Shown here: positions 1 through 64,000 of the stretch, piece after piece
How positions within the stretch are numbered: position 1 is the stretch's first letter
Layout of the letters: every line of letters starts with the position of its first letter
Assembly: GCA_042091225.1 (NCBI GenBank)
Contig: JBELHW010000005.1
Location: 3,712 to 67,711, forward strand
DNA length: 64,000 bases
Direction of reading: 5' to 3'
Origin: Cryomorphaceae bacterium
GTDB taxonomy: Bacteria; Bacteroidota; Bacteroidia; Flavobacteriales; UBA7312
Notes under the pieces: generated by a model
Told to the model about the DNA's origin: nothing
What the model saw: the letters and a program-made list of their open reading frames with translations, nothing else
Databases searched by the model: none
Made by a program: the position numbers and the translations under genes

Positions 1-303
1 AAGCCAATTATCGTTTATTTCCGAAATACTTATTTCTGTCTTTTCCTCTATTGAGGATAAAAAGATTCTTATATCGCTTTTTTCTTGCTGTGAATCTATA
101 TAGTAAACTTCTTTGTTTAGCGATTTCAAATAGGTTTCATAATACTTCATACTAGATCTATGAAACGCTAATTTTTGTTTGTGGAATTTAAAATGTTTGA
201 AAAAAAGAAATTCTTCTATTATATAATATGGGTTGTCATTATTTAATAAAATACATTCTTCAAATAATTGATGAGGAAATATAATATTTAATTTTTTTGT
301 CAT
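1..303 (-). CDS. cryptochrome/photolyase-related protein, N-terminal fragment (continues past left edge)
   Basis: Absent from the ORF track because it is edge-truncated. Hand translation of the minus strand from ATG (303-301) gives MTKKLNIIFPHQLFEECILLNNDNPYYIIEEFLFFKHFKFHKQKLAFHRSSMKYYETYLKSLNKEVYYID... The HKQKL-x6-SM+YY stretch resembles the N-terminus of bacterial 'deoxyribodipyrimidine photolyase-related' proteins (from memory). Confidence 0.45.
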   Translation of the reverse strand, partial: MTKKLNIIFPHQLFEECILLNNDNPYYIIEEFLFFKHFKFHKQKLAFHRSSMKYYETYLKSLNKEVYYIDSQQEKSDIRIFLSSIEEKTEISISEINDNWL

Positions 304-397
304 TTTTAGTTAAAATTATCGTTGAAAATTAAAAAAATGATGTTTTTATGCCTTTTTTTTAAGTTTTAATAGTTGCAAATGTGTGAAAAAAGCGCCC

Positions 398-435
398 TTT
401 TTTTCAATTTTTTCAATTTTTTTAGATTTTTTTTT
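398..435. repeat. four phased T-tracts (T7-caa-T6-caa-T7-aga-T9), about 10 bp period
   Basis: Read directly: T runs start at 398, 408, 417 and 427. They lie in the 325-bp divergent intergenic region between the photolyase-like gene and proteorhodopsin. Helically phased A/T tracts are the classic signature of intrinsically bent DNA. Confidence 0.6.
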
Positions 436-590
436 AAATAAATAAAAAAAATAATTGAAATTAAAATTTACTAGATAAAGGAACTAATTTTTTTGTATTT
501 ATTCTTTTTTAAAAGAAATGTTTTATAGCGTAAAATTAAAATAATTAATCCATTGTATAATAAATAAATTAAAAAGTTATACAAAATTTA

Positions 591-598
591 TATATTTG
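591..598 (+). promoter_or_regulatory. candidate Bacteroidota -7 promoter box (TATATTTG = TAnnTTTG) for proteorhodopsin
   Basis: Matches the TAnnTTTG consensus 31 nt upstream of ATG 629. I could not find a convincing -33 TTTG at the expected spacing. Confidence 0.3.
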
Positions 599-628
599 AC
601 CCACTTAACTAATTAAAACTATTGAATT

Positions 629-1345
629 ATGCTATTAGACATTCAAGTAATGAGGCCAGACGATTATGTAGGCTTCACATTTTTTATCGGTTACATGGCA
701 ATGTTTGCCGCATCTGTATTTTTCTTTTTCGAAAGAGGCAGTGTAAACGATAAGTGGAAACTATCCCTTTTAGTTTCAGCTTTAATCACAGGTATTGCAG
801 CAGTACACTACTTCTACATGCGTGATTATTATCTAGCTACTGGAGATAATCCTACTTTTTTCAGATATGTAGACTGGACTTTAACAGTTCCTCTAATGTG
901 TGTAGAATTTTACCTACTTACTAGAGCTGCCGGTGCTACTAAAAGTTTACTATGGAAATTAATCATTGCTTCAGTATGGATGCTTGTTGCAGGTTACATT
1001 GGTGAAGCATTTACGGATGGTTCAACAGCTCACTCTGTTAAATGGGGTGTAATTTCTACAATAGGTTACATTTACATTCTTTACACTGCATGGTTTGGTG
1101 AAGTTGCACAACTTGCCGAAAACAGTGGTTCTGCTACAATCAAGAAAGGTGTTAGAACTTTAGCTTGGTTTGTATTAGTAGGTTGGGCAATTTACCCAAT
1201 TGGATACATGTGTATGCCAGGTGGTTGGTTGAGCACAATGATGAGCCCTTCTGATGTTGACCTATGGTACAACCTTGCAGATGCAGTGAACAAAATAGGT
1301 TTCGGTTTAGTGGTGTATAACATCGCAATAACTGAATCAAAATAA
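629..1345 (+). CDS. proteorhodopsin, light-driven proton pump (DTE motif, green-tuned Met)
   Basis: 238 aa with 7 hydrophobic helices. Helix C RYVDWTLTVPLMCVEF gives D82/T86/E93 (DTE). Met90 sits at the spectral-tuning position (PR L/Q105 equivalent). Helix G NLADAVNKIGFG carries the Schiff-base Lys222 (nt 1292-1294). There is no N-terminal signal peptide. An alternative ATG lies at 650. Confidence 0.93.
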   Translation: MLLDIQVMRPDDYVGFTFFIGYMAMFAASVFFFFERGSVNDKWKLSLLVSALITGIAAVHYFYMRDYYLATGDNPTFFRYVDWTLTVPLMCVEFYLLTRAAGATKSLLWKLIIASVWMLVAGYIGEAFTDGSTAHSVKWGVISTIGYIYILYTAWFGEVAQLAENSGSATIKKGVRTLAWFVLVGWAIYPIGYMCMPGGWLSTMMSPSDVDLWYNLADAVNKIGFGLVVYNIAITESK

Positions 1346-1369
1346 TTTATTTCATTTGTTTTTATGAAA

Positions 1370-1407
1370 GTGGAACAGACCCTAATGGTTTGTTCCACTT
1401 TTTTTTT
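1370..1407 (+). terminator. rho-independent terminator after proteorhodopsin
   Basis: gtggaacagacc (1370-1381) pairs with ggtttgttccac (1387-1398): 12 bp with one G-U pair and a 5-nt loop. A T9 run follows (1399-1407). It ends 11 nt before the blh ATG. Confidence 0.75.
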
Positions 1408-1418
1408 AGAATTTTTCT

Positions 1419-2315
1419 ATGAATATTTTCACATTCTTATTTGTTGTAAGCACCTATCTATTGTTTTTAATATTTAGTTCTTATTCGGAAATATCATTAG
1501 AGACTCAAATCTTATCTGCTTCTTTTTTTATTTTATTAATAGGAATACCACATGGAGCAATTGACCACATCTTATTTTTTAAGAAAAGGAGTTTATCTCA
1601 ACTCAAATTTTATTCTATCTACCTTGGTTTAATATTATTATTTCTAGTTCTTTGGATTTACTTACCATTTTGGAGCCTTTTATTTTTTCTTTTAATATCT
1701 GCCTTTCATTTTGGGGAATCACAATTCTCTGATATTGACACTGATAAGTTTTTAAAGTACTCTTTATTTTCTTTTTGGGGCATTGCTTTACTTAGCACTT
1801 TAATGTATTATAATCTTGATGAGCTTATAGAAATAACGACTTACTTTCAGGATACTAACGATTTACAAATTATTTATAATGAATCGCTTATAATACGACT
1901 CTTTCAGATAACAAATATTTCATCCCTATTAATACTATCTATTTTAGCAATTAAGAAACGCTTAAATTTAGATCGATTTTTTTCCGAGCTATTTTTAATT
2001 TTAATTCTTCATATAACATTTTATTTATTCCCATTTTTAATTGCTTTTACCATGTACTTTGTTATTCTTCACTCTATTAGAGTAATGCATCAAGAGTATA
2101 TGTTTCTGAAAAAAAAGAATGACATTTTTAATTTTTTAGGCTTTATTAAAATATTAGCTCCCTATTCTTTATTAAGCATTTTTTTTACTGCTGTAATAAT
2201 TATACTATCTTATTTATCTATAATTCCTTACTCCATTCCTTTAGTATCAATAATTATCATTTCAGTTATAACTTTGCCCCATGCAATAGTTATGCATATC
2301 TTTTATAACGAATAG
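1419..2315 (+). CDS. blh: Brp/Blh family beta-carotene 15,15'-dioxygenase (retinal synthesis)
   Basis: 298 aa polytopic membrane protein. Conserved His motifs are GIPHGAIDH, SAFHFGESQ, ILHSIRVMH and LPHAIVMH. It lies immediately downstream of the rhodopsin gene. Confidence 0.85.
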   Translation: MNIFTFLFVVSTYLLFLIFSSYSEISLETQILSASFFILLIGIPHGAIDHILFFKKRSLSQLKFYSIYLGLILLFLVLWIYLPFWSLLFFLLISAFHFGESQFSDIDTDKFLKYSLFSFWGIALLSTLMYYNLDELIEITTYFQDTNDLQIIYNESLIIRLFQITNISSLLILSILAIKKRLNLDRFFSELFLILILHITFYLFPFLIAFTMYFVILHSIRVMHQEYMFLKKKNDIFNFLGFIKILAPYSLLSIFFTAVIIILSYLSIIPYSIPLVSIIIISVITLPHAIVMHIFYNE

Positions 2316-2413
2316 GCAGTTTTTTTCTAAACTAACAACTTTTGAGTACATTTTTTTCGATTAGTCATTTTTATCGGCTTTTCTTATATTTGATATACCT
2401 TAACATTTTAGAT

Positions 2414-5400
2414 ATGAGATTTATATTTCTACTTATAACAAGTTTATTTTTCTACTTAACTTCTGCTTATTCCGCAAATATTGTTGCCGAATGCGACACT
2501 TTACAGTCAGAAATAATTTTTCAGTCGAATGATTTTTCGATTACTATTAATATTGAACCTAATACTTCTGTAGATCAGTATAAGTTTAGATACAAGCAAC
2601 TAGGAGCAAGTAGTTGGGAAAGCGTAGTAGCAATAGGTGCTATTGATTCTCAGCCCCAGGCAACGAATTCGAAAATAATAACTGGACTTTCAAGCTGCAC
2701 AGAATATCAATTTCAACAAAGAATTATTACCACAGACGGTTGTGAATCTAGTTGGATTGGTTCCGAAACCGCATTTACATCCGTTACAACATTAATTAAT
2801 ATAAATAGTTGTGACTCTGTTCAGATTACTGAAAATGGTAGTTATTTTTATCAGTCTGGTTTTTTTACGGATACTTTAACTTCCTCTAACGGATGTGATA
2901 GCATTTTACTGGCAAATATTACTTTAAATAATTCTTATCAATCTGATACAATCTTCCAATTTTCTTGTGATGTTTTTGAGTGGAACGAAGTTTTTTACGA
3001 TGAGTCAGGAATATATAATCAAGTTTTTACAAGTCAAAATGGTTGCGATTCTATTGAAACATTAAATCTTACAGTTAATTATTCAGACATTTACACAGAC
3101 ACACAAGTCCACTGCGATTCTTTTCAATGGGAAAATGGGGTTTTTTATACGGAGTCGGATAATTTCGCTCTAAATTTTTTACAAAACTCACAAGGATGTG
3201 ATAGTATTATAGAGCTTGATTTAACAATATATAATAGTTCTAGCTCTATTTTAAATCAAACCGTTTGTAATGACGACTCTTTCGCTTGGAACGATAGTGT
3301 TTATACTCAAAGCGGTGAATATGCTTATAACTATACAGATATAAATGGGTGTGATAGTTCTATAACCTTAAACTTAGCTATTTTAGAATTTCCAGAATTA
3401 GTATTATCAGCTAATAATTATTCGATAACTATTGAGATAGAGCCAGATACTTTTGTAGATCAGTATAAATTTAGGTACCGTCAACTAGGATCATTTTCGT
3501 GGATAACTGTTGGCGCTATTGGAACACTTAATGGGAGTGGTCAGTTAGATAGCATAAAAACTTTTAATAACGGAATTTCTGAATGCACATCTTATGAGGT
3601 TCAATCTAGAGTATATTCCAATGATGGATGTGATTCTGGTTGGAACCCTGAATTGCAAATTATTTCTACAAGTTCTATTTTTGTTGAATCACAAACAATT
3701 TGTGACTCTATTCAATTTTCTTCAGATTATCCTTTTTATACCTCTTCTGGGATATATGAAGAAACGTTTACCTCTTCTAGTGGCTGCGATAGCATTGTAG
3801 TTTATAACCTTACTGTTTTCCAGACTTCTTATGGAGATACTCTAGACATAACAGCATGTGATAGTTATAACTGGCAAGGCCAAGAATACACCTCTTCAGG
3901 TTTTTATGAAGATACCCTCTTAAATGTAAATTTATGTGATAGTATTGTTTTCTTACAATTAGAAATTTTTAACTCTTCTAATTTTATTGATGTTCAAGAG
4001 CATTGCGATACTTTCGAGTGGCAAGATGGTAATATTTACAACCAATCTAATAATTCGGCTCAATTTATAGTACCTAACTCGTTTGGCTGTGATAGTACTA
4101 TTACTTTAGATCTCTCCATCAAAAATAGTTCATCATCTTTAGAGTCAGTTTTAATTTGCGAACAATCTTATTTTTGGAACGATAGCTTATACACTGAAAA
4201 TGGTGTCTATCAATTTTACACAACAAATTCTGTTGGCTGCGACAGTATTGCTTCTTTAAACTTACTATTGTCTTCAGATTCTTTTGTAACAGAATCTATT
4301 GAGGCCTGCGATAGTTTTTCTTGGAACGGAAATGAATACACAACAAGCGGAGTTTATGATTATACTTCTTTAAATGCAGCCGGGTGTGATAGCTTATCTT
4401 TTCTAGATTTAACTTTAGGCTATAGTCAGGAGATTAATCAAACGGTTACTTCTTGTGATTTTTATACCGTGACTTATCCTCTAGTAGACGGCCAACTTAT
4501 CGAATTCAATGTTACAGAATCAACTTTAATATCGTACACTATTTTAAATAGTCAAATGTGTGATAGCACAATAAACTTAGAGGTGATTATTTCCGATTCT
4601 GTTTTTCAATCTGTAACTCAAATAGACCAGCAGTGTGGTAGTTATGAATGGAATAATAATTTATACACCGAATCAGGAACCTATTATTTTGATACGTCTA
4701 CAGCAAACGGTTGTGATAGTATTGCAGTTCTAGAATTAACAATTATTGCTAATAATAATACGGAAGATGTTCAAACACATTGCCAATCTTACACCTGGAT
4801 AAATAATGTTAGTTACACAGAAAGTACAAATAGCCCTTTTTTAACATATGAAGCTTCCACCGGTTGTGATAGTATTGTAACATTAAACTTGACTATTTTA
4901 GAACCTAGTTCGTCTAATGTCGATATAGAAGTTTGTGATTCGTATACGTGGAACGGAAATACCTATTCCAATTCAGGTCAATATAGCTTCGAAACATCAG
5001 GCTCACAAGGTTGTGATAGCATTGCATTTTTAAACTTATCCGTTTCTCAACTTTCAGATCTAATTATAAATGGTTCTTCACAAACAGAGGTAGGATCTAC
5101 ATCAAACTATTCTGTTTCTAATTCTTCAGGATCTTCTTATCAGTGGCAGTTAAACTCTCTGGGAAGTATTAGCTCTGGACAAGGCTCAAATTCCATAAGT
5201 ATATTATGGGATCAGGATGGAGCGGCTTCAGTTTGCGTAGTAGAAACCGATCAAAATGGATGCGAAGGACAACAATTTTGTTTTGATGTAACAATTTTTG
5301 AGTCAGTTAATATAGACGAAAGACACGATTTTTTAAATGCAGAGGTTTATCCTAACCCCTTCAAAAACGAGCTATATATCGATTTTTCAACTCAAGCAAA

Positions 5401-5563
5401 CAGAAATATTTCTTTAATAGATCTTCAAGGTAGAGTAGTTTATTCTTCACAAACTAGTTCTGAGAAAGTAGTTATAAAACGCGAAATGCTTAAATCAGGC
5501 TCTTATGTTTTAAAAATTATTTGTGAAAAAGGTAGTGTAAATAAATCGGTAATATTAAATTAA
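2414..5563 (+). CDS. large secreted Cys-repeat surface protein with T9SS C-terminal sorting domain
   Basis: The ORF track starts at TTG 2342. I prefer ATG 2414 (MRFIFLLITSLFFYLTSAYS signal peptide). It has two about 90-aa beta-sandwich-like modules (FSITINIEPNTSVDQYKFRYKQLG... and YSITIEIEPDTFVDQYKFRYRQLG...) and 13 copies of a 49-52 aa repeat. A PKD/SprB-like segment follows. The CTD reads EVYPNPFKNELYIDF...GSYVLKII. Confidence 0.85.
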   Translation: MRFIFLLITSLFFYLTSAYSANIVAECDTLQSEIIFQSNDFSITINIEPNTSVDQYKFRYKQLGASSWESVVAIGAIDSQPQATNSKIITGLSSCTEYQFQQRIITTDGCESSWIGSETAFTSVTTLININSCDSVQITENGSYFYQSGFFTDTLTSSNGCDSILLANITLNNSYQSDTIFQFSCDVFEWNEVFYDESGIYNQVFTSQNGCDSIETLNLTVNYSDIYTDTQVHCDSFQWENGVFYTESDNFALNFLQNSQGCDSIIELDLTIYNSSSSILNQTVCNDDSFAWNDSVYTQSGEYAYNYTDINGCDSSITLNLAILEFPELVLSANNYSITIEIEPDTFVDQYKFRYRQLGSFSWITVGAIGTLNGSGQLDSIKTFNNGISECTSYEVQSRVYSNDGCDSGWNPELQIISTSSIFVESQTICDSIQFSSDYPFYTSSGIYEETFTSSSGCDSIVVYNLTVFQTSYGDTLDITACDSYNWQGQEYTSSGFYEDTLLNVNLCDSIVFLQLEIFNSSNFIDVQEHCDTFEWQDGNIYNQSNNSAQFIVPNSFGCDSTITLDLSIKNSSSSLESVLICEQSYFWNDSLYTENGVYQFYTTNSVGCDSIASLNLLLSSDSFVTESIEACDSFSWNGNEYTTSGVYDYTSLNAAGCDSLSFLDLTLGYSQEINQTVTSCDFYTVTYPLVDGQLIEFNVTESTLISYTILNSQMCDSTINLEVIISDSVFQSVTQIDQQCGSYEWNNNLYTESGTYYFDTSTANGCDSIAVLELTIIANNNTEDVQTHCQSYTWINNVSYTESTNSPFLTYEASTGCDSIVTLNLTILEPSSSNVDIEVCDSYTWNGNTYSNSGQYSFETSGSQGCDSIAFLNLSVSQLSDLIINGSSQTEVGSTSNYSVSNSSGSSYQWQLNSLGSISSGQGSNSISILWDQDGAASVCVVETDQNGCEGQQFCFDVTIFESVNIDERHDFLNAEVYPNPFKNELYIDFSTQANRNISLIDLQGRVVYSSQTSSEKVVIKREMLKSGSYVLKIICEKGSVNKSVILN
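2810..3382 (+). repeat. intragenic tandem repeat block 1: 4 copies of about 50-aa unit C-D-S-F-x-W-N-G-x-x-Y-T-x-S-G-x-Y-x8-10-G-C-D-S-I-x-x-L-x-L-T-I
   Basis: The first Cys of each unit falls at aa 157, 209, 258 and 309 of the 2342-frame protein. The DNA motif ggntgtgatagyatt recurs. Confidence 0.85.
3701..5041 (+). repeat. intragenic tandem repeat block 2: 9 copies of the same about 50-aa unit (one degenerate, 60 aa)
   Basis: The first Cys of each unit falls at aa 454, 506, 555, 606, 656, 705, 765, 814 and 865. The spacing pattern 52/49/51 of block 1 recurs at the start of block 2. Confidence 0.85.
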
Positions 5564-5599
5564 TTATTGTTTATTTAGTTAAATGAATAAAGAGCTAAA

Positions 5600-6568
5600 A
5601 TGAAAAAAGCATTAATAACAGGCATAAACGGTCAGGATGGCTCTTTTTTATCTGAGCTTTTACTTGAAAAAGGATATCAAGTTTGCGGAACATTAAAGAG
5701 AAATTCTGTTGCAGAGAACCAATCTGACAGATTAAATTCTGTTTACGGAAAAGTAAAACTTGTTTATGCCGACATGACAGACATGTCTTCCTTACTATCT
5801 GTTTTAAAGGATTTTCAGCCAAACGAGATATATAATTTGGCTGCTCAATCTCATGTCCGAATTAGCTTTGACCAGCCTATATATACTTCTCAGGTAGTTG
5901 CTATAGGTACCCTCAATTTATTACAAGCAATTAGGCTTGTATGTCCTGAGGCTAAGCTTTATCAGGCAAGTTCTTCGGAGATGTTTGGCAATAGTATTGA
6001 CTCAGATGGTTTTCAAAGAGAATCGACTCCCTTTTCCCCTGTTTCCCCTTATGGATGTGCTAAAGTATTTGCGCATAATATTTGTAAAAATTATAGAGAA
6101 TCTTACGGATTATATATCAGCAATGGTATTTTATTTAACCATGAATCAACCAGAAGAGGGTCTAATTTCGTAACGGGAAAGGTTGTTAAAGAAGCGGTTC
6201 GAATAAAGCTAGGATTAACTAATGAGTTACGCTTAGGAAACTTAGAGGCAACAAGAGATTGGGGCCATGCAAAAGATTATGTTAAAGCCATGTGGTTGAT
6301 GCTACAACAAGACGCTCCTGTAGATTTAGTTTGCGCTACTGGAATTTCAAATTCTGTTAGATATTTGTGCGAGTATACTTTTTCTAAATTAGATTTAGAT
6401 TACAAAAACTTTGTTTCGTTAGATCAAAGGTACCTTAGACCAGAAGAGTTAAATGATCTTAAAGGCGATGCATCAAAATTAAGATTATTAGGATGGAAGC
6501 CTACTTACACTTTTGAATCAATGATTGATGAAATGATAGAGTTTTGGATTGCTAAACTGAAAAAATAA
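5600..6568 (+). CDS. gmd: GDP-mannose 4,6-dehydratase
   Basis: N-terminus MKKALITGINGQDGSFLSELLLEKGY (Rossmann GxxGxxG). Also NLAAQSHV, SSSEMFG, PYGCAKVF (YxxxK) and LFNHESTRRG, all typical of Gmd. Confidence 0.9.
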   Translation: MKKALITGINGQDGSFLSELLLEKGYQVCGTLKRNSVAENQSDRLNSVYGKVKLVYADMTDMSSLLSVLKDFQPNEIYNLAAQSHVRISFDQPIYTSQVVAIGTLNLLQAIRLVCPEAKLYQASSSEMFGNSIDSDGFQRESTPFSPVSPYGCAKVFAHNICKNYRESYGLYISNGILFNHESTRRGSNFVTGKVVKEAVRIKLGLTNELRLGNLEATRDWGHAKDYVKAMWLMLQQDAPVDLVCATGISNSVRYLCEYTFSKLDLDYKNFVSLDQRYLRPEELNDLKGDASKLRLLGWKPTYTFESMIDEMIEFWIAKLKK

Positions 6569-7590
6569 TGGAAATCATAGCAAGTCTAATTATTTCTTTT
6601 TTTATAACATTTTTAACTCTTCCGCTCATATTAATATTATCAAAAAGGTACTCAGAACTATTAAAGATTCCTAACAAGTTAGATTCTCACTCAACAGCAA
6701 CTCCGACCTATGGTGGTTTGTCCATTTTTTTTGGAATTCTTTTATCCTTATTTATACTTTTAAGAGTTGAAGATATCTATGGCCTTAAGTGGATAGTTGG
6801 TTCTTTACTAATCATTTTTGCTTTAGGTATTATTGATGACTCGATAACTCTCCGTCCTTCCAAGAAGTTTTTAGGGCAGTTAATCGCTATAAGTATTCTT
6901 GTTTTTTTCAATGATCTTAGGATCACTAATATGCAAGGGTTATTTACTATATATGAGTTGCCTTATTCTTTTAGTGTTCTGCTTACTATTTTAACAATGT
7001 TAGTTATCACAAATGCATATAATTTAATTGACGGAATTGATGGCTTGGCATCTTTAGTAGGGATTTTAGTTTCCGCTGTTTTTTTAATTTTCTTTTTTAT
7101 TAATGGAGACTATAACAATATAATTATTTTATTTGCTTTAATAGGCTCTCTAATTGCCTTTTTAAGATACAATTGGCCCCCGGCAAAAATTTTCATGGGA
7201 GATACAGGCTCGTTATTTATCGGTTTTATATTTTCTATAATAGCAATTCAATTTGTAGAAACAGAATTTAAGATAGAGTATTCTTGGTTTAAAATTAAAA
7301 CAGCAACATTGTCAATGGCAATTTTAGTGGTGCCTTTGCTCGATTTATTGAGAGTGTTTTTAGTTAGAATTTTCCATAAGAAGTCACCTTTTTCAGGAGA
7401 TAGAAATCACCTTCATCATTTATTAATAGATTTAGGTTTAACCCCTATTCGTACTTCATTTACTCTTTTGCTTTTTAATATTATAGTAATTCTAACGGCT
7501 TTGTTCTTTAGCTTTTTAGACATTAATTATGTACTTCTTTTGATTTGTGGCATTTGCTTATTATTTTTATTAATTATTAGTAAAAAATAA
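6568..7590 (+). CDS. glycosyltransferase family 4 polyprenyl-phosphate sugar-1-phosphate transferase (WecA/MraY-like)
   Basis: About 10-TM protein with the motifs IIDD, NAYNLIDGIDGLA and IFMGDTGSLFIGF. Its ATG overlaps the gmd stop (taATG). Confidence 0.85.
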   Translation: MEIIASLIISFFITFLTLPLILILSKRYSELLKIPNKLDSHSTATPTYGGLSIFFGILLSLFILLRVEDIYGLKWIVGSLLIIFALGIIDDSITLRPSKKFLGQLIAISILVFFNDLRITNMQGLFTIYELPYSFSVLLTILTMLVITNAYNLIDGIDGLASLVGILVSAVFLIFFFINGDYNNIIILFALIGSLIAFLRYNWPPAKIFMGDTGSLFIGFIFSIIAIQFVETEFKIEYSWFKIKTATLSMAILVVPLLDLLRVFLVRIFHKKSPFSGDRNHLHHLLIDLGLTPIRTSFTLLLFNIIVILTALFFSFLDINYVLLLICGICLLFLLIISKK

Positions 7591-9171
7591 ATGAAAAAAT
7601 TTTTAATTATTATTTGTTGGATTATTACTCCAACTTTAGTTTTTAGTCAAAATAGTTTCACATTTAATCATTCTTGGCATAACGATTTTCAAAAAGAATT
7701 TCATGCCATAGACTCTAGTCACCATACTTCTATTAAAGCCCATTTTAATCTAGATCAAAACGTTAACTCATCAATTCAGCCATTTTCTTTTAAGTCACCA
7801 TTGCTAAATAGAATGTTAAATTCTGATGCGTTGCGTCTCGAAACAGACGATTTCGATTTAATTATAAATCCACTTTTTCATTTCGAAACAGGAAATTCCG
7901 ATTCTGCTAGTCGATATATTAATACAAGAGCTTTTGAAGTAAAAGGAAGAGTTGGCACCAAGATTTCTTTTTACTCTTCTTTTTATGAAAACCAGGCTGT
8001 TTTTCCAGACTACTTAGAAGATGCTATTGTAAACAACTATTTTGTTGTTCCTGGACAAGGGTATTCGAAATGGGGGAATCATGATATCAATCCTGATTTC
8101 GATTTTGCTATGTCAAATGGGCTATTGAGCTATCAGGCTGATAAATATTTTAATCTTCAATTTGGTCATGGAAAAAACTTTATTGGAGATGGTTATCGTT
8201 CTCTTTTGCTTTCAGATAATTCATTTAATTATCCTTTTTTTAAAATAACAACTAATTTTTGGAAAGTAAAGTATGTCAATATTTTCTCTGTTTTACAAGA
8301 CCTAAGGCCTGAGTATGAAATCGAAAATACATTTAGAAAAAAATATAGTACAACACACTATTTGAGTATAAACATAACAAAGAAATGGAATTTAGGATTA
8401 TTCGAGACTATTATTTGGGAGCAGTCTGAAACAGGAAGAGGGTTTGATATAAATTATTTAAACCCTGTTATTTTTTATAGACCAGTTGAATTTTCATTAG
8501 GTTCTGCATCAGGAAATGCACTTATTGGCTTAAATACTAAGTATAAATTAAATAACTCAGCTCATTTGTATGGTCAATTATTATTAGACGAATTCAGATT
8601 TAGTGAGCTAAAAGCAGCAAAAGGATGGTGGGCAAACAAATATAGTTATCAGCTAGGAGCTAAGTGGTTTGATGCCTTAGGCGTTAAAAACCTTACTCTA
8701 CAGTCAGAATATAACTTCTCTCGCCCTTTCACCTATTCTCATTTGAATCCTTTACAAAGTTATACTCATTATAATCAGGCCTTAGCTCATCCATTGGGGG
8801 CAAGTTTTATGGAGTCAGTTTCTTTTTTGAGATACAGATATAAAAGATGGGCTATCGATTCTAAAATCATTTTTGCAAAACATGGAGGGAATATTCCAGG
8901 CGATCCTACTAACTACGGAAACGATATTTTAACGTCATATGCTGAAGGAGATAGATTAGAGTATGGAAATGAGGTCGCTCAAGGAAATACTACAAATTTA
9001 TCTATTGTTGACCTCAGATTAGCTTACATTTTAAATCCAACAACCAATATGAAAATTGAGATTGGAATAAGTAAACGAGAATCAAAATCTTTGTATTTAC
9101 CAGAAAGTAAAACCAACTATTTGTTTTTATCTTTCAAAACTGATATTAATAATTATTATTATGACTTTTAA
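7591..9171 (+). CDS. secreted/outer-membrane protein of unknown function (possibly Wzi/RemB-like capsule-associated OMP)
   Basis: Signal peptide MKKFLIIICWIITPTLVFSQ. The sequence is rich in aromatic/alternating beta-strand-like segments and has a C-terminal aromatic residue (..YYYDF). It abuts the GT4 gene with no gap. The family assignment is a guess. Confidence 0.55.
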   Translation: MKKFLIIICWIITPTLVFSQNSFTFNHSWHNDFQKEFHAIDSSHHTSIKAHFNLDQNVNSSIQPFSFKSPLLNRMLNSDALRLETDDFDLIINPLFHFETGNSDSASRYINTRAFEVKGRVGTKISFYSSFYENQAVFPDYLEDAIVNNYFVVPGQGYSKWGNHDINPDFDFAMSNGLLSYQADKYFNLQFGHGKNFIGDGYRSLLLSDNSFNYPFFKITTNFWKVKYVNIFSVLQDLRPEYEIENTFRKKYSTTHYLSINITKKWNLGLFETIIWEQSETGRGFDINYLNPVIFYRPVEFSLGSASGNALIGLNTKYKLNNSAHLYGQLLLDEFRFSELKAAKGWWANKYSYQLGAKWFDALGVKNLTLQSEYNFSRPFTYSHLNPLQSYTHYNQALAHPLGASFMESVSFLRYRYKRWAIDSKIIFAKHGGNIPGDPTNYGNDILTSYAEGDRLEYGNEVAQGNTTNLSIVDLRLAYILNPTTNMKIEIGISKRESKSLYLPESKTNYLFLSFKTDINNYYYDF

Positions 9172-9235
9172 ATAGAGCAACAATTACTTATATTTATATC
9201 CTTGATCTTGAATTAACTTTTTATTTACAAAAACT

Positions 9236-12200
9236 ATGAAATTCATTACATCCAAATTTTTAATTTTTATTGTGCTTTTGTCTTCATCACAATTTCTTTT
9301 TTCTCAAGACACAACATTTGTTCAGACCCTAACATTTGACTCAATAACTACAAGAACGGGGGTATGGACATTTCTTGATGATGAAACAACTTACAGGAAA
9401 ATTTTGATGAACTACACCCTTAAGTGCGACCCTCAAACATCTACAGATCAGTACGACTGTGGCGAATGGGATTATAGCACCACAACTTTTTTAACCGAAT
9501 ATACTGGAGTTTATGATTCTATTATTAGAGAACATGCCAGATATGAATTTGGAGGTCAAGCATTTGATACTATAGCTTATATTAACTCTCCATATTACAA
9601 TTATTCCCGGTCGTTTCAATATTTCCCGAATTATAACAATACTATTTCAGAATTAGATTATACTTTAGGCAATCAATCATCTACAAATGATAAATTATTT
9701 GGCTCTTCATCGGAGTCTGTTATTTCTCAAATTGTATGGACAGCAGAAGAATTAACAAATGCAGGATTGCAGGCCGGACAAATTGATAAATTAAGGTTTG
9801 ATATATCTTCAGTAGGGAGTAATTTAAATCATTTAATTATTTCTATGAAGCATAGTGATTTGGACTCTTTAACTTCCTTTGATTCTAGCAATGGCTTTCA
9901 ACAAGTATATAATTTCAACACGTCATTTAACCCGGGTGTTCAGACTTTAGATTTGTTTTCTCCATTTGATTGGGATGGGTCGTCAAATATTTTGATGGAG
10001 CTAAGCTTTTATAATGACACATTAAATCCTAATTATAACCCAGAAGATAATCTAGTATTATCATCACAGACTAACTCTGATATGGTAGCTTTTACTAACA
10101 ATAGAGATGGTTATTTGCAAATTACTAGTGGAGAGCAAATTGATGTAGCTTTAGATAATGTTGATTTTGGTAATGAAGTATCCGTATCATTTTGGGCACA
10201 GGGAAATGCAGAGGTTTTGCCTTTAAACACATACCTTTTTGAAGGTTTTGATACTGACGGTGCGAGAAGAATTAATTGTCATTTTCCATGGAGTAATAAT
10301 AGAATTTATTGGGATGCAGGCTTAGGATCGGGCTCAGGAAGTAGAATAGATAAGGCTATTGTAGATGGTGAAATAACAGATGAATGGACTCATTGGGCGT
10401 TTGCAAAAAATGCTACAACTGGGGTTATGAATATTTTTAAAAATGGCCAATTATGGCATACAGGATCAGGCAAGTTTGATCCTATTTCTACCGTTTCTAT
10501 TTTAAGAATTGCACAAAACTCTTTGTGGGATGGAAAGCTAGATGAGTTTAGGGTTTGGAAAAAATCTTTAGAACAAGAGAATATTGTTGCTTGGATGAAT
10601 GCCCCATTAAATAATACCCATCCGTTTTACAGTGATCTCGTTTTATATTATGATTTTAACGATGCAGGAGTTGTTTTAGATAAATCTATAAACGGATTTG
10701 ATGGAGCTCCTACCAACGAAAATATGATTCAATTTCATAACTCATCCGATCAAATACACGATGTTAATCTTTCATCTAACAGACCTGATGTGACTTTTGT
10801 TCAGGGGGAATATGTTTCAGAAACAGATTCAGTTCTAGTCATGGATTCAATTTTAGTAAATCCTATTTCATTGTCTGAGTTTAGTCTTGGTGACGGATAT
10901 TTTAACATTCTTAATTTAAGTTATCATTTTCCAGTAGGTTGGTCGTATACAACAGATCCAAATGGAAATAATATTGATAGCGTGTTTAATGATGCTCAAG
11001 CTACTATTTATAATGATACTATTCATTACTATGATGAGCCATTCGAATTGGTTAATAGATACGAATTAGGGCGATTTATTACTCCATACGGCTTAGGTCT
11101 TGACCTAGGAGATGGTTTCCGTTGGGTTTATGATGTAACTGACTTTGCTCATTTATTAAAAGGAGATGTTAGATTAACTTCCCCAAACACTTCAGAGTTA
11201 GTTGATTTGAGTTTTGATTTTATTCATGGAACACCAGCTAGACCTGTTCACAAGGTTTCAAATGTTTGGGATGTTAATTCTGGAGGCCCGGTTTGGACAG
11301 GATATAACTACAGAGACTTAGATGATGACCTTTATTTATTTAACACCGAAGTAAGCCTTGAACCAGAAACAAGATTTGCAAAACTTAAAACCATTATTAC
11401 TGGCCATGGCCACAATAGTACTAACGGATCGTATCCACATTGCTGTGAGTGGAAAGACAATACACATTACCTTTATGCAAACGGTAACCAAATTGCTGAT
11501 TGGCATATTTGGCAAACAACAGAATGCGCATTAAATCCTGTATTTCCTCAAGGTGGCACATGGCCTGGGGCTAGAGAAGGTTGGTGTCCTGGTGATGTAG
11601 TTAAGGGTGCTGAATTTGAATTAACACCATATATTCAGCCTGGAAATACGATCGAGCTAGATTATGACATTACTCCAGTTCCGGCAAACAATTTAGGAAT
11701 GGGTAGCGGTAGATATGACATGACAATGCATATGGTAGAATACGGCGATGCTAACTTCGAAATAGATGCTGAAATTTATGATGTGATATCTCCAAATAAT
11801 TGGGAATATGTTTCTAGAAAGAATACAATTTGTAATGGAATTCAATTTGTATTAAGAAATGGTGGAACCTCAGAACTAACTTCTGCACGCATTACTTTTC
11901 AAGTTTCTGGAGGAACTCCATTTATATATGAATGGGAAGGCAACTTAAAGTTTATGGAATCACAAATTGTGACGGTTAATGTTGACAATGCAGAATTTTG
12001 GTTAGGAGATCAATCTAATCTCTTTACTATTACAGTTAGCGATCCTAACAATACTTTAGATGAATACGCAGGCAACAACACCTTCATCACTAAATTTGAT
12101 ATGCCAGATGTTTATGATAGCAAGGTTGCGCTAAGGTATCGCACAAATAATATTCCGTCTGATAACTCTGTTACCGTTGTTGATTTATACGGAAACATTG

Positions 12201-12685
12201 TATATTCAAATAATAATTTGGCGCCTAACACATTGTATTATGACACTTTAGACGTTACTAACGGATGTTATTCTTTAAAAGTTTTAGACACAGGAAATGA
12301 CGGCTTTTCCTATTGGGCCTATCCTGATCAAGGAAGCGGCTTTTTTCAAGTTAGACCATTATCAGGACCATTGACTAGCTTTGAGCCTGAGTTTGGTAGA
12401 GAAATTAACTATTCGTTTGTAATAGGAGGATTTACAAACGTAATTGAGAACAAAAGTTTAGAGCTATTGGTGTTTCCAAACCCAACTTCAAACTTCATAA
12501 ATTTGGAAAGTAATCTTTTAATTGAAGAGTATAAATTAATTGATATTTCTGGAAGAGTTCTTCAATCGGAAAAACTAAATGATTACAACACTATTTTAGA
12601 TGTTTCTAGTTATAGTGATGGAATTTATTTTATTGATTTAAAAAGTAAAGACCAGAGAATTCGAAAGAAAATTGTAAAACAATAA
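9236..12685 (+). CDS. secreted LamG-domain / peptide-N-glycosidase-F-related protein with T9SS C-terminal domain
   Basis: Signal peptide present. LamG-like segment about nt 10088-10570 (WTHWAF...GKLDEFRVWKKSL). PNGase-F-like motifs are YRKILMNYTLKCDP..CGEWDY (N-term), ITPYGLGLDLGDGFRWVYDVTDF, ITGHGHN..HCCEWKDNTHYLYANG and NPVFPQGGTWPGAREGWCPGDVV. The CTD reads LLVFPNPTSNFINLES...GIYFIDLKS. Confidence 0.7.
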   Translation: MKFITSKFLIFIVLLSSSQFLFSQDTTFVQTLTFDSITTRTGVWTFLDDETTYRKILMNYTLKCDPQTSTDQYDCGEWDYSTTTFLTEYTGVYDSIIREHARYEFGGQAFDTIAYINSPYYNYSRSFQYFPNYNNTISELDYTLGNQSSTNDKLFGSSSESVISQIVWTAEELTNAGLQAGQIDKLRFDISSVGSNLNHLIISMKHSDLDSLTSFDSSNGFQQVYNFNTSFNPGVQTLDLFSPFDWDGSSNILMELSFYNDTLNPNYNPEDNLVLSSQTNSDMVAFTNNRDGYLQITSGEQIDVALDNVDFGNEVSVSFWAQGNAEVLPLNTYLFEGFDTDGARRINCHFPWSNNRIYWDAGLGSGSGSRIDKAIVDGEITDEWTHWAFAKNATTGVMNIFKNGQLWHTGSGKFDPISTVSILRIAQNSLWDGKLDEFRVWKKSLEQENIVAWMNAPLNNTHPFYSDLVLYYDFNDAGVVLDKSINGFDGAPTNENMIQFHNSSDQIHDVNLSSNRPDVTFVQGEYVSETDSVLVMDSILVNPISLSEFSLGDGYFNILNLSYHFPVGWSYTTDPNGNNIDSVFNDAQATIYNDTIHYYDEPFELVNRYELGRFITPYGLGLDLGDGFRWVYDVTDFAHLLKGDVRLTSPNTSELVDLSFDFIHGTPARPVHKVSNVWDVNSGGPVWTGYNYRDLDDDLYLFNTEVSLEPETRFAKLKTIITGHGHNSTNGSYPHCCEWKDNTHYLYANGNQIADWHIWQTTECALNPVFPQGGTWPGAREGWCPGDVVKGAEFELTPYIQPGNTIELDYDITPVPANNLGMGSGRYDMTMHMVEYGDANFEIDAEIYDVISPNNWEYVSRKNTICNGIQFVLRNGGTSELTSARITFQVSGGTPFIYEWEGNLKFMESQIVTVNVDNAEFWLGDQSNLFTITVSDPNNTLDEYAGNNTFITKFDMPDVYDSKVALRYRTNNIPSDNSVTVVDLYGNIVYSNNNLAPNTLYYDTLDVTNGCYSLKVLDTGNDGFSYWAYPDQGSGFFQVRPLSGPLTSFEPEFGREINYSFVIGGFTNVIENKSLELLVFPNPTSNFINLESNLLIEEYKLIDISGRVLQSEKLNDYNTILDVSSYSDGIYFIDLKSKDQRIRKKIVKQ

Positions 12686-12691
12686 TTTACT

Positions 12692-12720
12692 AAAAGGTCA
12701 ACTATTGAGTTGACCTTTTT
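12692..12720 (+). terminator. rho-independent terminator
   Basis: aaaaggtcaac (12692-12702) pairs perfectly with gttgacctttt (12709-12719). The loop is 6 nt and the T-run reaches 12720. It lies 7 nt after the stop codon at 12685. Confidence 0.7.
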
Positions 12721-12742
12721 GGTAAATAGACTTTGGAACAAA

Positions 12743-13810
12743 ATGAAAAGTAAAATAAGAGTGTTTTTAGGTGCGTTTGTTAATGTTCCTAACGCTCAAA
12801 ATTTAAATTGTAAATCTATAGCTGAACATTTAGACAAGTCTAGATTTAATGTACATACGCTTAGCACTTATTCTTTTCCAAAGATACATATAGACAAGGT
12901 TACAATTCATAACTGTTTTTGGCCTCATCGACTCTCTGTTTATTGGGTTTTTTTTGTGCAAATTATTATGGCAGAGGTAGTTTATTTACCTAAAGGAAAT
13001 CATTTAAATTTCACTTCTTTTTTATGTAAACTTTTTAATAAAAAAAGCATGACAACTATAGAAGGCATTTTTGATGACCAAGCAACTAAAAATGCGCAAA
13101 GAATTAGTGGTAAAAACTTCGTTAAATATTACCATAGATTTAGCAAAAGATTTTCTATTACTAAATTCATGAAAGGATATAATTTTGAAAATCATGGCTT
13201 AGAAACTGCTCCTGAAATTTTATATTTAGGCGTAGAGTCCAAGTTGTTTGAAAGTATAAAGTCACGTCGATCTGAGCTTAAACAAATTATAATGGTAGGA
13301 AACGATTTATTAAGAAAAGGAGTTTTCGATTATATTGAGCTTTCGCACCAGTTTCCAGACCTACAATTTCATTTAGTCGGATCTGGTAATGGAAAAATAG
13401 ATATTGAAAATGAATTAAAAAAAAGAAAGTTAAACAACTTTATTTTTCATGGATTTATTAACCAGGATGAAATAGTGAAATTATTAGCAAAAGTGCAGTT
13501 GCATATATTGCCATCAAAATCTGAAGGTTTTCCTAAAGTAATTTTAGAAAATGCTTGTGCGGGGATTCCTTCGATTGTCTATAATGACTATGGGGCTCAA
13601 GAGTGGATAACCAATAGAGCGAATGGTTTTGTTGTTTCCGATTTAAACGAGATAGTTGAAACAATTCATTTACTTAAAAATAATCCTGATTTATTGACAA
13701 AAGTATCCATTGATTCTATAGAGTTAGGGCGCTCGTTCGATTGGTCTGTTAAAATTAAATTTTGGGAGAAACAATTTAGTAAATTATATTCTTTCAGATT
13801 GGATAAGTAA
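12743..13810 (+). CDS. glycosyltransferase family 1 (GT4-type, retaining)
   Basis: The C-terminal motif SKSEGFPKVILENACAGIPSIV...GFVV is characteristic of GT1-family enzymes. The track start (TTG 12710) lies inside the upstream terminator hairpin, so I use ATG 12743 (MKSKIRVFLG...). Confidence 0.8.
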   Translation: MKSKIRVFLGAFVNVPNAQNLNCKSIAEHLDKSRFNVHTLSTYSFPKIHIDKVTIHNCFWPHRLSVYWVFFVQIIMAEVVYLPKGNHLNFTSFLCKLFNKKSMTTIEGIFDDQATKNAQRISGKNFVKYYHRFSKRFSITKFMKGYNFENHGLETAPEILYLGVESKLFESIKSRRSELKQIIMVGNDLLRKGVFDYIELSHQFPDLQFHLVGSGNGKIDIENELKKRKLNNFIFHGFINQDEIVKLLAKVQLHILPSKSEGFPKVILENACAGIPSIVYNDYGAQEWITNRANGFVVSDLNEIVETIHLLKNNPDLLTKVSIDSIELGRSFDWSVKIKFWEKQFSKLYSFRLDK

Positions 13811-13878
13811 GAATTCTAGAAGCTATGTTTCATCAAACAAATATAAATCTTAAATTTGAAGCTCTAAATCTCAAGTGT

Positions 13879-14949
13879 ATGTTAAAAAAAGTTTATTTTT
13901 TTTATATTTTTTTATTAAGTATTTGTCCACTTTTTGTTTTTGCTCAAATTCCGCTTAGTATTTCCGATTTAGATTTTTCGTCCGATGATAGTTTTGATAA
14001 TTGGACTCATAATGGAGAGAGTTTTTTTGTTGTGCCAGTTCAATTAAATGAATACGTAGCGTTAGAAAAAATTGAATTTAATATTAACTATAATCCCAAT
14101 ATAATTTCACCAGTTTCTAATGCTATTTTAGTTCAAATAAACCAGCAAGAATTTTTAAACAATCAGAATGTTGCTAGCCATAGTTTATTAAATAATGGCA
14201 CTTTAGGTTTAGAAACTTTTAATGGCGGCTCTCAGCTTGAAATGTTAACCTTTTCATATTTGTCTAACTCGAGTTTTTCTGAAAACGAATATCAAGATCA
14301 AAATGGGACTCTTGTTTACCTTGCTTTTACTAAGCAAGACCCTTGCTATGAAGGGCCTATTCTTTTTCAGTTTACAAACGGAGAGAGTGAAGGAGTTTTT
14401 TTAAACCCAAATCAAACTTCAGCAGTATCTATTAACGATAGTTTTACTACAGAGAATAATTTAATTTTTTCTATCGACGGTTCTGTTTTATTCAACATTT
14501 TAACCATAGATTTAGTCGATCAAGAGTCTTTTTTTAGTGTAAATATTACAGATGGGCTATCTCCTTACTCGTATAATTGGACTAATAAATTAGGAGAAAC
14601 TTTGTCTTCAGACTCTCTTTTTTACCCTAACGAATCAGGAGATTACTTAGTTTATGTAAGCGATTCTAGTCAATGTGTTTCTTCTCTTTATTTTAGTTTT
14701 GAGCAGCCTTCTACAGTTGAAGAATTTTTTAATTTAAACATATGGCCAAATCCGTTTACTAATCACATTAACATTAACTCTAATTTAAGCGTTGATTATA
14801 GCCTATTTGATACAAACGGAAGAATAGTTTCTCAATCAAACAACATAGAGAGCATAAAAATTTCTACACAGACTTTAAAAGCTGGAGTTTATTTTTTGAA
14901 AATTAGTAATTCGACTAAAACTAGAGTTTTTAAATTAATATCTAATTAA
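13879..14949 (+). CDS. secreted protein with SprB-type repeat and T9SS C-terminal domain
   Basis: I prefer ATG 13879 (MLKKVYFFYIFLLSICPLFVFAQ signal peptide) over 13825. The segment DGLSPYSYNWTN...GDYLVYVSDSSQC resembles an SprB repeat. The CTD reads NIWPNPFTNHININS...GVYFLKISN. Confidence 0.7.
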   Translation: MLKKVYFFYIFLLSICPLFVFAQIPLSISDLDFSSDDSFDNWTHNGESFFVVPVQLNEYVALEKIEFNINYNPNIISPVSNAILVQINQQEFLNNQNVASHSLLNNGTLGLETFNGGSQLEMLTFSYLSNSSFSENEYQDQNGTLVYLAFTKQDPCYEGPILFQFTNGESEGVFLNPNQTSAVSINDSFTTENNLIFSIDGSVLFNILTIDLVDQESFFSVNITDGLSPYSYNWTNKLGETLSSDSLFYPNESGDYLVYVSDSSQCVSSLYFSFEQPSTVEEFFNLNIWPNPFTNHININSNLSVDYSLFDTNGRIVSQSNNIESIKISTQTLKAGVYFLKISNSTKTRVFKLISN

Positions 14950-17192
14950 TGAAGCTATATTTTACATTAATATTGTTATCAGTTTTTTCTTTTTTTGGAA
15001 AATCACAAAACCTTTATAATTCCAACTCTACAACCCTTATTGAAATCTATTTTTCTCAACAGGATTGGAACGAGCAATTAATTGATTTTTATTTAGCAGA
15101 TTTAGACCAAAGACTTTTAGCAGATTCTGTTGTGATAAATGGTTCTGTAAAAGATAGTGTAGGTATAAAGTATAAAGGAAATAGTACTTTTAGCGAAAGC
15201 AATGCAAAAAATCCAATAAACATTTCTTTGGATTATATTCAAGACAATCAAGACTATCAAGGTTTTAGAACATTGAAGCTTTCCAATGGTAAAAATGATC
15301 CATCATTTTTAAGAGAGGTTTTGTCTTATGAAATTGCAAGAAAATATATGACTGCTCCAGAGTCGAATCATGCAAAAGTTTATATTAATGACGTTTTTCA
15401 TGGAATGTATGTAAGCTCAGAGGCGATTAATAGAGATTTTCAAAATGATCATCTTTATTCAGATAAAGAAAACTCAAGGTTTAAATGTAATCCAGTTTCT
15501 GTTTTTGATGGAAACGGTTCTTCCTTAGAATTTCTAGGAAACGACTCTTCTTCTTATTATGATTTTTACGAATTAAAAACAGACTACAGTTGGCAAGATA
15601 TTATAGACTTGACTTTTTATATCGAAAATAATGCTTCAAATATAGAGTCCATTTTAAATATTGATAGAGTTATTTGGATGTTGGCTTTTAATAATGTTTT
15701 AGTAAATCTAGATAGTTATACTGGTCCGTTTCGACAGAATTATTATTTGATTAAGGATAACTTTAATGTAATAAATCCAATTGTTTGGGATTTAAACGAA
15801 TCTTTGGGAGGATTTTCTATGGTAGAAGTCGGAGGTGGAGGACCACCACAACAAACTAACCTAGCTCAATTAGATTTATTCCTAAGAGAAAATGATAGTC
15901 AGTGGCCATTAATAAATTTAGTTTTTGACAATCCTACCTACCGTAGAATGTATCTCGCTCATGTAAAAACTATTTTAAATGAAAATTTCACAAACGATTG
16001 GTACTCAAATCGTGGATTGGAACTTCAGAATATCATTTCACAAGATGTACAATCTGATCCAAATTCATTTTATTCTCATGCTGATTTTATTTCTAACCTA
16101 AACAATAGCGTTCAATCTGGAGGGGGTCCGGGCGGTTTAGACATTGGAATAATCGAGTTAATGGATGAAAGGGCCGATTATCTTTCTCAGCAAAATGAAT
16201 TAAATACTAATGCTCCAGTTATAGGAACAATTGCAAGTCAACCAGCAACAATCAGTACTTATTCTAATCCTACCATAAATGTAAATGTTACAAATGCTGA
16301 CAATGTTATTTTTGGCTATAGATTCCGACCAAATGAACACTTTACTAAGTTAGAAATGTTAGATGACGGAATGAGTAATGATGGAGCAGCAGGTGATGGC
16401 ACATACGGTGTAAGCTTAAGCGTGGAAGCTCTAGATATTCAATATTACATATATGCTGAAAATCAAGATGCTGGCATTTTTTCACCTCAAAGAGCAGAAC
16501 ACGAATATCATTCGCTATCAGTTGTGGGAAGTTTGGTAATTAATGAACTTATGGCCTCAAATACCAATGCAGTTGCCGATCTATCTTCAGGAATTGAAGA
16601 GTATGATGATTGGGTTGAACTTTATAATGGAGGAACTCAGACCATTAATTTAGAAGGTTATTATTTGTCCGATAGAGAGGATGCTTTAGACAAATGGCAG
16701 TTTCCAGCCGTTTCTATTGATCCTGATGACTATTTAATAGTTTGGTTAGATGGTGACCAAACGCAAGAAGGGCTTCATACAAGCTTTAAGTTGTCTTCTG
16801 ACGAAGAAGCCTTATTTCTTTCAACATCTAATTTATTTATTGTAGATGCAATTTATTATCAAGACCTTCCTTCCGATATGGGTTATGCTAGATTTGATAA
16901 CGGTACTGGACCATTTCAAATTCAAAATCATACCTTTGATGCTAACAATGGATTTCATACGACAGAAATAAATGAATGGAATAAACCGTTCAAAATTTTT
17001 CCAAATCCAGCAAAAGACTTTTTTACAATAGAAGCAAATGCTAAACAAATAGCTATTAATGACCTTTTAGGTAAAAATTATTTAAATATTTCAAACGTTA
17101 GTTCGAGTGTACGTATAAATACATCTTCATGGCCTAAAGGCTTGTATTTAATAAATATAGATGGAAATACTCAAAAAATAATTATCCAATAG
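14949..17192 (+). CDS. CotH kinase family protein with lamin-tail domain and T9SS C-terminal domain
   Basis: Signal peptide present. CotH-type motifs are IKYKGNSTF, LKLSNGKNDPSFLREVLSYEIARKYM, VNLDSYTGPFRQNYYL and WDLNESLG (about nt 15036-16194). The LTD is LVINELMASNTN..DWVELYNGGTQTINLEGYYLSD (about 16527-16913). The CTD reads FKIFPNPAKDFFTIEA...GLYLINIDG. Its ATG overlaps the upstream stop by 1 nt. Confidence 0.85.
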   Translation: MKLYFTLILLSVFSFFGKSQNLYNSNSTTLIEIYFSQQDWNEQLIDFYLADLDQRLLADSVVINGSVKDSVGIKYKGNSTFSESNAKNPINISLDYIQDNQDYQGFRTLKLSNGKNDPSFLREVLSYEIARKYMTAPESNHAKVYINDVFHGMYVSSEAINRDFQNDHLYSDKENSRFKCNPVSVFDGNGSSLEFLGNDSSSYYDFYELKTDYSWQDIIDLTFYIENNASNIESILNIDRVIWMLAFNNVLVNLDSYTGPFRQNYYLIKDNFNVINPIVWDLNESLGGFSMVEVGGGGPPQQTNLAQLDLFLRENDSQWPLINLVFDNPTYRRMYLAHVKTILNENFTNDWYSNRGLELQNIISQDVQSDPNSFYSHADFISNLNNSVQSGGGPGGLDIGIIELMDERADYLSQQNELNTNAPVIGTIASQPATISTYSNPTINVNVTNADNVIFGYRFRPNEHFTKLEMLDDGMSNDGAAGDGTYGVSLSVEALDIQYYIYAENQDAGIFSPQRAEHEYHSLSVVGSLVINELMASNTNAVADLSSGIEEYDDWVELYNGGTQTINLEGYYLSDREDALDKWQFPAVSIDPDDYLIVWLDGDQTQEGLHTSFKLSSDEEALFLSTSNLFIVDAIYYQDLPSDMGYARFDNGTGPFQIQNHTFDANNGFHTTEINEWNKPFKIFPNPAKDFFTIEANAKQIAINDLLGKNYLNISNVSSSVRINTSSWPKGLYLINIDGNTQKIIIQ

Positions 17193-17693
17193 ATGAAAAA
17201 TACCATATATGTATTCGCTTTAATAATTTTTATTTCTTGCCAAAAGCAAGAAGGTGAAGGAGGAACTTCAGCTATTTACGGCAACTTAGTTACCGTTGAG
17301 GTGCAGCATTTTGATATCCCAGGAAATGAAAGAATAGACACGATAACAGCTCCTTATTTTCATGCAGATCAGGATGTATTTATTATTTATGGAGATAACG
17401 ACAACCTTTATGATGATAATTATAAAACCTCATACGATGGTTCTTTCGGATTTGAATCATTAAGAAAAGGTACTTATACTATTTTTGTTTACTCCGATTG
17501 TGAGTCGGACACAAATGGGCTAGCATCTATATATCAATCCGATCCAGAATATGCTAATCAATTGTCTTCTACAATATGGCATCCCGATTGCGTTTCTGGT
17601 AATTATGCTAAAAAAGTAGAAGTTGAGATTACTGAAAACAATCAGCTTATTAATATTGACGACATTATAAGATTTGATATTGAAAATAACTAA
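17193..17693 (+). CDS. lipoprotein of unknown function
   Basis: Lipobox IIFISC-QKQ. 166 aa with beta-sandwich-like composition (GTYTIFVYSDC). There is no gap after the cotH stop. Confidence 0.6.
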   Translation: MKNTIYVFALIIFISCQKQEGEGGTSAIYGNLVTVEVQHFDIPGNERIDTITAPYFHADQDVFIIYGDNDNLYDDNYKTSYDGSFGFESLRKGTYTIFVYSDCESDTNGLASIYQSDPEYANQLSSTIWHPDCVSGNYAKKVEVEITENNQLINIDDIIRFDIENN

Positions 17694-18420
17694 AGAAATA
17701 TTATCTCAATTTACTCCAATTTCTTTAAATGAAATGGATAACGTTAGCTTACTAAGTAGGGTAGACACAAAGTTTATATTTGATTATGATACTTTTTTGA
17801 GCATACTTCCAGACTTGATTAAATATTACTTTGTATTGGATGTAAATGATATAAGAGTTAGTGCTTATCAATCTTTATATTTTGACACAGACGACTTCAA
17901 ATTTTATTATGACCACCATAATGGTAAAAAAAATAGAAAAAAAGTAAGGTTTAGAGAATACATTGATTCTGGTTTATGTTTTTTAGAGATAAAACAGAAA
18001 AATAATAAAGGAGTTACAGTCAAGTCTAGAATTAAGGTTGACAATATTGTTGACGTTTTAAACGGAGAAAATTTAAAATTTGTTAAAGATACTATTGATT
18101 TAGATTACGAATTATTAGCCAAACATTGGAATTCGTACAATAGAATTACTTTTGTAAATAAGCATATTAAGGAAAGATTAACAATCGATACTAACTTTTC
18201 TTTTAAAGGAAATGATACAAAAGGAGAAATAGATAATATGATTATTGCTGAAGTAAAGCAAGAAAAAGTAAATTATTCTTCTGTTTTTATGAGAAAAATA
18301 AAGGAAAAAGGAATCCGTCCATTTCGTATTTCTAAATATTGTTTGGCAATGGCAAGTTTATATCCTGAGCTAAAACAAAATAATTTTAAACCAAAATTTT
18401 TAAAGATTAACCAACTATAA
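17674..18420 (+). CDS. VTC domain protein (polyphosphate polymerase / triphosphate-tunnel-like)
   Basis: No signal peptide. Motifs SRVDTKFIF, YQSLYFDT, NRKKVRFREY, FLEIKQK and IIAEVKQE fit the VTC/CYTH tunnel fold. The first ATG is codon 21, after the conserved N-terminus (ILSQFTPISLNEM), so a TTG start (17674 or 17680) overlapping the upstream gene is likely. Confidence 0.8.
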   Translation: MILKITKEILSQFTPISLNEMDNVSLLSRVDTKFIFDYDTFLSILPDLIKYYFVLDVNDIRVSAYQSLYFDTDDFKFYYDHHNGKKNRKKVRFREYIDSGLCFLEIKQKNNKGVTVKSRIKVDNIVDVLNGENLKFVKDTIDLDYELLAKHWNSYNRITFVNKHIKERLTIDTNFSFKGNDTKGEIDNMIIAEVKQEKVNYSSVFMRKIKEKGIRPFRISKYCLAMASLYPELKQNNFKPKFLKINQL

Positions 18421-18422
18421 TT

Positions 18423-19064
18423 ATGTCATTATTATTACTGATACTTTCTGATTTAGATTATTTGGGAACACCAATTTTTGATCAAAAAGATTTTATAAAA
18501 CTTCTAGTAAAGTCAACCTTTAATTTTCTTGTTGTAGGGATTATTGTTAGATATATTTATTACACAACTTCTAAAAATAAGGATTATTTATTTACATATA
18601 TTCTTATTAGTACCACTGTTTTTTTACTTTGTTTTCTTTTAGAAAATGTGAAGCTAGAGTTAGGATTTGCGTTAGGATTATTTGCAATTTTTGGTATTAT
18701 TAGATACCGTACTGATCCTATTCCAATTAAAGAGATGACCTATCTATTTATTGTTATAGGTATTTCGGTTATGAACGCTTTAGCAAATAAAAAAATTAGT
18801 TATTCAGAGCTGATTTTTGCCAATTTAATTTTTATTGCATTTACTTATATTCTAGAAAAAATTTGGCTTCTTAAACACGAAACTAGAAAAACGATAGTTT
18901 ATGAGAAAATTGAATTTATTACCCCTGATAAAAAAGATGAGTTGTTAGCTGATTTAAAACTAAGAACAGGCCTTAATATAACAAGGGTTGAAGTTAGAAA
19001 CATTGACTTTTTAAGAGATACTGCTTCGGTTCGAATTTTTTACTTTGAAGATGAAGAAAAGTAG
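18423..19064 (+). CDS. DUF4956-like membrane protein
   Basis: About 4 TM segments, including LGFALGLFAIFGIIRYRTDPIPIKEMTYLF, and an about 70-aa soluble tail (ITRVEVRNIDFLRDTASVRIFY). It has the characteristic partnership with a VTC gene. Confidence 0.75.
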   Translation: MSLLLLILSDLDYLGTPIFDQKDFIKLLVKSTFNFLVVGIIVRYIYYTTSKNKDYLFTYILISTTVFLLCFLLENVKLELGFALGLFAIFGIIRYRTDPIPIKEMTYLFIVIGISVMNALANKKISYSELIFANLIFIAFTYILEKIWLLKHETRKTIVYEKIEFITPDKKDELLADLKLRTGLNITRVEVRNIDFLRDTASVRIFYFEDEEK

Positions 19065-19656
19065 CCTTATACTTCTCTTTTTTCCACTTTTAATGTTTGG
19101 TCAAGAGTCTGATTTTAAACTATGGTCAAAGGCTTCGCTAAATTATTCAATAAATAAAAAAACAGATATTACTTTTTCTCAAGGCTTGAGACTAAGAGAA
19201 AATGCAAACATTAAAGAAGAGGTATTCTCTAATTTTTCTATATCTAGAAAGTGGAACAAAAAGTGGCGTTTTGCAATAGACTATAGATTTATTGAAGAAT
19301 ACGATTTTTATTCTAACAGCAAATTAGAACATCGAATTAGTGTCGATGCAAGTTGGCGAAAAAAAATTGATAGACTAACCTTAAAAAGTCGCTCTCGTTT
19401 TCAGTACACCTCTAATTTAGTTTTTAGGAAGAGGCTTTCCTTGCATTATAATTTGCCAAAAACTCCTTTAGAGCCATCTTTATTATTTGAATCGTTTTAT
19501 GATTTTTCTACTTTTTCTAAAATAAGAGCTACATTAAGCGCTTCTTATCCTTTGGCTAAATCTATTGATTTAGATTTGTATTATAGGCTTCAAAATAACT
19601 TAAACGAATCTTCAATTATTTATATTTTAGGTTTAGGATTTTCCTATGACATCTAA
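19051..19656 (+). CDS. DUF2490-like outer-membrane protein
   Basis: The track start 19045 is TTG; ATG at 19051 gives the MKKSSLILLFFPLLMFGQ signal peptide. The body has alternating amphipathic strands and a terminal aromatic (GFSYDI). It overlaps the DUF4956 stop by 14 nt. Confidence 0.65.
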   Translation: MKKSSLILLFFPLLMFGQESDFKLWSKASLNYSINKKTDITFSQGLRLRENANIKEEVFSNFSISRKWNKKWRFAIDYRFIEEYDFYSNSKLEHRISVDASWRKKIDRLTLKSRSRFQYTSNLVFRKRLSLHYNLPKTPLEPSLLFESFYDFSTFSKIRATLSASYPLAKSIDLDLYYRLQNNLNESSIIYILGLGFSYDI

Positions 19657-19658
19657 CT

Positions 19659-20318
19659 ATGACACTTAAGGGTAAAAATATAAAGTCAATTCTTTTTTTT
19701 CCAGTACTTTTTGCTCTGCTTATTGTTATAATTAAAGTCATAGAACATTTTGGAGATTTTAATTTTAGTGTTTATGGAGTTCTTCCTAGAGATTTTTCTG
19801 GCTTAAAAGGAATTATTTTCTCCCCTTTAATTCACAGTGACTTTTCACACCTTACAAATAATACAATTCCTATTTTAGTGCTTTTACTTTCGTTAAGATA
19901 TTTTTATAAATCTATTTCAATAGAAATTTTCTTTTGGTCTTGGTTAATAAGCGGATTTTTACTTTGGTGTTTTGCAAGACAAAATTTTCATATAGGTGCT
20001 AGCGGATTAATTTATGCATTATCCTCTTTCTTGTTTTTTAGTGGCTTCATTCGTAAGCATACAAGATTAATGGCCGTTTCTATGTTTGTAGTCTTTCTGT
20101 ATGGTAGTTTAGTTTGGGGGATATTTCCTTTACAAGAAAAAGTTTCATGGGAAGGGCATCTGACTGGAGCTGTTGCGGGAATTCTTTTAGCTTTTTGGTT
20201 CAGAAAAGAAGGTCCTCCAAAACAGATATATCAATATGAAATTGATGAAGCAGAAGAAGAAATAGCCAAGCAAAACCCTACAATTACTTATTACTACAAA
20301 GAAGGCGATCAGAACTGA
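19659..20318 (+). CDS. rhomboid family intramembrane serine protease
   Basis: 6-TM protein. The catalytic motif is HIGASGLIYAL (GxSG) and the downstream catalytic His lies in EGHLTGAVAGILLA. Confidence 0.8.
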   Translation: MTLKGKNIKSILFFPVLFALLIVIIKVIEHFGDFNFSVYGVLPRDFSGLKGIIFSPLIHSDFSHLTNNTIPILVLLLSLRYFYKSISIEIFFWSWLISGFLLWCFARQNFHIGASGLIYALSSFLFFSGFIRKHTRLMAVSMFVVFLYGSLVWGIFPLQEKVSWEGHLTGAVAGILLAFWFRKEGPPKQIYQYEIDEAEEEIAKQNPTITYYYKEGDQN

Positions 20319-21214
20319 TATTTATATCCTAAAGATGCAATAATACTTCTGGTTAATCCATCTGGCCTTACCTTTCTTACTATCAAAGGCGAACCAACAT
20401 CAAAATTGATTGAGCTACTTTGTGAAATAGTATAGTTTAAAAACAAGTTAAGATTTACTGTTAATCCATCAGAGCCTTCTATTGTTTGACTTTTATTGTT
20501 TTGATCTATAAATGTATCTTCTCCTAAATGATAAATAGAGAGTAAGCTAGTTGAAAGTTGAAATTTTTCTGTTTTTGACAATTCGTAACTACCTCTCAAT
20601 AGGATGTCTCCTTTTCGTTCTAACAAATTAGTGCTTTGAAAATCGAAAAAATAACTTGAGCTATCATATACCTCGGACTCGAATGTGTTTTTAGTTTGCG
20701 AAATAGGTAATTGTGTGGCTAGGTTTATTTGTAGTTTATTAATGTTTGTCGCATAAGCTAGAATAAGATCAGTTGAGCCTAAGCTTGGCTGGAAATCAAA
20801 AGGTAATGGTTTATCCTCATTTAAATTATTTCCATCATTTAAAGGAAGTTTTAGCCCAGCGGTTATGCTTGATTTCTGAGAAAGTTGATAATTACTAATA
20901 ACAAATAAATCGGACAAACCTGTGCTGCTTAGATTTTCATTGCTTTGAGAAATTGAAGTAAGCTTTGCGCTGACAGATAGCTTTTGCCCTATTATTCTCT
21001 GAAAAGAAACATAAGGGGCTATAATATTTATGTTGTTATCAGCTTTACCAACAGACGAACCTATTTTAAATTGATTGTTGTATGTTGTATTGTTCGATTC
21101 CGAATTCTGAATTCCGTTTAGAGAGCAAAAACCGGCGTCACTACAGCCTTGACTATAAGCAGAATTAATAAAAATTAGGATATTAAAAAGTAGAATTAAA
21201 TTGAGTTTTTTCAT
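20309..21214 (-). CDS. outer-membrane beta-barrel protein, unknown function
   Basis: Signal peptide MKKLNLILLFNILIFINSAYSQ, then GCSDAGFCS. The body has alternating beta-strand pattern and a C-terminal ..GYKYQF. It overlaps the rhomboid 3' end convergently by 10 nt. Confidence 0.55.
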   Translation of the reverse strand: MKKLNLILLFNILIFINSAYSQGCSDAGFCSLNGIQNSESNNTTYNNQFKIGSSVGKADNNINIIAPYVSFQRIIGQKLSVSAKLTSISQSNENLSSTGLSDLFVISNYQLSQKSSITAGLKLPLNDGNNLNEDKPLPFDFQPSLGSTDLILAYATNINKLQINLATQLPISQTKNTFESEVYDSSSYFFDFQSTNLLERKGDILLRGSYELSKTEKFQLSTSLLSIYHLGEDTFIDQNNKSQTIEGSDGLTVNLNLFLNYTISQSSSINFDVGSPLIVRKVRPDGLTRSIIASLGYKYQF

Positions 21215-21270
21215 GTAAGTTTTTCATTTGTTTAATATGCAAAAATAAACGAAAATCTTTAAGAATTATT

Positions 21271-21510
21271 TCATTGAACTTTATTTTCACTTTTGACTCC
21301 CCAAGCAGTCTTATACCAAGCTCTTTCGTGAAGATAATAAAAAACCATTTTTATAATACTTTCTGCTATTGCAATGCCTGTTGCTTTTTGAGCTGCATTT
21401 GGGTCATCATTAAAAAATATGAGAGCAAGCACAAAAGTTGTTGCAGAAGCAATAATTCTCCATGTAAATGTTTTGGCAATATGTCTTTTTCTTGTAATTT
21501 TCTTTTTCAT
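21271..21510 (-). CDS. DUF2061-like small membrane protein
   Basis: 79 aa. RHIAKTFTWRIIASATTF followed by a second TM fits the DUF2061 pattern. I prefer it over the overlapping + strand ORF 21274-21537. Confidence 0.6.
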   Translation of the reverse strand: MKKKITRKRHIAKTFTWRIIASATTFVLALIFFNDDPNAAQKATGIAIAESIIKMVFYYLHERAWYKTAWGVKSENKVQ

Positions 21511-21544
21511 ACCAATTTAAATCAAGTAACAATATAAATCTATT

Positions 21545-22147
21545 TTATAATAAAACAGCTCCTAATTCTATAATAAAGCCAATTAAAAAGCCTGCGTATA
21601 CCTGTTTAGCGTTATGAGAATTTGTTTCTAATCTAGCAAAACCAATCAGACCGGAAAGCAAAGTAATCGCCATTACAATTAACAACCAGTCTAAATTAAA
21701 CCTATAATTTAATCCTATTAGAGCTCCTAACAAGCCCCCTACACCGAGCATATGTACGCTAATTTTCCACTTTAAGGTTACTAAAAGTGCTATGGCAATT
21801 ACAGCTATTGCACCCACCATCATTAAATACAAGCTATTGGGTAATTGTAATTTTAACAAAATTTCAAAACAAAGATAATACCATAAAACGGTTAGTGTAA
21901 ATGGCCATTTTCGCTGTTCTGCTTTTTTCATATATAGATCATCGATAACCTTTAGTTTTTTCAAAATAAATGCAGTTAAAACCGGAAAAATAATAGTGAA
22001 TATAACTAGAATAATAAATACTACATTTTGTAATTCATGACTTATACTTTGTTGAACGTATGGATTAAATTGGAATAAAATAATCATTGCATACAACGGC
22101 ATAAACATTGGATGACCTATAATAGATATTATATTTGCTACTTTCAT
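21545..22147 (-). CDS. polytopic membrane protein (weak PAP2-like C-terminal motifs)
   Basis: 200 aa, about 6 TM. KISVHMLGVGG and ARLETNSHNAKQVYAG loosely resemble PAP2 C2/C3 motifs. The function is uncertain. Confidence 0.45.
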   Translation of the reverse strand: MKVANIISIIGHPMFMPLYAMIILFQFNPYVQQSISHELQNVVFIILVIFTIIFPVLTAFILKKLKVIDDLYMKKAEQRKWPFTLTVLWYYLCFEILLKLQLPNSLYLMMVGAIAVIAIALLVTLKWKISVHMLGVGGLLGALIGLNYRFNLDWLLIVMAITLLSGLIGFARLETNSHNAKQVYAGFLIGFIIELGAVLL

Positions 22148-22151
22148 TAAT

Positions 22152-23489
22152 TTACAATTCTCGCCTTAATTTTGAGCTAGCTATTTTAAGTTGCTGTCTA
22201 TATTTCGACACAGTTCTTCTAGCAACAAGAAATTCTGATTCATTTAACTTTTCAGATAATTGATCATCGGTAAAAGGAATTTTTTTATCTTCTTTTTCAA
22301 TTATTTCTTTAAGTAAATTCTTTATCACCTTAGTTGAAATAGAGGTTCCGTCTTCTTTATGATATGCTTCAGAAAAGAACTCTTTTAAAAGAAATGTTCC
22401 GAAAGGAGTTTCTATATATTTACTATTTGTTACTCTTGAGACAGTAGAAATATCCATTTTAATTTTTTGGGCAACATCCAGTAGCTTCATTGGTTGGAGG
22501 TGTTTCTCGTCTCCAGACTTAAAAAATTGAGATTGAATTTCTAAAATACAGTTCATTGTATTTAATAAGGTTTTCTCTCTTTGAATAATAGCGTTTGCAA
22601 ACCAATCTGCATTCTCTATTTTTTGAGTTAGAAAAACAATAGCTTCCTTATCTTTACTTTTTTTAACATCAGATAACATTTTTTTATAGTAATCACTTGA
22701 TTTAACTTTTCTATTTCCAATGTGATTGAGAGAAAGTTGAAATTCATTATTATTAATAGTCAATAAAAAATCGGGGCTGATGTAGCTTGTATTGTCTTCT
22801 TTAGCTGAATATGCCGCTCCAGGTTTTGGGTTGAGGCTAGCAACCAATTTGTACACAGACTTTAAATCACCTTCTGTTATTTCTAGATTAGAACAAATTT
22901 TCTCATAATTTTTAGAAGTAAATGAAGCGAAATGATTTTCTAAAATATTTATAGCAAGTTTTTGAATTTCTGTTTTCTCTTTTAAAGAAAGTTGTAGAAT
23001 AAGACATTCTTTTAAATCTCGAGCTCCTACACCGGTGGGCTCTAAAGATTGTATACATTTTAATAGTTCTAATAATTTTTGCTCGCTAACGTTCTGATTA
23101 TATTCAAATAGAAGATCGTCGCTCACCTCTAATAGACTTCGACTTAAAAATCCGTTTTCATCTAGACAACCTATTAAAAAGAGGCATATTTTTTCGTTTT
23201 CAGAAGATAAGTTTTCTAAAAAAAGCTGACTACTTAGATAATCTTGCAGACCTATTTCTCTTTCTTTAACTACGTTTGTATTAAATTCTTTGTTGTTTGA
23301 AGAGTTTGAATTTTTATAATACGCTTCTTGTTCAGAATCTTCAACTTCCTCTAGTGTAGGATTTTCTTCTAATTCTGATTCTATTCTTTTTGATAAAGAA
23401 GACAAAGGAATTTGTAACAGGTTTAAAAATTGAATCTGTTTAGGAGATAATTTTAGCTTTTGTTCTTGTTTTAATCTTTGTTTTTGCAT
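22152..23489 (-). CDS. rpoN: RNA polymerase sigma-54 factor
   Basis: N-terminus MQKQRLKQEQKLKLSPKQIQFLNLLQIP. The C-terminal HTH and RpoN box are ARRTVSKYRQQL. Confidence 0.9.
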   Translation of the reverse strand: MQKQRLKQEQKLKLSPKQIQFLNLLQIPLSSLSKRIESELEENPTLEEVEDSEQEAYYKNSNSSNNKEFNTNVVKEREIGLQDYLSSQLFLENLSSENEKICLFLIGCLDENGFLSRSLLEVSDDLLFEYNQNVSEQKLLELLKCIQSLEPTGVGARDLKECLILQLSLKEKTEIQKLAINILENHFASFTSKNYEKICSNLEITEGDLKSVYKLVASLNPKPGAAYSAKEDNTSYISPDFLLTINNNEFQLSLNHIGNRKVKSSDYYKKMLSDVKKSKDKEAIVFLTQKIENADWFANAIIQREKTLLNTMNCILEIQSQFFKSGDEKHLQPMKLLDVAQKIKMDISTVSRVTNSKYIETPFGTFLLKEFFSEAYHKEDGTSISTKVIKNLLKEIIEKEDKKIPFTDDQLSEKLNESEFLVARRTVSKYRQQLKIASSKLRREL

Positions 23490-23492
23490 GCT

Positions 23493-24935
23493 TTAAAAGT
23501 CAGCATTCTGTGGGTATCTTGGGAACGGAATGACGTCTCTTACGTTTTTCATGCCTGTAACGAACATTATTAATCGTTCAAAGCCTAGCCCAAACCCGCT
23601 ATGAGGACAGCTTCCGAACTCCCTAGTCTCCAAATACCACCATAACTCTTGTATATCTACATCCATTTCTTCCATCCTAGCTTTTAAAATGTCTAGATTT
23701 TCTTCTCTTTGCGAACCTCCAACTATTTCACCAATGCCAGGAAATAGTATATCCATGGCACGAACGGTTTCGCCGTCCTCATTCATTTTCATGTAGAAAG
23801 CTTTAATTCCCTTAGGGTAATCGGTTAAAATAACAGGTTTTTTAAACTTTTTTTCAACTAAAAAACGTTCGTGTTCAGACTGTAAATCAGCTCCAAAACC
23901 TTCAATTAGGTATTTGAATTTTTTCTTTTTATTTGGCTTAGAATTTCGCAAGATATCGATAGCCTCCCTATAAGTAAGCCTTTCAAAATCATTGTCTATA
24001 ACAAAGTTTAATCGTTCAATTAGCTCCATTTCAGAGCGTTCATTTTGGGGTAGATTTTTTTCTTCTTCTTTCAGTCTTTTATTTAAAAAAAGCAAATCAT
24101 CCTTACATTTATCTAGAGAATATTTTATACAGTATTTCAAAAAATCTTCTGCTAAATCCATATTGTCATCCAGTGTATTGAATGCAACCTCAGGTTCAAT
24201 CATCCAAAATTCGGACAAATGTCTGGAAGTGTTTGAGTTTTCAGCTCTAAAGGTAGGGCCAAAAGTGTAAACTTCTCCAAGTGCTAATGCTCCTAATTCG
24301 GCTTCTAGTTGACCAGAAACTGTAAGGTTTGTTTTTTTTCCAAAAAAGTCATGAGAAAAATCTGTATTCCCATCCTCTTTTTTTGGCAAAGAATCTAAAT
24401 TTAAATTAGTGACCTGAAACATTTCACCTGCACCCTCTGCGTCGGCACCTGTAATTATGGGAGTATTCATATAAACAAAGCCTCTTTCATTAAAAAAGTT
24501 GTGTACAGCAAACGAAAGTACGTGTCGAACTCTAAAAACAGCACTGAATGTATTTGTTCTAAATCTTAGATGAGCTTTTTCTCTTAAAAATTCTAGACTA
24601 TGTCTTTTAGGCTGAAGGGGGTAAGTATCGGCGTTTGCCAAGCCTATTATGTCTATTTTATTTGCTTTTATTTCTACTTTCTGTCCTCCTCCTTGCGATT
24701 CTATTAATTCTCCTTCAACAGAAATACACGCTCCGGTAGCAATGTCTTTCAAAGTGTCTTCGCTAAAGGTAATGGATTCTGCAACGATTTGAATATTGTT
24801 AATTGTTGAGCCATCATTTAAAGCTATAAACGAAACATTTTTAGACCCTCTTTTTGTTCTAACCCAACCTTTTACACAAACAGTTTTGCTTGTGAAATCG
24901 TCGCTCAAAAGAGCACATATTTTTGTTCTTTTCAT
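23493..24935 (-). CDS. asnS: asparagine--tRNA ligase
   Basis: Class II aaRS motifs: [39 protein letters not shown]. It has an N-terminal OB fold. Confidence 0.95.
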
Positions 24936-25000
24936 TCTGTAAATTATAAAATAACATTACAAAGATATTAAAAGAAATTTCATAAACTCAGATAATTTCG

Positions 25001-25027
25001 GAAACAATATTGAGGTTAAATTGTTTC
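25001..25027. promoter_or_regulatory. inverted repeat GAAACAAT-N11-ATTGTTTC, candidate TetR operator
   Basis: Perfect 8-bp arms (25001-25008 and 25020-25027) lie 34 nt upstream of the tetR ATG, ahead of the efflux operon. Confidence 0.3.
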
Positions 25028-25060
25028 TTAAGTATTTTCTAATTAATTTTGCACTCCCAA

Positions 25061-25663
25061 ATGAAAAATAAACAAAATATAATTGAACAATCTTTGTTGC
25101 TTTTTATGAAAAGAGGGGTTCGATCTGTCAATATGGACGAAGTTTCTTCTCATCTAGGAATATCAAAAAAAACGCTTTACTTACATGTTGATAATAAGTC
25201 TGATTTGGTTTGCCAAGCTTTTAAGTTTTTTTGTTATAAGTTATCTCATTCTTTAACTCTTATTGTAAAAGAAGAAAAAAATGCAATAGATGAGTTGTAT
25301 GAAATGGACGAGCAAATTTTCTTTCATTTAAAATCAATGCATATTTCAATTGTGAGCGAATTGAAAAAATATTATTTAGAAAGTTGGGAATTGATAGAAG
25401 ACTTTAAAAAGAATTTTTTATTAAATCTTATCGAAACCAACATAACTAAAGGAATGAAACAAAAATTATATAGACAGGATTTAAATCCGAGTATGATATC
25501 AAAAATATTTATAAATAGAAGCGAAACCTTAGTAGATGGGGAGCTTTTTAATTATAGAGAGTTTGATTTGAAAGATGTTTTAAAAGAGCATAGAACTTAC
25601 CACACTAGAGGAATTGCTTCCATAGAAGGGATTAAGCATTTAGAAGAAAATATAAAATCATGA
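25061..25663 (+). CDS. TetR/AcrR family transcriptional regulator
   Basis: N-terminal HTH IIEQSLLLFMKRGVRSVNMDEVSSHLGISKKTLYLHV. I prefer ATG 25061 over the track's TTG 25049. It overlaps the tolC-like start by 4 nt. Confidence 0.8.
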   Translation: MKNKQNIIEQSLLLFMKRGVRSVNMDEVSSHLGISKKTLYLHVDNKSDLVCQAFKFFCYKLSHSLTLIVKEEKNAIDELYEMDEQIFFHLKSMHISIVSELKKYYLESWELIEDFKKNFLLNLIETNITKGMKQKLYRQDLNPSMISKIFINRSETLVDGELFNYREFDLKDVLKEHRTYHTRGIASIEGIKHLEENIKS

Positions 25664-26973
25664 TGAGAATAATTATTTTAATGTTTTTTGTTATTCCGCT
25701 TTTTGGTCAACAACAATTATCAGTACAACAGGCAGTAGAATTAGGCTTACAAAATAACAATGCAGTTAAAAATGCAAAGTTAGATGTGAAATACGCTAAG
25801 AAACAAGTTTTAGAAACAATAGCTATTGGGCTTCCTAAAATAAATGGAGAAGTTAATTGGCAGCATTTTTTAGAAATACCTACAACTCTAGTTCCTAGTG
25901 CTATGTTCAACCCCAATGCATCCGATGACGAATTTGCAGAGTTACAATTCGGAACTAGCCATAACGCTACTTCAACTTTGTCTGGTTCTCAATTAATTTT
26001 TGATGGTAGTTATATTGTTGGCTTAAGAGCTTCTTCAATCTTCAAACAATTATCTATTAAGTCTTTAGAGTTGACCAAACAGCAAGTACAAGATAGTATA
26101 GCGGCAATGTATTATAACGTATTGGTAGCCCAAGACAGAAATGAATTTTTAAAATTAATTTATGAAATTCATGTTGATATTCTAGACGAAATAAATGCCA
26201 AGTATGAGCAAGGGATGGTAGAAGATATTGATGTTGACAGAATGTCAATCACTCTTTCAAATATGAAAACGCAATATGAGAACATGAATAGGGTAACAGA
26301 AATGTCTCATGCAATGTTAAAGTTATTAATTGGTGTTTCCATAGATGAAAAATTATTATTGACAGATAGTTTGTCGGGGCTTTTAAAAGCAAGCAAAAGT
26401 GTTTTAATACAAGAACCCGTTATTGAAAATAGAATTGAATATCAATTAGCTCAAACACAAGTTAAAGTAAATAAACTGGATGTAAAAAGATATCAATCTG
26501 TTTATTTACCAAGTATTGTAGCCTTCGGATCTTATAGTAAAAATGCTATGCGAAATGAATTTAACTTTACTGAAGATGGTAAATGGTATCCTTCTCAATT
26601 AGTTGGAATAAAAGCAACAATGAATATTTTTGACGGATTTTCCACCAGAACTAGAGTGCAAAAAGCAAAAATAAAGCTCGAGCAATCTAAAAACGATTTT
26701 CAACTGATGGAACAGTCGCTTAAATTAGAGCATATTGCAGCTCAATCTTCTTTTCTAACGGCAATTAGTAATCAAGAAATTCGTCAAAATAATTTAGACT
26801 TAAGTAAAAAGATTTACAGCAAAACAATGGTAAAATATAGAGAAGGACTAGTAAGTAGCATGGAATTGTCTCAGGCAGGTGCTGACTATATGAATGCGTT
26901 TTCTCAAAATTCTCAAGCTATTTATAGCTTATTAAAAGCAAAAACAAATTATCAACGAACAATAGGAAATTAA
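25660..26973 (+). CDS. TolC family outer-membrane efflux protein
   Basis: Signal peptide plus LSVQQAVELGLQNNNAVKNAKLDV. It has the duplicated coiled-coil/beta architecture typical of OEP family proteins. Confidence 0.85.
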   Translation: MMRIIILMFFVIPLFGQQQLSVQQAVELGLQNNNAVKNAKLDVKYAKKQVLETIAIGLPKINGEVNWQHFLEIPTTLVPSAMFNPNASDDEFAELQFGTSHNATSTLSGSQLIFDGSYIVGLRASSIFKQLSIKSLELTKQQVQDSIAAMYYNVLVAQDRNEFLKLIYEIHVDILDEINAKYEQGMVEDIDVDRMSITLSNMKTQYENMNRVTEMSHAMLKLLIGVSIDEKLLLTDSLSGLLKASKSVLIQEPVIENRIEYQLAQTQVKVNKLDVKRYQSVYLPSIVAFGSYSKNAMRNEFNFTEDGKWYPSQLVGIKATMNIFDGFSTRTRVQKAKIKLEQSKNDFQLMEQSLKLEHIAAQSSFLTAISNQEIRQNNLDLSKKIYSKTMVKYREGLVSSMELSQAGADYMNAFSQNSQAIYSLLKAKTNYQRTIGN

Positions 26974-26974
26974 G

Positions 26975-28090
26975 ATGAAATTATTAAAAATCAGTTTATT
27001 ATCATTAATTATCATTTTTGCCGCTTGTGGTGAAAAAGAAAGTGATCTTGATAAAAAGAAAACAGAGCTTAAATCTTTGAAAGAACAGTTTTCACAATTG
27101 AGTTCAAAAATCGAAATTTTACAAGAAGAACTAGCTTCGTTAGATACCACTTCCGATGGAGGTGTTCCTGTTAGTATCTATGAAGTAGAGCTTAGCACCT
27201 TTTTACATTATATAGAGCAGCCAGGAATAGTTTCCTCTAAAGAAAATGTAATGGTAAGTGCTGAAATGCCTGGCGTAGTAAAACAAATATTAGTTAAAGA
27301 AGGATCTTGGGTTGCCAAAGGCCAAGCAATTTTACAACTAGATGCATCTGTACTATCTAGTCAAGTGGAAGAATTAAAAGCTTCTGTTGAATTATTAAAA
27401 ACAACTTTTGACAGACAAACAAACCTATGGAATCAAGGAATCGGTTCAGAAATACAATACCTTCAGTCCAAGAATCAATATTTCTCTATACAAAATAAGC
27501 TAGAAGCTGCACAAGCGCAACTAGATAAACTAGAGATTACTGCTCCAATAAATGGAAGGTTAGATGAAATATTTCTTAACGCAGGCGAATATGCAAATCC
27601 TGGAATGCCAATTTTAAGGCTAGTAAATTCTAAAAAATTACAAGTTGAAGCGGACGTTGCTGAGAGGCATGCCAATAAAATAAATGACAAGGATACTGTC
27701 AGTATAAGTTTTAATTCTTTAGGAATAGAACAAAAAGCACCTATATCTTTTATAGGTCAAGTTATAAATTCTGAAAACCGAACTTTTAAGTTAAAGATTG
27801 ACATTCAAAACAAAGATGGGTACGTAAAACCTAACGCAGTTGCTTCCTTAAAAATTCAAGATTTTTATGCTGACAATGCTGTAAAGCTACCTTCTAAAGT
27901 GATTAAAAAAGATATGAGAGGAAACTTTGTTTTTGTAGTAAATGGTGTCAGCGCACAGAAAAAGTACATCGAAACCGGACTGTCACACAACCAATATACT
28001 CATGTTCTTTCAGGAATTGACAAAGGAGATAAGGTAATCATTAACGGATTTAATGGAGTGTCCAACGGAAGCAAAATTGATATAAAGTAA
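26975..28090 (+). CDS. efflux RND transporter periplasmic adaptor subunit
   Basis: Lipobox IIFAAC. A coiled-coil hairpin is flanked by lipoyl/beta-barrel motifs (GQAILQLD, ITAPINGRL). Confidence 0.85.
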   Translation: MKLLKISLLSLIIIFAACGEKESDLDKKKTELKSLKEQFSQLSSKIEILQEELASLDTTSDGGVPVSIYEVELSTFLHYIEQPGIVSSKENVMVSAEMPGVVKQILVKEGSWVAKGQAILQLDASVLSSQVEELKASVELLKTTFDRQTNLWNQGIGSEIQYLQSKNQYFSIQNKLEAAQAQLDKLEITAPINGRLDEIFLNAGEYANPGMPILRLVNSKKLQVEADVAERHANKINDKDTVSISFNSLGIEQKAPISFIGQVINSENRTFKLKIDIQNKDGYVKPNAVASLKIQDFYADNAVKLPSKVIKKDMRGNFVFVVNGVSAQKKYIETGLSHNQYTHVLSGIDKGDKVIINGFNGVSNGSKIDIK

Positions 28091-28097
28091 AACCCAT

Positions 28098-31000
28098 ATG
28101 GCTAATCGAAGTTTTAAATTAACAAACTTGTCTTTGAAAAATAAGACAACTATATTTATTTTAACTTTTCTTCTTACAATTTTTGGACTAGTTTCTTACA
28201 AGTCCATGCCTAAGTCTTTGTATCCTGATATTGTCATGCCGACAATTATGGTTCAAACTGTATACCCTGGAAATTCTCCAGCAGATATTGAAAATTTAAT
28301 TACAAGACCAATTGAAAAAGAGTTAAAATCGATTAAAGGAATCAAAAAACTTACTTCTTCTTCTTTACAAGATAATTCTTCTATAATTGTCGAATTTAAC
28401 ACAGATATAGAGCTAAAAACTGCCTTACAAGATGTAAAAGACGGAGTAGATAAGGCAAAAGGAGATTTACCTTCAGATTTAGATTTAGATCCTATAGTAA
28501 TGGATATAGATTTTTCTGAATTCCCAATTCTTAATATCAATCTATCTGGTGATTTTAGTTTAGATGAACTTAAAGTATACGCCGAATACCTTCAGGATGA
28601 AATAGAAACATTTGGAGAAATTTCTAAAGTAGAAATTACTGGATTATTAAATAAAGAAGTTTTAATTGAAGCCGATCTGCATTTGATGGAAAGTAGTAAG
28701 ATTAGCTTTCGAGATATTGAAGACGCTGTCCGATTTGAAAATATATCTATTGCTGCTGGTGATGTTTTGATAAGCGATTTGAGAAGAACAGTCCGAACTA
28801 GTGCAGAATTTAAATCTGCTAAAGAGATTGGCAACATCATTGTTAAGCACGAAAATGGAAACATAGTTTACCTAAAAGATATTGCTAAGGTTACTAACGG
28901 CTACGAAGAAAGAGAAAGCTTTGCTAGGCTAGATTCTGACCCTGTAGTGTCGTTGAATGTAGTAAAGAAAGCAGGTCAAAATTTATTAGTCGCTACTGAT
29001 AAAATAATGGCTCTTCTTGCTCAATCAAAATCATCTAATCAGATACCAAAAAACTTAAATATTTCTATTACAAACGATCAGTCGGAGCAGACTAGAGATC
29101 AGTTAAGTAACTTAGAAAACAGTATTATTTTCGGAGTTATATTAGTTGTTCTTACATTGTTATTCTTCTTAGGGCTCCGAAACGCTTTATTTGTTGGACT
29201 AGCGATTCCACTGTCTATGTTTATCAGTTTTGTTGTTTTTGGTGGTATGGGTACCACAATGAATATGGTAGTTTTATTTGCATTAATTCTAGCTTTAGGA
29301 ATGCTCGTAGATAACGCTATTGTTGTTATTGAAAATATTGACAGACTATTTAATAAAGAAGGATTATCTAGAATGGAAGCAGCAAAAAAAGGAGTTGGAG
29401 AAATAGCTATCCCTATTATATCTTCTACTGCAACTACATTAGCAGCTTTTTTTCCTTTACTTTTTTGGGATGACTTAATGGGCGAGTTTATGGGTTATAT
29501 TCCAATGACTCTTATCATTGTTTTGGGTTCGTCTTTATTTGTAGCCCTTGTTATTAATCCAGTTTTTGCAGCTACATTTATACAAAAGGAAACAAGATTA
29601 AAACCACAAAAAAAGAAAATTCAGAAAACAGCTATTGTTTTAGCAGTATTATCTGTTTTCTTGTATATAATTGGAAGTAAGCTTTTAGGATCTTTGGCAC
29701 TGGTTTTTAGTTTACTTTCTTTAGTTAATGGGTTTTATTTTACCCCTTGGTCTTATTGGTTTCAAGATGTATTATTAGTTCGATTAGAGAAAAAGTATTC
29801 TTCTATTTTAAACTGGGCTTTTAACGGAAGACAACCAATTAAACTATTAGCAGGTACATTTGGATTACTTATTTTTTCAATTGTATTTTTTGCATTAATG
29901 AAGCCAAATGTTGAGTTTTTCCCTGTTAATGAACCAAAATACATTAACGTATTTTTGGAGCTTCCTACTGGAACCGATGTAAATTATACCGATTCAGTTT
30001 CTAAATTAGTAGAGAAAAAAATAGAAAATATTTTAGAGCCTTATCAATCGGCCGTATCTTCAGTATTAACAAATGTAGGTTCCGGTACTGCTGATCCCAA
30101 TGAAATGGGAGGAAGCATGGGGATTACTCCTAATAAAGCTAGGATTACAATAAATTTTCTAGAGTATCGCTTCAGAAACGGAGTTGTAACAGGTGACGTA
30201 ATGAAAGAATTGTCTGCTAACCTTTCAGGCATGCCAGGAGTAGAAGTTACTGTTGATAAAAATAGAGATGGACCTCCAATGGGTAGGCCAATAAATATTG
30301 AAATTTCAGGGGAAGATTTTGATCAACTACTTGCTATTTCTGAAGAGGTTCAGAATATTATCGATAATGAAAAAATTGATGGAATAGAAGGGCTAAAAGT
30401 AGACTTAGAGCTAAATAAAGCTGAGTTACTGGTAAATATTGATAGAGATATGACCAGAAGAATGGGAGTCTCTACATCTCAAGTGGGCGCTACTATTCGT
30501 ACAGCATTATTCGGAAAAGAGCTTTCTAAATTTAAAGACGGAGAAGATGAATATCCTATTGTACTTCGACTTGCAGATAAATACAGATACAACGTATCTT
30601 CTCTTATGAATCAGAGAATTACTTTTAGAAGCCAATCAAGCGGAAAAATAATGCAAATTCCTGTTTCTGCAGTAGCAGATTATAGCTATAATAACACTTA
30701 TGGTTCGGTAAACAGAAAAGATTTAAAACGACAAGTGACTATTTACTCTAATGTTGTTGAAGGATATAATGAGTCAATAATAAATAGTCAAATTAAAAAA
30801 GTTTTAGAAAATTATAATTTACCCGCAGGATATAATTTACAATTTACAGGCAAACAGCAAGAACAAGAACAATCTCAGGCATTTTTGTCAAAAGCATTAA
30901 TGATTGCAATAGCTTTAATTACTATTATTTTAGTATCCCAGTTTAACTCTGTGTTCAAGCCAATTATAATTATAATGACAGTTTTGTTTAGCACTATTGG

Positions 31001-31481
31001 AGTCTTTTTAGGCTTAGCAATATTCAATATGGACTTTGTTATAATTATGACTGGTATTGGTATTGTTTCTTTAGCTGGTATAGTTGTAAACAATGCTATT
31101 GTTTTAATCGACTATATCGATTTATTAAAGTCGAGAAAACGCATCGAATTAGGACTAGAAGAAAACGTGACACTCGATAGAAAAGATGCTATAGAATGTA
31201 TTAAAAAAGGTGGTGAGAAAAGATTGCGACCAGTACTATTAACTGCTATTACTACTGTATTAGGTCTTTTTCCTTTAGCTACAGGAATGAATATTAATTT
31301 TTCAAAGCTTTTAACTGAACTTAATCCCGAAATATTTTTTGGTGGGGATAATGCATTATTTTGGGGTCCAATGGCGTGGACAGTTATTTTTGGATTAACC
31401 TTCGCTACTTTTCTTACATTAGTTATTGTTCCTGTCATGTATCTATTGTCCGATAAGTTGAGTAATAAATTAAAGTTTTAA
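28098..31481 (+). CDS. efflux RND transporter permease (AcrB/HAE1-like)
   Basis: 1127 aa, 12 TM with two large periplasmic loops. Conserved GMLVDNAIVVIENI and GIVVNNAIVLIDYI motifs. Confidence 0.92.
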   Translation: MANRSFKLTNLSLKNKTTIFILTFLLTIFGLVSYKSMPKSLYPDIVMPTIMVQTVYPGNSPADIENLITRPIEKELKSIKGIKKLTSSSLQDNSSIIVEFNTDIELKTALQDVKDGVDKAKGDLPSDLDLDPIVMDIDFSEFPILNINLSGDFSLDELKVYAEYLQDEIETFGEISKVEITGLLNKEVLIEADLHLMESSKISFRDIEDAVRFENISIAAGDVLISDLRRTVRTSAEFKSAKEIGNIIVKHENGNIVYLKDIAKVTNGYEERESFARLDSDPVVSLNVVKKAGQNLLVATDKIMALLAQSKSSNQIPKNLNISITNDQSEQTRDQLSNLENSIIFGVILVVLTLLFFLGLRNALFVGLAIPLSMFISFVVFGGMGTTMNMVVLFALILALGMLVDNAIVVIENIDRLFNKEGLSRMEAAKKGVGEIAIPIISSTATTLAAFFPLLFWDDLMGEFMGYIPMTLIIVLGSSLFVALVINPVFAATFIQKETRLKPQKKKIQKTAIVLAVLSVFLYIIGSKLLGSLALVFSLLSLVNGFYFTPWSYWFQDVLLVRLEKKYSSILNWAFNGRQPIKLLAGTFGLLIFSIVFFALMKPNVEFFPVNEPKYINVFLELPTGTDVNYTDSVSKLVEKKIENILEPYQSAVSSVLTNVGSGTADPNEMGGSMGITPNKARITINFLEYRFRNGVVTGDVMKELSANLSGMPGVEVTVDKNRDGPPMGRPINIEISGEDFDQLLAISEEVQNIIDNEKIDGIEGLKVDLELNKAELLVNIDRDMTRRMGVSTSQVGATIRTALFGKELSKFKDGEDEYPIVLRLADKYRYNVSSLMNQRITFRSQSSGKIMQIPVSAVADYSYNNTYGSVNRKDLKRQVTIYSNVVEGYNESIINSQIKKVLENYNLPAGYNLQFTGKQQEQEQSQAFLSKALMIAIALITIILVSQFNSVFKPIIIIMTVLFSTIGVFLGLAIFNMDFVIIMTGIGIVSLAGIVVNNAIVLIDYIDLLKSRKRIELGLEENVTLDRKDAIECIKKGGEKRLRPVLLTAITTVLGLFPLATGMNINFSKLLTELNPEIFFGGDNALFWGPMAWTVIFGLTFATFLTLVIVPVMYLLSDKLSNKLKF

Positions 31482-31558
31482 TAACTATTGAAATACCTGT
31501 ATTAATTTAATGATAGCATTTTGTTATATTTGTACTGCTATATCGAAACAAGCTCATA

Positions 31559-33481
31559 ATGGGTAAAAACAACCATTTACTAAGTAAAATTGATCTTCCA
31601 CAAGATCTAAAAAAATTAAAAAAATCTCAATTACCACAAGTGTGCGATGAATTGAGGCAGTTTATTGTAGAAATAGTTTCTCAAAAGGGAGGTCATTTCG
31701 GCGCTAGTCTTGGTGTTGTAGAACTCAGCGTAGCTTTACATTACGTTTATAATACTCCTTACGACCAATTGGTCTGGGATGTTGGCCATCAAGCTTACGG
31801 GCACAAAATCCTTACCGGTAGAAAAGATGTTTTTCATACTAACAGAATTTATAATGGAATAAGTGGTTTTCCTAAAAGAACTGAAAGTGAATACGATACC
31901 TTTGGAGTAGGACATTCCTCAACCTCTATTTCTGGAGCATTAGGAATGGCTGTCGCATCCAAATATAAAGGGGAAACAGAAAAGCAACATATCGCTGTTA
32001 TAGGAGATGGTGCAATGACTGCAGGTTTAGCCTTTGAAGGACTTAATCACGCCGGAATTGAAAACTCTAACATACTTGTCATTTTAAATGATAATTGTAT
32101 GTCAATTGACCCTAATGTAGGGGCATTAAAAGAATATTTGACTGATATTGCAACTTCACATACTTACAATAAAGTAAAGGATGAGGTTTGGAATTTATTA
32201 GGTAAAGTCAGTAAGTTTGGGCCAAACGCTCAATCTATTGCTGCTAAAATAGAAAATGCTGTAAAGTCTGCATTACTAAAACAAAGCAATTATTTTGAGT
32301 CTTTGAACTTTAGATATTTTGGTCCGGTTGACGGCCACGATGTAAAACATCTTGCTAGTGTGTTAAACGATTTGAAAGATATTCCTGGCCCTAAAATTCT
32401 TCATTGTATTACAAAGAAAGGAAAAGGCTATGAACCTGCTGAAAAAGGAAGCCCAACGAAGTGGCATGCTCCAGGCTTATTCGATAAATCGACTGGCGAA
32501 ACAATCCAGTCCGATTCTACTCCAAAGCCTCCTAAATACCAAGATGTTTTCGGGAAAACAATTATCGAACTTGCCAAAGAAAACGATAAAATAATGGGCA
32601 TTACTCCAGCAATGCCAACGGGTTGTTCTTTAGGGATGATGATGCAAGAAATGCCAGAAAGAGCGTTTGATGTAGGTATTGCAGAACAACATGCTGTAAC
32701 TTTCTCTGCAGGTCTTGCTACTCAAGGGTTAGTGCCATTTTGTAATATTTATTCTTCGTTTATGCAAAGAGCATACGATCAGGTTATTCATGATGTAGCT
32801 ATTCAGAATTTAAATGTTGTTTTTTGCTTGGATAGAGGCGGATTAGTAGGAGCAGACGGACCCACCCATCACGGAGTATATGATTTAGCTTTTTTTAGGT
32901 TTATACCAAATATGATTGTTTCTGCTCCTATGGATGAAAAGGAACTAAGAAACCTAATGTACACAGCTCAATTACCAGATAAAGGGCCTTTTTCTATTCG
33001 ATACCCTAGAGGAAATGGTTGTTTTATAGATTGGAAATCGCCTTTACAAGAAATTGAAATTGGTACTGGTAGAACCATTAAAGAAGGTCAGGATGTAGCT
33101 GTACTAACTATTGGCCACCCTGGTAACTTTGCGGTCGATGCAGCTAGCGAACTCGAAAAAGATGGGTATAATGTAGGGATTTACGACATGCGATTTGTAA
33201 AACCTTTAGACAATAATTTATTAGACAAAGTATTTAATAATTACGATAAAGTAATTACGGTAGAAGATGGCTGTATTCAAGGAGGGTTCGGTTCGGCTGT
33301 ATTGGAATATATGGTTGATAATAACCATAGTGCTCAAGTTATTCGTTTAGGGGTGCCAGATAAGTATATAGAGCATGGTACTCAAGCCGAACTTTGGAGA
33401 GAATGCAACTACGATAAGCAAGCAATTATAGACACCGTACATAAAATAGTAGGAGTCAAAAAAGTAGCTACTTCAGCATAA
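31559..33481 (+). CDS. dxs: 1-deoxy-D-xylulose-5-phosphate synthase
   Basis: GGHFGASLGVVELSVALHY, WDVGHQAYGHKILTGR, GDGAMTAG and DRGGLVGADGPTHHG are all typical of Dxs. Confidence 0.95.
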   Translation: MGKNNHLLSKIDLPQDLKKLKKSQLPQVCDELRQFIVEIVSQKGGHFGASLGVVELSVALHYVYNTPYDQLVWDVGHQAYGHKILTGRKDVFHTNRIYNGISGFPKRTESEYDTFGVGHSSTSISGALGMAVASKYKGETEKQHIAVIGDGAMTAGLAFEGLNHAGIENSNILVILNDNCMSIDPNVGALKEYLTDIATSHTYNKVKDEVWNLLGKVSKFGPNAQSIAAKIENAVKSALLKQSNYFESLNFRYFGPVDGHDVKHLASVLNDLKDIPGPKILHCITKKGKGYEPAEKGSPTKWHAPGLFDKSTGETIQSDSTPKPPKYQDVFGKTIIELAKENDKIMGITPAMPTGCSLGMMMQEMPERAFDVGIAEQHAVTFSAGLATQGLVPFCNIYSSFMQRAYDQVIHDVAIQNLNVVFCLDRGGLVGADGPTHHGVYDLAFFRFIPNMIVSAPMDEKELRNLMYTAQLPDKGPFSIRYPRGNGCFIDWKSPLQEIEIGTGRTIKEGQDVAVLTIGHPGNFAVDAASELEKDGYNVGIYDMRFVKPLDNNLLDKVFNNYDKVITVEDGCIQGGFGSAVLEYMVDNNHSAQVIRLGVPDKYIEHGTQAELWRECNYDKQAIIDTVHKIVGVKKVATSA

Positions 33482-33484
33482 AAA

Positions 33485-33510
33485 AAAGCTTTCAATTTGA
33501 AGGCTTTTTT
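33485..33510. terminator. bidirectional rho-independent terminator between dxs and the convergent 149-aa gene
   Basis: aaagctttc / gaaggcttt form a 9-bp stem (one G-U pair) with a 5-nt loop. An A7 run lies upstream and a T6 run downstream, so either strand reads hairpin + U-tract. The 3' half ttgaaggctttttt is directly duplicated at 33512-33525. Confidence 0.55.
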
Positions 33511-33526
33511 ATTGAAGGCTTTTTTG

Positions 33527-33976
33527 TTATTCTTCATCTTTAACTATTCTTTTATTTTTTGTTAGAAGATAATAAACTCCACTTATTGTATAAGCTAGTA
33601 TTAATGACTGCCATAAATATTTCATAAATTCTGATTTATATAAAACTTCATTAGAGCTAAAGTGGACTAAATACATTTGTCCAACAATTAAGAAATAAGA
33701 AATACATAAACCTAAATTGATAATTAGCATTGGTCTATTTATTTTAACAGGTGTAAATTCTTTTCTCCGAGCTAACTCTATTTTTCGAGTAAAAGCAAGA
33801 AGAAAAGCAAGACCACCTCCTTGAATCAATGAAAACAATGCCTTAGTTAAAACTTCATTTTTACACATAAAACTCTTAGTTTCAAAATCAAGTAAACTAA
33901 TTGTACCCGCGAAAAATATCATAGAACAAGCTAAGCCATGAAGTATGATGTACTTGAACATTTTTCTTTGTCTCAT
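33527..33976 (-). CDS. 4-TM membrane protein, unknown function
   Basis: 149 aa with four hydrophobic segments and a basic loop (ELARRKEF). It is the last gene of a 3-gene minus-strand set. I recognised no family. Confidence 0.5.
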   Translation of the reverse strand: MRQRKMFKYIILHGLACSMIFFAGTISLLDFETKSFMCKNEVLTKALFSLIQGGGLAFLLAFTRKIELARRKEFTPVKINRPMLIINLGLCISYFLIVGQMYLVHFSSNEVLYKSEFMKYLWQSLILAYTISGVYYLLTKNKRIVKDEE

Positions 33977-33988
33977 AGGTTTGTTTTT

Positions 33989-34315
33989 TTATTGGATACA
34001 GCCACTTGAGCTACCCCATCCTGTTTCTCCTCCTTTTATTAAAGAAGCTGTTACCGCACTGTAAACAGTAGCAGGGATAACCCCTAATGGCCCAACTATT
34101 GGCACAAAAATTCCGGCAACAGCCCAACCTACCATTCCTAAACCTGCACCAAGACCATCAGCCCTTATTATTTCTTTGTGTGACCCAGAAACAGCTCCTG
34201 GAACAATATCAATATTATTATCGCTTAAGAACTGGTCTCCATTACCAAGCCCTCCTAATTCTTCTGGCAACCAAAATTGTGAAGAGTAACGTATTGTTTC
34301 TAAAATTCCAAGCAA
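33989..34315 (-). CDS. Gly/Ala/Pro-rich hydrophobic protein (glycine-zipper-like), unknown function
   Basis: 108 aa if TTG 34315 is the start. There is no in-frame ATG/GTG before the upstream stop at 34364-34366. The core is GLGAGLGMVGWAVAGIFVPIVGPLGVIPATVYSAVTASLIKGGETGWGSSSGCIQ. The only internal ATG would give a 47-aa peptide. The region is locally GC-rich because of Gly/Ala/Pro codons. Confidence 0.45.
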   Translation of the reverse strand: MLGILETIRYSSQFWLPEELGGLGNGDQFLSDNNIDIVPGAVSGSHKEIIRADGLGAGLGMVGWAVAGIFVPIVGPLGVIPATVYSAVTASLIKGGETGWGSSSGCIQ

Positions 34316-34334
34316 TACATGTCTGTCATCTCCA

Positions 34335-34748
34335 TCAACATTTGATTTTATAAGATAGTTGGTTTAATTCTCTGTCAAATACGTCATAATGACTTAACTC
34401 ATCTACCAAACGGTTTAACTCATGAAAGTAAATTACATTTGAAATTGATAAATAGGTTGAAATGGTTTGAAAATCTTCCATACTCGATTTGCTGCATAAT
34501 TTATCAAAAATATCTTCTTTTTGTTGAATAGTGAGTTCTAAATCTAATTTTAATAACACTTCTTTTACTGATAATTCTTGATTTTCATAATGAAGGGCAA
34601 TTGCTTCTTCTAAATATTGATTGTGTAATTTTCCTAATTCTGCAGCTCTAAAACCTGTAATAGTATTTTCAGGTTTCTCACAACTAGATAAAGTAACTGC
34701 TATTCCTACTAAGGCAAGGAATAAACTTCCGTAAATAAAATTTTTCAT
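34335..34748 (-). CDS. lipoprotein, unknown function (predicted helical)
   Basis: Signal/lipobox LALVGIAVTLSSC-EKP. 137 aa. I recognised no family. Confidence 0.55.
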   Translation of the reverse strand: MKNFIYGSLFLALVGIAVTLSSCEKPENTITGFRAAELGKLHNQYLEEAIALHYENQELSVKEVLLKLDLELTIQQKEDIFDKLCSKSSMEDFQTISTYLSISNVIYFHELNRLVDELSHYDVFDRELNQLSYKIKC

Positions 34749-34806
34749 GATTTTATAAGTTTAGTTAATTAAATTTATACAAATTAGTATAATTTAGTTA
34801 GCACGA

Positions 34807-34828
34807 ACAACCGCATATATGCGGTTGT
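34807..34828. promoter_or_regulatory. 22-bp perfect palindrome ACAACCGCATA|TATGCGGTTGT, candidate operator
   Basis: Read directly from the sequence. It lies in the 123-bp divergent intergenic region, 44 nt upstream of the XRE-family gene ATG and 59 nt upstream of the lipoprotein ATG. It is the most GC-rich element in an AT-rich spacer and no U-tract follows on either strand. Confidence 0.45.
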
Positions 34829-34871
34829 GGGTATGATAAAATAGTGTTCTTTTTATTTTAAATGAATAGTC

Positions 34872-35120
34872 ATGAAAAAACCATTTATAGAAATAGGCTT
34901 AACCCTAAAGAACATACGCTTATTAGCTGGATATAAAAGTTATGCTGATTTTGCTTGGGATAACCAATTAGACAAAACTCAATATTGGCGCATGGAAAAC
35001 GGTACTAACTTTACTTTAGCATCTTTAAATAAAGTGTTACAAATACATCAATTATCTTTTGTAGAATTTTTTGAAATGGCAGAGAAAGGCAAAGCTATTT
35101 CAACTCAAAAGTTTCCATAA
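34872..35120 (+). CDS. XRE-family helix-turn-helix transcriptional regulator
   Basis: 82 aa. [60 protein letters not shown] fits the HTH_3/Cro-C1 pattern. Its 3' end overlaps the accC 3' end by 26 nt. Confidence 0.7.
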
Positions 35121-36432
35121 ATTTAGTAGTATAATCTCCTTTTCTAAATGCTTCATCTTTCATTAATTGTTGATGAAACGGAATAGTTGTGTTAATTCCT
35201 TCAATAACAAACTCTTGCAGTGCTCTTTCCATTTTTGCTATAGCCTCTTCTCTTGTTTGAGCAACTGTAATTAGTTTGGCAATCATAGAGTCGTAGTTGG
35301 GAGGTATAACATAATTAGTATATACGTGGGTATCTATACGAACGCCATGCCCTCCTGGCGCATGAAAATTGGTTATCATTCCTGGGCATGGTCTGAAATT
35401 GTTGTGAGGATCTTCTGCATTTATTCTACATTCTATTGCATGCATTTGAGGGTAATAATTTTTACCTGAAATAGGGATGCCATAAGCTACTTTAATTTGC
35501 TCACAAATAAGATCATAATCTACAACTTCTTCAGTAATCGGATGCTCCACCTGAATACGTGTATTCATTTCCATGAAATAAAAATCACGGTGTTTGTCTA
35601 CTAAAAATTCTACTGTTCCAGCTCCTTCATATTTCACAGATTCTGCTGCTAATATTGCAGCTTTACCCATACGCTCTCTAAGATCGTCTGTCATAAAGGG
35701 AGATGGAGTTTCTTCAGTTAATTTTTGATGCCTTCTTTGAATCGAGCAATCTCTTTCTGAAAGGTGACAAGCTTTACCTGTAGAGTCGCCAATAATTTGG
35801 ATTTCTATATGCCTTGGGTTTTCAATAAACTTTTCCATATACATAGCATCGTTTCCGAAAGCTGCCGCGGACTCTTGTCTTGCCGAGTCCCATGCCTCTT
35901 CAAGTTCAGAAGCTTTCCAAACTAGTCGCATACCTCTTCCACCACCACCAGCAGATGCTTTAAGCATAACGGGATATCCTATTTCTAAGGCTATTTTTTT
36001 ACAATCTTCAAATGTTTCTATTATTCCTTTAGAACCAGGAATTGTTGGTACTCCTGCCTTTTTCATTGTTTCTTTTGCAGAAGCTTTATCTCCCATAGAA
36101 TCAATCATTTCTGGAGAAGCACCAATAAATTTTATATTATTTTCTGAGCAAATTTTTGAGAAATTGGCATTTTCAGACAAAAAGCCATAACCAGGATGAA
36201 TAGCATCAGCATTGGTGATTTCTGCGGCTGCAATAATATTAGGGATTTTAAGATATGAATCAGAGCTTGATCCAGGTCCTACGCAAACTGCTTCGTCTGC
36301 AAACCTAACATGAAGGCTGTCTTTATCGGCTGTAGAATATACTGCAACCGTTTTAATATTCATTTCTTTACAAGTACGAATAATACGTAATGCAATTTCG
36401 CCTCTGTTGGCAATTAATATTTTTTTAAACAT
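35095..36432 (-). CDS. accC: acetyl-CoA carboxylase biotin carboxylase subunit
   Basis: [24 protein letters not shown], an ATP-grasp GGGGRGMR loop and [14 protein letters not shown]. Confidence 0.95.
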
Positions 36433-36444
36433 AAACTTATGTTT

Positions 36445-36954
36445 TTAAGAGGGGTCAACTAAAAATAATGGCTGGTCATATTCTACCGGAGAAGAATCTT
36501 CCACTAAAACTTTGACTATTTTTCCAGAAACTTCGGACTCAATTTCATTAAATAATTTCATTGCTTCAACAACACAGGTTACATCGCCAGGCTTTATAAT
36601 ATCGCCTATATTTACAAAAGTATCTTTGTCTGGAGCTGGTTTTCTGTAGAATGTACCAATCATAGGAGATTTAATTACAATCAAATGATCCTCATCATCT
36701 TTATTAGGAGTTTCTTTAGAAAGTTCTGCGTTTGGACTTTGTGCAGCTGGCTGAATAACTTCTGTTACTATAGGAGCCATTCCTTGTTGCACAGGAATTT
36801 GTTGAATAATCTGTGTAGGTTCTTCAATAACTTTTCCTCTTTTTACAGCAGGTGACTTTATAGAGATCTTAATATTATCGACCTCTAATTCTACTTCAGT
36901 AGCTCCAGATTTGGCTACAAATTTGATTAATTCTTGAATTTCTTTTAAATCCAT
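36445..36954 (-). CDS. accB: acetyl-CoA carboxylase biotin carboxyl carrier protein
   Basis: Biotinylation motif VEAMKLFNEIE with a Pro/Ala/Gln-rich linker. The track start 36978 is TTG; ATG 36954 gives the canonical MDLKEIQELIKFV N-terminus. Confidence 0.9.
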   Translation of the reverse strand: MDLKEIQELIKFVAKSGATEVELEVDNIKISIKSPAVKRGKVIEEPTQIIQQIPVQQGMAPIVTEVIQPAAQSPNAELSKETPNKDDEDHLIVIKSPMIGTFYRKPAPDKDTFVNIGDIIKPGDVTCVVEAMKLFNEIESEVSGKIVKVLVEDSSPVEYDQPLFLVDPS

Positions 36955-36987
36955 TTTGTTTGTTTTTAATTTATTCAAATATAAAAT

Positions 36988-37986
36988 TTATTTAGAATCG
37001 TATGCCCATTTTAAATAGATAGAGCCCCAAGTGAATCCTCCACCAAAAGCTGCTAAGATAATATTATCGCCTTTGTTTAGTTGGTTTTCCCATTCCCATA
37101 GACATAACGGAATAGTTCCGTTTGTGGTATTACCATATTTAGAAATGTTAAGCATTACTTTATCTGTTCCGACTCCCATTCGATTAGCAGTTGCATCTAT
37201 TATCCTTTTATTGGCTTGATGAGGTACTAACCATGCAATATCGTCTCCACTAAGGTTATTCTTTTTCATTATTTCTTCAGAAACGTCTGCCATTCCTTTA
37301 ACTGCAAATTTAAAAACAGTTTGTCCTTCTTGATGAATGTAATGTTGTTTTGCATCAATAGTTTTATAGGAAGCAGGGTTTACAGATCCACCGCCATCCA
37401 TTTTCAGATAATGTCTTCCTTCGCCATTACTTTTTAAAATAGAATCCTGCACTCCTAATCCTTCTGTGTTTGGCTCTAAAAGAACAGCTCCGGCACCATC
37501 TCCGAAGATGATACATGTTTGTCTATCTTCATAATCTACTATGGAGGACATTTTATCAGCACCTACAACAACTATTTTATTATATGCTCCTGTTTCAATA
37601 TATTTAGAAGCAGTAGCAACAGAGAATAAAAATCCAGAGCAGGCAGCCATTAAATCAAATCCAAATGCATTTTTAGCTCCAATTTTATCTGCAATTATAC
37701 AAGCAGTAGAAGGAAACAACATATCAGGAGTAGCAGTAGCACAAATAATTAAATCTATTTCTTCAGCACTGATTCCTCTTTTTTCTAATAATAGATTTAT
37801 TGCATTTGCTCCAAGATCAGAAGATCCAAGACCTTCCCCTTTTAATATTCTTCTTTCTTTAATTCCTGTTCTGGAGGTTATCCATTCATCATTTGTGTCA
37901 ACCATTTTTTCTAACTCTTTATTCGTTAGAACATAGTCTGGCACCCACCCGCTGACAGCTGTAATTGCTGCTGTAGTTTTAGTCAT
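36988..37986 (-). CDS. fabH: beta-ketoacyl-ACP synthase III
   Basis: Active-site AACSGF, HQANKRI and GNTTNGTIP motifs. 332 aa. Confidence 0.93.
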   Translation of the reverse strand: MTKTTAAITAVSGWVPDYVLTNKELEKMVDTNDEWITSRTGIKERRILKGEGLGSSDLGANAINLLLEKRGISAEEIDLIICATATPDMLFPSTACIIADKIGAKNAFGFDLMAACSGFLFSVATASKYIETGAYNKIVVVGADKMSSIVDYEDRQTCIIFGDGAGAVLLEPNTEGLGVQDSILKSNGEGRHYLKMDGGGSVNPASYKTIDAKQHYIHQEGQTVFKFAVKGMADVSEEIMKKNNLSGDDIAWLVPHQANKRIIDATANRMGVGTDKVMLNISKYGNTTNGTIPLCLWEWENQLNKGDNIILAAFGGGFTWGSIYLKWAYDSK

Positions 37987-38932
37987 TATTAAATGTATTT
38001 AATATTTTATTTGTTAAATCTGCTTCTATTACATCCGCAGTTAAGACAATCATGTTTTTGATAGCTATTTCATTGGAAATACCATGCCCGATAACTACAG
38101 TCTTGTTTAGTCCTAGAATTGGAGTACCTCCATAGTTTTCATAATTAAAGCGATTAAAATAATCGTCTTCTATCTTTCTTTTTTTCATTAATTCGTAAAC
38201 GGCTTCGGCTTGTTTAAGAACAACATTTCCTGTAAATCCGTCGCATACGATTACGTCACTATACTCACTAAATATATGCCTGCTTTCTATATTACCAATA
38301 AAATTAAACTCATTACTATCTTTCATAAGTTCGTGAGCAGCAACAGATAACATGTTTCCTTTTGTTTCTTCTTCGCCAATATTTAGAAGACCGACTTTAG
38401 GTTTTTTAATTCCACAAACATGTTCTGCAAATAAAGAACCTAGAATTCCAAATTGGTATAATACATCTGCTTTGCAATCTGCATTAGCACCAACATCTAA
38501 AATCACATTGACTCCGCCGTCCTCCTTTGGTAATACAGAAGAGATACATGGCCTTAGAACGCCAGCAATTGGCTTTACAGACATATATCCGCCAACAAAC
38601 ATTGCTCCAGTATTTCCAGCACTAGCAAATCCGTCTATTTTATTTTTTTTCAATAATTGAAAACCAACACTTATGCTCGATTGAGGCTTTTTTAAAAGTG
38701 CTTTGGTAGGATGATCGCCCATTTCGATTACTTCAGGGGCATGGATTATTTCAAAAGAAGTAGCATCTACGTTCTTTATTTTTAATTCTTTTTCAATGAT
38801 ATTTTTATCACCAATCAGTAAAAGCTCTACATTTTGGCTTAAGTCTTTAGCCGCAAGTATACTGCCTTCTATAGTCTTGAGAGGAGCAAAGTCTCCGCCC
38901 ATTATATCGATTCCTATTCGGATTTTGTCCAT
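37979..38932 (-). CDS. plsX: phosphate acyltransferase
   Basis: IGIDIMGGDFAP N-terminus and GFTGNVVLK motif. It overlaps the fabH start by 8 nt. Confidence 0.93.
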   Translation of the reverse strand: MDKIRIGIDIMGGDFAPLKTIEGSILAAKDLSQNVELLLIGDKNIIEKELKIKNVDATSFEIIHAPEVIEMGDHPTKALLKKPQSSISVGFQLLKKNKIDGFASAGNTGAMFVGGYMSVKPIAGVLRPCISSVLPKEDGGVNVILDVGANADCKADVLYQFGILGSLFAEHVCGIKKPKVGLLNIGEEETKGNMLSVAAHELMKDSNEFNFIGNIESRHIFSEYSDVIVCDGFTGNVVLKQAEAVYELMKKRKIEDDYFNRFNYENYGGTPILGLNKTVVIGHGISNEIAIKNMIVLTADVIEADLTNKILNTFNND

Positions 38933-38933
38933 T

Positions 38934-38979
38934 AAAAAAAATGTAGATTTAGTTCTAATTAAAACTGGCTAAATCTACA
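38934..38979 (-). terminator. hairpin + U8 between rpmF and plsX (possible attenuating terminator)
   Basis: tgtagatttag (38942-38952) and ctaaatctaca (38969-38979) form a perfect 11-bp inverted repeat with a 16-nt loop. On the minus-strand RNA a T8 run follows (38941-38934), ending 1 nt from the plsX ATG. The long loop weakens the call. Confidence 0.4.
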
Positions 38980-39049
38980 AAAAAACTTATATAATTTTAA
39001 GAAGAGATTAAATTAAAAAATAAATAGTAACCTCTCATACTTAATAAAT

Positions 39050-39229
39050 TTACTTTTCCATTACAACTTTTCCTTTATAATAAAGGACGTTTTCAACCCA
39101 ATGAGCTCTATGTGTTAAATGAGCTTCCCCAGTAGTTGGACAATCAGTTAGCTGTTGTGATGAAGCTTTATAGTGTGTTCTTCTTTTGTCTCTTCTCGTT
39201 TTAGAGATTTTTCGTTTAGGATGTGCCAT
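39050..39229 (-). CDS. rpmF: 50S ribosomal protein L32
   Basis: Not in the ORF track (59 aa). Hand translation gives [59 protein letters not shown]. This is the canonical L32 N-terminus and the gene sits in the conserved yceD-rpmF-plsX-fabH context. Confidence 0.88.
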
Positions 39230-39238
39230 AGTTTCTAA

Positions 39239-39766
39239 TTATTTTTTGGTCTTTATTTTTTTTAAATCAGCCCATCTAGGATCGATTATATTTTCTTCTT
39301 CTTGAGTTTGAAAACCCAATTCTTCAATTTTATTTATCATTTCTTGATTACAATTTTCAATTTCAGAATGTGCTCTTTTTGTCGGTAAAGACAATAAAAC
39401 AAATTCGTGAAAATAATTTTCAAGCCAAACGGTATGTTCGTTAGTTGATAAAATTAAAAGTTCTTCATTGTCGTTTTGGTCGATATTATCTGAAAAACGA
39501 ACAATTAAGTCAAATTCTTGATTAATTTTTTGCAAAAATTGATCTGTACATCTATCGCATGTTAATTCTAATTGACCATCCAGTTCAAAATTAAGAACTA
39601 ACATAGTTGCTTTTTTTTCTAGACGAACAGTTATGGAAATATCCAACTTGTTCAATTCTTCCAAATCATAATCTTCAAAGAACGAATCCTCAATTTTAAA
39701 TTCGAAACAATGACTACCAAGTTTTAAGCCAGAAAAAGGAATTGTAAATTCTTTCTTTTCCATCAT
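39239..39766 (-). CDS. YceD/DUF177 family protein
   Basis: 175 aa acidic protein with a CDRC..Q motif (LTCDRCTDQF). It lies directly upstream of rpmF, as in most bacteria. Confidence 0.8.
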   Translation of the reverse strand: MMEKKEFTIPFSGLKLGSHCFEFKIEDSFFEDYDLEELNKLDISITVRLEKKATMLVLNFELDGQLELTCDRCTDQFLQKINQEFDLIVRFSDNIDQNDNEELLILSTNEHTVWLENYFHEFVLLSLPTKRAHSEIENCNQEMINKIEELGFQTQEEENIIDPRWADLKKIKTKK

Positions 39767-39825
39767 TGTTCTTAATGTTTTAAAAAAAGGATTGCAAATG
39801 TAATAATATTTAATTAATAATGCAC

Positions 39826-40884
39826 TTAGTTGTCAGATTTTGATTTTGATACGCTCATAGACTTCAATACATTAGAGTTTAAATGTTCATATTCCTTTCT
39901 TTTTTTACTTATGTCGCAGGCTAAATAAATTGCCTCTCTAAAAGAGGATTCGTCGCCAATATTTTTACCTGCAATGTCGTAAGCCGTGCCATGATCTGGA
40001 GAGGTGCGAACAAAGGATAGTCCCGCGCTATAGTTTACTCCTTTACCAAAAGAGATAGTCTTAAACGGGATAAGTCCCTGGTCATGATACATTGCTAAAA
40101 CTGCATCGAATTTATTCATTTGAGGAGATCCAAAAAAACTATCTGCAGGGTAAGGTCCGAAAGCTAAGATGTTATTTTGTTTGGCTTTTTCAATGGTTGG
40201 TTCTATTATGTTATTTTCTTCTTTTCCTAACACGCCATCGTCACCTGCATGAGGATTAAGTCCAAGTACGGCAATTTTAGGCTTACGAATTCCAAAATCT
40301 TGTTTCAAGCTTTCTTGTAATAATTTTAATTTTTGAAGGATAGAATTTTGATTAATATTTTGAGCAACATTTTCTAAGGGAATATGACTCGTAACGACTC
40401 CAACTTTTAGGTTTTCGCTTGTCATTAACATTAAGGCGGTCTCCTTTTTTTTACTTGCTAAGTATTCGGTATGGCCTGGAAATTTAAAGCTATCAGACTG
40501 GATATTTTTTTTATTTATAGGTGCTGTAACAAGAGCATCGATGGTATTATCCACTAATTCATTTGTAGCTTTTTCTAAAGATAGAAATGCATACTTTCCG
40601 CCTTCCTTGTTATTCTCTCCAATCTTGAGTTCTACTTTTTCACTCCAAGATTCAAAAACATTTATTTTTCTAGACTTGACTTCTTTCATTTCTTTAATAG
40701 AAACAAAGGAGAGATTTTCAAGCTTTAATATTTTTTTATATTGATTGATTAGATAAGAGTTTCCGAATAAGATAGGGGTACAGATATCTAACATTCGTCT
40801 GTCTTTAAAAGTCTTTAAAATTACTTCGAGACCGATTCCGTTTATATCTCCTAATGAGATTCCTATTTTAAGATTTTTCTTCAA
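39826..40884 (-). CDS. pdxA: 4-hydroxythreonine-4-phosphate dehydrogenase
   Basis: GDINGIGLEVILK, FPGHTEYL, LNPHAGD, YHDQGLIPFK and PDHGTAYDIAGK motifs. Confidence 0.9.
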   Translation of the reverse strand: MKKNLKIGISLGDINGIGLEVILKTFKDRRMLDICTPILFGNSYLINQYKKILKLENLSFVSIKEMKEVKSRKINVFESWSEKVELKIGENNKEGGKYAFLSLEKATNELVDNTIDALVTAPINKKNIQSDSFKFPGHTEYLASKKKETALMLMTSENLKVGVVTSHIPLENVAQNINQNSILQKLKLLQESLKQDFGIRKPKIAVLGLNPHAGDDGVLGKEENNIIEPTIEKAKQNNILAFGPYPADSFFGSPQMNKFDAVLAMYHDQGLIPFKTISFGKGVNYSAGLSFVRTSPDHGTAYDIAGKNIGDESSFREAIYLACDISKKRKEYEHLNSNVLKSMSVSKSKSDN

Positions 40885-40887
40885 AAC

Positions 40888-42294
40888 TTATTTTGATTTA
40901 TTTTTAAGAAAGTCAAATAAAATTCTGACTCCAACTCCAGATCCGCCAATTCCTCTATAATTGAAAGGTGCTAAACTAAAGGCAGGACCCGCAATATCTA
41001 AATGAGTGTATGGATAGTCTGTAAAATGTTCTAGAAATTTACCAGCTGTAATGGCCCCTGCTTCTGGTCCACCAAGATTTTTTAGGTCTGCTATAGTAGA
41101 TTTTAAATCGTTTTTGTATTCGTTCCAAAAGGGAAATTCTGCAATTCTTTCATGAACTTCATTCCCGCTCTTTTTTAGTTCTTTCATAGTATTTTCATCG
41201 TTACCCATTGCTACGATACCTTGTTTGCCAATAGCTCTTGCGGCAGCTCCTGTTAGAGTAGCTAAATCAATAACTAACTCAGGATCGTATTTTTTAGCAT
41301 AGCTAAGAGCATCGGCTAAAATTAGTCTTCCTTCTGCATCTGTATTTAAAACTTCTACGCTAGTGCCATCGTACATGGTAATTACATCCCCTGGAGCATA
41401 TGCGTTTCCTGAAGGACGATTGTCCGTAGCAGGTACTAATGCAATTACATGAAGATCAAAATTAGCTTTAGCTAGAGCATACATTGCTCCTACTACTGCA
41501 GCTGAACCTCCCATATCACACTTCATCATATCCATCGAGTTTGCTGTTGGTTTAAGACTTAGCCCTCCAGTATCATAAACAATCCCCTTACCAACTAAAA
41601 TAATTGGTTTTTTATTTTTAGCTCCTTTAGTTTTCCATTCCATAATAGTAAAAGTAGGAGGGTCGATACTTCCTTTATTTACAGCTAATAAACCTCCCAT
41701 TTTAAGAGATTCAATTTTGTTTTTGTGTAAAACATCAATTTTTAAGCCAACTTGTTTGGCCATTTTCTCCATGTCTTTACTATATTGTAAAGCCGTCAGA
41801 TACGATAGAGGTTCATTAACTAAATCTCTTGCCATAAAAGTTCCTTCAATCATTGCTTGGAGTTCTTTTACTTCGTCCTTATTATCGCTAATCAAATTGA
41901 TTTTTTTAAGACTATTGCTTTTATCTTCTGTGAAATATTTTAAAAACTGATAATTACTAAGTGCTAAGCCTTCTGAAAAGTAGAAAGCTAAATTTTTAGA
42001 CTTAGACAAATCTAATACGTCAATTTCTTTAAGCTTTGACGCTATAATTTTACCATGAAAGCTATTTGCGCTCAATCTTATTTTTTCATTATTTTTCTCT
42101 AAATGCTCAACAAAAATATACTGATTTAGCCTGTTGATAGAGGTGCTTTTTATCTTATTTTTTATCTCTTTTAAAACAAATTTCTTTTCGTCTTTTGAAA
42201 AAGAAAAAGCGTCTAATTCTTCTATTTCATTTATAAGTAAAACAACAGAATTTTTGTTGTTTATTTTAGAGCTGTAGTAAATTGTAGAGTCCAT
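40888..42294 (-). CDS. pepA: leucyl aminopeptidase (M17)
   Basis: VGKGIVYDTGGLSLKP, MKCDMGGSAAV and NTDAEGRLILADAL motifs. Confidence 0.9.
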   Translation of the reverse strand: MDSTIYYSSKINNKNSVVLLINEIEELDAFSFSKDEKKFVLKEIKNKIKSTSINRLNQYIFVEHLEKNNEKIRLSANSFHGKIIASKLKEIDVLDLSKSKNLAFYFSEGLALSNYQFLKYFTEDKSNSLKKINLISDNKDEVKELQAMIEGTFMARDLVNEPLSYLTALQYSKDMEKMAKQVGLKIDVLHKNKIESLKMGGLLAVNKGSIDPPTFTIMEWKTKGAKNKKPIILVGKGIVYDTGGLSLKPTANSMDMMKCDMGGSAAVVGAMYALAKANFDLHVIALVPATDNRPSGNAYAPGDVITMYDGTSVEVLNTDAEGRLILADALSYAKKYDPELVIDLATLTGAAARAIGKQGIVAMGNDENTMKELKKSGNEVHERIAEFPFWNEYKNDLKSTIADLKNLGGPEAGAITAGKFLEHFTDYPYTHLDIAGPAFSLAPFNYRGIGGSGVGVRILFDFLKNKSK

Positions 42295-42339
42295 TAATAA
42301 TGTCGTATTTTTGTACCTGCAAATTTAAGTTATTTTTAG

Positions 42340-43464
42340 ATGAAAACGGATACATTATTACAACGAGCATCACAATTCGAATTTTTAAGTGCTGAAGATG
42401 GGCAATTTCTTTTTGAAAATGCTTCTACGTCCGAACTAATGCATGTTGCTAATGAGCTAAGAAAGAAACAGAAACCTGATGGTTTAGTAAGTTGGCAAAT
42501 AGATAGGAATGTTAATACAACTAACGCTTGCATAGCTAATTGTAAATTTTGCAACTTTTTTAGGCCGCCTGGTCATGAAGAGGTTTACGTAACAACGATA
42601 GATCAATACAAACCTAAAATTGAAGAAACAATAAAGTATGGCGGCGATCAATTGTTGTTACAAGGAGGCCATCATCCTGACTTAGGATTAGAATTTTATA
42701 CCAACTTGTTTAAAGAGTTAAAGTCTTTATATCCACAAATTAGATTACACGCTTTAGGTCCGCCAGAAGTAGCACACATATGTAAATTAGAAAACAAATC
42801 TCATTTAGAGGTATTAGCTGCTTTAAAAGAAGCTGGTATGGACAGTCTTCCTGGAGCAGGAGCTGAAATTCTAAATGATAGAGTCAGAAGATTAATTTCA
42901 AGAGGAAAATGTACCGGTCAGGAATGGCTTGATGTAATGCGTGCTTGCCATCAACTAGATATTACTACATCCGCAACAATGATGTTTGGTCATATAGAAA
43001 CGCTAGAAGAAAGGTTTGAACACTTAGTTTGGATAAGAGAAGTACAGTCCGAAAAACCAAAAGATTCAGAAGGATTTTTAGCCTTTATCCCTTGGCCTTT
43101 TATGGACGATGGCACTTTATTAAATAGAATAAGAGGAATTAAAAATAATGTTACTAGTGACGAATATATTCGCATGATTGCTATAAGTAGAATTATGCTG
43201 CCAAATGTTAAAAACATACAGGCTTCTTGGCTTACTGTTGGAAAAGAAACTGCTCAGTTGTGTTTACATGCTGGGGCCAATGACTTTGGTTCTATCATGA
43301 TTGAAGAAAATGTTGTTTCCGCTGCTGGAGCTCCACATCGATTTACCTACAAAACAATTCAAGAAGCTATAATTGAAGCAGGCTTTACACCGCAACTTAG
43401 AAGGCAAGACTACACCTTCAGAGATGTCCCTCAAAATATTGAAGAACAAGTAATAGACTACTAA
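42340..43464 (+). CDS. radical SAM enzyme of the MqnC/MqnE/CofH family (futalosine-pathway type)
   Basis: CxxxCxxC cluster motif NACIANCKFCNFF, GGDQLLLQGGHHPD and TSATMMFGHIET. I cannot decide between MqnC and MqnE by eye. Confidence 0.7.
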   Translation: MKTDTLLQRASQFEFLSAEDGQFLFENASTSELMHVANELRKKQKPDGLVSWQIDRNVNTTNACIANCKFCNFFRPPGHEEVYVTTIDQYKPKIEETIKYGGDQLLLQGGHHPDLGLEFYTNLFKELKSLYPQIRLHALGPPEVAHICKLENKSHLEVLAALKEAGMDSLPGAGAEILNDRVRRLISRGKCTGQEWLDVMRACHQLDITTSATMMFGHIETLEERFEHLVWIREVQSEKPKDSEGFLAFIPWPFMDDGTLLNRIRGIKNNVTSDEYIRMIAISRIMLPNVKNIQASWLTVGKETAQLCLHAGANDFGSIMIEENVVSAAGAPHRFTYKTIQEAIIEAGFTPQLRRQDYTFRDVPQNIEEQVIDY

Positions 43465-44042
43465 TGTTTACAGGAATTATAGAACAAATCGGCGAGGTGG
43501 TTGCTTTAGTAAAAGAGCAAGACAACTTACATGTAAGTGTAAAAGCAAACTTCACCCATGAGTTAAAAATTGACCAAAGTATTGCTCATAACGGAATTTG
43601 CCTTACTGTAGTAGCCATTGAAAATGATGTCTATACGGTTACGGCAATTAAAGAAACTTTGGACAAAACCAATTTAGGGAGTCTAGAGATAGGATCAGAA
43701 ATTAATCTAGAAAGATGTATGAAATTAGGAGATCGTCTGGACGGCCATATAGTTCAAGGGCATGTAGATCAAACGGCTATTTGCACTAAAATTGGACAGG
43801 AAAACGGATGGCATACTTTTACTTTTAACTACCAAGATTGCAGCCATTTTACAGTAGAAAAAGGATCTATTTGTGTAAACGGCGTTAGCTTGACCGTTGT
43901 TAATTCTAAAGAAAATAGCTTTTCGGTTGCTATAATTCCTTACACTTTTGATCATACTAACTTCCACGATTTTAAAGAAGGAGATTTAGTTAACTTAGAA
44001 TTTGACATCATTGGCAAATACATAACAAAGATGAATCGATGA
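43464..44042 (+). CDS. ribE: riboflavin synthase (alpha chain)
   Basis: MFTGIIEQIGEV, an internal duplication with NGICLTV / NGVSLTV, and DGHIVQGHVD. Confidence 0.9.
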   Translation: MFTGIIEQIGEVVALVKEQDNLHVSVKANFTHELKIDQSIAHNGICLTVVAIENDVYTVTAIKETLDKTNLGSLEIGSEINLERCMKLGDRLDGHIVQGHVDQTAICTKIGQENGWHTFTFNYQDCSHFTVEKGSICVNGVSLTVVNSKENSFSVAIIPYTFDHTNFHDFKEGDLVNLEFDIIGKYITKMNR

Positions 44043-44317
44043 AAAAGTTTTTTAGAATACTCACTCTCTTAGAAGGAATTTCTAATGTGTTATTAATTTT
44101 GGTAGCTGTTCCTGTTAAATATTTATTAGACAATGATTTTTTAGTTAAATTATTAGGGATGCCTCATGGACTTTTGTTTGTTGCATATTGTATAATGGCT
44201 ATTTTTCTATCTTTAAGTGGATTTTATAAATGGGATATCAAAACTTTAGCATTGGTCTTATTAGCATCCATTGTTCCATTCGGAACCTTTTGGGTTGATA
44301 AAAAGTATTTGAGGTAA
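44039..44317 (+). CDS. DUF3817-like small membrane protein
   Basis: 92 aa, 3 TM. FRILTLLEGISNVLLILVAVPVKY and the C-terminal PFGTFWVDKKYL fit the family pattern. It overlaps the ribE stop by 4 nt. Confidence 0.6.
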   Translation: MKKFFRILTLLEGISNVLLILVAVPVKYLLDNDFLVKLLGMPHGLLFVAYCIMAIFLSLSGFYKWDIKTLALVLLASIVPFGTFWVDKKYLR

Positions 44318-44333
44318 ATATTGACTTTTTAAA

Positions 44334-44579
44334 ATGAAAAAAATTCTACTTTTTCCAGCTTTTTTAGCATTAATTTTCTCTTGTGAAAAAGATTGTAATC
44401 AAATTGTTTCTTCGGCTTGTAATGATGAAGTCCCTAACGAATTATGTCAAGCTGTTTTTAATAGATGGTTTTTTAATAATGAGTCCAATAGTTGTGAAGA
44501 AATAAGTTATTCCGGCTGTTCTGCAAAAGGATTTGAAACTTTAGAGGATTGCGAGCAATGTAAATGTGATGAAAAATAG
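44334..44579 (+). CDS. lipoprotein with a Kunitz/BPTI-like domain
   Basis: Lipobox LALIFSC. Cys spacing is C29-x8-C38-x15-C54-x7-C62, identical to BPTI C5-C14-C30-C38. RWFFN matches RYFYN, CEEISYSGCSA matches CQTFVYGGCRA, and F-x3-EDC-x2-C matches F-x4-EDC-x3-C. The C-terminal part is 2 residues shorter. The P1-equivalent residue after C38 is Gln. Confidence 0.7.
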   Translation: MKKILLFPAFLALIFSCEKDCNQIVSSACNDEVPNELCQAVFNRWFFNNESNSCEEISYSGCSAKGFETLEDCEQCKCDEK

Positions 44580-44588
44580 TCTTTTATA

Positions 44589-45233
44589 TTAAGCAAATTC
44601 TTTCTCAATCAGTATTTCTAATTCTTTACAGTTATCAACTTCAAAGTCTGGAGTGTGTTTTATAAAGTCGCCATGACCATAGCTTACTCCAATTGATTTC
44701 ATTTTATGATTTTTAGCACCAATAATATCGTATTTAGTATCCCCAATCATTATTGTCTTAGAGATGTCTAAATTATATTTTTTGACGATATAATCAATAA
44801 TTTCGGTTTTATCACTTCGACTATTATCTAGATTACAACCAACAATTTCTGTAAATAAAGAGTCCATTTTATGTCCTTCTAATATTTCCTTTGCGAAGAC
44901 AGTTGGCTTAGAAGTAGCAACAAATAAATTATATCCTCTTTCTTTCAAATTAATAAGTAATTGCCCTACGTAAGGAAAGAGTTGATGTTGATGAATTCCT
45001 GTAGTTTGGTAATATTTTCTAAAATAGGCAACAGCCTTCATAGCATCTTCATAATTTAACGATAACTTGGATTGAAAAGAATCCATTATTGGTGGACCAA
45101 TAAATTGATGCATTTCAGTTGTCGCTGGAATTTCTACTCCCATTTTCTGTGCAGCATGACGAATGGAGTTTAATATACCTTGTTGAGGTTCTATAATAGT
45201 ACCATCTAAATCAAATAAGATATTTATAGACAT
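44589..45233 (-). CDS. HAD-IA family hydrolase (phosphoglycolate phosphatase-like)
   Basis: Motif I FDLDGTI, motif II ATSK and motif III/IV GDTKYD. Confidence 0.8.
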   Translation of the reverse strand: MSINILFDLDGTIIEPQQGILNSIRHAAQKMGVEIPATTEMHQFIGPPIMDSFQSKLSLNYEDAMKAVAYFRKYYQTTGIHQHQLFPYVGQLLINLKERGYNLFVATSKPTVFAKEILEGHKMDSLFTEIVGCNLDNSRSDKTEIIDYIVKKYNLDISKTIMIGDTKYDIIGAKNHKMKSIGVSYGHGDFIKHTPDFEVDNCKELEILIEKEFA

Positions 45234-45376
45234 GTTAATTAGTTTGAATATTCAAAATTAAATATTTATAGGCAAATATGGCTTCTTTTTAAAGTTATAA
45301 CAAACTCTTTTTAAGCAAGTTATTTCGTTTGTTTTTAGATAGATTTTTATTGTAAAATTAGTTAAATTCGCAACAG

Positions 45377-47170
45377 ATGAAGAACATTAGAAATTTTTGT
45401 ATTATAGCCCACATTGACCATGGCAAAAGCACTCTAGCAGATCGCTTGTTAGAGTTTACTGGCGCAGTTACAGAGAGGGAGTCTCAAGATCAGTTGTTAG
45501 ACAATATGGATCTTGAAAGAGAAAGAGGAATTACTATTAAAAGTCACGCCATCCAAATGGAGTATAATTTGAATGGCCAAGACTATGTTTTAAACTTAAT
45601 TGACACCCCAGGGCATGTAGATTTTTCATACGAGGTATCCAGATCTATTGCTGCTTGCGAAGGAGCTTTATTAATTGTTGATGCTGCTCAAGGAATTCAG
45701 GCACAAACTATTTCAAATTTATATTTAGCACTAGAAAACGATTTAGAAATCATTCCTGTTTTGAATAAAATAGACTTGCCATCTGCAGATCCTGAAGTTG
45801 TAAAAGATCAAATTATTGATTTAATCGGATGTAAAAATGAAGAGATTATTCCTGCTTCTGCCAAAACAGGTTTAGGAATAGACGACATTTTACAAGCTAT
45901 TATTGACAGGATACCATGCCCAGAAGGAGATATAGACGCCCCTTTACAAGCTATGATTTTTGATTCGGTTTATAATTCTTTTAGAGGAATTGAAGCTTAT
46001 TTTAAAATTATAAATGGATCAATTAGAAAAGGAGATGAGGTTAAGTTTATGGCAACAGACAAAACTTATTTTACCGATGAAATAGGTGCCTTAAAGCTTA
46101 CTCAAGAGCCTAAAAAAACGCTCTATGCTGGAGAGGTAGGATATATTATTTCTGGAATTAAAGACGCAAGAGAGGTAAAAGTCGGTGATACTCTTACAAA
46201 AGTAGAAAATCCTTCCTCAGAACCAATACAGGGCTTTGAAGATGTGAAGCCAATGGTTTTTGCCGGAATTTATCCTGTAGACACAGAAGATTACGAGGAG
46301 CTCAGAAATTCTATGGAGAAACTTCAATTAAATGATGCATCTCTTACATTTGAGCCAGAATCTTCGGCTGCATTAGGTTTTGGGTTTCGTTGTGGGTTTT
46401 TAGGAATGCTGCACATGGAAATTATACAGGAACGATTGGAGCGAGAGTTTGACATGACTGTAATTACCACTGTTCCAAACGTTTCTTATTATGCCCACAC
46501 CACTAATCAAAAAGAAAAGCTTCTGATAAATAACCCCTCTGATTTACCAGATCCTTCCACTTTAGATTTTGTGGAAGAACCCTTTATTAGAGCTCAAATT
46601 ATTACAAAGTCTGATTTTGTAGGACCAGTAATGTCGCTTTGTATTCAGAAAAGAGGAATCCTAAAAAATCAAGTTTATCTAACAACCGATAGGGTAGAGC
46701 TAACATTTGAAATGCCACTTGGGGAAATCGTTTTTGATTTTTACGATAAGCTAAAGAGTATCTCAAGAGGTTATGCCTCTTTTGATTATTTTCCTCTCGA
46801 ATACAGACAGTCTAATTTGTCAAAATTAGATATTTTATTAAATGGTGATCAAGTTGACGCCCTATCTGCCCTTATTCATCGAGATAACGCTTATAGCTTA
46901 GGAAAAAAAATATGTCTTAAGCTTAAAGAACTTATCCCTAGACAACAGTTCGATATTGCTATACAGTCTGCAATTGGAGCAAAAATTATTTCTAGAGAAA
47001 CCGTAAAAGCAGTTCGTAAAGACGTTACTGCAAAATGCTATGGAGGGGATATTTCTAGAAAAAGGAAACTTCTTGAGAAGCAAAAGAAAGGTAAAAAACG
47101 AATGAGACAAATTGGTAGTGTCGAAATTCCACAATCTGCTTTTATGGCAGTTTTAAAACTAGACGACTAA
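45377..47170 (+). CDS. lepA: translation elongation factor 4
   Basis: [33 protein letters not shown] and the LepA-specific C-terminus. Confidence 0.96.
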
Positions 47171-47215
47171 TTTTTTATATTAGCTTAAACTAAACACTCA
47201 AAAAAACACTTCAAA

Positions 47216-47962
47216 ATGGGAAGAGCATTTGAATTTAGAAAGGCCAGAAAAATGAAACGTTGGTCTGCAATGGCAAAAACTTTTACTCGCATTGGTAAAG
47301 ATATTTCAATGGCAGTTAAAGAAAATGGCCCTAATCCGGACACCAACTCTAGGTTAAGAGCGGTTATGCAAAATGCAAAGTCTGCTAATATGCCTAAAGA
47401 CAATGTAGAAAGAGCTATTAAAAAAGCAATGGGCTCCGATTCTGCAAATTATGTCGAAACTAACTTGGAAGGATATGCTTCACATGGAGTTGCTGTCTTT
47501 GTAGAATGTACTACTGATAATAATAACAGAACGGTTGCTAATGTTCGTTCCTACTTCAATAAATGTGAGGGAAGTTTAGGAACTAATGGTTCCCTGGAAT
47601 TTATTTTTGATAGAAAAGCAGTCTTTACTTTTTCTAACGATAATTTAGAAATAGATATGGAAGAATTAGAAATGGAACTTATTGACGCCGGACTCGAAGA
47701 AATTGAGTCCGATGGACAATCAGTAACTGTAACCACCAACTTTCCTGATTTTAGTAATATGCAAAAGCAATTAGAAAGCATGGCTATCGATTTAGAAAGT
47801 TCTGAATTGCAAAGATTCCCAAATAACATCAAAACAGTTTCATTAGAAAATGCTAAAATGGTATTAAAACTCATAGATAAATTAGAGGAAGATGAAGATG
47901 TTCAAAATGTTTTCCATAATATGGAAATGACAGAAGAAATTTTATCTCATTTGGATGACTAA
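47216..47962 (+). CDS. YebC/PmpR family DNA-binding transcriptional regulator
   Basis: MGRAFEFRKARKMKRW...KSANMPKDNVERAIKKA, a canonical YebC sequence. Confidence 0.9.
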   Translation: MGRAFEFRKARKMKRWSAMAKTFTRIGKDISMAVKENGPNPDTNSRLRAVMQNAKSANMPKDNVERAIKKAMGSDSANYVETNLEGYASHGVAVFVECTTDNNNRTVANVRSYFNKCEGSLGTNGSLEFIFDRKAVFTFSNDNLEIDMEELEMELIDAGLEEIESDGQSVTVTTNFPDFSNMQKQLESMAIDLESSELQRFPNNIKTVSLENAKMVLKLIDKLEEDEDVQNVFHNMEMTEEILSHLDD

Positions 47963-47987
47963 TTCAACTTTACAGATTAAATAAAAA

Positions 47988-49529
47988 ATGAAAAAGAAAC
48001 TCGATTTATTAAATCAAAAAAAAGCAGAAGCTCTTTTAGGCGGTGGAGAAAAAAGAATTGAATCTCAACATGCAAAAGGAAAACTAACAGCTAGAGAGCG
48101 TATTCATTTTTTACTAGATGAAGGATCGTTCGAAGAAATGGGAATGCTTGTTACACACCGATCAACTAATTTTGGATTAGATAAACAAAAATTTTTAGGT
48201 GATGGAGTAGTAACCGGCTACGGAACCGTAAATGGAAGATTAGTTTATGTTTTTGCACAAGACTTTACTGTTTTAGGCGGTTCTTTAGCAGAATCTCACG
48301 CTCAAAAGATTTGTAAGCTTATGGATATGGCTCTCAAAAACGGAGCCCCTCTAATAGGATTGAATGATAGTGGCGGTGCCAGAATACAAGAAGGAGTCGT
48401 CTCATTGGGAGGTTATGCGGACATCTTTTATAAAAATACTATGGCTAGTGGAGTAATTCCACAATTATCGGCCATTATGGGACCTTGTGCAGGAGGTGCA
48501 GTTTATTCTCCAGCGTTAACCGATTTTATTATGATGGTTGAAAACACTTCATATATGTTCGTAACTGGACCCAATGTAGTTAAAACAGTTACTCATGAGG
48601 AAGTAACAGCCGAAGAATTAGGAGGAGCAATGACTCACGCTACTAAGTCTGGTGTGGCACATTTTACCTATCCTAACGAAATAGAATTGATAAATAATTT
48701 AAAAAAGTTATTGAGTTATTTACCTCAAAATTGCGAAGAAGAAGCTCCGTCTATTGAATATAAAACATCCGATGAACTTAGAGACGCTTTAAATGACGTC
48801 ATTCCTCAAAACACCAGCCAGCCCTACGATATTAGAGAGGTTATAAATCAAGTTGTTGATAAAGATTCTTTACACGAAGTGCATAAAGATTTTGCTGAAA
48901 ATATTGTTTGTGGTTTTGCTCGACTAGCAGGAAAGTCAATTGGAATTATTGCTAACCAACCTTCTTTTTTAGCTGGTGTTTTAGATAATCACGCTTCCAA
49001 TAAAGGAGCTCGTTTTGTTCGTTTTTGTGACGCCTTCAATATTCCTCTACTTGTATTTGAAGATGTTCCAGGCTTCTTGCCAGGTACAGACCAAGAATGG
49101 AATGCAATTATAAATAACGGAGCTAAGTTACTTTATGCTTTTTGTGAAGCTACTGTGCCAAGAGTAACAGTTATCACTAGAAAAGCCTATGGAGGAGCCT
49201 ATGATGTAATGAACTCGAAGCATATTGGTGCTGATTTAAATTATGCTTGGCCTTCTGCAGAGATCGCTGTAATGGGAGCTAAAGGAGCGGCAGAAATTAT
49301 ATTCAAAAAAGAAATTAAAGAAGCTGACGATCCACAAAAAAAATGGCAAGAGAAGGAGTCCGAATATGCTAATCTTTTCGCTAATCCATATAACGCAGCA
49401 GCAAGAGGTTTTGTAGATGAGGTTATAGAGCCAGCTCAAACAAGAAAAAAGTTAATAAAAGCTTTTGGTATGCTTTCTAATAAAGTAGATAAGTTGCCAA
49501 AAAAGAAACACGGAAATATTCCATTATAA
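47988..49529 (+). CDS. acyl-CoA carboxylase carboxyltransferase (beta) subunit, propionyl-CoA carboxylase/methylmalonyl-CoA decarboxylase type
   Basis: [34 protein letters not shown] and [11 protein letters not shown] motifs. Confidence 0.9.
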
Positions 49530-49530
49530 A

Positions 49531-50817
49531 ATGAATGTATTAGTATTAGGATCAGGAGGTAGAGAACATGCTTTGAGTTGGAAGATAGTTCAAAGTAGCA
49601 TGTGCGAGAAAATATATATTGCTCCAGGAAATTCTGGAACAAAGTCTATAGGCGAAAACATCGACATTAAAGTAACAGACTTTGAAGCTATTAAAAATGT
49701 TGTATTGGAAAAATCTATAGATATGGTAGTTGTTGGACCTGAAGACCCTCTAGTTTTAGGGATTTATGATTTTTTTCAAGAACAACCTGAGCTAAAAGAA
49801 GTTTGTGTAATTGGTCCATCTAAAGAAGGAGCAAAATTAGAAGGAAGTAAAGAATTCTCAAAAATTTTCATGGAAAAGTATTCTATTCCAACAGCTAAAT
49901 ACCAAAGCTTCACTAAAGATACATTAAAGAATGGATTTGAGTTCTTAGAAACTTTATCTTCTCCATATGTGTTAAAAGCAGATGGATTAGCTGCTGGTAA
50001 AGGAGTACTTATTTTAGATAATTTGGAGCAGGCAAAACAAGAGTTAAAACTAATGCTTACTGAGTCGAAATTTGGACAAGCAAGCAATACAGTTGTAATA
50101 GAAGAATTTTTAGATGGAATAGAACTTTCTGTTTTTGTTCTGACTGATGGAAACAATTATAAAATTCTTCCTTCAGCAAAAGATTATAAGCGTATAGGAG
50201 AGGGAGATAAAGGATTAAACACGGGAGGAATGGGAGCTATTTCTCCAGTCCCTTTTGCAGATAAGTTTTTTTTAGAGAAGGTAGAAGATAGAATTATTAA
50301 GCCAACAATTGAAGGATTAAAAATAGAAGAGATAGAATACAAAGGATTTATTTTTATTGGACTTATGAATGTTAACGGAGATCCCTTTGTTATAGAATAC
50401 AATGTTAGAATGGGAGATCCTGAAACCGAAGTTGTTATCCCAAGAGTAAAGTCTGATTTATTAAACCTATTTAAAGGAATTGCTGACGGAACCTTTGGCG
50501 AAAAAGATTTTTATGTTGACGAAGATTTTGCAGCGACTGTAATGTTAGTTTCTGAAGGTTACCCTGAGGTATATGAAAAAGGAAAGGAAGTTACAGGTTT
50601 AGAAGATGTTGAAAAAAGTATTGTTTTTCATGCAGGTACTAAAGATAAAAATGGCAAAATAGTAACTAACGGGGGTAGAGTATTAACTATCACTTCATTT
50701 GGTAGAAATATTGAAGAAGCGATCTCGAAATCTTTTAAAAACGCTGAGGTAATCCAGTTTGATGGTAAAAATTATAGAAAAGATATAGGCTTAGATCTTT
50801 TAAAGCAAGAAGCTTAA
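49531..50817 (+). CDS. purD: phosphoribosylamine--glycine ligase
   Basis: MNVLVLGSGGREHALSWK, an ATP-grasp core, NVRMGDPETE and TNGGRVL. Confidence 0.95.
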   Translation: MNVLVLGSGGREHALSWKIVQSSMCEKIYIAPGNSGTKSIGENIDIKVTDFEAIKNVVLEKSIDMVVVGPEDPLVLGIYDFFQEQPELKEVCVIGPSKEGAKLEGSKEFSKIFMEKYSIPTAKYQSFTKDTLKNGFEFLETLSSPYVLKADGLAAGKGVLILDNLEQAKQELKLMLTESKFGQASNTVVIEEFLDGIELSVFVLTDGNNYKILPSAKDYKRIGEGDKGLNTGGMGAISPVPFADKFFLEKVEDRIIKPTIEGLKIEEIEYKGFIFIGLMNVNGDPFVIEYNVRMGDPETEVVIPRVKSDLLNLFKGIADGTFGEKDFYVDEDFAATVMLVSEGYPEVYEKGKEVTGLEDVEKSIVFHAGTKDKNGKIVTNGGRVLTITSFGRNIEEAISKSFKNAEVIQFDGKNYRKDIGLDLLKQEA

Positions 50818-50981
50818 GACTCTCCCTTTTTCTTAAATATAATTAACTCTCTAGTCCAGTAAATAAACAAAACAGAGATTATAAAAATAGCAAGATAATT
50901 AGGAACATTTCCTAAGGTTGGCATTATTGATAGTATAGCGCTAAAAATATCGCCTAATCCATTCCAAAAACTTGTCATCAT
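50814..50981 (-). CDS. small (55 aa) membrane protein, hypothetical
   Basis: Not in the ORF track. Hand translation gives MMTSFWNGLGDIFSALLSIMPTLGNVPNYLAIFIISVLFIYWTRELIIFKKKGES*. It has two hydrophobic segments and a basic tail. Its stop overlaps the purD stop convergently. Confidence 0.4.
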   Translation of the reverse strand: MMTSFWNGLGDIFSAILSIMPTLGNVPNYLAIFIISVLFIYWTRELIIFKKKGES

Positions 50982-51030
50982 AATCTTAAAATTTTTTGTT
51001 GTTACAAAAGTAGAAATATTTATAAAATAA

Positions 51031-52008
51031 ATGATAGTAAATATCCTTAAAACTTCAAAGCCAATATCAATGCTGACTTTTGCAGTGTTTTGTGTCTTTT
51101 TTTTACTAGCTACTTTTACTTATAATTTCGATATTTCTTTATCTAAAGCTGGATATCCTTTATTTGATCTTTTTAATTTGTTGACATTACAAAATGTGTG
51201 GATAGCAAAAACGTTGGTATTTATTATTGCTGTTCTGACTTCTATGGGATGGAATAATTTGATTTACGACAAGTCAATGCTCAAAATCAGTTCAGTTTTA
51301 CCAGCTACTTTAATGCTTTTAATGTCAGTTGTTTTTTGGTATTCCCCTTTATGGATTGTCCATTTTTTGCTTTTATTTTTCATGCAAAAACTGTATTCGA
51401 TATATCAAATTGAAAAACCTTATTCTCTATTGTTCGATGCTGGTTTAATTTTAGGAATATGTTTTTTAGCATATCCTCCGTCGCTATTTTTCTTGCTTAC
51501 TCTTTTTTCTGTCAATTTTATCTATAACTCCTTAAGTTGGAGAAGCTTTATAATTCCTATTTTAGGTTTTATTCTTCCTTCTTTTCTTTGTATTGCTTAC
51601 TGTTATCATTTTCATTCTATTTCCGATTATATTTTTCATTATCAACAAGCTCTTTCTTTTGATTTACCTTCAATAATAGCTCCTAAATTTTCCCTCTTTT
51701 TTATAGTAGTTATTAGCTTAGTATTTATTCTATCTATTATTGAATTGATTAAGTGGTTTTCAATAAAAAGTTTAAAATCTAGATTTTCCTTTATTTTGCT
51801 ATTCATTTTTTCGATATGTGTTTTTTTAGGTTTGTTTTTTAGTTCTAGTCAGGGCTGGAATCATTTATTATTATTTGCGTTACCGTTTTCTGTTTTGTCG
51901 GCAAACTATTTCCTTTTTTCTACAAAAAAATGGTGGTACCAATCTGTTTTTACTATCTTGTTTTTTTCTGTTGCATATTTCTTTATAAGAAGTTTCTTTA
52001 CTTTCTAA
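51031..52008 (+). CDS. polytopic membrane protein, unknown function
   Basis: 325 aa, about 9-10 TM, Phe/Leu-rich. I recognised no catalytic motif. Confidence 0.55.
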   Translation: MIVNILKTSKPISMLTFAVFCVFFLLATFTYNFDISLSKAGYPLFDLFNLLTLQNVWIAKTLVFIIAVLTSMGWNNLIYDKSMLKISSVLPATLMLLMSVVFWYSPLWIVHFLLLFFMQKLYSIYQIEKPYSLLFDAGLILGICFLAYPPSLFFLLTLFSVNFIYNSLSWRSFIIPILGFILPSFLCIAYCYHFHSISDYIFHYQQALSFDLPSIIAPKFSLFFIVVISLVFILSIIELIKWFSIKSLKSRFSFILLFIFSICVFLGLFFSSSQGWNHLLLFALPFSVLSANYFLFSTKKWWYQSVFTILFFSVAYFFIRSFFTF

Positions 52009-52049
52009 ATTTGGCTTAAATTTGATTTTTAATTTTAAAATCTAGCAAG

Positions 52050-52745
52050 ATGAAGTTTGGTGTTGTTGTTTTTCCTGGTTCCAATTGTGATAAAGACATG
52101 ATTTATGTTTTAGAATCTATTCTAAAACAAGAGGTTGTAAGTCTTTGGCATAAAGAAACAGATCTCCAATCTTGTGATTTTATAATTTTACCAGGAGGGT
52201 TTTCTTATGGAGATTATCTTAGGTCTGGTGCAATTGCTCGTTTTTCTCCTATTATGGAAAAAGTTATTGAGTTTGCAAATAATGGTGGTTATGTAATGGG
52301 AATTTGTAATGGCTTTCAAATTTTATGTGAATCAGGTTTGTTACCAGGAGCATTATTACACAACAATAACCAAAAATTTATTTGCAAAAATGTTAATCTT
52401 TCAGTTCAATCAACAGCTTCTTTGGTTACTAATCAAATGGATTTAAACCAAAACATTTTGATTCCTGTAGCACACGGAGAAGGCCGTTATCATGCTGATC
52501 AACAAACACTTTCAGAGCTAAATAAAAACAATCAGGTATTATTCAAATATTGCGACCAAAATGGTCAGATTACAGAACAAAGTAATCCTAATGGATCATT
52601 AGAAAATATTGCCGGCATTTGTAATGTTGGCAGAAATGTTTTTGGAATGATGCCTCACCCTGAAAGAGCTTCAGACAAAGAGCTTAACAATACGGATGGT
52701 CGTCAACTTTTCGAAAGTATCTTATCAGAAGTTTTACAAGCCTAA
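52050..52745 (+). CDS. purQ: phosphoribosylformylglycinamidine synthase subunit PurQ (glutaminase)
   Basis: MKFGVVVFPGSNCD, GICNGFQIL (nucleophile Cys) and MMPHPER. Confidence 0.92.
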   Translation: MKFGVVVFPGSNCDKDMIYVLESILKQEVVSLWHKETDLQSCDFIILPGGFSYGDYLRSGAIARFSPIMEKVIEFANNGGYVMGICNGFQILCESGLLPGALLHNNNQKFICKNVNLSVQSTASLVTNQMDLNQNILIPVAHGEGRYHADQQTLSELNKNNQVLFKYCDQNGQITEQSNPNGSLENIAGICNVGRNVFGMMPHPERASDKELNNTDGRQLFESILSEVLQA

Positions 52746-52746
52746 T

Positions 52747-53319
52747 CTATTTATAGAAATTCATTTGGTCGATATACGACCATATTTTTTCGGGCAAGAA
52801 ATAATTTACTCTTTTTTTCTCTTTTATACACTTTCGAATAAACTCCGATGAAATATCCATTAAAGGTGCGTTTGTAAGGTGAATATTTTTGTGATCTTGT
52901 AAATGTGTTCCTTTTGTTTTAGGTCTAGGATAAACATAAATAGAGTAATTTTCCAAAATTTGTTGGTAGTTTTTCCATTTATGAAAGCTATCTAAGTTAT
53001 CACCACCTATAATTAATGAAAATTGGTCATTAGGAAACTTTTCTTGTAAATAAACTAAAGTATCTATTGTGTAAGATGGAGTCTGCAAAGAGAACTCTAT
53101 ATTTGAAGCTTCTATACTGGAGTCATCTTCACAAGCAATTCTTACCATGCTTAATCGATGGGTCTGATCAAGCAATGTTTTTTTCTCTTTCATTGGGTTT
53201 TGAGGAGATACCACCATCCATATTTTATCTAAATCAGTATGCTCAGTTATATACTGAGCAATTGCCATATGACCAATGTGAACAGGATTAAAAGATCCGA
53301 AAAATAAACCTATCTTCAT
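52747..53319 (-). CDS. nadD: nicotinate-nucleotide adenylyltransferase
   Basis: GLFFGSFNPVHIGHM (HxGH) and a C-terminal ISSEFIR (ISSTxxR-like). Confidence 0.9.
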   Translation of the reverse strand: MKIGLFFGSFNPVHIGHMAIAQYITEHTDLDKIWMVVSPQNPMKEKKTLLDQTHRLSMVRIACEDDSSIEASNIEFSLQTPSYTIDTLVYLQEKFPNDQFSLIIGGDNLDSFHKWKNYQQILENYSIYVYPRPKTKGTHLQDHKNIHLTNAPLMDISSEFIRKCIKEKKRVNYFLPEKIWSYIDQMNFYK

Positions 53320-53322
53320 TTG

Positions 53323-53889
53323 TTAATGTAAAAATTTTGTAACCTTATAAAGCACATCTTCTACCGCTTTTTCCAGAGAATTATTTAAAATAATAGCATC
53401 AAATTTATCTTTTTTTCGCATTTCTTCTTGGGCTTTAGCCAATCTTTTTTCTATTTCTTCTACACTTTCCGTACCTCTATTGCTTAATCTTGTTCTTAAT
53501 GCTTCGACACTAGGAGGTGCTATAAAAATAGACAAAGCATTGTTGCCAAAAATTTCTTTTAGTTTTATACCTCCAACAACATCTACATCAAAAAGAACAC
53601 ACTTCTCTTTTTCCCAAATTCTATTTACTTCAGATTTTAAAGTACCATAAAACATGTCCTTATAAACTTCTTCCCATTCAAAAAAAGATTCAGATTTTAT
53701 TTTTTCTTTGAACTGTTCCACACTTAAAAAGTAGTAGTCACTTCCGTCTTTTTCTCCTTTTCTTGGTTTTCTACTGCAAGCAGAAATCGAGAAGGCAAGG
53801 GGTAGGTTTTCGTTAAGTAAACGCTTTACTAAGGTTGTCTTTCCTGCGCCAGAAGGGGCAGAAAATATAATTACTTTTTTATAAGACAT
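53323..53889 (-). CDS. gmk: guanylate kinase
   Basis: P-loop SAPSGAGKTT, GEKDGSDYYF and RLSNRGTE. Confidence 0.93.
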   Translation of the reverse strand: MSYKKVIIFSAPSGAGKTTLVKRLLNENLPLAFSISACSRKPRKGEKDGSDYYFLSVEQFKEKIKSESFFEWEEVYKDMFYGTLKSEVNRIWEKEKCVLFDVDVVGGIKLKEIFGNNALSIFIAPPSVEALRTRLSNRGTESVEEIEKRLAKAQEEMRKKDKFDAIILNNSLEKAVEDVLYKVTKFLH

Positions 53890-54742
53890 TTAGTATTTGT
53901 TCTTTAATTTTTTCTAATTCATCTTTCATTTGGACTACAATTTGCTGCATATTAGAATCATTAGATTTAGACCCCATTGTATTTATTTCCCTTCCAATTT
54001 CTTGACAAATGAAGCCTAGTTTTTTACCTTGAGAGCTTTCACTTTCCATATTTTCCATAAAGTACTCCAAGTGATTAGACAGCCGAACAATTTCTTCGTT
54101 AATATCTAATTTTTCAATATAAAATATAATTTCTTGTTCTAAACGATTAGGATCAACTTCTAATTTTAAAGCATCTATTTTTTCTTTTAATCGACTTTTT
54201 ATTTTTTCTATTCGTAGCTTTTCAATAGTTACAACTTCAACTAAAAGTTTTTTTATAGCATTAATTCTATCTTTAAAATCTTTATTTAATCCTTTTCCTT
54301 CATCTATTCTAAAGCTAATTAAAGAGCTTATTGCCTTATTTAAAACTTGTTCTATACTTCTCCATTCAGCATCATCAAGACTTTCTTTCTCTTGCTTTAA
54401 AACTTCTGGCATTCGCATTACGATACCCATTAGGTTTTCCTTACTTTCTATGTCACTAGAAATGTCTTGTAGTTCTTTGTAATAATTTTTAATAAGATCT
54501 TTGTTAAAAGAAACAGGCTTTTGTATTCCAGTATATTCTACATAAACTGAAACATCAATTTTTCCTCTTTTTAGTTTCGAGCTTATTTTTTTTCTACAAA
54601 TAATTTCTTTTTCTCTAAGATTCGAGGGGATTCTAAAATTCATATCGATTTGCTTACTATTTAAGCTTTTTATCTCTATGGTTACTTTTTTGTTTTCTAG
54701 ATTGGCTTCGGCTTTTCCATAGCCAGTCATTGATAAAATCAT
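53879..54742 (-). CDS. YicC family protein
   Basis: MILSMTGYGKAE N-terminus and C-terminal EIGREINTMGSKSND. Confidence 0.85.
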   Translation of the reverse strand: MILSMTGYGKAEANLENKKVTIEIKSLNSKQIDMNFRIPSNLREKEIICRKKISSKLKRGKIDVSVYVEYTGIQKPVSFNKDLIKNYYKELQDISSDIESKENLMGIVMRMPEVLKQEKESLDDAEWRSIEQVLNKAISSLISFRIDEGKGLNKDFKDRINAIKKLLVEVVTIEKLRIEKIKSRLKEKIDALKLEVDPNRLEQEIIFYIEKLDINEEIVRLSNHLEYFMENMESESSQGKKLGFICQEIGREINTMGSKSNDSNMQQIVVQMKDELEKIKEQILNVL

Positions 54743-54805
54743 CTCTATTTATTTTTTACAAATGTAATAAATTGCTATTTGCTTCTTTTTAATGTAAAAT
54801 AATTA

Positions 54806-55699
54806 TTAGTTTTTTGTTTTTCTTTCTACACTTACTAAGTATACTCCTGCAAAAATAATTAAAGAAGATATAATTTTATTAGCGTCTAGTTGATCGCTAT
54901 TAAATGAAATGGCTATTATACTAGCTAAAATAGGCTGTAAGTAAATATATGTGCTAACTGTAGTCGGACTTAAGGTTCTCAAACCAATAATATTAAACAA
55001 ATATGCTAAAAAGGTAGTTCCTACAACAACAAAGATTATGGCATAAATAATATTTGTTGGCATGGTGCTCCATTCTATTTGAGAAAATTCACCAAAGCCA
55101 AAAGGAATTACAAAGATTAATCCAAAAAAGAATACCCAACTTATTACAGTCATTGTTTGGTATTTAGCCATTAAGGGTTTAACAATTACAAGATAGACTC
55201 CATAAGAACAGGCATTTATTAATACTAGCAAATTTCCTAACGATTGAGAACTATTGAGTAAGGACAAATTTCCTCCTTCAGTAAATAACGATATAGCTCC
55301 TATTGCTCCTAAAACTATTCCACTAAGTTTACGAATAGTTACTTTTTCAGAAATCAGAAAGGCGCTTATTATCAACACAAGTATTGGATTAGTAACCATT
55401 ATAACGGATGCGTTAATTGGGGTGGTCAGATTTAATCCTTCAAAAAATAACATTTGATTTATTGCTACGCCGAATAGACCACACAACATAAGTCTTAGCA
55501 TATCTTTACGCTCTATTTTTTCGAAAGCAAAAAGTGAGTAGCATAACCAAAACAGGAGTGTTGCTCCTACAACTCGCATAAAAATAAAACCTAAAGGCTC
55601 TACGTATTGAGGCATAACTGTTTTGGCTACAGTATAATTGATAGCATAAATAAGGTTTGCACTAAATAAAGAAAGATGAGCTATTGTTTTTTTATTCAT
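54806..55699 (-). CDS. DMT superfamily transporter (EamA-like)
   Basis: 10 TM with two EamA-type halves. 297 aa. Confidence 0.8.
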   Translation of the reverse strand: MNKKTIAHLSLFSANLIYAINYTVAKTVMPQYVEPLGFIFMRVVGATLLFWLCYSLFAFEKIERKDMLRLMLCGLFGVAINQMLFFEGLNLTTPINASVIMVTNPILVLIISAFLISEKVTIRKLSGIVLGAIGAISLFTEGGNLSLLNSSQSLGNLLVLINACSYGVYLVIVKPLMAKYQTMTVISWVFFFGLIFVIPFGFGEFSQIEWSTMPTNIIYAIIFVVVGTTFLAYLFNIIGLRTLSPTTVSTYIYLQPILASIIAISFNSDQLDANKIISSLIIFAGVYLVSVERKTKN

Positions 55700-56038
55700 C
55701 TAATTTATTTTTTAAAGATTCAATAGTATTTTTACTATTGCCAATAAAAATTTGATCTTCGAATATAAAAACAGGTCTTTTGAGGAATGTATCATCTTCT
55801 AGAATATATTTTCTATAATCTTTTTCGACTAGATTTTTTCTTTTAAATTCAGGGTGCGAAATTTGATTGCTCTTTTGCTAAAAAGTGTTTGGTATGAGCC
55901 TGACAGGCTAGCCATATAATCAATTTGATCTTCTGTTATTTTTTCGCTTCTGATTTCTTGTTTGTTGTAAATCCAATTCACTTCTTTCAAAATTCGTTGG
56001 CATGTACTACATTTTTCTAAATGGTAGACTTTCTTCAT
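55692..56038 (-). pseudogene. ArsC/Spx-family (arsenate reductase-like) gene interrupted by a 1-nt frameshift in an A6 run
   Basis: From ATG 56038: MKKVYHLEKCSTCQRILKEV...FSKRAIKFRTLNLKEKI*, with the stop at 55831-55829. The next frame continues NLVEKDYRKYILEDDTFLKRPVFIFEDQIFIGNSKNTIESLKNKLDE* to 55692. The total is 347 nt (one short of 116 codons). The shift maps to T6 at 55834-55839 on the + strand. One extra base would restore an about 115-aa ArsC-family protein. Confidence 0.6.
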
Positions 56039-56157
56039 AATTTCACGAAAATACGAACATAAATTTTTAATCAAATTATATTTGATTCTTTTGTTTTTAC
56101 ACAAATTAATTAAATTTGTATTACTTACTAAAAACATAAAAAATCTAGATAATTTAT

Positions 56158-57303
56158 ATGAAGTTCAACACAAAAGTAATTCATGCTGGTTTAGAACCAG
56201 ATCCTACAACAGGAGCTGTTATGACTCCTATATACCAGACTTCAACTTATATTCAGAAATCTCCTGGAGATCATAAAGGCTTTGAATATTCTAGAACTGG
56301 AAATCCAACAAGAGCCGCTTTAGAAGCTAATCTTGCAGCTCTTGAAAATGCTAAATATGGACTTTGTTTTGCTAGCGGCCTAGCTGCCATCGATGCAGTT
56401 ATAAAGTTACTAAAGCCTGGAGACGAGGTTGTCTCTACTAATGATTTATATGGGGGAACATATAGAATATTTACAAAGGTTTTTGAAAATTATGGCATAA
56501 AATTTCATTTTATAGGCATGGAAAATGCTTCTAAAATTGAAGACTATATTAATAAAAAGACAAAACTTATTTGGGTAGAAACACCAACTAACCCGACACT
56601 AAATATTGTTGATATTGAAGCAGTTGCAAAAATTTCTAAAAAGCACAATCTTATTTTGGGAGTTGACAATACTTTCGCATCTCCATATTTACAAAATCCT
56701 ATTGATTTGGGTGCCGATATAGTTATGCATTCGGTTACAAAATATTTAGGTGGCCATTCCGATGTAGTTATGGGCGCACTTATGCTAAATAATGACACTC
56801 TAGCTGAGAAATTGTTTTTCCTTCAAAATAGTTGTGGTGCTGTTCCTGGTCCTATGGATAGCTTTTTAGTTTTAAGAGGAATTAAAACACTTCATTTACG
56901 AATTCAACGCCATTGTGAAAACGGAAAAGAAATAGCTTATTTTTTAAAAAATCATCCTAAAGTAGAAAATGTGTACTGGCCCGGTTTTGAAGATCATCCT
57001 AATCATGATATTGCTAAAAAGCAAATGAAAGATTTTGGAGGAATGTTGTCTTTTTCGCTTAAAGGAAATAAGTTAGAAGACGCTTTTAAAGTTGTTTCTT
57101 CTACTCATTTTTTCACATTAGCCGAATCATTAGGTGGTGTTGAGTCTTTATGCGGACATCCTGCAAGTATGACTCATGCCGCTATTCCAAAGGAAGAAAG
57201 AGAAAAAACAGGTGTTGTAGACTCACTTATCAGACTAAGTGTTGGCGTTGAAGATATTGAAGATTTGATTTCTGATTTAGATTTAGCATTAAAAGAAATA
57301 TAA
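56158..57303 (+). CDS. PLP-dependent transsulfuration enzyme (cystathionine gamma-synthase/lyase family)
   Basis: TGAVMTPIYQTSTY, DNTFASPY and HSVTKYLGGHSD (PLP Lys). Confidence 0.88.
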   Translation: MKFNTKVIHAGLEPDPTTGAVMTPIYQTSTYIQKSPGDHKGFEYSRTGNPTRAALEANLAALENAKYGLCFASGLAAIDAVIKLLKPGDEVVSTNDLYGGTYRIFTKVFENYGIKFHFIGMENASKIEDYINKKTKLIWVETPTNPTLNIVDIEAVAKISKKHNLILGVDNTFASPYLQNPIDLGADIVMHSVTKYLGGHSDVVMGALMLNNDTLAEKLFFLQNSCGAVPGPMDSFLVLRGIKTLHLRIQRHCENGKEIAYFLKNHPKVENVYWPGFEDHPNHDIAKKQMKDFGGMLSFSLKGNKLEDAFKVVSSTHFFTLAESLGGVESLCGHPASMTHAAIPKEEREKTGVVDSLIRLSVGVEDIEDLISDLDLALKEI

Positions 57304-58008
57304 ATGAATTTATTTTACATTACTGGAGCAAGTAGCGGAATTGGTTTTGCACTTGCAAATCTTTTATTGAAAGATTCCAATAATATTGTAATTGGTCTTT
57401 CTAGAAGAAATAATATTGAGCATAAAAATTACCATCATATAACACATGATTTAACATTGCCTGTTCCTGTTGGAATTTTAGAACCTTTAGATGAGACTTA
57501 TAAAAAGATTGTTTTAATAAATAATGCTGGTCAAGTAGGGCCAGTAAGCTCATTGGGCAAACATACTTTTGAAGAAATTAATGAAAATTATTTTGTGAAT
57601 CTAATTGCTCCTTCCTTACTATCTAACGATTTTATTGAAGCATATAAAAGTCATTCTGCATTAAAAATGATAATTAATGTTAGCTCAGGAGCAGCAAAAT
57701 ATCCCATAAAATCTTGGAGTACTTATTGTTCTTCAAAGGCTGGTTTAGATATGTTATCTTTAGTGATTCAAGAAGAAAATCCGGAGTTTAAAGTATACGC
57801 CATTGCTCCCGGAATTGTAGATACAGAAATGCAATCTGCTATAAGAAATGCTAAAAAAGAAGACTTTCCCGATTTAGATCGATTTATAGAGTATAAAAAC
57901 CAGGGTGAATTATCTGATGCTAATCAGGTAGCGAAAAAGTTTTTGAAAATAATACAAAACCCCGATTTGTTTAATGAAACTATTTGTTCGGTAAGAGATA
58001 TTGATTAA
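57304..58008 (+). CDS. SDR family oxidoreductase
   Basis: ITGASSGIG cofactor motif, NNAG, and a catalytic S..YxxxK (YCSSKAG). Confidence 0.8.
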   Translation: MNLFYITGASSGIGFALANLLLKDSNNIVIGLSRRNNIEHKNYHHITHDLTLPVPVGILEPLDETYKKIVLINNAGQVGPVSSLGKHTFEEINENYFVNLIAPSLLSNDFIEAYKSHSALKMIINVSSGAAKYPIKSWSTYCSSKAGLDMLSLVIQEENPEFKVYAIAPGIVDTEMQSAIRNAKKEDFPDLDRFIEYKNQGELSDANQVAKKFLKIIQNPDLFNETICSVRDID

Positions 58009-58012
58009 AAAC

Positions 58013-60808
58013 TTAGTGTGCCTCAAGCCAGTTTTTGCCTGTCCCTAAGTCTACATCTAAAGGAACACTAAGTTTAACAGCTTTTTCCATTTTTTCCTTT
58101 ATTAGTAATTTTATTTTTTCAAGTTCAGTAATGTCTACGTCAAAAACTAATTCGTCGTGTACTTGCAATAACATTTTACTATTTAGGTTTGCGTTAAAAA
58201 TAGCCTCCTGAACATCTATCATTGCTATTTTGATAATGTCAGCAGCTGCTCCTTGAATAGGGGCATTTATGGCATTTCTTTCAGCGTAGCCTCTAACCAC
58301 AGCATTTCTAGAGTTTATGTCTTTTAAAAATCTTTTTCTTCCCATTAATGTTTCTACATATCCTGTCTCTCTAGCCACATCAATACTTTTATCCATAAAC
58401 TCTTTTACTTTTGGATATTGTAAAAAATAGTTATCAATTATTTCTTTAGCATCTGTTCTTTTTATACCTAACCTTTGGGATAGTCCGAAAGCAGAGATTC
58501 CATATATTATGCCAAAATTTACCATTTTAGCATTTGATCTTTGTTCTCTACTCACTTCTGATAAATTAACACCGTAAACTTTAGCAGCGGTAGCAGTATG
58601 AATATCTTCATTATTATTAAAGGCCGTCAACATGCCTTCATCTTGAGAAAGATGTGCCATTAAACGCAATTCAATTTGAGAGTAATCAGCAGCTAATAAA
58701 ACATGATTTTCATCTTTTGCAATAAAAGCCTTTCTAACTTCTCTACCTTTTTCGCTTCGGATTGGTATGTTTTGCAAATTAGGATTTGTAGAGCTTAATC
58801 TTCCCGTTGCAGCAATAGTTTGTTGGTAGGTAGTGTGAATTCTTTGGCTGTCTTTTTTTGCTAGATTTGGTAAAGCATCAACATAAGTAGATTTTAACTT
58901 TTGCAATTGTCTAAAATCTAAAATATCATCAATAATAGTATGCTTTCCTTTTAGTTTTAAAAGAGTTTCTTCCGAAGTAGAATATTGCCCGCTTTTGGTT
59001 TTTTTAGGTTTATCTACTAATTTCAAATGTTCGAAGAGTACTTGCCCGAGTTGCTTTGGTGATGCCAAATTAAATGGTGCTCCTGCTATTTCTTGAACAT
59101 TCATATTTAATCGACTAATTTCTTTTTCTAGTTCTAAAGAAAAGGTATTTAAAGATTCAATATCAATTTTAATTCCTTCCATTTCCATTTGAGATAAAAC
59201 AGGCACAAGCGGAAGTTCAATATTTTTAAATAACTTTTCTAAACCAGATGATTTTAATGATTTTTCAAAAATTGATTTTAATTGAAGTGTTATATCCACA
59301 TCTTCACAGGCATATTGGCTTACCTTTTCAATATCAACCATTCGTAAACTTGTTTGTGAAGCTCCCTTTTTTCCAATTAGGGTTTCGATACTTATAGTTT
59401 GATAGTTTAGATAGTTTTCAGCTAGGATATCCATATTATGTCTTTGATCTGGCTCTAGCAAATAATGAGCTATCATTGTATCAAAGTAAGGTCCATTAAC
59501 TTTAAGCCCATATTTAAATAAGACCTTATAGTCATATTTTAAATTTTGAGCAATTTTTTCGATTTCATCATTTTCAAAAAACGACTTAAACTCAGATGCT
59601 ATTTCTTGTTCTTTTCCCTGCTCAACCGGCACATAAAAAGCTTCATTCTTTTTAAAAGAAAATGAGAAGCCAACTAATTCGGCAGTGATTGGGTCTAGAC
59701 CAGTTGTTTCCGTATCGAAACAAACCGACTTTTGTTGTAGTAAAGTGTTTAAGAGCTCTTTTCTTTTCATTTCATTATCGACTAATTGATAATTAGTTTT
59801 AAAGTCCTCTATGGTTTTAAAACTACTAAGCTCTGTTGTTTGTTCGCTTTGCTGAGAAAATAAGTCAAATTGATTGGTTGATACTTTTTTTGGCACATCA
59901 ACTTTATCAATACTTTCTTGATTAATAGGTTCTTTGCTAAGTAATCTTTTAGCTAATGTTCGGAATTCAAGTTCTTCAAATAAGCTCGTTACTTTTTCTG
60001 AGTTAAATTTTTGAATCTTTAAATCCTTTTCAATTAATTCTACAGGGGCATCCAACAAAATTGTTGCTAATTTTTTTGACAGAATACCTTTGTCTTTATT
60101 GTTTTCAATCTTTTCTTTTAACTTTCCTTTAAGTTGATCAGTATTAGACAATAGATTTTCCATTGTTCCATACTGAGCAAGAAATTTTTTAGCTGTTTTT
60201 TCTCCTACTCCAGGTAGTCCAGGGATATTATCTACCGAATCACCCATCATGCCAAGAAAGTCTATTACTTGACTCACTTCTGTAATTTCGAATTTTGCAA
60301 GTACTTCTTTTACTCCCCAAACTTCGGTTGGCTTCCATTTATTACCTGGCCTGTAAAGTAGAATGTTTTCACTTACTAATTGAGCAAAATCTTTATCTGG
60401 AGTCATCATATATGTAATGAAGCCTTCTTTTTCTGCTTTTTTAGCAAGAGTACCGATAACGTCATCTGCTTCATATCCATCAGCATACAGTTTTGTAATG
60501 TTAAAAGCTTCGAGCACTCTATCAATATAAGGAAGAGCAACAGAAATACCTTCAGGCATTGCCTCTCTATTTGCCTTATATTCAGAATATTCAATATGCC
60601 TACTTGTTGCTTTAGGAGTGTCGAAAACTACAGCAATATGTGTTGGATTTTCTTTTTTAAGCACCTCGACTAAGCTATTAACAAAGCCTAAAACTGCTGA
60701 AGTTTCTAAACCATTAGAATTTACTCTTGGATTTTTACTAAAAGCGAAGTACGATCGGTAAATTAGAGCAAAAGCATCTATTAAAAATAGTTTTTTTATA
60801 GAACTCAT
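58013..60808 (-). CDS. polA: DNA polymerase I
   Basis: 5'-nuclease N-terminus (LIDAFALIYRSYFA), a 3'-5' exo region (CFDTETTGLD), and polymerase motifs DYSQIELR, RSNAKMVNFGIIYG and QVHDELVF. Confidence 0.96.
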   Translation of the reverse strand: MSSIKKLFLIDAFALIYRSYFAFSKNPRVNSNGLETSAVLGFVNSLVEVLKKENPTHIAVVFDTPKATSRHIEYSEYKANREAMPEGISVALPYIDRVLEAFNITKLYADGYEADDVIGTLAKKAEKEGFITYMMTPDKDFAQLVSENILLYRPGNKWKPTEVWGVKEVLAKFEITEVSQVIDFLGMMGDSVDNIPGLPGVGEKTAKKFLAQYGTMENLLSNTDQLKGKLKEKIENNKDKGILSKKLATILLDAPVELIEKDLKIQKFNSEKVTSLFEELEFRTLAKRLLSKEPINQESIDKVDVPKKVSTNQFDLFSQQSEQTTELSSFKTIEDFKTNYQLVDNEMKRKELLNTLLQQKSVCFDTETTGLDPITAELVGFSFSFKKNEAFYVPVEQGKEQEIASEFKSFFENDEIEKIAQNLKYDYKVLFKYGLKVNGPYFDTMIAHYLLEPDQRHNMDILAENYLNYQTISIETLIGKKGASQTSLRMVDIEKVSQYACEDVDITLQLKSIFEKSLKSSGLEKLFKNIELPLVPVLSQMEMEGIKIDIESLNTFSLELEKEISRLNMNVQEIAGAPFNLASPKQLGQVLFEHLKLVDKPKKTKSGQYSTSEETLLKLKGKHTIIDDILDFRQLQKLKSTYVDALPNLAKKDSQRIHTTYQQTIAATGRLSSTNPNLQNIPIRSEKGREVRKAFIAKDENHVLLAADYSQIELRLMAHLSQDEGMLTAFNNNEDIHTATAAKVYGVNLSEVSREQRSNAKMVNFGIIYGISAFGLSQRLGIKRTDAKEIIDNYFLQYPKVKEFMDKSIDVARETGYVETLMGRKRFLKDINSRNAVVRGYAERNAINAPIQGAAADIIKIAMIDVQEAIFNANLNSKMLLQVHDELVFDVDITELEKIKLLIKEKMEKAVKLSVPLDVDLGTGKNWLEAH

Positions 60809-60856
60809 AAAATAGGATTTTCTGCAAGATACAAGATTATCATTATTTTTGTCTTT

Positions 60857-61156
60857 ATGAATAAGATATTATTATTGCTTTTTTTATTTGTTTCATCCAT
60901 ACTTTTTAGTCAAAATAGAGTTGATACTTTAGAAGGATGGTGGACTATGATTGAACAAGTCCATTATTTCGAAGATCAATCCTTATTAGAAATGGAGTTT
61001 GACGCCAGTAATGACTTATATGATATGGATATTTTATACAATGAGCTTGCTCCAGTCAAAGGGATACCGGTACAGATAACTATTATCGCAATTTTAAGAA
61101 ACGAAAAACTTTTAGTCTCTCAGCTTGATGTTGTTCCTCAGGGTTGCGACGATTAG
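60857..61156 (+). CDS. small secreted protein, hypothetical
   Basis: 99 aa with signal peptide MNKILLLLFLFVSSILFSQ. I recognised no family. Confidence 0.45.
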   Translation: MNKILLLLFLFVSSILFSQNRVDTLEGWWTMIEQVHYFEDQSLLEMEFDASNDLYDMDILYNELAPVKGIPVQITIIAILRNEKLLVSQLDVVPQGCDD

Positions 61157-61902
61157 CTTTTGCTAATAGCAACAGGGTTTAATTTGATTAAACCTACAAA
61201 ATCCATAATTCTTATAATAGGATAAATTGGGTCGATCTCATACCATTTTCTTGCAAAGTTTGCTTTCGAACCTTGTGAATGGTGGTTATTGTGGTATCCT
61301 TCTCCAAGCATAAAGATATCAAATGGCATTAGGTTTTTAGAAGTATCTTCTAATTTATAATTTGTATATCCTATTTTGTGAGCAAACCAGTTAACTACAG
61401 TTCCGTGAATTGGTCCCATTACAATATGAGCAGGAACAAATATCCACATCCATAATGCATCAGCAGGGACATACTCGCTGTAAAACCATATGTAAAATAA
61501 AGCCCATAATATTTTAACAACTAAAGATCCGGCCATTTTATCAAACCATTTCCAGTCAGGTAGGTTTTGAGTAAGAGATTCATCTACTTCTATTTCACCG
61601 CTCTGAATACCTGCGAATTTATGATAGGTTTTCACCATCAACTTCACGAAGTTACTTGAGAATTTTGGAGAATGAGGATCTTCTTCTTTATCGGCGTGTA
61701 TATGATGTAGCCTGTGTAATGCTCCATATACTTTAGGGCTCATATAAGACGATCCTTGAGTAATAAACGAAAAAACAAAAAAGAATTTTTCTACCCATTT
61801 AGGCATAGTAAACATTTGATGAGCCGAATAACGATGATGAAAAAAAGATTGAGCAAATAAGGATAAGTACCAATGGGCAACTATAAAGAGAAAAATTGTC
61901 AT
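61153..61902 (-). CDS. acyl-CoA (fatty acid) desaturase
   Basis: Three His boxes: HHRYSAH, HRLHHIHAD and HNNHH. A membrane-anchored N-terminus. Confidence 0.85.
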   Translation of the reverse strand: MTIFLFIVAHWYLSLFAQSFFHHRYSAHQMFTMPKWVEKFFFVFSFITQGSSYMSPKVYGALHRLHHIHADKEEDPHSPKFSSNFVKLMVKTYHKFAGIQSGEIEVDESLTQNLPDWKWFDKMAGSLVVKILWALFYIWFYSEYVPADALWMWIFVPAHIVMGPIHGTVVNWFAHKIGYTNYKLEDTSKNLMPFDIFMLGEGYHNNHHSQGSKANFARKWYEIDPIYPIIRIMDFVGLIKLNPVAISKS

Positions 61903-61965
61903 TTAATTGTGTTTAATTTTAATGGTACAAATATCGGCATATTATTTTAGATATTTAGCAAGTTT

Positions 61966-63996
61966 TTATTTCCCTAAATTAAAAAGTGTAAAACCATATA
62001 TATCGGCCCATTCTTGAATAATCATATCTACTGGCTTGCCTGCACCGTGTCCGGCATTCACATCTATTCGGATAAGTACTGGGTTAGATCCGCTGTGTTT
62101 TTCTTGTAGTTGGGCAGCAAACTTAAAACTATGTGCAGGAACAACTCTATCATCATGGTCTCCTGTTGTTACTAAAGTAGCAGGATAAGAAACGCCACTT
62201 TTTACATTGTGGACAGGGGAGTATTTTTTTAAATACTCAAACATTTCTTTGTTATCTTCTGAAGTTCCATAATCGTATGCCCAGCCAGCTCCAGCTGTAA
62301 ATTTATGGTACCTAAGCATGTCAAGAACTCCTACCCCTGGCAATGCTACTTTCATCAAATCTGGTCGCTGCGTCATGGTAGCACCAACTAAAAGTCCTCC
62401 ATTAGACCTTCCTGAAATTGCTAAATAATTAGAAGATGTATATTTCTTGTCAATCAAAAATTGAGCACCAGCAATAAAGTCATCAAAAACATTTTGTTTT
62501 TGCATTAGTGCTCCGGCTTTATGCCATTCTTTTCCATATTCTCCTCCACCCCTAAGATTTGCCACAGCATAAATCCCTCCTTGTTCTAACCAAACCGCAT
62601 TAGTTATGCTAAATGAAGGAGTTAGACTCACATTAAAACCACCATAGCCATATAAAATTGTAGGATTTTTACCATCTAGCTTTAACCCTTTTTTATAGGT
62701 AATTATCATAGGAATTTTGGTTCCATCTTTTGAGGAATAAAAAACTTGTTCCGATTGATAATCGTTATTTTTAAAATCTGTTTTCGGACTCCAATAAAGT
62801 AAAGATTCTCCTGTTTCTACATTCAACTGATAAATGGACGAAGGAGTATTATAATTAGTAAAGGAATAATACAAAAGACTATCTTCTTTTTCTCCTTTAA
62901 TAGATCCTACACTTCCTACACCTATTAAATCAATATTTCTTATGAACTTTCCTTGATAGTTATATTGAATTACTTTAGAAATAGCATCTACCATATATTC
63001 TGCGAAAAAGTAACCGCCCCCAGAAGAAATGGATAGTACTTCCGATGTTTCTCCAATAAAGTCTTTCCAGTTTTCGGCATTCGGATTTTTACTATTAACG
63101 GTTACTACTTTTCCGTTAGGAGCATTTAAATTGGTGTATAAGAATAATTTGTCTTTTTTGTTTTCAATTAAATAGGTGTCCGATTCAGTATGGTCTAAAA
63201 TAGTATTGAATGTACTATTTGGCTTTTGCAACTCTTTAATAAATAGTTTGTTTCCTGAAGTAGAAACGGATGCAGATAAGATTAAAAATCTTTGGTCTTT
63301 AGTAACTTTAGCTCCAATATATCTGTGTTTTTCATTTTCTTTATTTCCGAAAATAATTTTGTCTTGGCTTTGTTTAGTTCCAAGTTTATGGTAATAAACA
63401 ATGTGCTGGTCTGTTTTAGCTGAAAGCTCGCTTCCCTTTGGTTTTTTATAGCTAGAGTAGTAAAACCCTTCATTTCCTAGCCAGGAAATTCCGCTAAATT
63501 TAATATCAATTAGAGTATCTTCAATAATTTTTTTTGATTCCACATCCATTATCAAAACTTTTCTCCAATCAGAACCTCCTTCTGAAATAGAATAGGCAAC
63601 TAAAGATCCGTCTTCACTAAAATATAATCCTGAAAGAGAGCTTGTTCCGTCTTCAGAAAAATTATTTGGGTCTAAAAAAACAGATTCTTTTTTTTCTTCA
63701 ATTTGATAAACCACATAGTGATTTTGAAGCCCGTTATTTTTATAAATAAAAGTGTTTTTTCCTTTTTTAAATGGAGCACCTACCTTTTCATAATTCCATA
63801 ACTCTTGCAATCTATTTTTAAATGAATCTCTCAAACTTATTTGGTTGAGATATTTGTTTGTTGTTTTGTTTTGACGGACTACCCAATCTTCTGTTTCTTT
63901 ACTTCTATCGTCTTCCAGCCATTGATAATAGTCATTAATTTCTGTGCCAAAGTATTGATTTATAGAATCTACTTTTTTAGTTTCAGGATAAGTCAT
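61966..63996 (-). CDS. prolyl oligopeptidase (S9A)
   Basis: N-terminal beta-propeller (YPETKKVD..YQWLED). Catalytic GRSNGG (Ser), GDHDDRV (Asp) and AGHGAG (His). Confidence 0.92.
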   Translation of the reverse strand: MTYPETKKVDSINQYFGTEINDYYQWLEDDRSKETEDWVVRQNKTTNKYLNQISLRDSFKNRLQELWNYEKVGAPFKKGKNTFIYKNNGLQNHYVVYQIEEKKESVFLDPNNFSEDGTSSLSGLYFSEDGSLVAYSISEGGSDWRKVLIMDVESKKIIEDTLIDIKFSGISWLGNEGFYYSSYKKPKGSELSAKTDQHIVYYHKLGTKQSQDKIIFGNKENEKHRYIGAKVTKDQRFLILSASVSTSGNKLFIKELQKPNSTFNTILDHTESDTYLIENKKDKLFLYTNLNAPNGKVVTVNSKNPNAENWKDFIGETSEVLSISSGGGYFFAEYMVDAISKVIQYNYQGKFIRNIDLIGVGSVGSIKGEKEDSLLYYSFTNYNTPSSIYQLNVETGESLLYWSPKTDFKNNDYQSEQVFYSSKDGTKIPMIITYKKGLKLDGKNPTILYGYGGFNVSLTPSFSITNAVWLEQGGIYAVANLRGGGEYGKEWHKAGALMQKQNVFDDFIAGAQFLIDKKYTSSNYLAISGRSNGGLLVGATMTQRPDLMKVALPGVGVLDMLRYHKFTAGAGWAYDYGTSEDNKEMFEYLKKYSPVHNVKSGVSYPATLVTTGDHDDRVVPAHSFKFAAQLQEKHSGSNPVLIRIDVNAGHGAGKPVDMIIQEWADIYGFTLFNLGK

Positions 63997-64000
63997 GCTA

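Follow-up and report, generated by a model that had tools for sequence, protein, structure and literature searches.

A rare lipoprotein/membrane protein gene pair of Bacteroidota, broken at the dxs-accC locus of a Cryomorphaceae bacterium, resembles a membrane-attacking toxin and its immunity protein

Results

The module located between dxs and accC in the window (the whole 64,000-nucleotide stretch of a Cryomorphaceae bacterium that was analysed) consists of three genes: one for a small putative repressor, one for a membrane protein, and one lipoprotein gene that is broken by a deletion of five bases. The lipoprotein and the membrane protein belong to a rare, unnamed gene pair of Bacteroidota, which looks like a membrane-attacking toxin accompanied by its immunity protein. 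The original prediction had counted four genes, because the broken gene appears as two ORFs of 137 and 108 aa. These ORFs are colinear halves of one gene, and what had been taken for a small, Gly-rich secreted protein encoded by a gene of its own is the C-terminal part of a lipoprotein of approximately 250 aa, severed by a frameshift. Two annotated "hypothetical proteins" of this organism are one broken gene, and this correction holds whatever the function of the product.

The positions of the features are compiled in Table 1. Recomputing the coordinates of the four ORFs reproduced the earlier values exactly. The same holds for the gaps of 19 nt and 12 nt on the minus strand, for the divergent spacer of 123 bp, for the 26-nt overlap of the XRE gene with accC, and for the perfect 22-bp palindrome ACAACCGCATATATGCGGTTGT. 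The half-site TTGAAGGCTTTTTT is present twice, at 33497-33510 and 33512-33525. Scans of the window with Rfam and for tRNA genes gave no matches. A scan for sigma-70 promoters yielded 13 sites compared to 9.3 expected in shuffled sequence, the model being ill-suited to the promoters of Bacteroidota.

Table 1. Features of the module between dxs and accC (positions refer to the window).
Feature	Position	Strand	Remarks
4-TM ORF, 149 aa	33527-33976	-	Putative immunity/partner membrane protein; alternative start Met6 gives 144 aa
C-terminal lipoprotein fragment, 108 aa	33989-34315	-	TTG start
N-terminal lipoprotein fragment, 137 aa	34335-34748	-	Lipobox LSSC; signal peptide and most of the helical domain
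Entire split lipoprotein gene	33989-34748	-	Rare unnamed family; probable pseudogene
Frameshift site	34340-34353	-	Net 5-nt deletion compared to the intact orthologue
XRE-family regulator, 82 aa	34872-35120	+	Divergent from the lipoprotein gene; resembles C proteins
22-bp perfect palindrome	34807-34828	no strand	Probable operator of the XRE/C-like regulator
Bidirectional terminator-like hairpin	33482-33525	no strand	Between the convergent dxs and 4-TM genes

The lipoprotein gene is split by a 5-nt deletion

All homologues are single lipoproteins of 238-279 aa, which are colinear with both ORFs of the window. For example, the 137-aa ORF aligns to residues 1-149 of P0002 (38% identity, E = 2e-26) and the 108-aa ORF to residues 165-270 of the same protein (E = 3e-25). 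In an exhaustive phmmer search, the 108-aa ORF matched just the C-terminal ~100 aa of proteins of approximately 250 aa. The 137-aa fragment shares 73% of its amino acids with the intact P0025. Alignment of the DNA with the related loci L110/L111 revealed a net deletion of 5 nt in the window near 34340-34353 (L110: ...TCTAATAAAATAAAATTAAATGTTGATGG; window: ...TCTTATAAAATCAAATGTTGATGG), and correction of the frame in silico by one base at 34346 restored an uninterrupted ORF of 252 codons. An assembly error was considered as the cause of the frameshift and rejected, because the identical split occurs in 10 independently assembled metagenome contigs (run series ERR9649xxx, ERR12177xxx and ERR12652xxx). 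Since the frameshift cuts off the C-terminal part, this genome probably makes no intact product, and the lipoprotein gene is here probably a pseudogene. A separate insertion of 1 nt is found in the signal-peptide region of the lipoprotein gene of L110. Thus, two lineages carry different frame-changing indels in the lipoprotein gene, and the membrane gene is intact in both.

Alternatively, the split could be functional, with the 108-aa peptide being initiated at its TTG by termination-reinitiation, or with ribosomes slipping by +1 on the A-run at 34346-34349 and thereby producing the full-length protein. The TTG follows the upstream stop codon at a distance of 19 nt; however, it is the sole start codon of the 108-aa fragment, whose reading frame is open upstream to a TAA at 34364-34366 and offers no earlier one, and the resulting product would have no signal peptide, in contrast to all homologues. 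On the run of four A residues, tRNA-Lys could slip by +1 from AAA to AAA, and it is a one-base correction at this place that restores the long ORF. However, the sequence shows no obvious frameshift-stimulatory element, and in the original frame the A-run is followed by a common codon. Neither half contains further stops, and the split is fixed in every contig sampled from the lineage. On the other hand, pS compared to L110 is 0.08 and the tract is therefore young, such that few further lesions would be expected even in a pseudogene; dN/dS is about 0.7. A functional split is therefore improbable in our judgement, and the gene is treated as a probable pseudogene in the following.

The lipoproteins form a rare family with a C-terminal hydrophobic hairpin

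The exhaustive phmmer search identified 18 clusters at E <= 1e-3 among 1.84 billion representative proteins, whereas a word-indexed homology search with the 108-aa ORF returned only the query itself. A scan of metagenome loci with a sub-alignment gave three loci. With a profile of the N-terminal domain or with the C-terminal fragment as query, only proteins of the same architecture were found. For all four ORFs of the window, searches of Pfam, NCBIfam, PADLOC and PHROGs gave nothing significant save the match of the XRE protein to C proteins described below. Likewise, there was no significant match for 10 full-length lipoprotein homologues in Pfam and NCBIfam, or for two homologues in PADLOC and PHROGs. 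The Gly-zipper families of Pfam were matched neither by the ORFs of the window (E <= 1) nor by the 10 full-length homologues (E <= 0.1). For neither the lipoprotein nor the membrane protein did a sequence search of the PDB or Foldseek against the PDB and BFVD reveal a significant match. In the libraries searched, nothing related to the lipoprotein fold was detected.

The ORF of the N-terminal half begins with MKNFIYGSLFLALVGIAVTLSSC, which fits the lipobox [LVI][ASTVI][GAS]C of signal peptidase II substrates, and the lipobox Cys is nearly invariant across 21 sequences of the family. In Bacteroidota, export of lipoproteins to the surface is signalled by C-X-K-(D/E)2-X right after the lipidated Cys (PMC5080379). 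Most members of the family possess a Lys at position +3. The window contains C-E-K-P-E, and the full K-(D/E)2 is present in a few members (P0004, CSKEEN; P0007, CNKDEM; L107, CKKDEP).

The 108-aa fragment comprises the end of the helical domain, an ELGG-x-G motif and a Gly/Ala-rich hydrophobic helical hairpin (residues ~52-92). Its maximal Kyte-Doolittle hydropathy over 19 residues is 2.05, the range of the family being 0.95-2.08. The last 70 residues of the family members contain 14-33% Gly and small-xxx-small runs such as ADGLGAGLG, with few strict GxxxG repeats. An AlphaFold2 model of P0020 (pLDDT 81.5, pTM 0.77) is all-helical, with a compact predicted domain of 225 residues and a confident C-terminal hairpin made up of helices 213-240 and 247-266. 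Within the family, conservation is higher in the C-terminal half (47-54%) than in the N-terminal half (37-38%). The ELGG motif was also considered as the cleavage site of a double-glycine leader; this was rejected, because the hydrophobic and acidic residues preceding the GG are not spaced as in the leader consensus and a lipoprotein signal is present.

A small membrane protein accompanies the lipoprotein at all loci

In all 15 distinct loci of the family, the lipoprotein gene is followed by an ORF of 58-103 aa with two hydrophobic segments. These loci occupy differing chromosomal neighbourhoods, and in Flavobacteriales-like as well as Bacteroidales lineages the pair is found as a two-gene cassette on the chromosome. 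The 149-aa protein of the window consists of two fused copies of a unit of ~70 aa with two hydrophobic segments each: its halves match single ORFs of 68 and 75 aa downstream of the lipoprotein gene in L095 and L094 (E = 3e-10 and 1e-5), and they are 28% identical to each other (E = 0.001). The whole protein is 94% identical to a 144-aa ORF of L110. Accordingly, the copy state of the partner varies from three tandem paralogues in L103 and two in L095 to the fusion in the window. Partners of 58-83 aa possess Lys/Arg-rich C-termini. The downstream membrane ORFs gave no significant match in Pfam (five ORFs) or PHROGs (two ORFs).

Such basic C-termini are compatible with the remnant of a phage lysis cassette, in which the lipoprotein would resemble a unimolecular spanin, the small ORFs would be class II holin-like, and the XRE protein would be a repressor of phage type. 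The lipobox combined with a C-terminal hydrophobic region, weak matches of the XRE protein to PHROG repressor families (E = 0.02-0.03) and a tyrosine integrase-like ORF adjoining the cassette in L098 fit this explanation. However, an endolysin or any other phage gene is present in none of the 15 loci, the best PHROG matches of the lipoprotein and membrane ORFs are not significant (E = 0.03-0.09), and the lipoprotein is predicted to adopt a compact helical domain plus hairpin rather than an extended, periplasm-spanning form. Moreover, the pair persists on the chromosomes of distinct lineages as a two-gene cassette. A phage origin of the module is thus highly improbable.

The module is old at this site and contains a recombined tract

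The module had been described as an orphan whose borders look like scars of insertion. However, three related lineages (L091/L092, L095 and L110/L111) carry it at this very site between accC and dxs, and the site is empty in L012, a Cryomorphaceae MAG. It is therefore an old, fast-evolving accessory module and not a fresh insertion. The insertion sites of the lipoprotein/partner pair differ among lineages. Neither of the supposed scars withstood the comparison: the 26-nt overlap of the XRE gene with accC recurs in L095, and the duplication at the other border, a 15-nt tandem repeat in the 3' arm of the terminator-like hairpin, is a polymorphism between strains, because strain L001 lacks one copy. 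The hairpin itself is formed by the inverted repeats I6 and I11 and has a computed RNA folding energy of -15.9 kcal/mol (z = -3.9).

Compared to L095, protein identity is 95% for AccC and 98% for FabH; for the module, it amounts to 37% and 47% for the two halves of the lipoprotein, 52% for the XRE protein and 29% for the membrane unit. Compared to L110, the dN/dS values of the lipoprotein halves are 0.68 and 0.73 and that of dxs is 0.03; the dN/dS and pS values of the short genes rest on 6-14 substitutions each, and the elevated dN/dS could simply reflect the decay of a pseudogene. The stretch 33506-34304 is 91-99% identical to L111 (about 93-98% to L110), and the flanks are about 81% identical. 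The C-terminal half of the lipoprotein gene and the 4-TM gene are ~95% identical to one relative, which points to recent recombination; this mosaic was seen with one comparison lineage. In agreement, pS in the recombinant tract is 0.07-0.08, compared to 0.70 in dxs (both with L110).

The regulator resembles C proteins and a conserved palindrome precedes its gene

The 82-aa XRE protein matches the PADLOC model Control_protein (E = 1.1e-5, positions 10-72 of 79) and, with residues 8-72, the C.Esp1396I family in the PDB (3clc, 4f8d; E = 2.5e-5 to 8e-4). Orthologues are found at the same position in L091, L095, L103 and L111. The module and the orthologous loci contain no restriction-modification genes.

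The ATG of the XRE gene follows 43 bp downstream of the palindrome. The latter is the sole perfect palindrome with arms of at least 8 nt in the 64 kb, and 0.06 perfect palindromes with arms of at least 11 nt are expected in shuffled sequence. Its core ACAACC-N10-GGTTG is conserved, and the palindrome is retained in four of the four other lineages compared: it is identical in L110/L111, it has been kept in L091 and L095 amid diverged flanks, and the version of L103 is ACAACCGCATAAATGCGATTGT. The palindrome is probably the operator of the C-like regulator. An RNA hairpin or terminator was considered as well and rejected; no T-run follows, and the variation in relatives is not compensatory.

Discussion

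A toxin and immunity cassette as a plausible reading

A toxin/immunity function of the module had been suggested by the original prediction. The anatomy on which the suggestion was based had been misread, but the idea itself has gained circumstantial support. The pairing with the membrane protein is invariant, and the partner is found either in arrays or fused. Evolution of the module is fast, and the C-terminal half of the lipoprotein gene has recombined together with the 4-TM gene. A C-protein-like regulator and a conserved probable operator are present. Furthermore, decay has affected only the lipoprotein gene and spared the membrane gene. Taken together, we give about an even chance to a C-protein-controlled cassette of a lipoprotein toxin and its immunity protein, the toxin gene of which is dead in this genome. 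In the databases searched, no homology links the proteins to known toxin or immunity families, and this speaks against a toxin.

If such a cassette is assumed, the lipoprotein of ~250 aa would combine a lipoprotein signal and an all-helical domain with the C-terminal Gly/Ala-rich hairpin as its membrane-inserting element, which might stay folded into the helical domain until a target membrane is reached. The two-segment partner in the inner membrane would neutralise the hairpin there and in this way protect the producing cell and its kin. In the window, two such units are duplicated and fused, which would give four hydrophobic segments. In this clade, the C-protein-like XRE regulator would bind to the ACAACC-N10-GGTTG palindrome and keep the operon under tight control. 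As the lipoprotein gene appears to be inactivated by the 5-nt deletion, the organism would be a non-producer that has retained its immunity.

The same proteins might instead serve the cell's own envelope, since a glycine-zipper lipoprotein such as SlyB can also be a structural or stress protein. The lipoprotein would then reside in the cell's own membrane in the manner of SlyB/Pcp, the two-segment protein would assist in its assembly or anchoring, the XRE protein would be a switch turned on by stress, and nothing would be killed. Toxin homology was found nowhere in our searches, and the lipobox and the Gly-rich, moderately hydrophobic segment are shared with SlyB, for which the maximal 19-residue hydropathy is 1.51, compared to 0.95-2.08 in the family. 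However, the Gly-zipper families of Pfam remained unmatched, the distribution is very patchy (18 clusters), insertion sites vary by lineage with one copy next to an integrase-like ORF, and the partner is present in one to three copies. In favour of an envelope role, two lineages tolerate frame-changing indels in the lipoprotein gene without apparent harm, so that the gene is dispensable; but a divergence far above that of the flanking genes, a recently recombined tract, and a controller of the C-protein type, which is typical of genes that are dangerous when expressed, speak against such a role. We therefore consider an envelope function unlikely.

Assuming toxicity, a more specific proposal can be made, albeit tentatively and with more doubt than confidence. 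The family may represent a previously unrecognised bacteriocin of Bacteroidota: a pore former exported by the lipoprotein pathway, either tethered to the surface or borne by vesicles, which would kill by means of its C-terminal Gly-rich hairpin and would be counteracted by a two-segment immunity protein of ~70 aa. C-protein timing would operate in one clade, the segment of killing domain and immunity gene would pass from one species to another through homologous recombination at a housekeeping locus, and this genome would be an "immunity-only" survivor. If the toxin/immunity reading is correct, Flavobacteriales and Bacteroidales would possess a new family of membrane-active antibacterial proteins, possibly with a new fold. 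The ordinary lipoprotein pathway would replace a dedicated secretion system, and a controller known from restriction-modification would have been recruited to another kind of dangerous cargo. The intact P0020, P0021 and P0002, the signal-peptide variant P0025 and the frameshifted gene of the window offer a natural experiment, as all of them retain the membrane partner.

Comparison with known systems

Glycine-zipper bacteriocins with small transmembrane immunity proteins are represented by the contact-dependent CdzC/D-CdzI system of Caulobacter (PMC5380434). By analogy, the killing element would in both cases be Gly-rich and hydrophobic (small-xxx-small) and possibly cell-associated, and a neighbouring gene would provide immunity in the form of a small multi-pass membrane protein. 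Both accessory loci are small and have a patchy distribution. In contrast, CdzC and CdzD comprise 84-86 aa and leave the cell through a type I secretion system of their own, the genes of which are part of the locus, whereas the Gly-rich part of the family described here is the C-terminus of a protein of ~250 aa that uses the Sec/lipoprotein pathway and contains a large helical domain. Genes for a Cdz-like ABC transporter or membrane-fusion secretion protein are absent from all 15 loci, and there is no detectable sequence similarity between the lipoprotein family and Cdz.

The pore-forming colicins A, E1, Ia and N possess an all-helical domain of ~200 residues with a hydrophobic helical hairpin, and their immunity proteins are small and polytopic and reside in the inner membrane. 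The model of the family likewise predicts an all-helical domain of about 200 residues plus a hydrophobic hairpin, and by analogy the neighbouring gene would encode a small immunity protein of the inner membrane. The Pfam family Colicin (PF01024) was not matched, and the best Foldseek match in the PDB has an E-value of 0.79, with no colicin among the matches listed. The hairpin differs from that of colicins in being Gly-rich and located at the extreme C-terminus, and a lipoprotein signal takes the place of the receptor and translocation domains. Unlike in colicin operons, a lysis gene and an SOS box are both absent.

Like the family, the SlyB/Pcp lipoproteins of the outer membrane carry a lipobox at the N-terminus and a Gly-rich segment of moderate and similar hydropathy, but the large helical domain and the C-terminal hairpin are not shared. 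An obligatory downstream membrane partner, a patchy distribution and fast evolution are features of the family and not of SlyB.

With respect to regulation, the XRE protein resembles the C proteins of restriction-modification systems such as C.Esp1396I, being a helix-turn-helix protein of ~80 aa with a palindromic site upstream of its own gene. The operators of C proteins are described as paired C-boxes, whereas the module displays a single 22-bp palindrome. Furthermore, the cargo is not a restriction or methylase gene but would be the operon of lipoprotein and membrane protein.

In polymorphic toxins, the N-terminal region is conserved, the C-terminal toxin domain varies, and an immunity gene follows directly downstream (PMC3482391). 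The downstream partner is common to both; the conservation pattern is reversed in the lipoproteins, with the C-terminal half exceeding the N-terminal one (47-54% compared to 37-38%), and this reversal counts against a classic polymorphic toxin. The SitA lipoprotein toxins of myxobacteria are delivered by outer-membrane exchange (PMC5562445). The module is similar to them in concept, as both combine a lipoprotein signal on the (here putative) toxin with a cognate gene for immunity directly downstream, in mobile and polymorphic loci. SitA toxins carry enzymatic C-terminal domains of the nuclease type and depend on the TraAB exchange system. The family described here shows no detectable similarity to SitA and is distinguished from it by its hydrophobic hairpin and its membrane partner.

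The lipoprotein and Gly-rich ORFs are halves of one gene

The four predicted ORFs were reproduced exactly in position and length, with gaps of 19 nt and 12 nt, a divergent spacer of 123 bp, and an XRE gene overlapping accC by 26 nt. They do not, as originally predicted, represent four genes. The 137-aa and 108-aa ORFs align to successive parts of the best-matching protein P0002, namely residues 1-149 (38% identity, E 2e-26) and 165-270 (54% identity, E 3e-25), and are therefore colinear halves of one gene in different reading frames. A word-indexed search with the 108-aa ORF yielded no match beyond the query itself; exhaustive phmmer comparison with 1.84 billion representative proteins identified 18 relatives. 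The match comprises the C-terminal ~100 residues of proteins 240-270 aa long, except in a few shorter entries of 115-215 aa, some of them visibly truncated. At the N-terminus, most of these relatives resemble the 137-aa ORF in having a lipoprotein signal and, in a helical region, the motif G-x-L-H-N-x-Y-L.

Table. Features of the window and of related loci
Feature	Locus	Position (strand)
TetR regulator, outer-membrane factor, membrane-fusion protein, RND transporter operon	window	25049-31481
Hairpin (RNA fold -15.9 kcal/mol, z = -3.9)	window	33482-33525
Duplicated terminator arm	window	33497-33525
High-identity tract	window	33506-34304
4-TM protein, 149 aa	window	33527-33976 (-)
Gly-rich ORF, 108 aa	window	33989-34315 (-)
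Lipoprotein, 137 aa	window	34335-34748 (-)
Net 5-nt deletion	window	near 34340-34353
TAA in the frame of the 108-aa ORF	window	34364-34366
Palindrome	window	34807-34828
XRE regulator, 82 aa	window	34872-35120 (+)
1-nt insertion (orthologous to window 34660-34748)	L110	216-300
GIY-YIG-domain ORF, 140 aa	L091	5116-5538
Extra ~198-200-aa lipoprotein	L091	7102-7698
Extra ~198-200-aa lipoproteins	L095	~7250-7843; 8319-8921
Tyrosine-recombinase-like ORF	L098 (GCA_023422675.1)	1-877

The frame of the 108-aa ORF is open upstream of its TTG until the TAA and contains no earlier start codon. In P0025 (248 aa), the orthologue from the close relatives L110 and L111, the middle of the gene is uninterrupted, and DNA alignment revealed the deletion in the window. 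An in silico frame shift of one base at 34346 restored a single 252-codon ORF. An assembly error was rejected as the cause, because the split recurs in ten independently assembled contigs, which stem from different sequencing runs; nine of them are 100% identical to the window. The copy in the window is probably dead; that the split is tolerated or bypassed and still gives some product is rather improbable.

L110 carries a lesion of its own. In the signal-peptide region, one inserted nucleotide puts the normal MKNLLYG start of P0025 out of frame and leaves a short alternative signal without a basic N-region (M-E-L-F-S-L-P-L-V-G-I-T-F-T-A-C); the protein is otherwise intact. The insertion is a second lesion, or variant, of this gene, independent of that in the window.

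The lipoprotein family and its membrane partner

The lipoprotein family is real, rare, and unnamed. Its members comprise 238-279 aa, and almost all possess the lipobox Cys. Conserved are an H-N pair, the motif S-A-x-F-W-x-P-x-E-L-G-G-S-G-x-G, and a C-terminal stretch of about 40 residues without charges (A-D-G-x-G-A-G-x-G-M-x-G-W...G-P-x-G). Searches of Pfam, NCBIfam, PADLOC, PHROG and PDB sequences gave no significant match for the family. The AlphaFold2 model of the member P0020, built from 21 sequences, is confident (pLDDT 81.5, pTM 0.77) and all-helical, with a terminal two-helix hairpin (residues 213-240 and 247-266). The hydropathy of this hairpin is borderline: the maximal 19-residue Kyte-Doolittle value is 0.95-2.08 across the family, a range that includes the 1.51 computed for a SlyB sequence. 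With such hydropathy, the protein could plausibly be exported through Sec. In many members, the Cys is followed by a Lys at +3 and then by acidic residues, similar to C-X-K-(D/E)2, the export signal of Bacteroidota lipoproteins (PMC5080379); C-E-K-P-E of the window is an imperfect match.

All 15 distinct family loci with downstream DNA contain, after the lipoprotein gene, an ORF of 58-103 aa that has two hydrophobic segments and often a basic C-terminal tail. The gap is mostly 4-20 nt (one 8-nt overlap, one 320 nt). L103 contains three such ORFs in tandem; in L095, two follow the lipoprotein gene and a third lies further on. The 4-TM protein of the window consists of two fused partner units; with E values of 3e-10 and 1e-5, its halves match single units from L095 and L094, and they match each other with E 0.001. 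A phage lysis remnant is very improbable, since no family locus contains an endolysin and neither lipoprotein nor membrane ORFs had a significant PHROG match in any locus.

In L091 and L095, the two relatives whose family lipoprotein ends in Gly-Cys-Cys, the cassette has one or two extra lipoproteins, each preceded in L095 by a further ORF that has two hydrophobic segments. At least one of them matches Pfam Thioredoxin_2 weakly (E 2e-4) and contains a CPEC...GFPT motif; this protein may be a thiol-disulfide accessory factor. In the window and in L110, the lipoprotein has a single Cys at its end, and the extra gene is missing.

Regulator, palindrome and terminator

Among profiles, the XRE protein matched PADLOC Control_protein (E 1.1e-5) and, weakly, Pfam HTH_31; in the PDB, it matched C.Esp1396I, a restriction-modification controller, and related entries (E 2.5e-5 to 8e-4). 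L091, L095, L103 and L111 have homologous regulators, likewise divergent from the lipoprotein gene; more distant family members lack them. The palindrome ACAACCGCATATATGCGGTTGT is the sole perfect one with arms of at least 8 nt in the 64-kb window, and shuffled sequences predict 0.06 with arms of at least 11 nt. Its core ACAACC-N10-GGTTG is kept within otherwise diverged spacers of relatives. As its variation is not compensatory, a putative protein operator fits better than an RNA hairpin.

The dxs and 4-TM genes converge, and the hairpin lies between them, where a bidirectional terminator would be placed. The duplicated half-site TTGAAGGCTTTTTT was reproduced as originally given. This 15-nt tandem duplication is polymorphic within the population: one copy is missing in strain L001, which differs by 4 SNPs over the 2.1 kb compared. 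The operon directly upstream of dxs (Pfam labels, taken from the identical contig L001) lies outside the module; an operon of this type is kept beside dxs in L091.

History of the accC-dxs locus

The accC-dxs locus is shared with related lineages but variable. The module occupies this position in L091/L092, L095 and L110/L111, and was acquired before these lineages split. In the Cryomorphaceae MAG L012, dxs and accC are 47 nt apart with nothing in between, and 80 dxs neighbourhoods from genome representatives contained no homologue of any module protein. The original reading of the borders as insertion scars is wrong; they are not fresh scars, because the site is shared, the identical 26-nt overlap recurs in L095, and the duplication is polymorphic. 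In the L091 lineage only, accC and the XRE gene are separated by a GIY-YIG ORF whose C-terminal part bears an (F)(G/D)SAQPPEK repeat, a further sign that the interval gathers accessory genes.

Elsewhere, family neighbourhoods vary by lineage: GlyRS/DPP-IV, dienoyl-CoA-reductase-like ORF/RuvB-like ORF, TonB-dependent receptor, and QRPTase. One copy (L098) adjoins a tyrosine integrase-like ORF, recognised by eye from the C-terminal HxLRHxxAT...Y motif region and located 560 nt upstream of the lipoprotein and membrane-ORF cassette, which may be mobile there.

The module evidently evolves much faster than its flanks. Compared to L095, protein identity is 95% for accC, 98% for fabH and 90% for plsX, and 37% and 47% for the lipoprotein halves, 52% for XRE and 29% for the membrane unit. 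The dN/dS values against L110, which for the short genes are based on few substitutions, are 0.68 and 0.73 (lipoprotein halves), 0.45 (4-TM), 0.24 (XRE) and 0.03 (dxs). Identity to L110/L111 is a mosaic: about 81% in dxs (synonymous difference pS 0.70), 70% in the XRE region (0.55), and 85% in the N-terminal half of the lipoprotein gene (0.19). The tract, which spans the 4-TM gene and the C-terminal half of the lipoprotein gene, is 91-99% identical to L111, and similarly to L110 (pS 0.07-0.08). This tenfold lower synonymous difference means a recent exchange of the tract between the two lineages. The frameshift lies at the upstream edge of this tract (~95% identity), and the deletion may have arisen at, or come in with, a recombination junction.

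A possible toxin/immunity pair

The module consists of a single, broken gene for the lipoprotein, a small membrane partner that is invariably present, and a C-protein-like regulator with a conserved palindrome. The originally proposed toxin/immunity function is the best, albeit unproven, explanation; we hold with about even confidence that lipoprotein and partner are a membrane-active toxin and its immunity protein. This explanation agrees with the patchy distribution, the differing insertion sites, the immunity-like arrays and fusions of the partner, and the fast divergence, all of which suit a housekeeping envelope role poorly. The same applies to the transfer of the hairpin region together with the membrane gene, to a controller type usual for dangerous cargo, and to the different frame-changing indels in the lipoprotein genes of two lineages with intact partners. 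If lipoprotein and partner are toxin and immunity protein, the organism of the window would be a non-producer retaining immunity. That the lipoprotein is instead SlyB-like, with a structural or stress function and a membrane partner, is unlikely.

Tests for membership placed the lipoprotein family neither with the Cdz bacteriocins nor with the pore-forming colicins. The closest analogies to the pair are the glycine-zipper Cdz bacteriocins, whose immunity protein CdzI is a small membrane protein (PMC5380434), and, in their architecture, the colicins.
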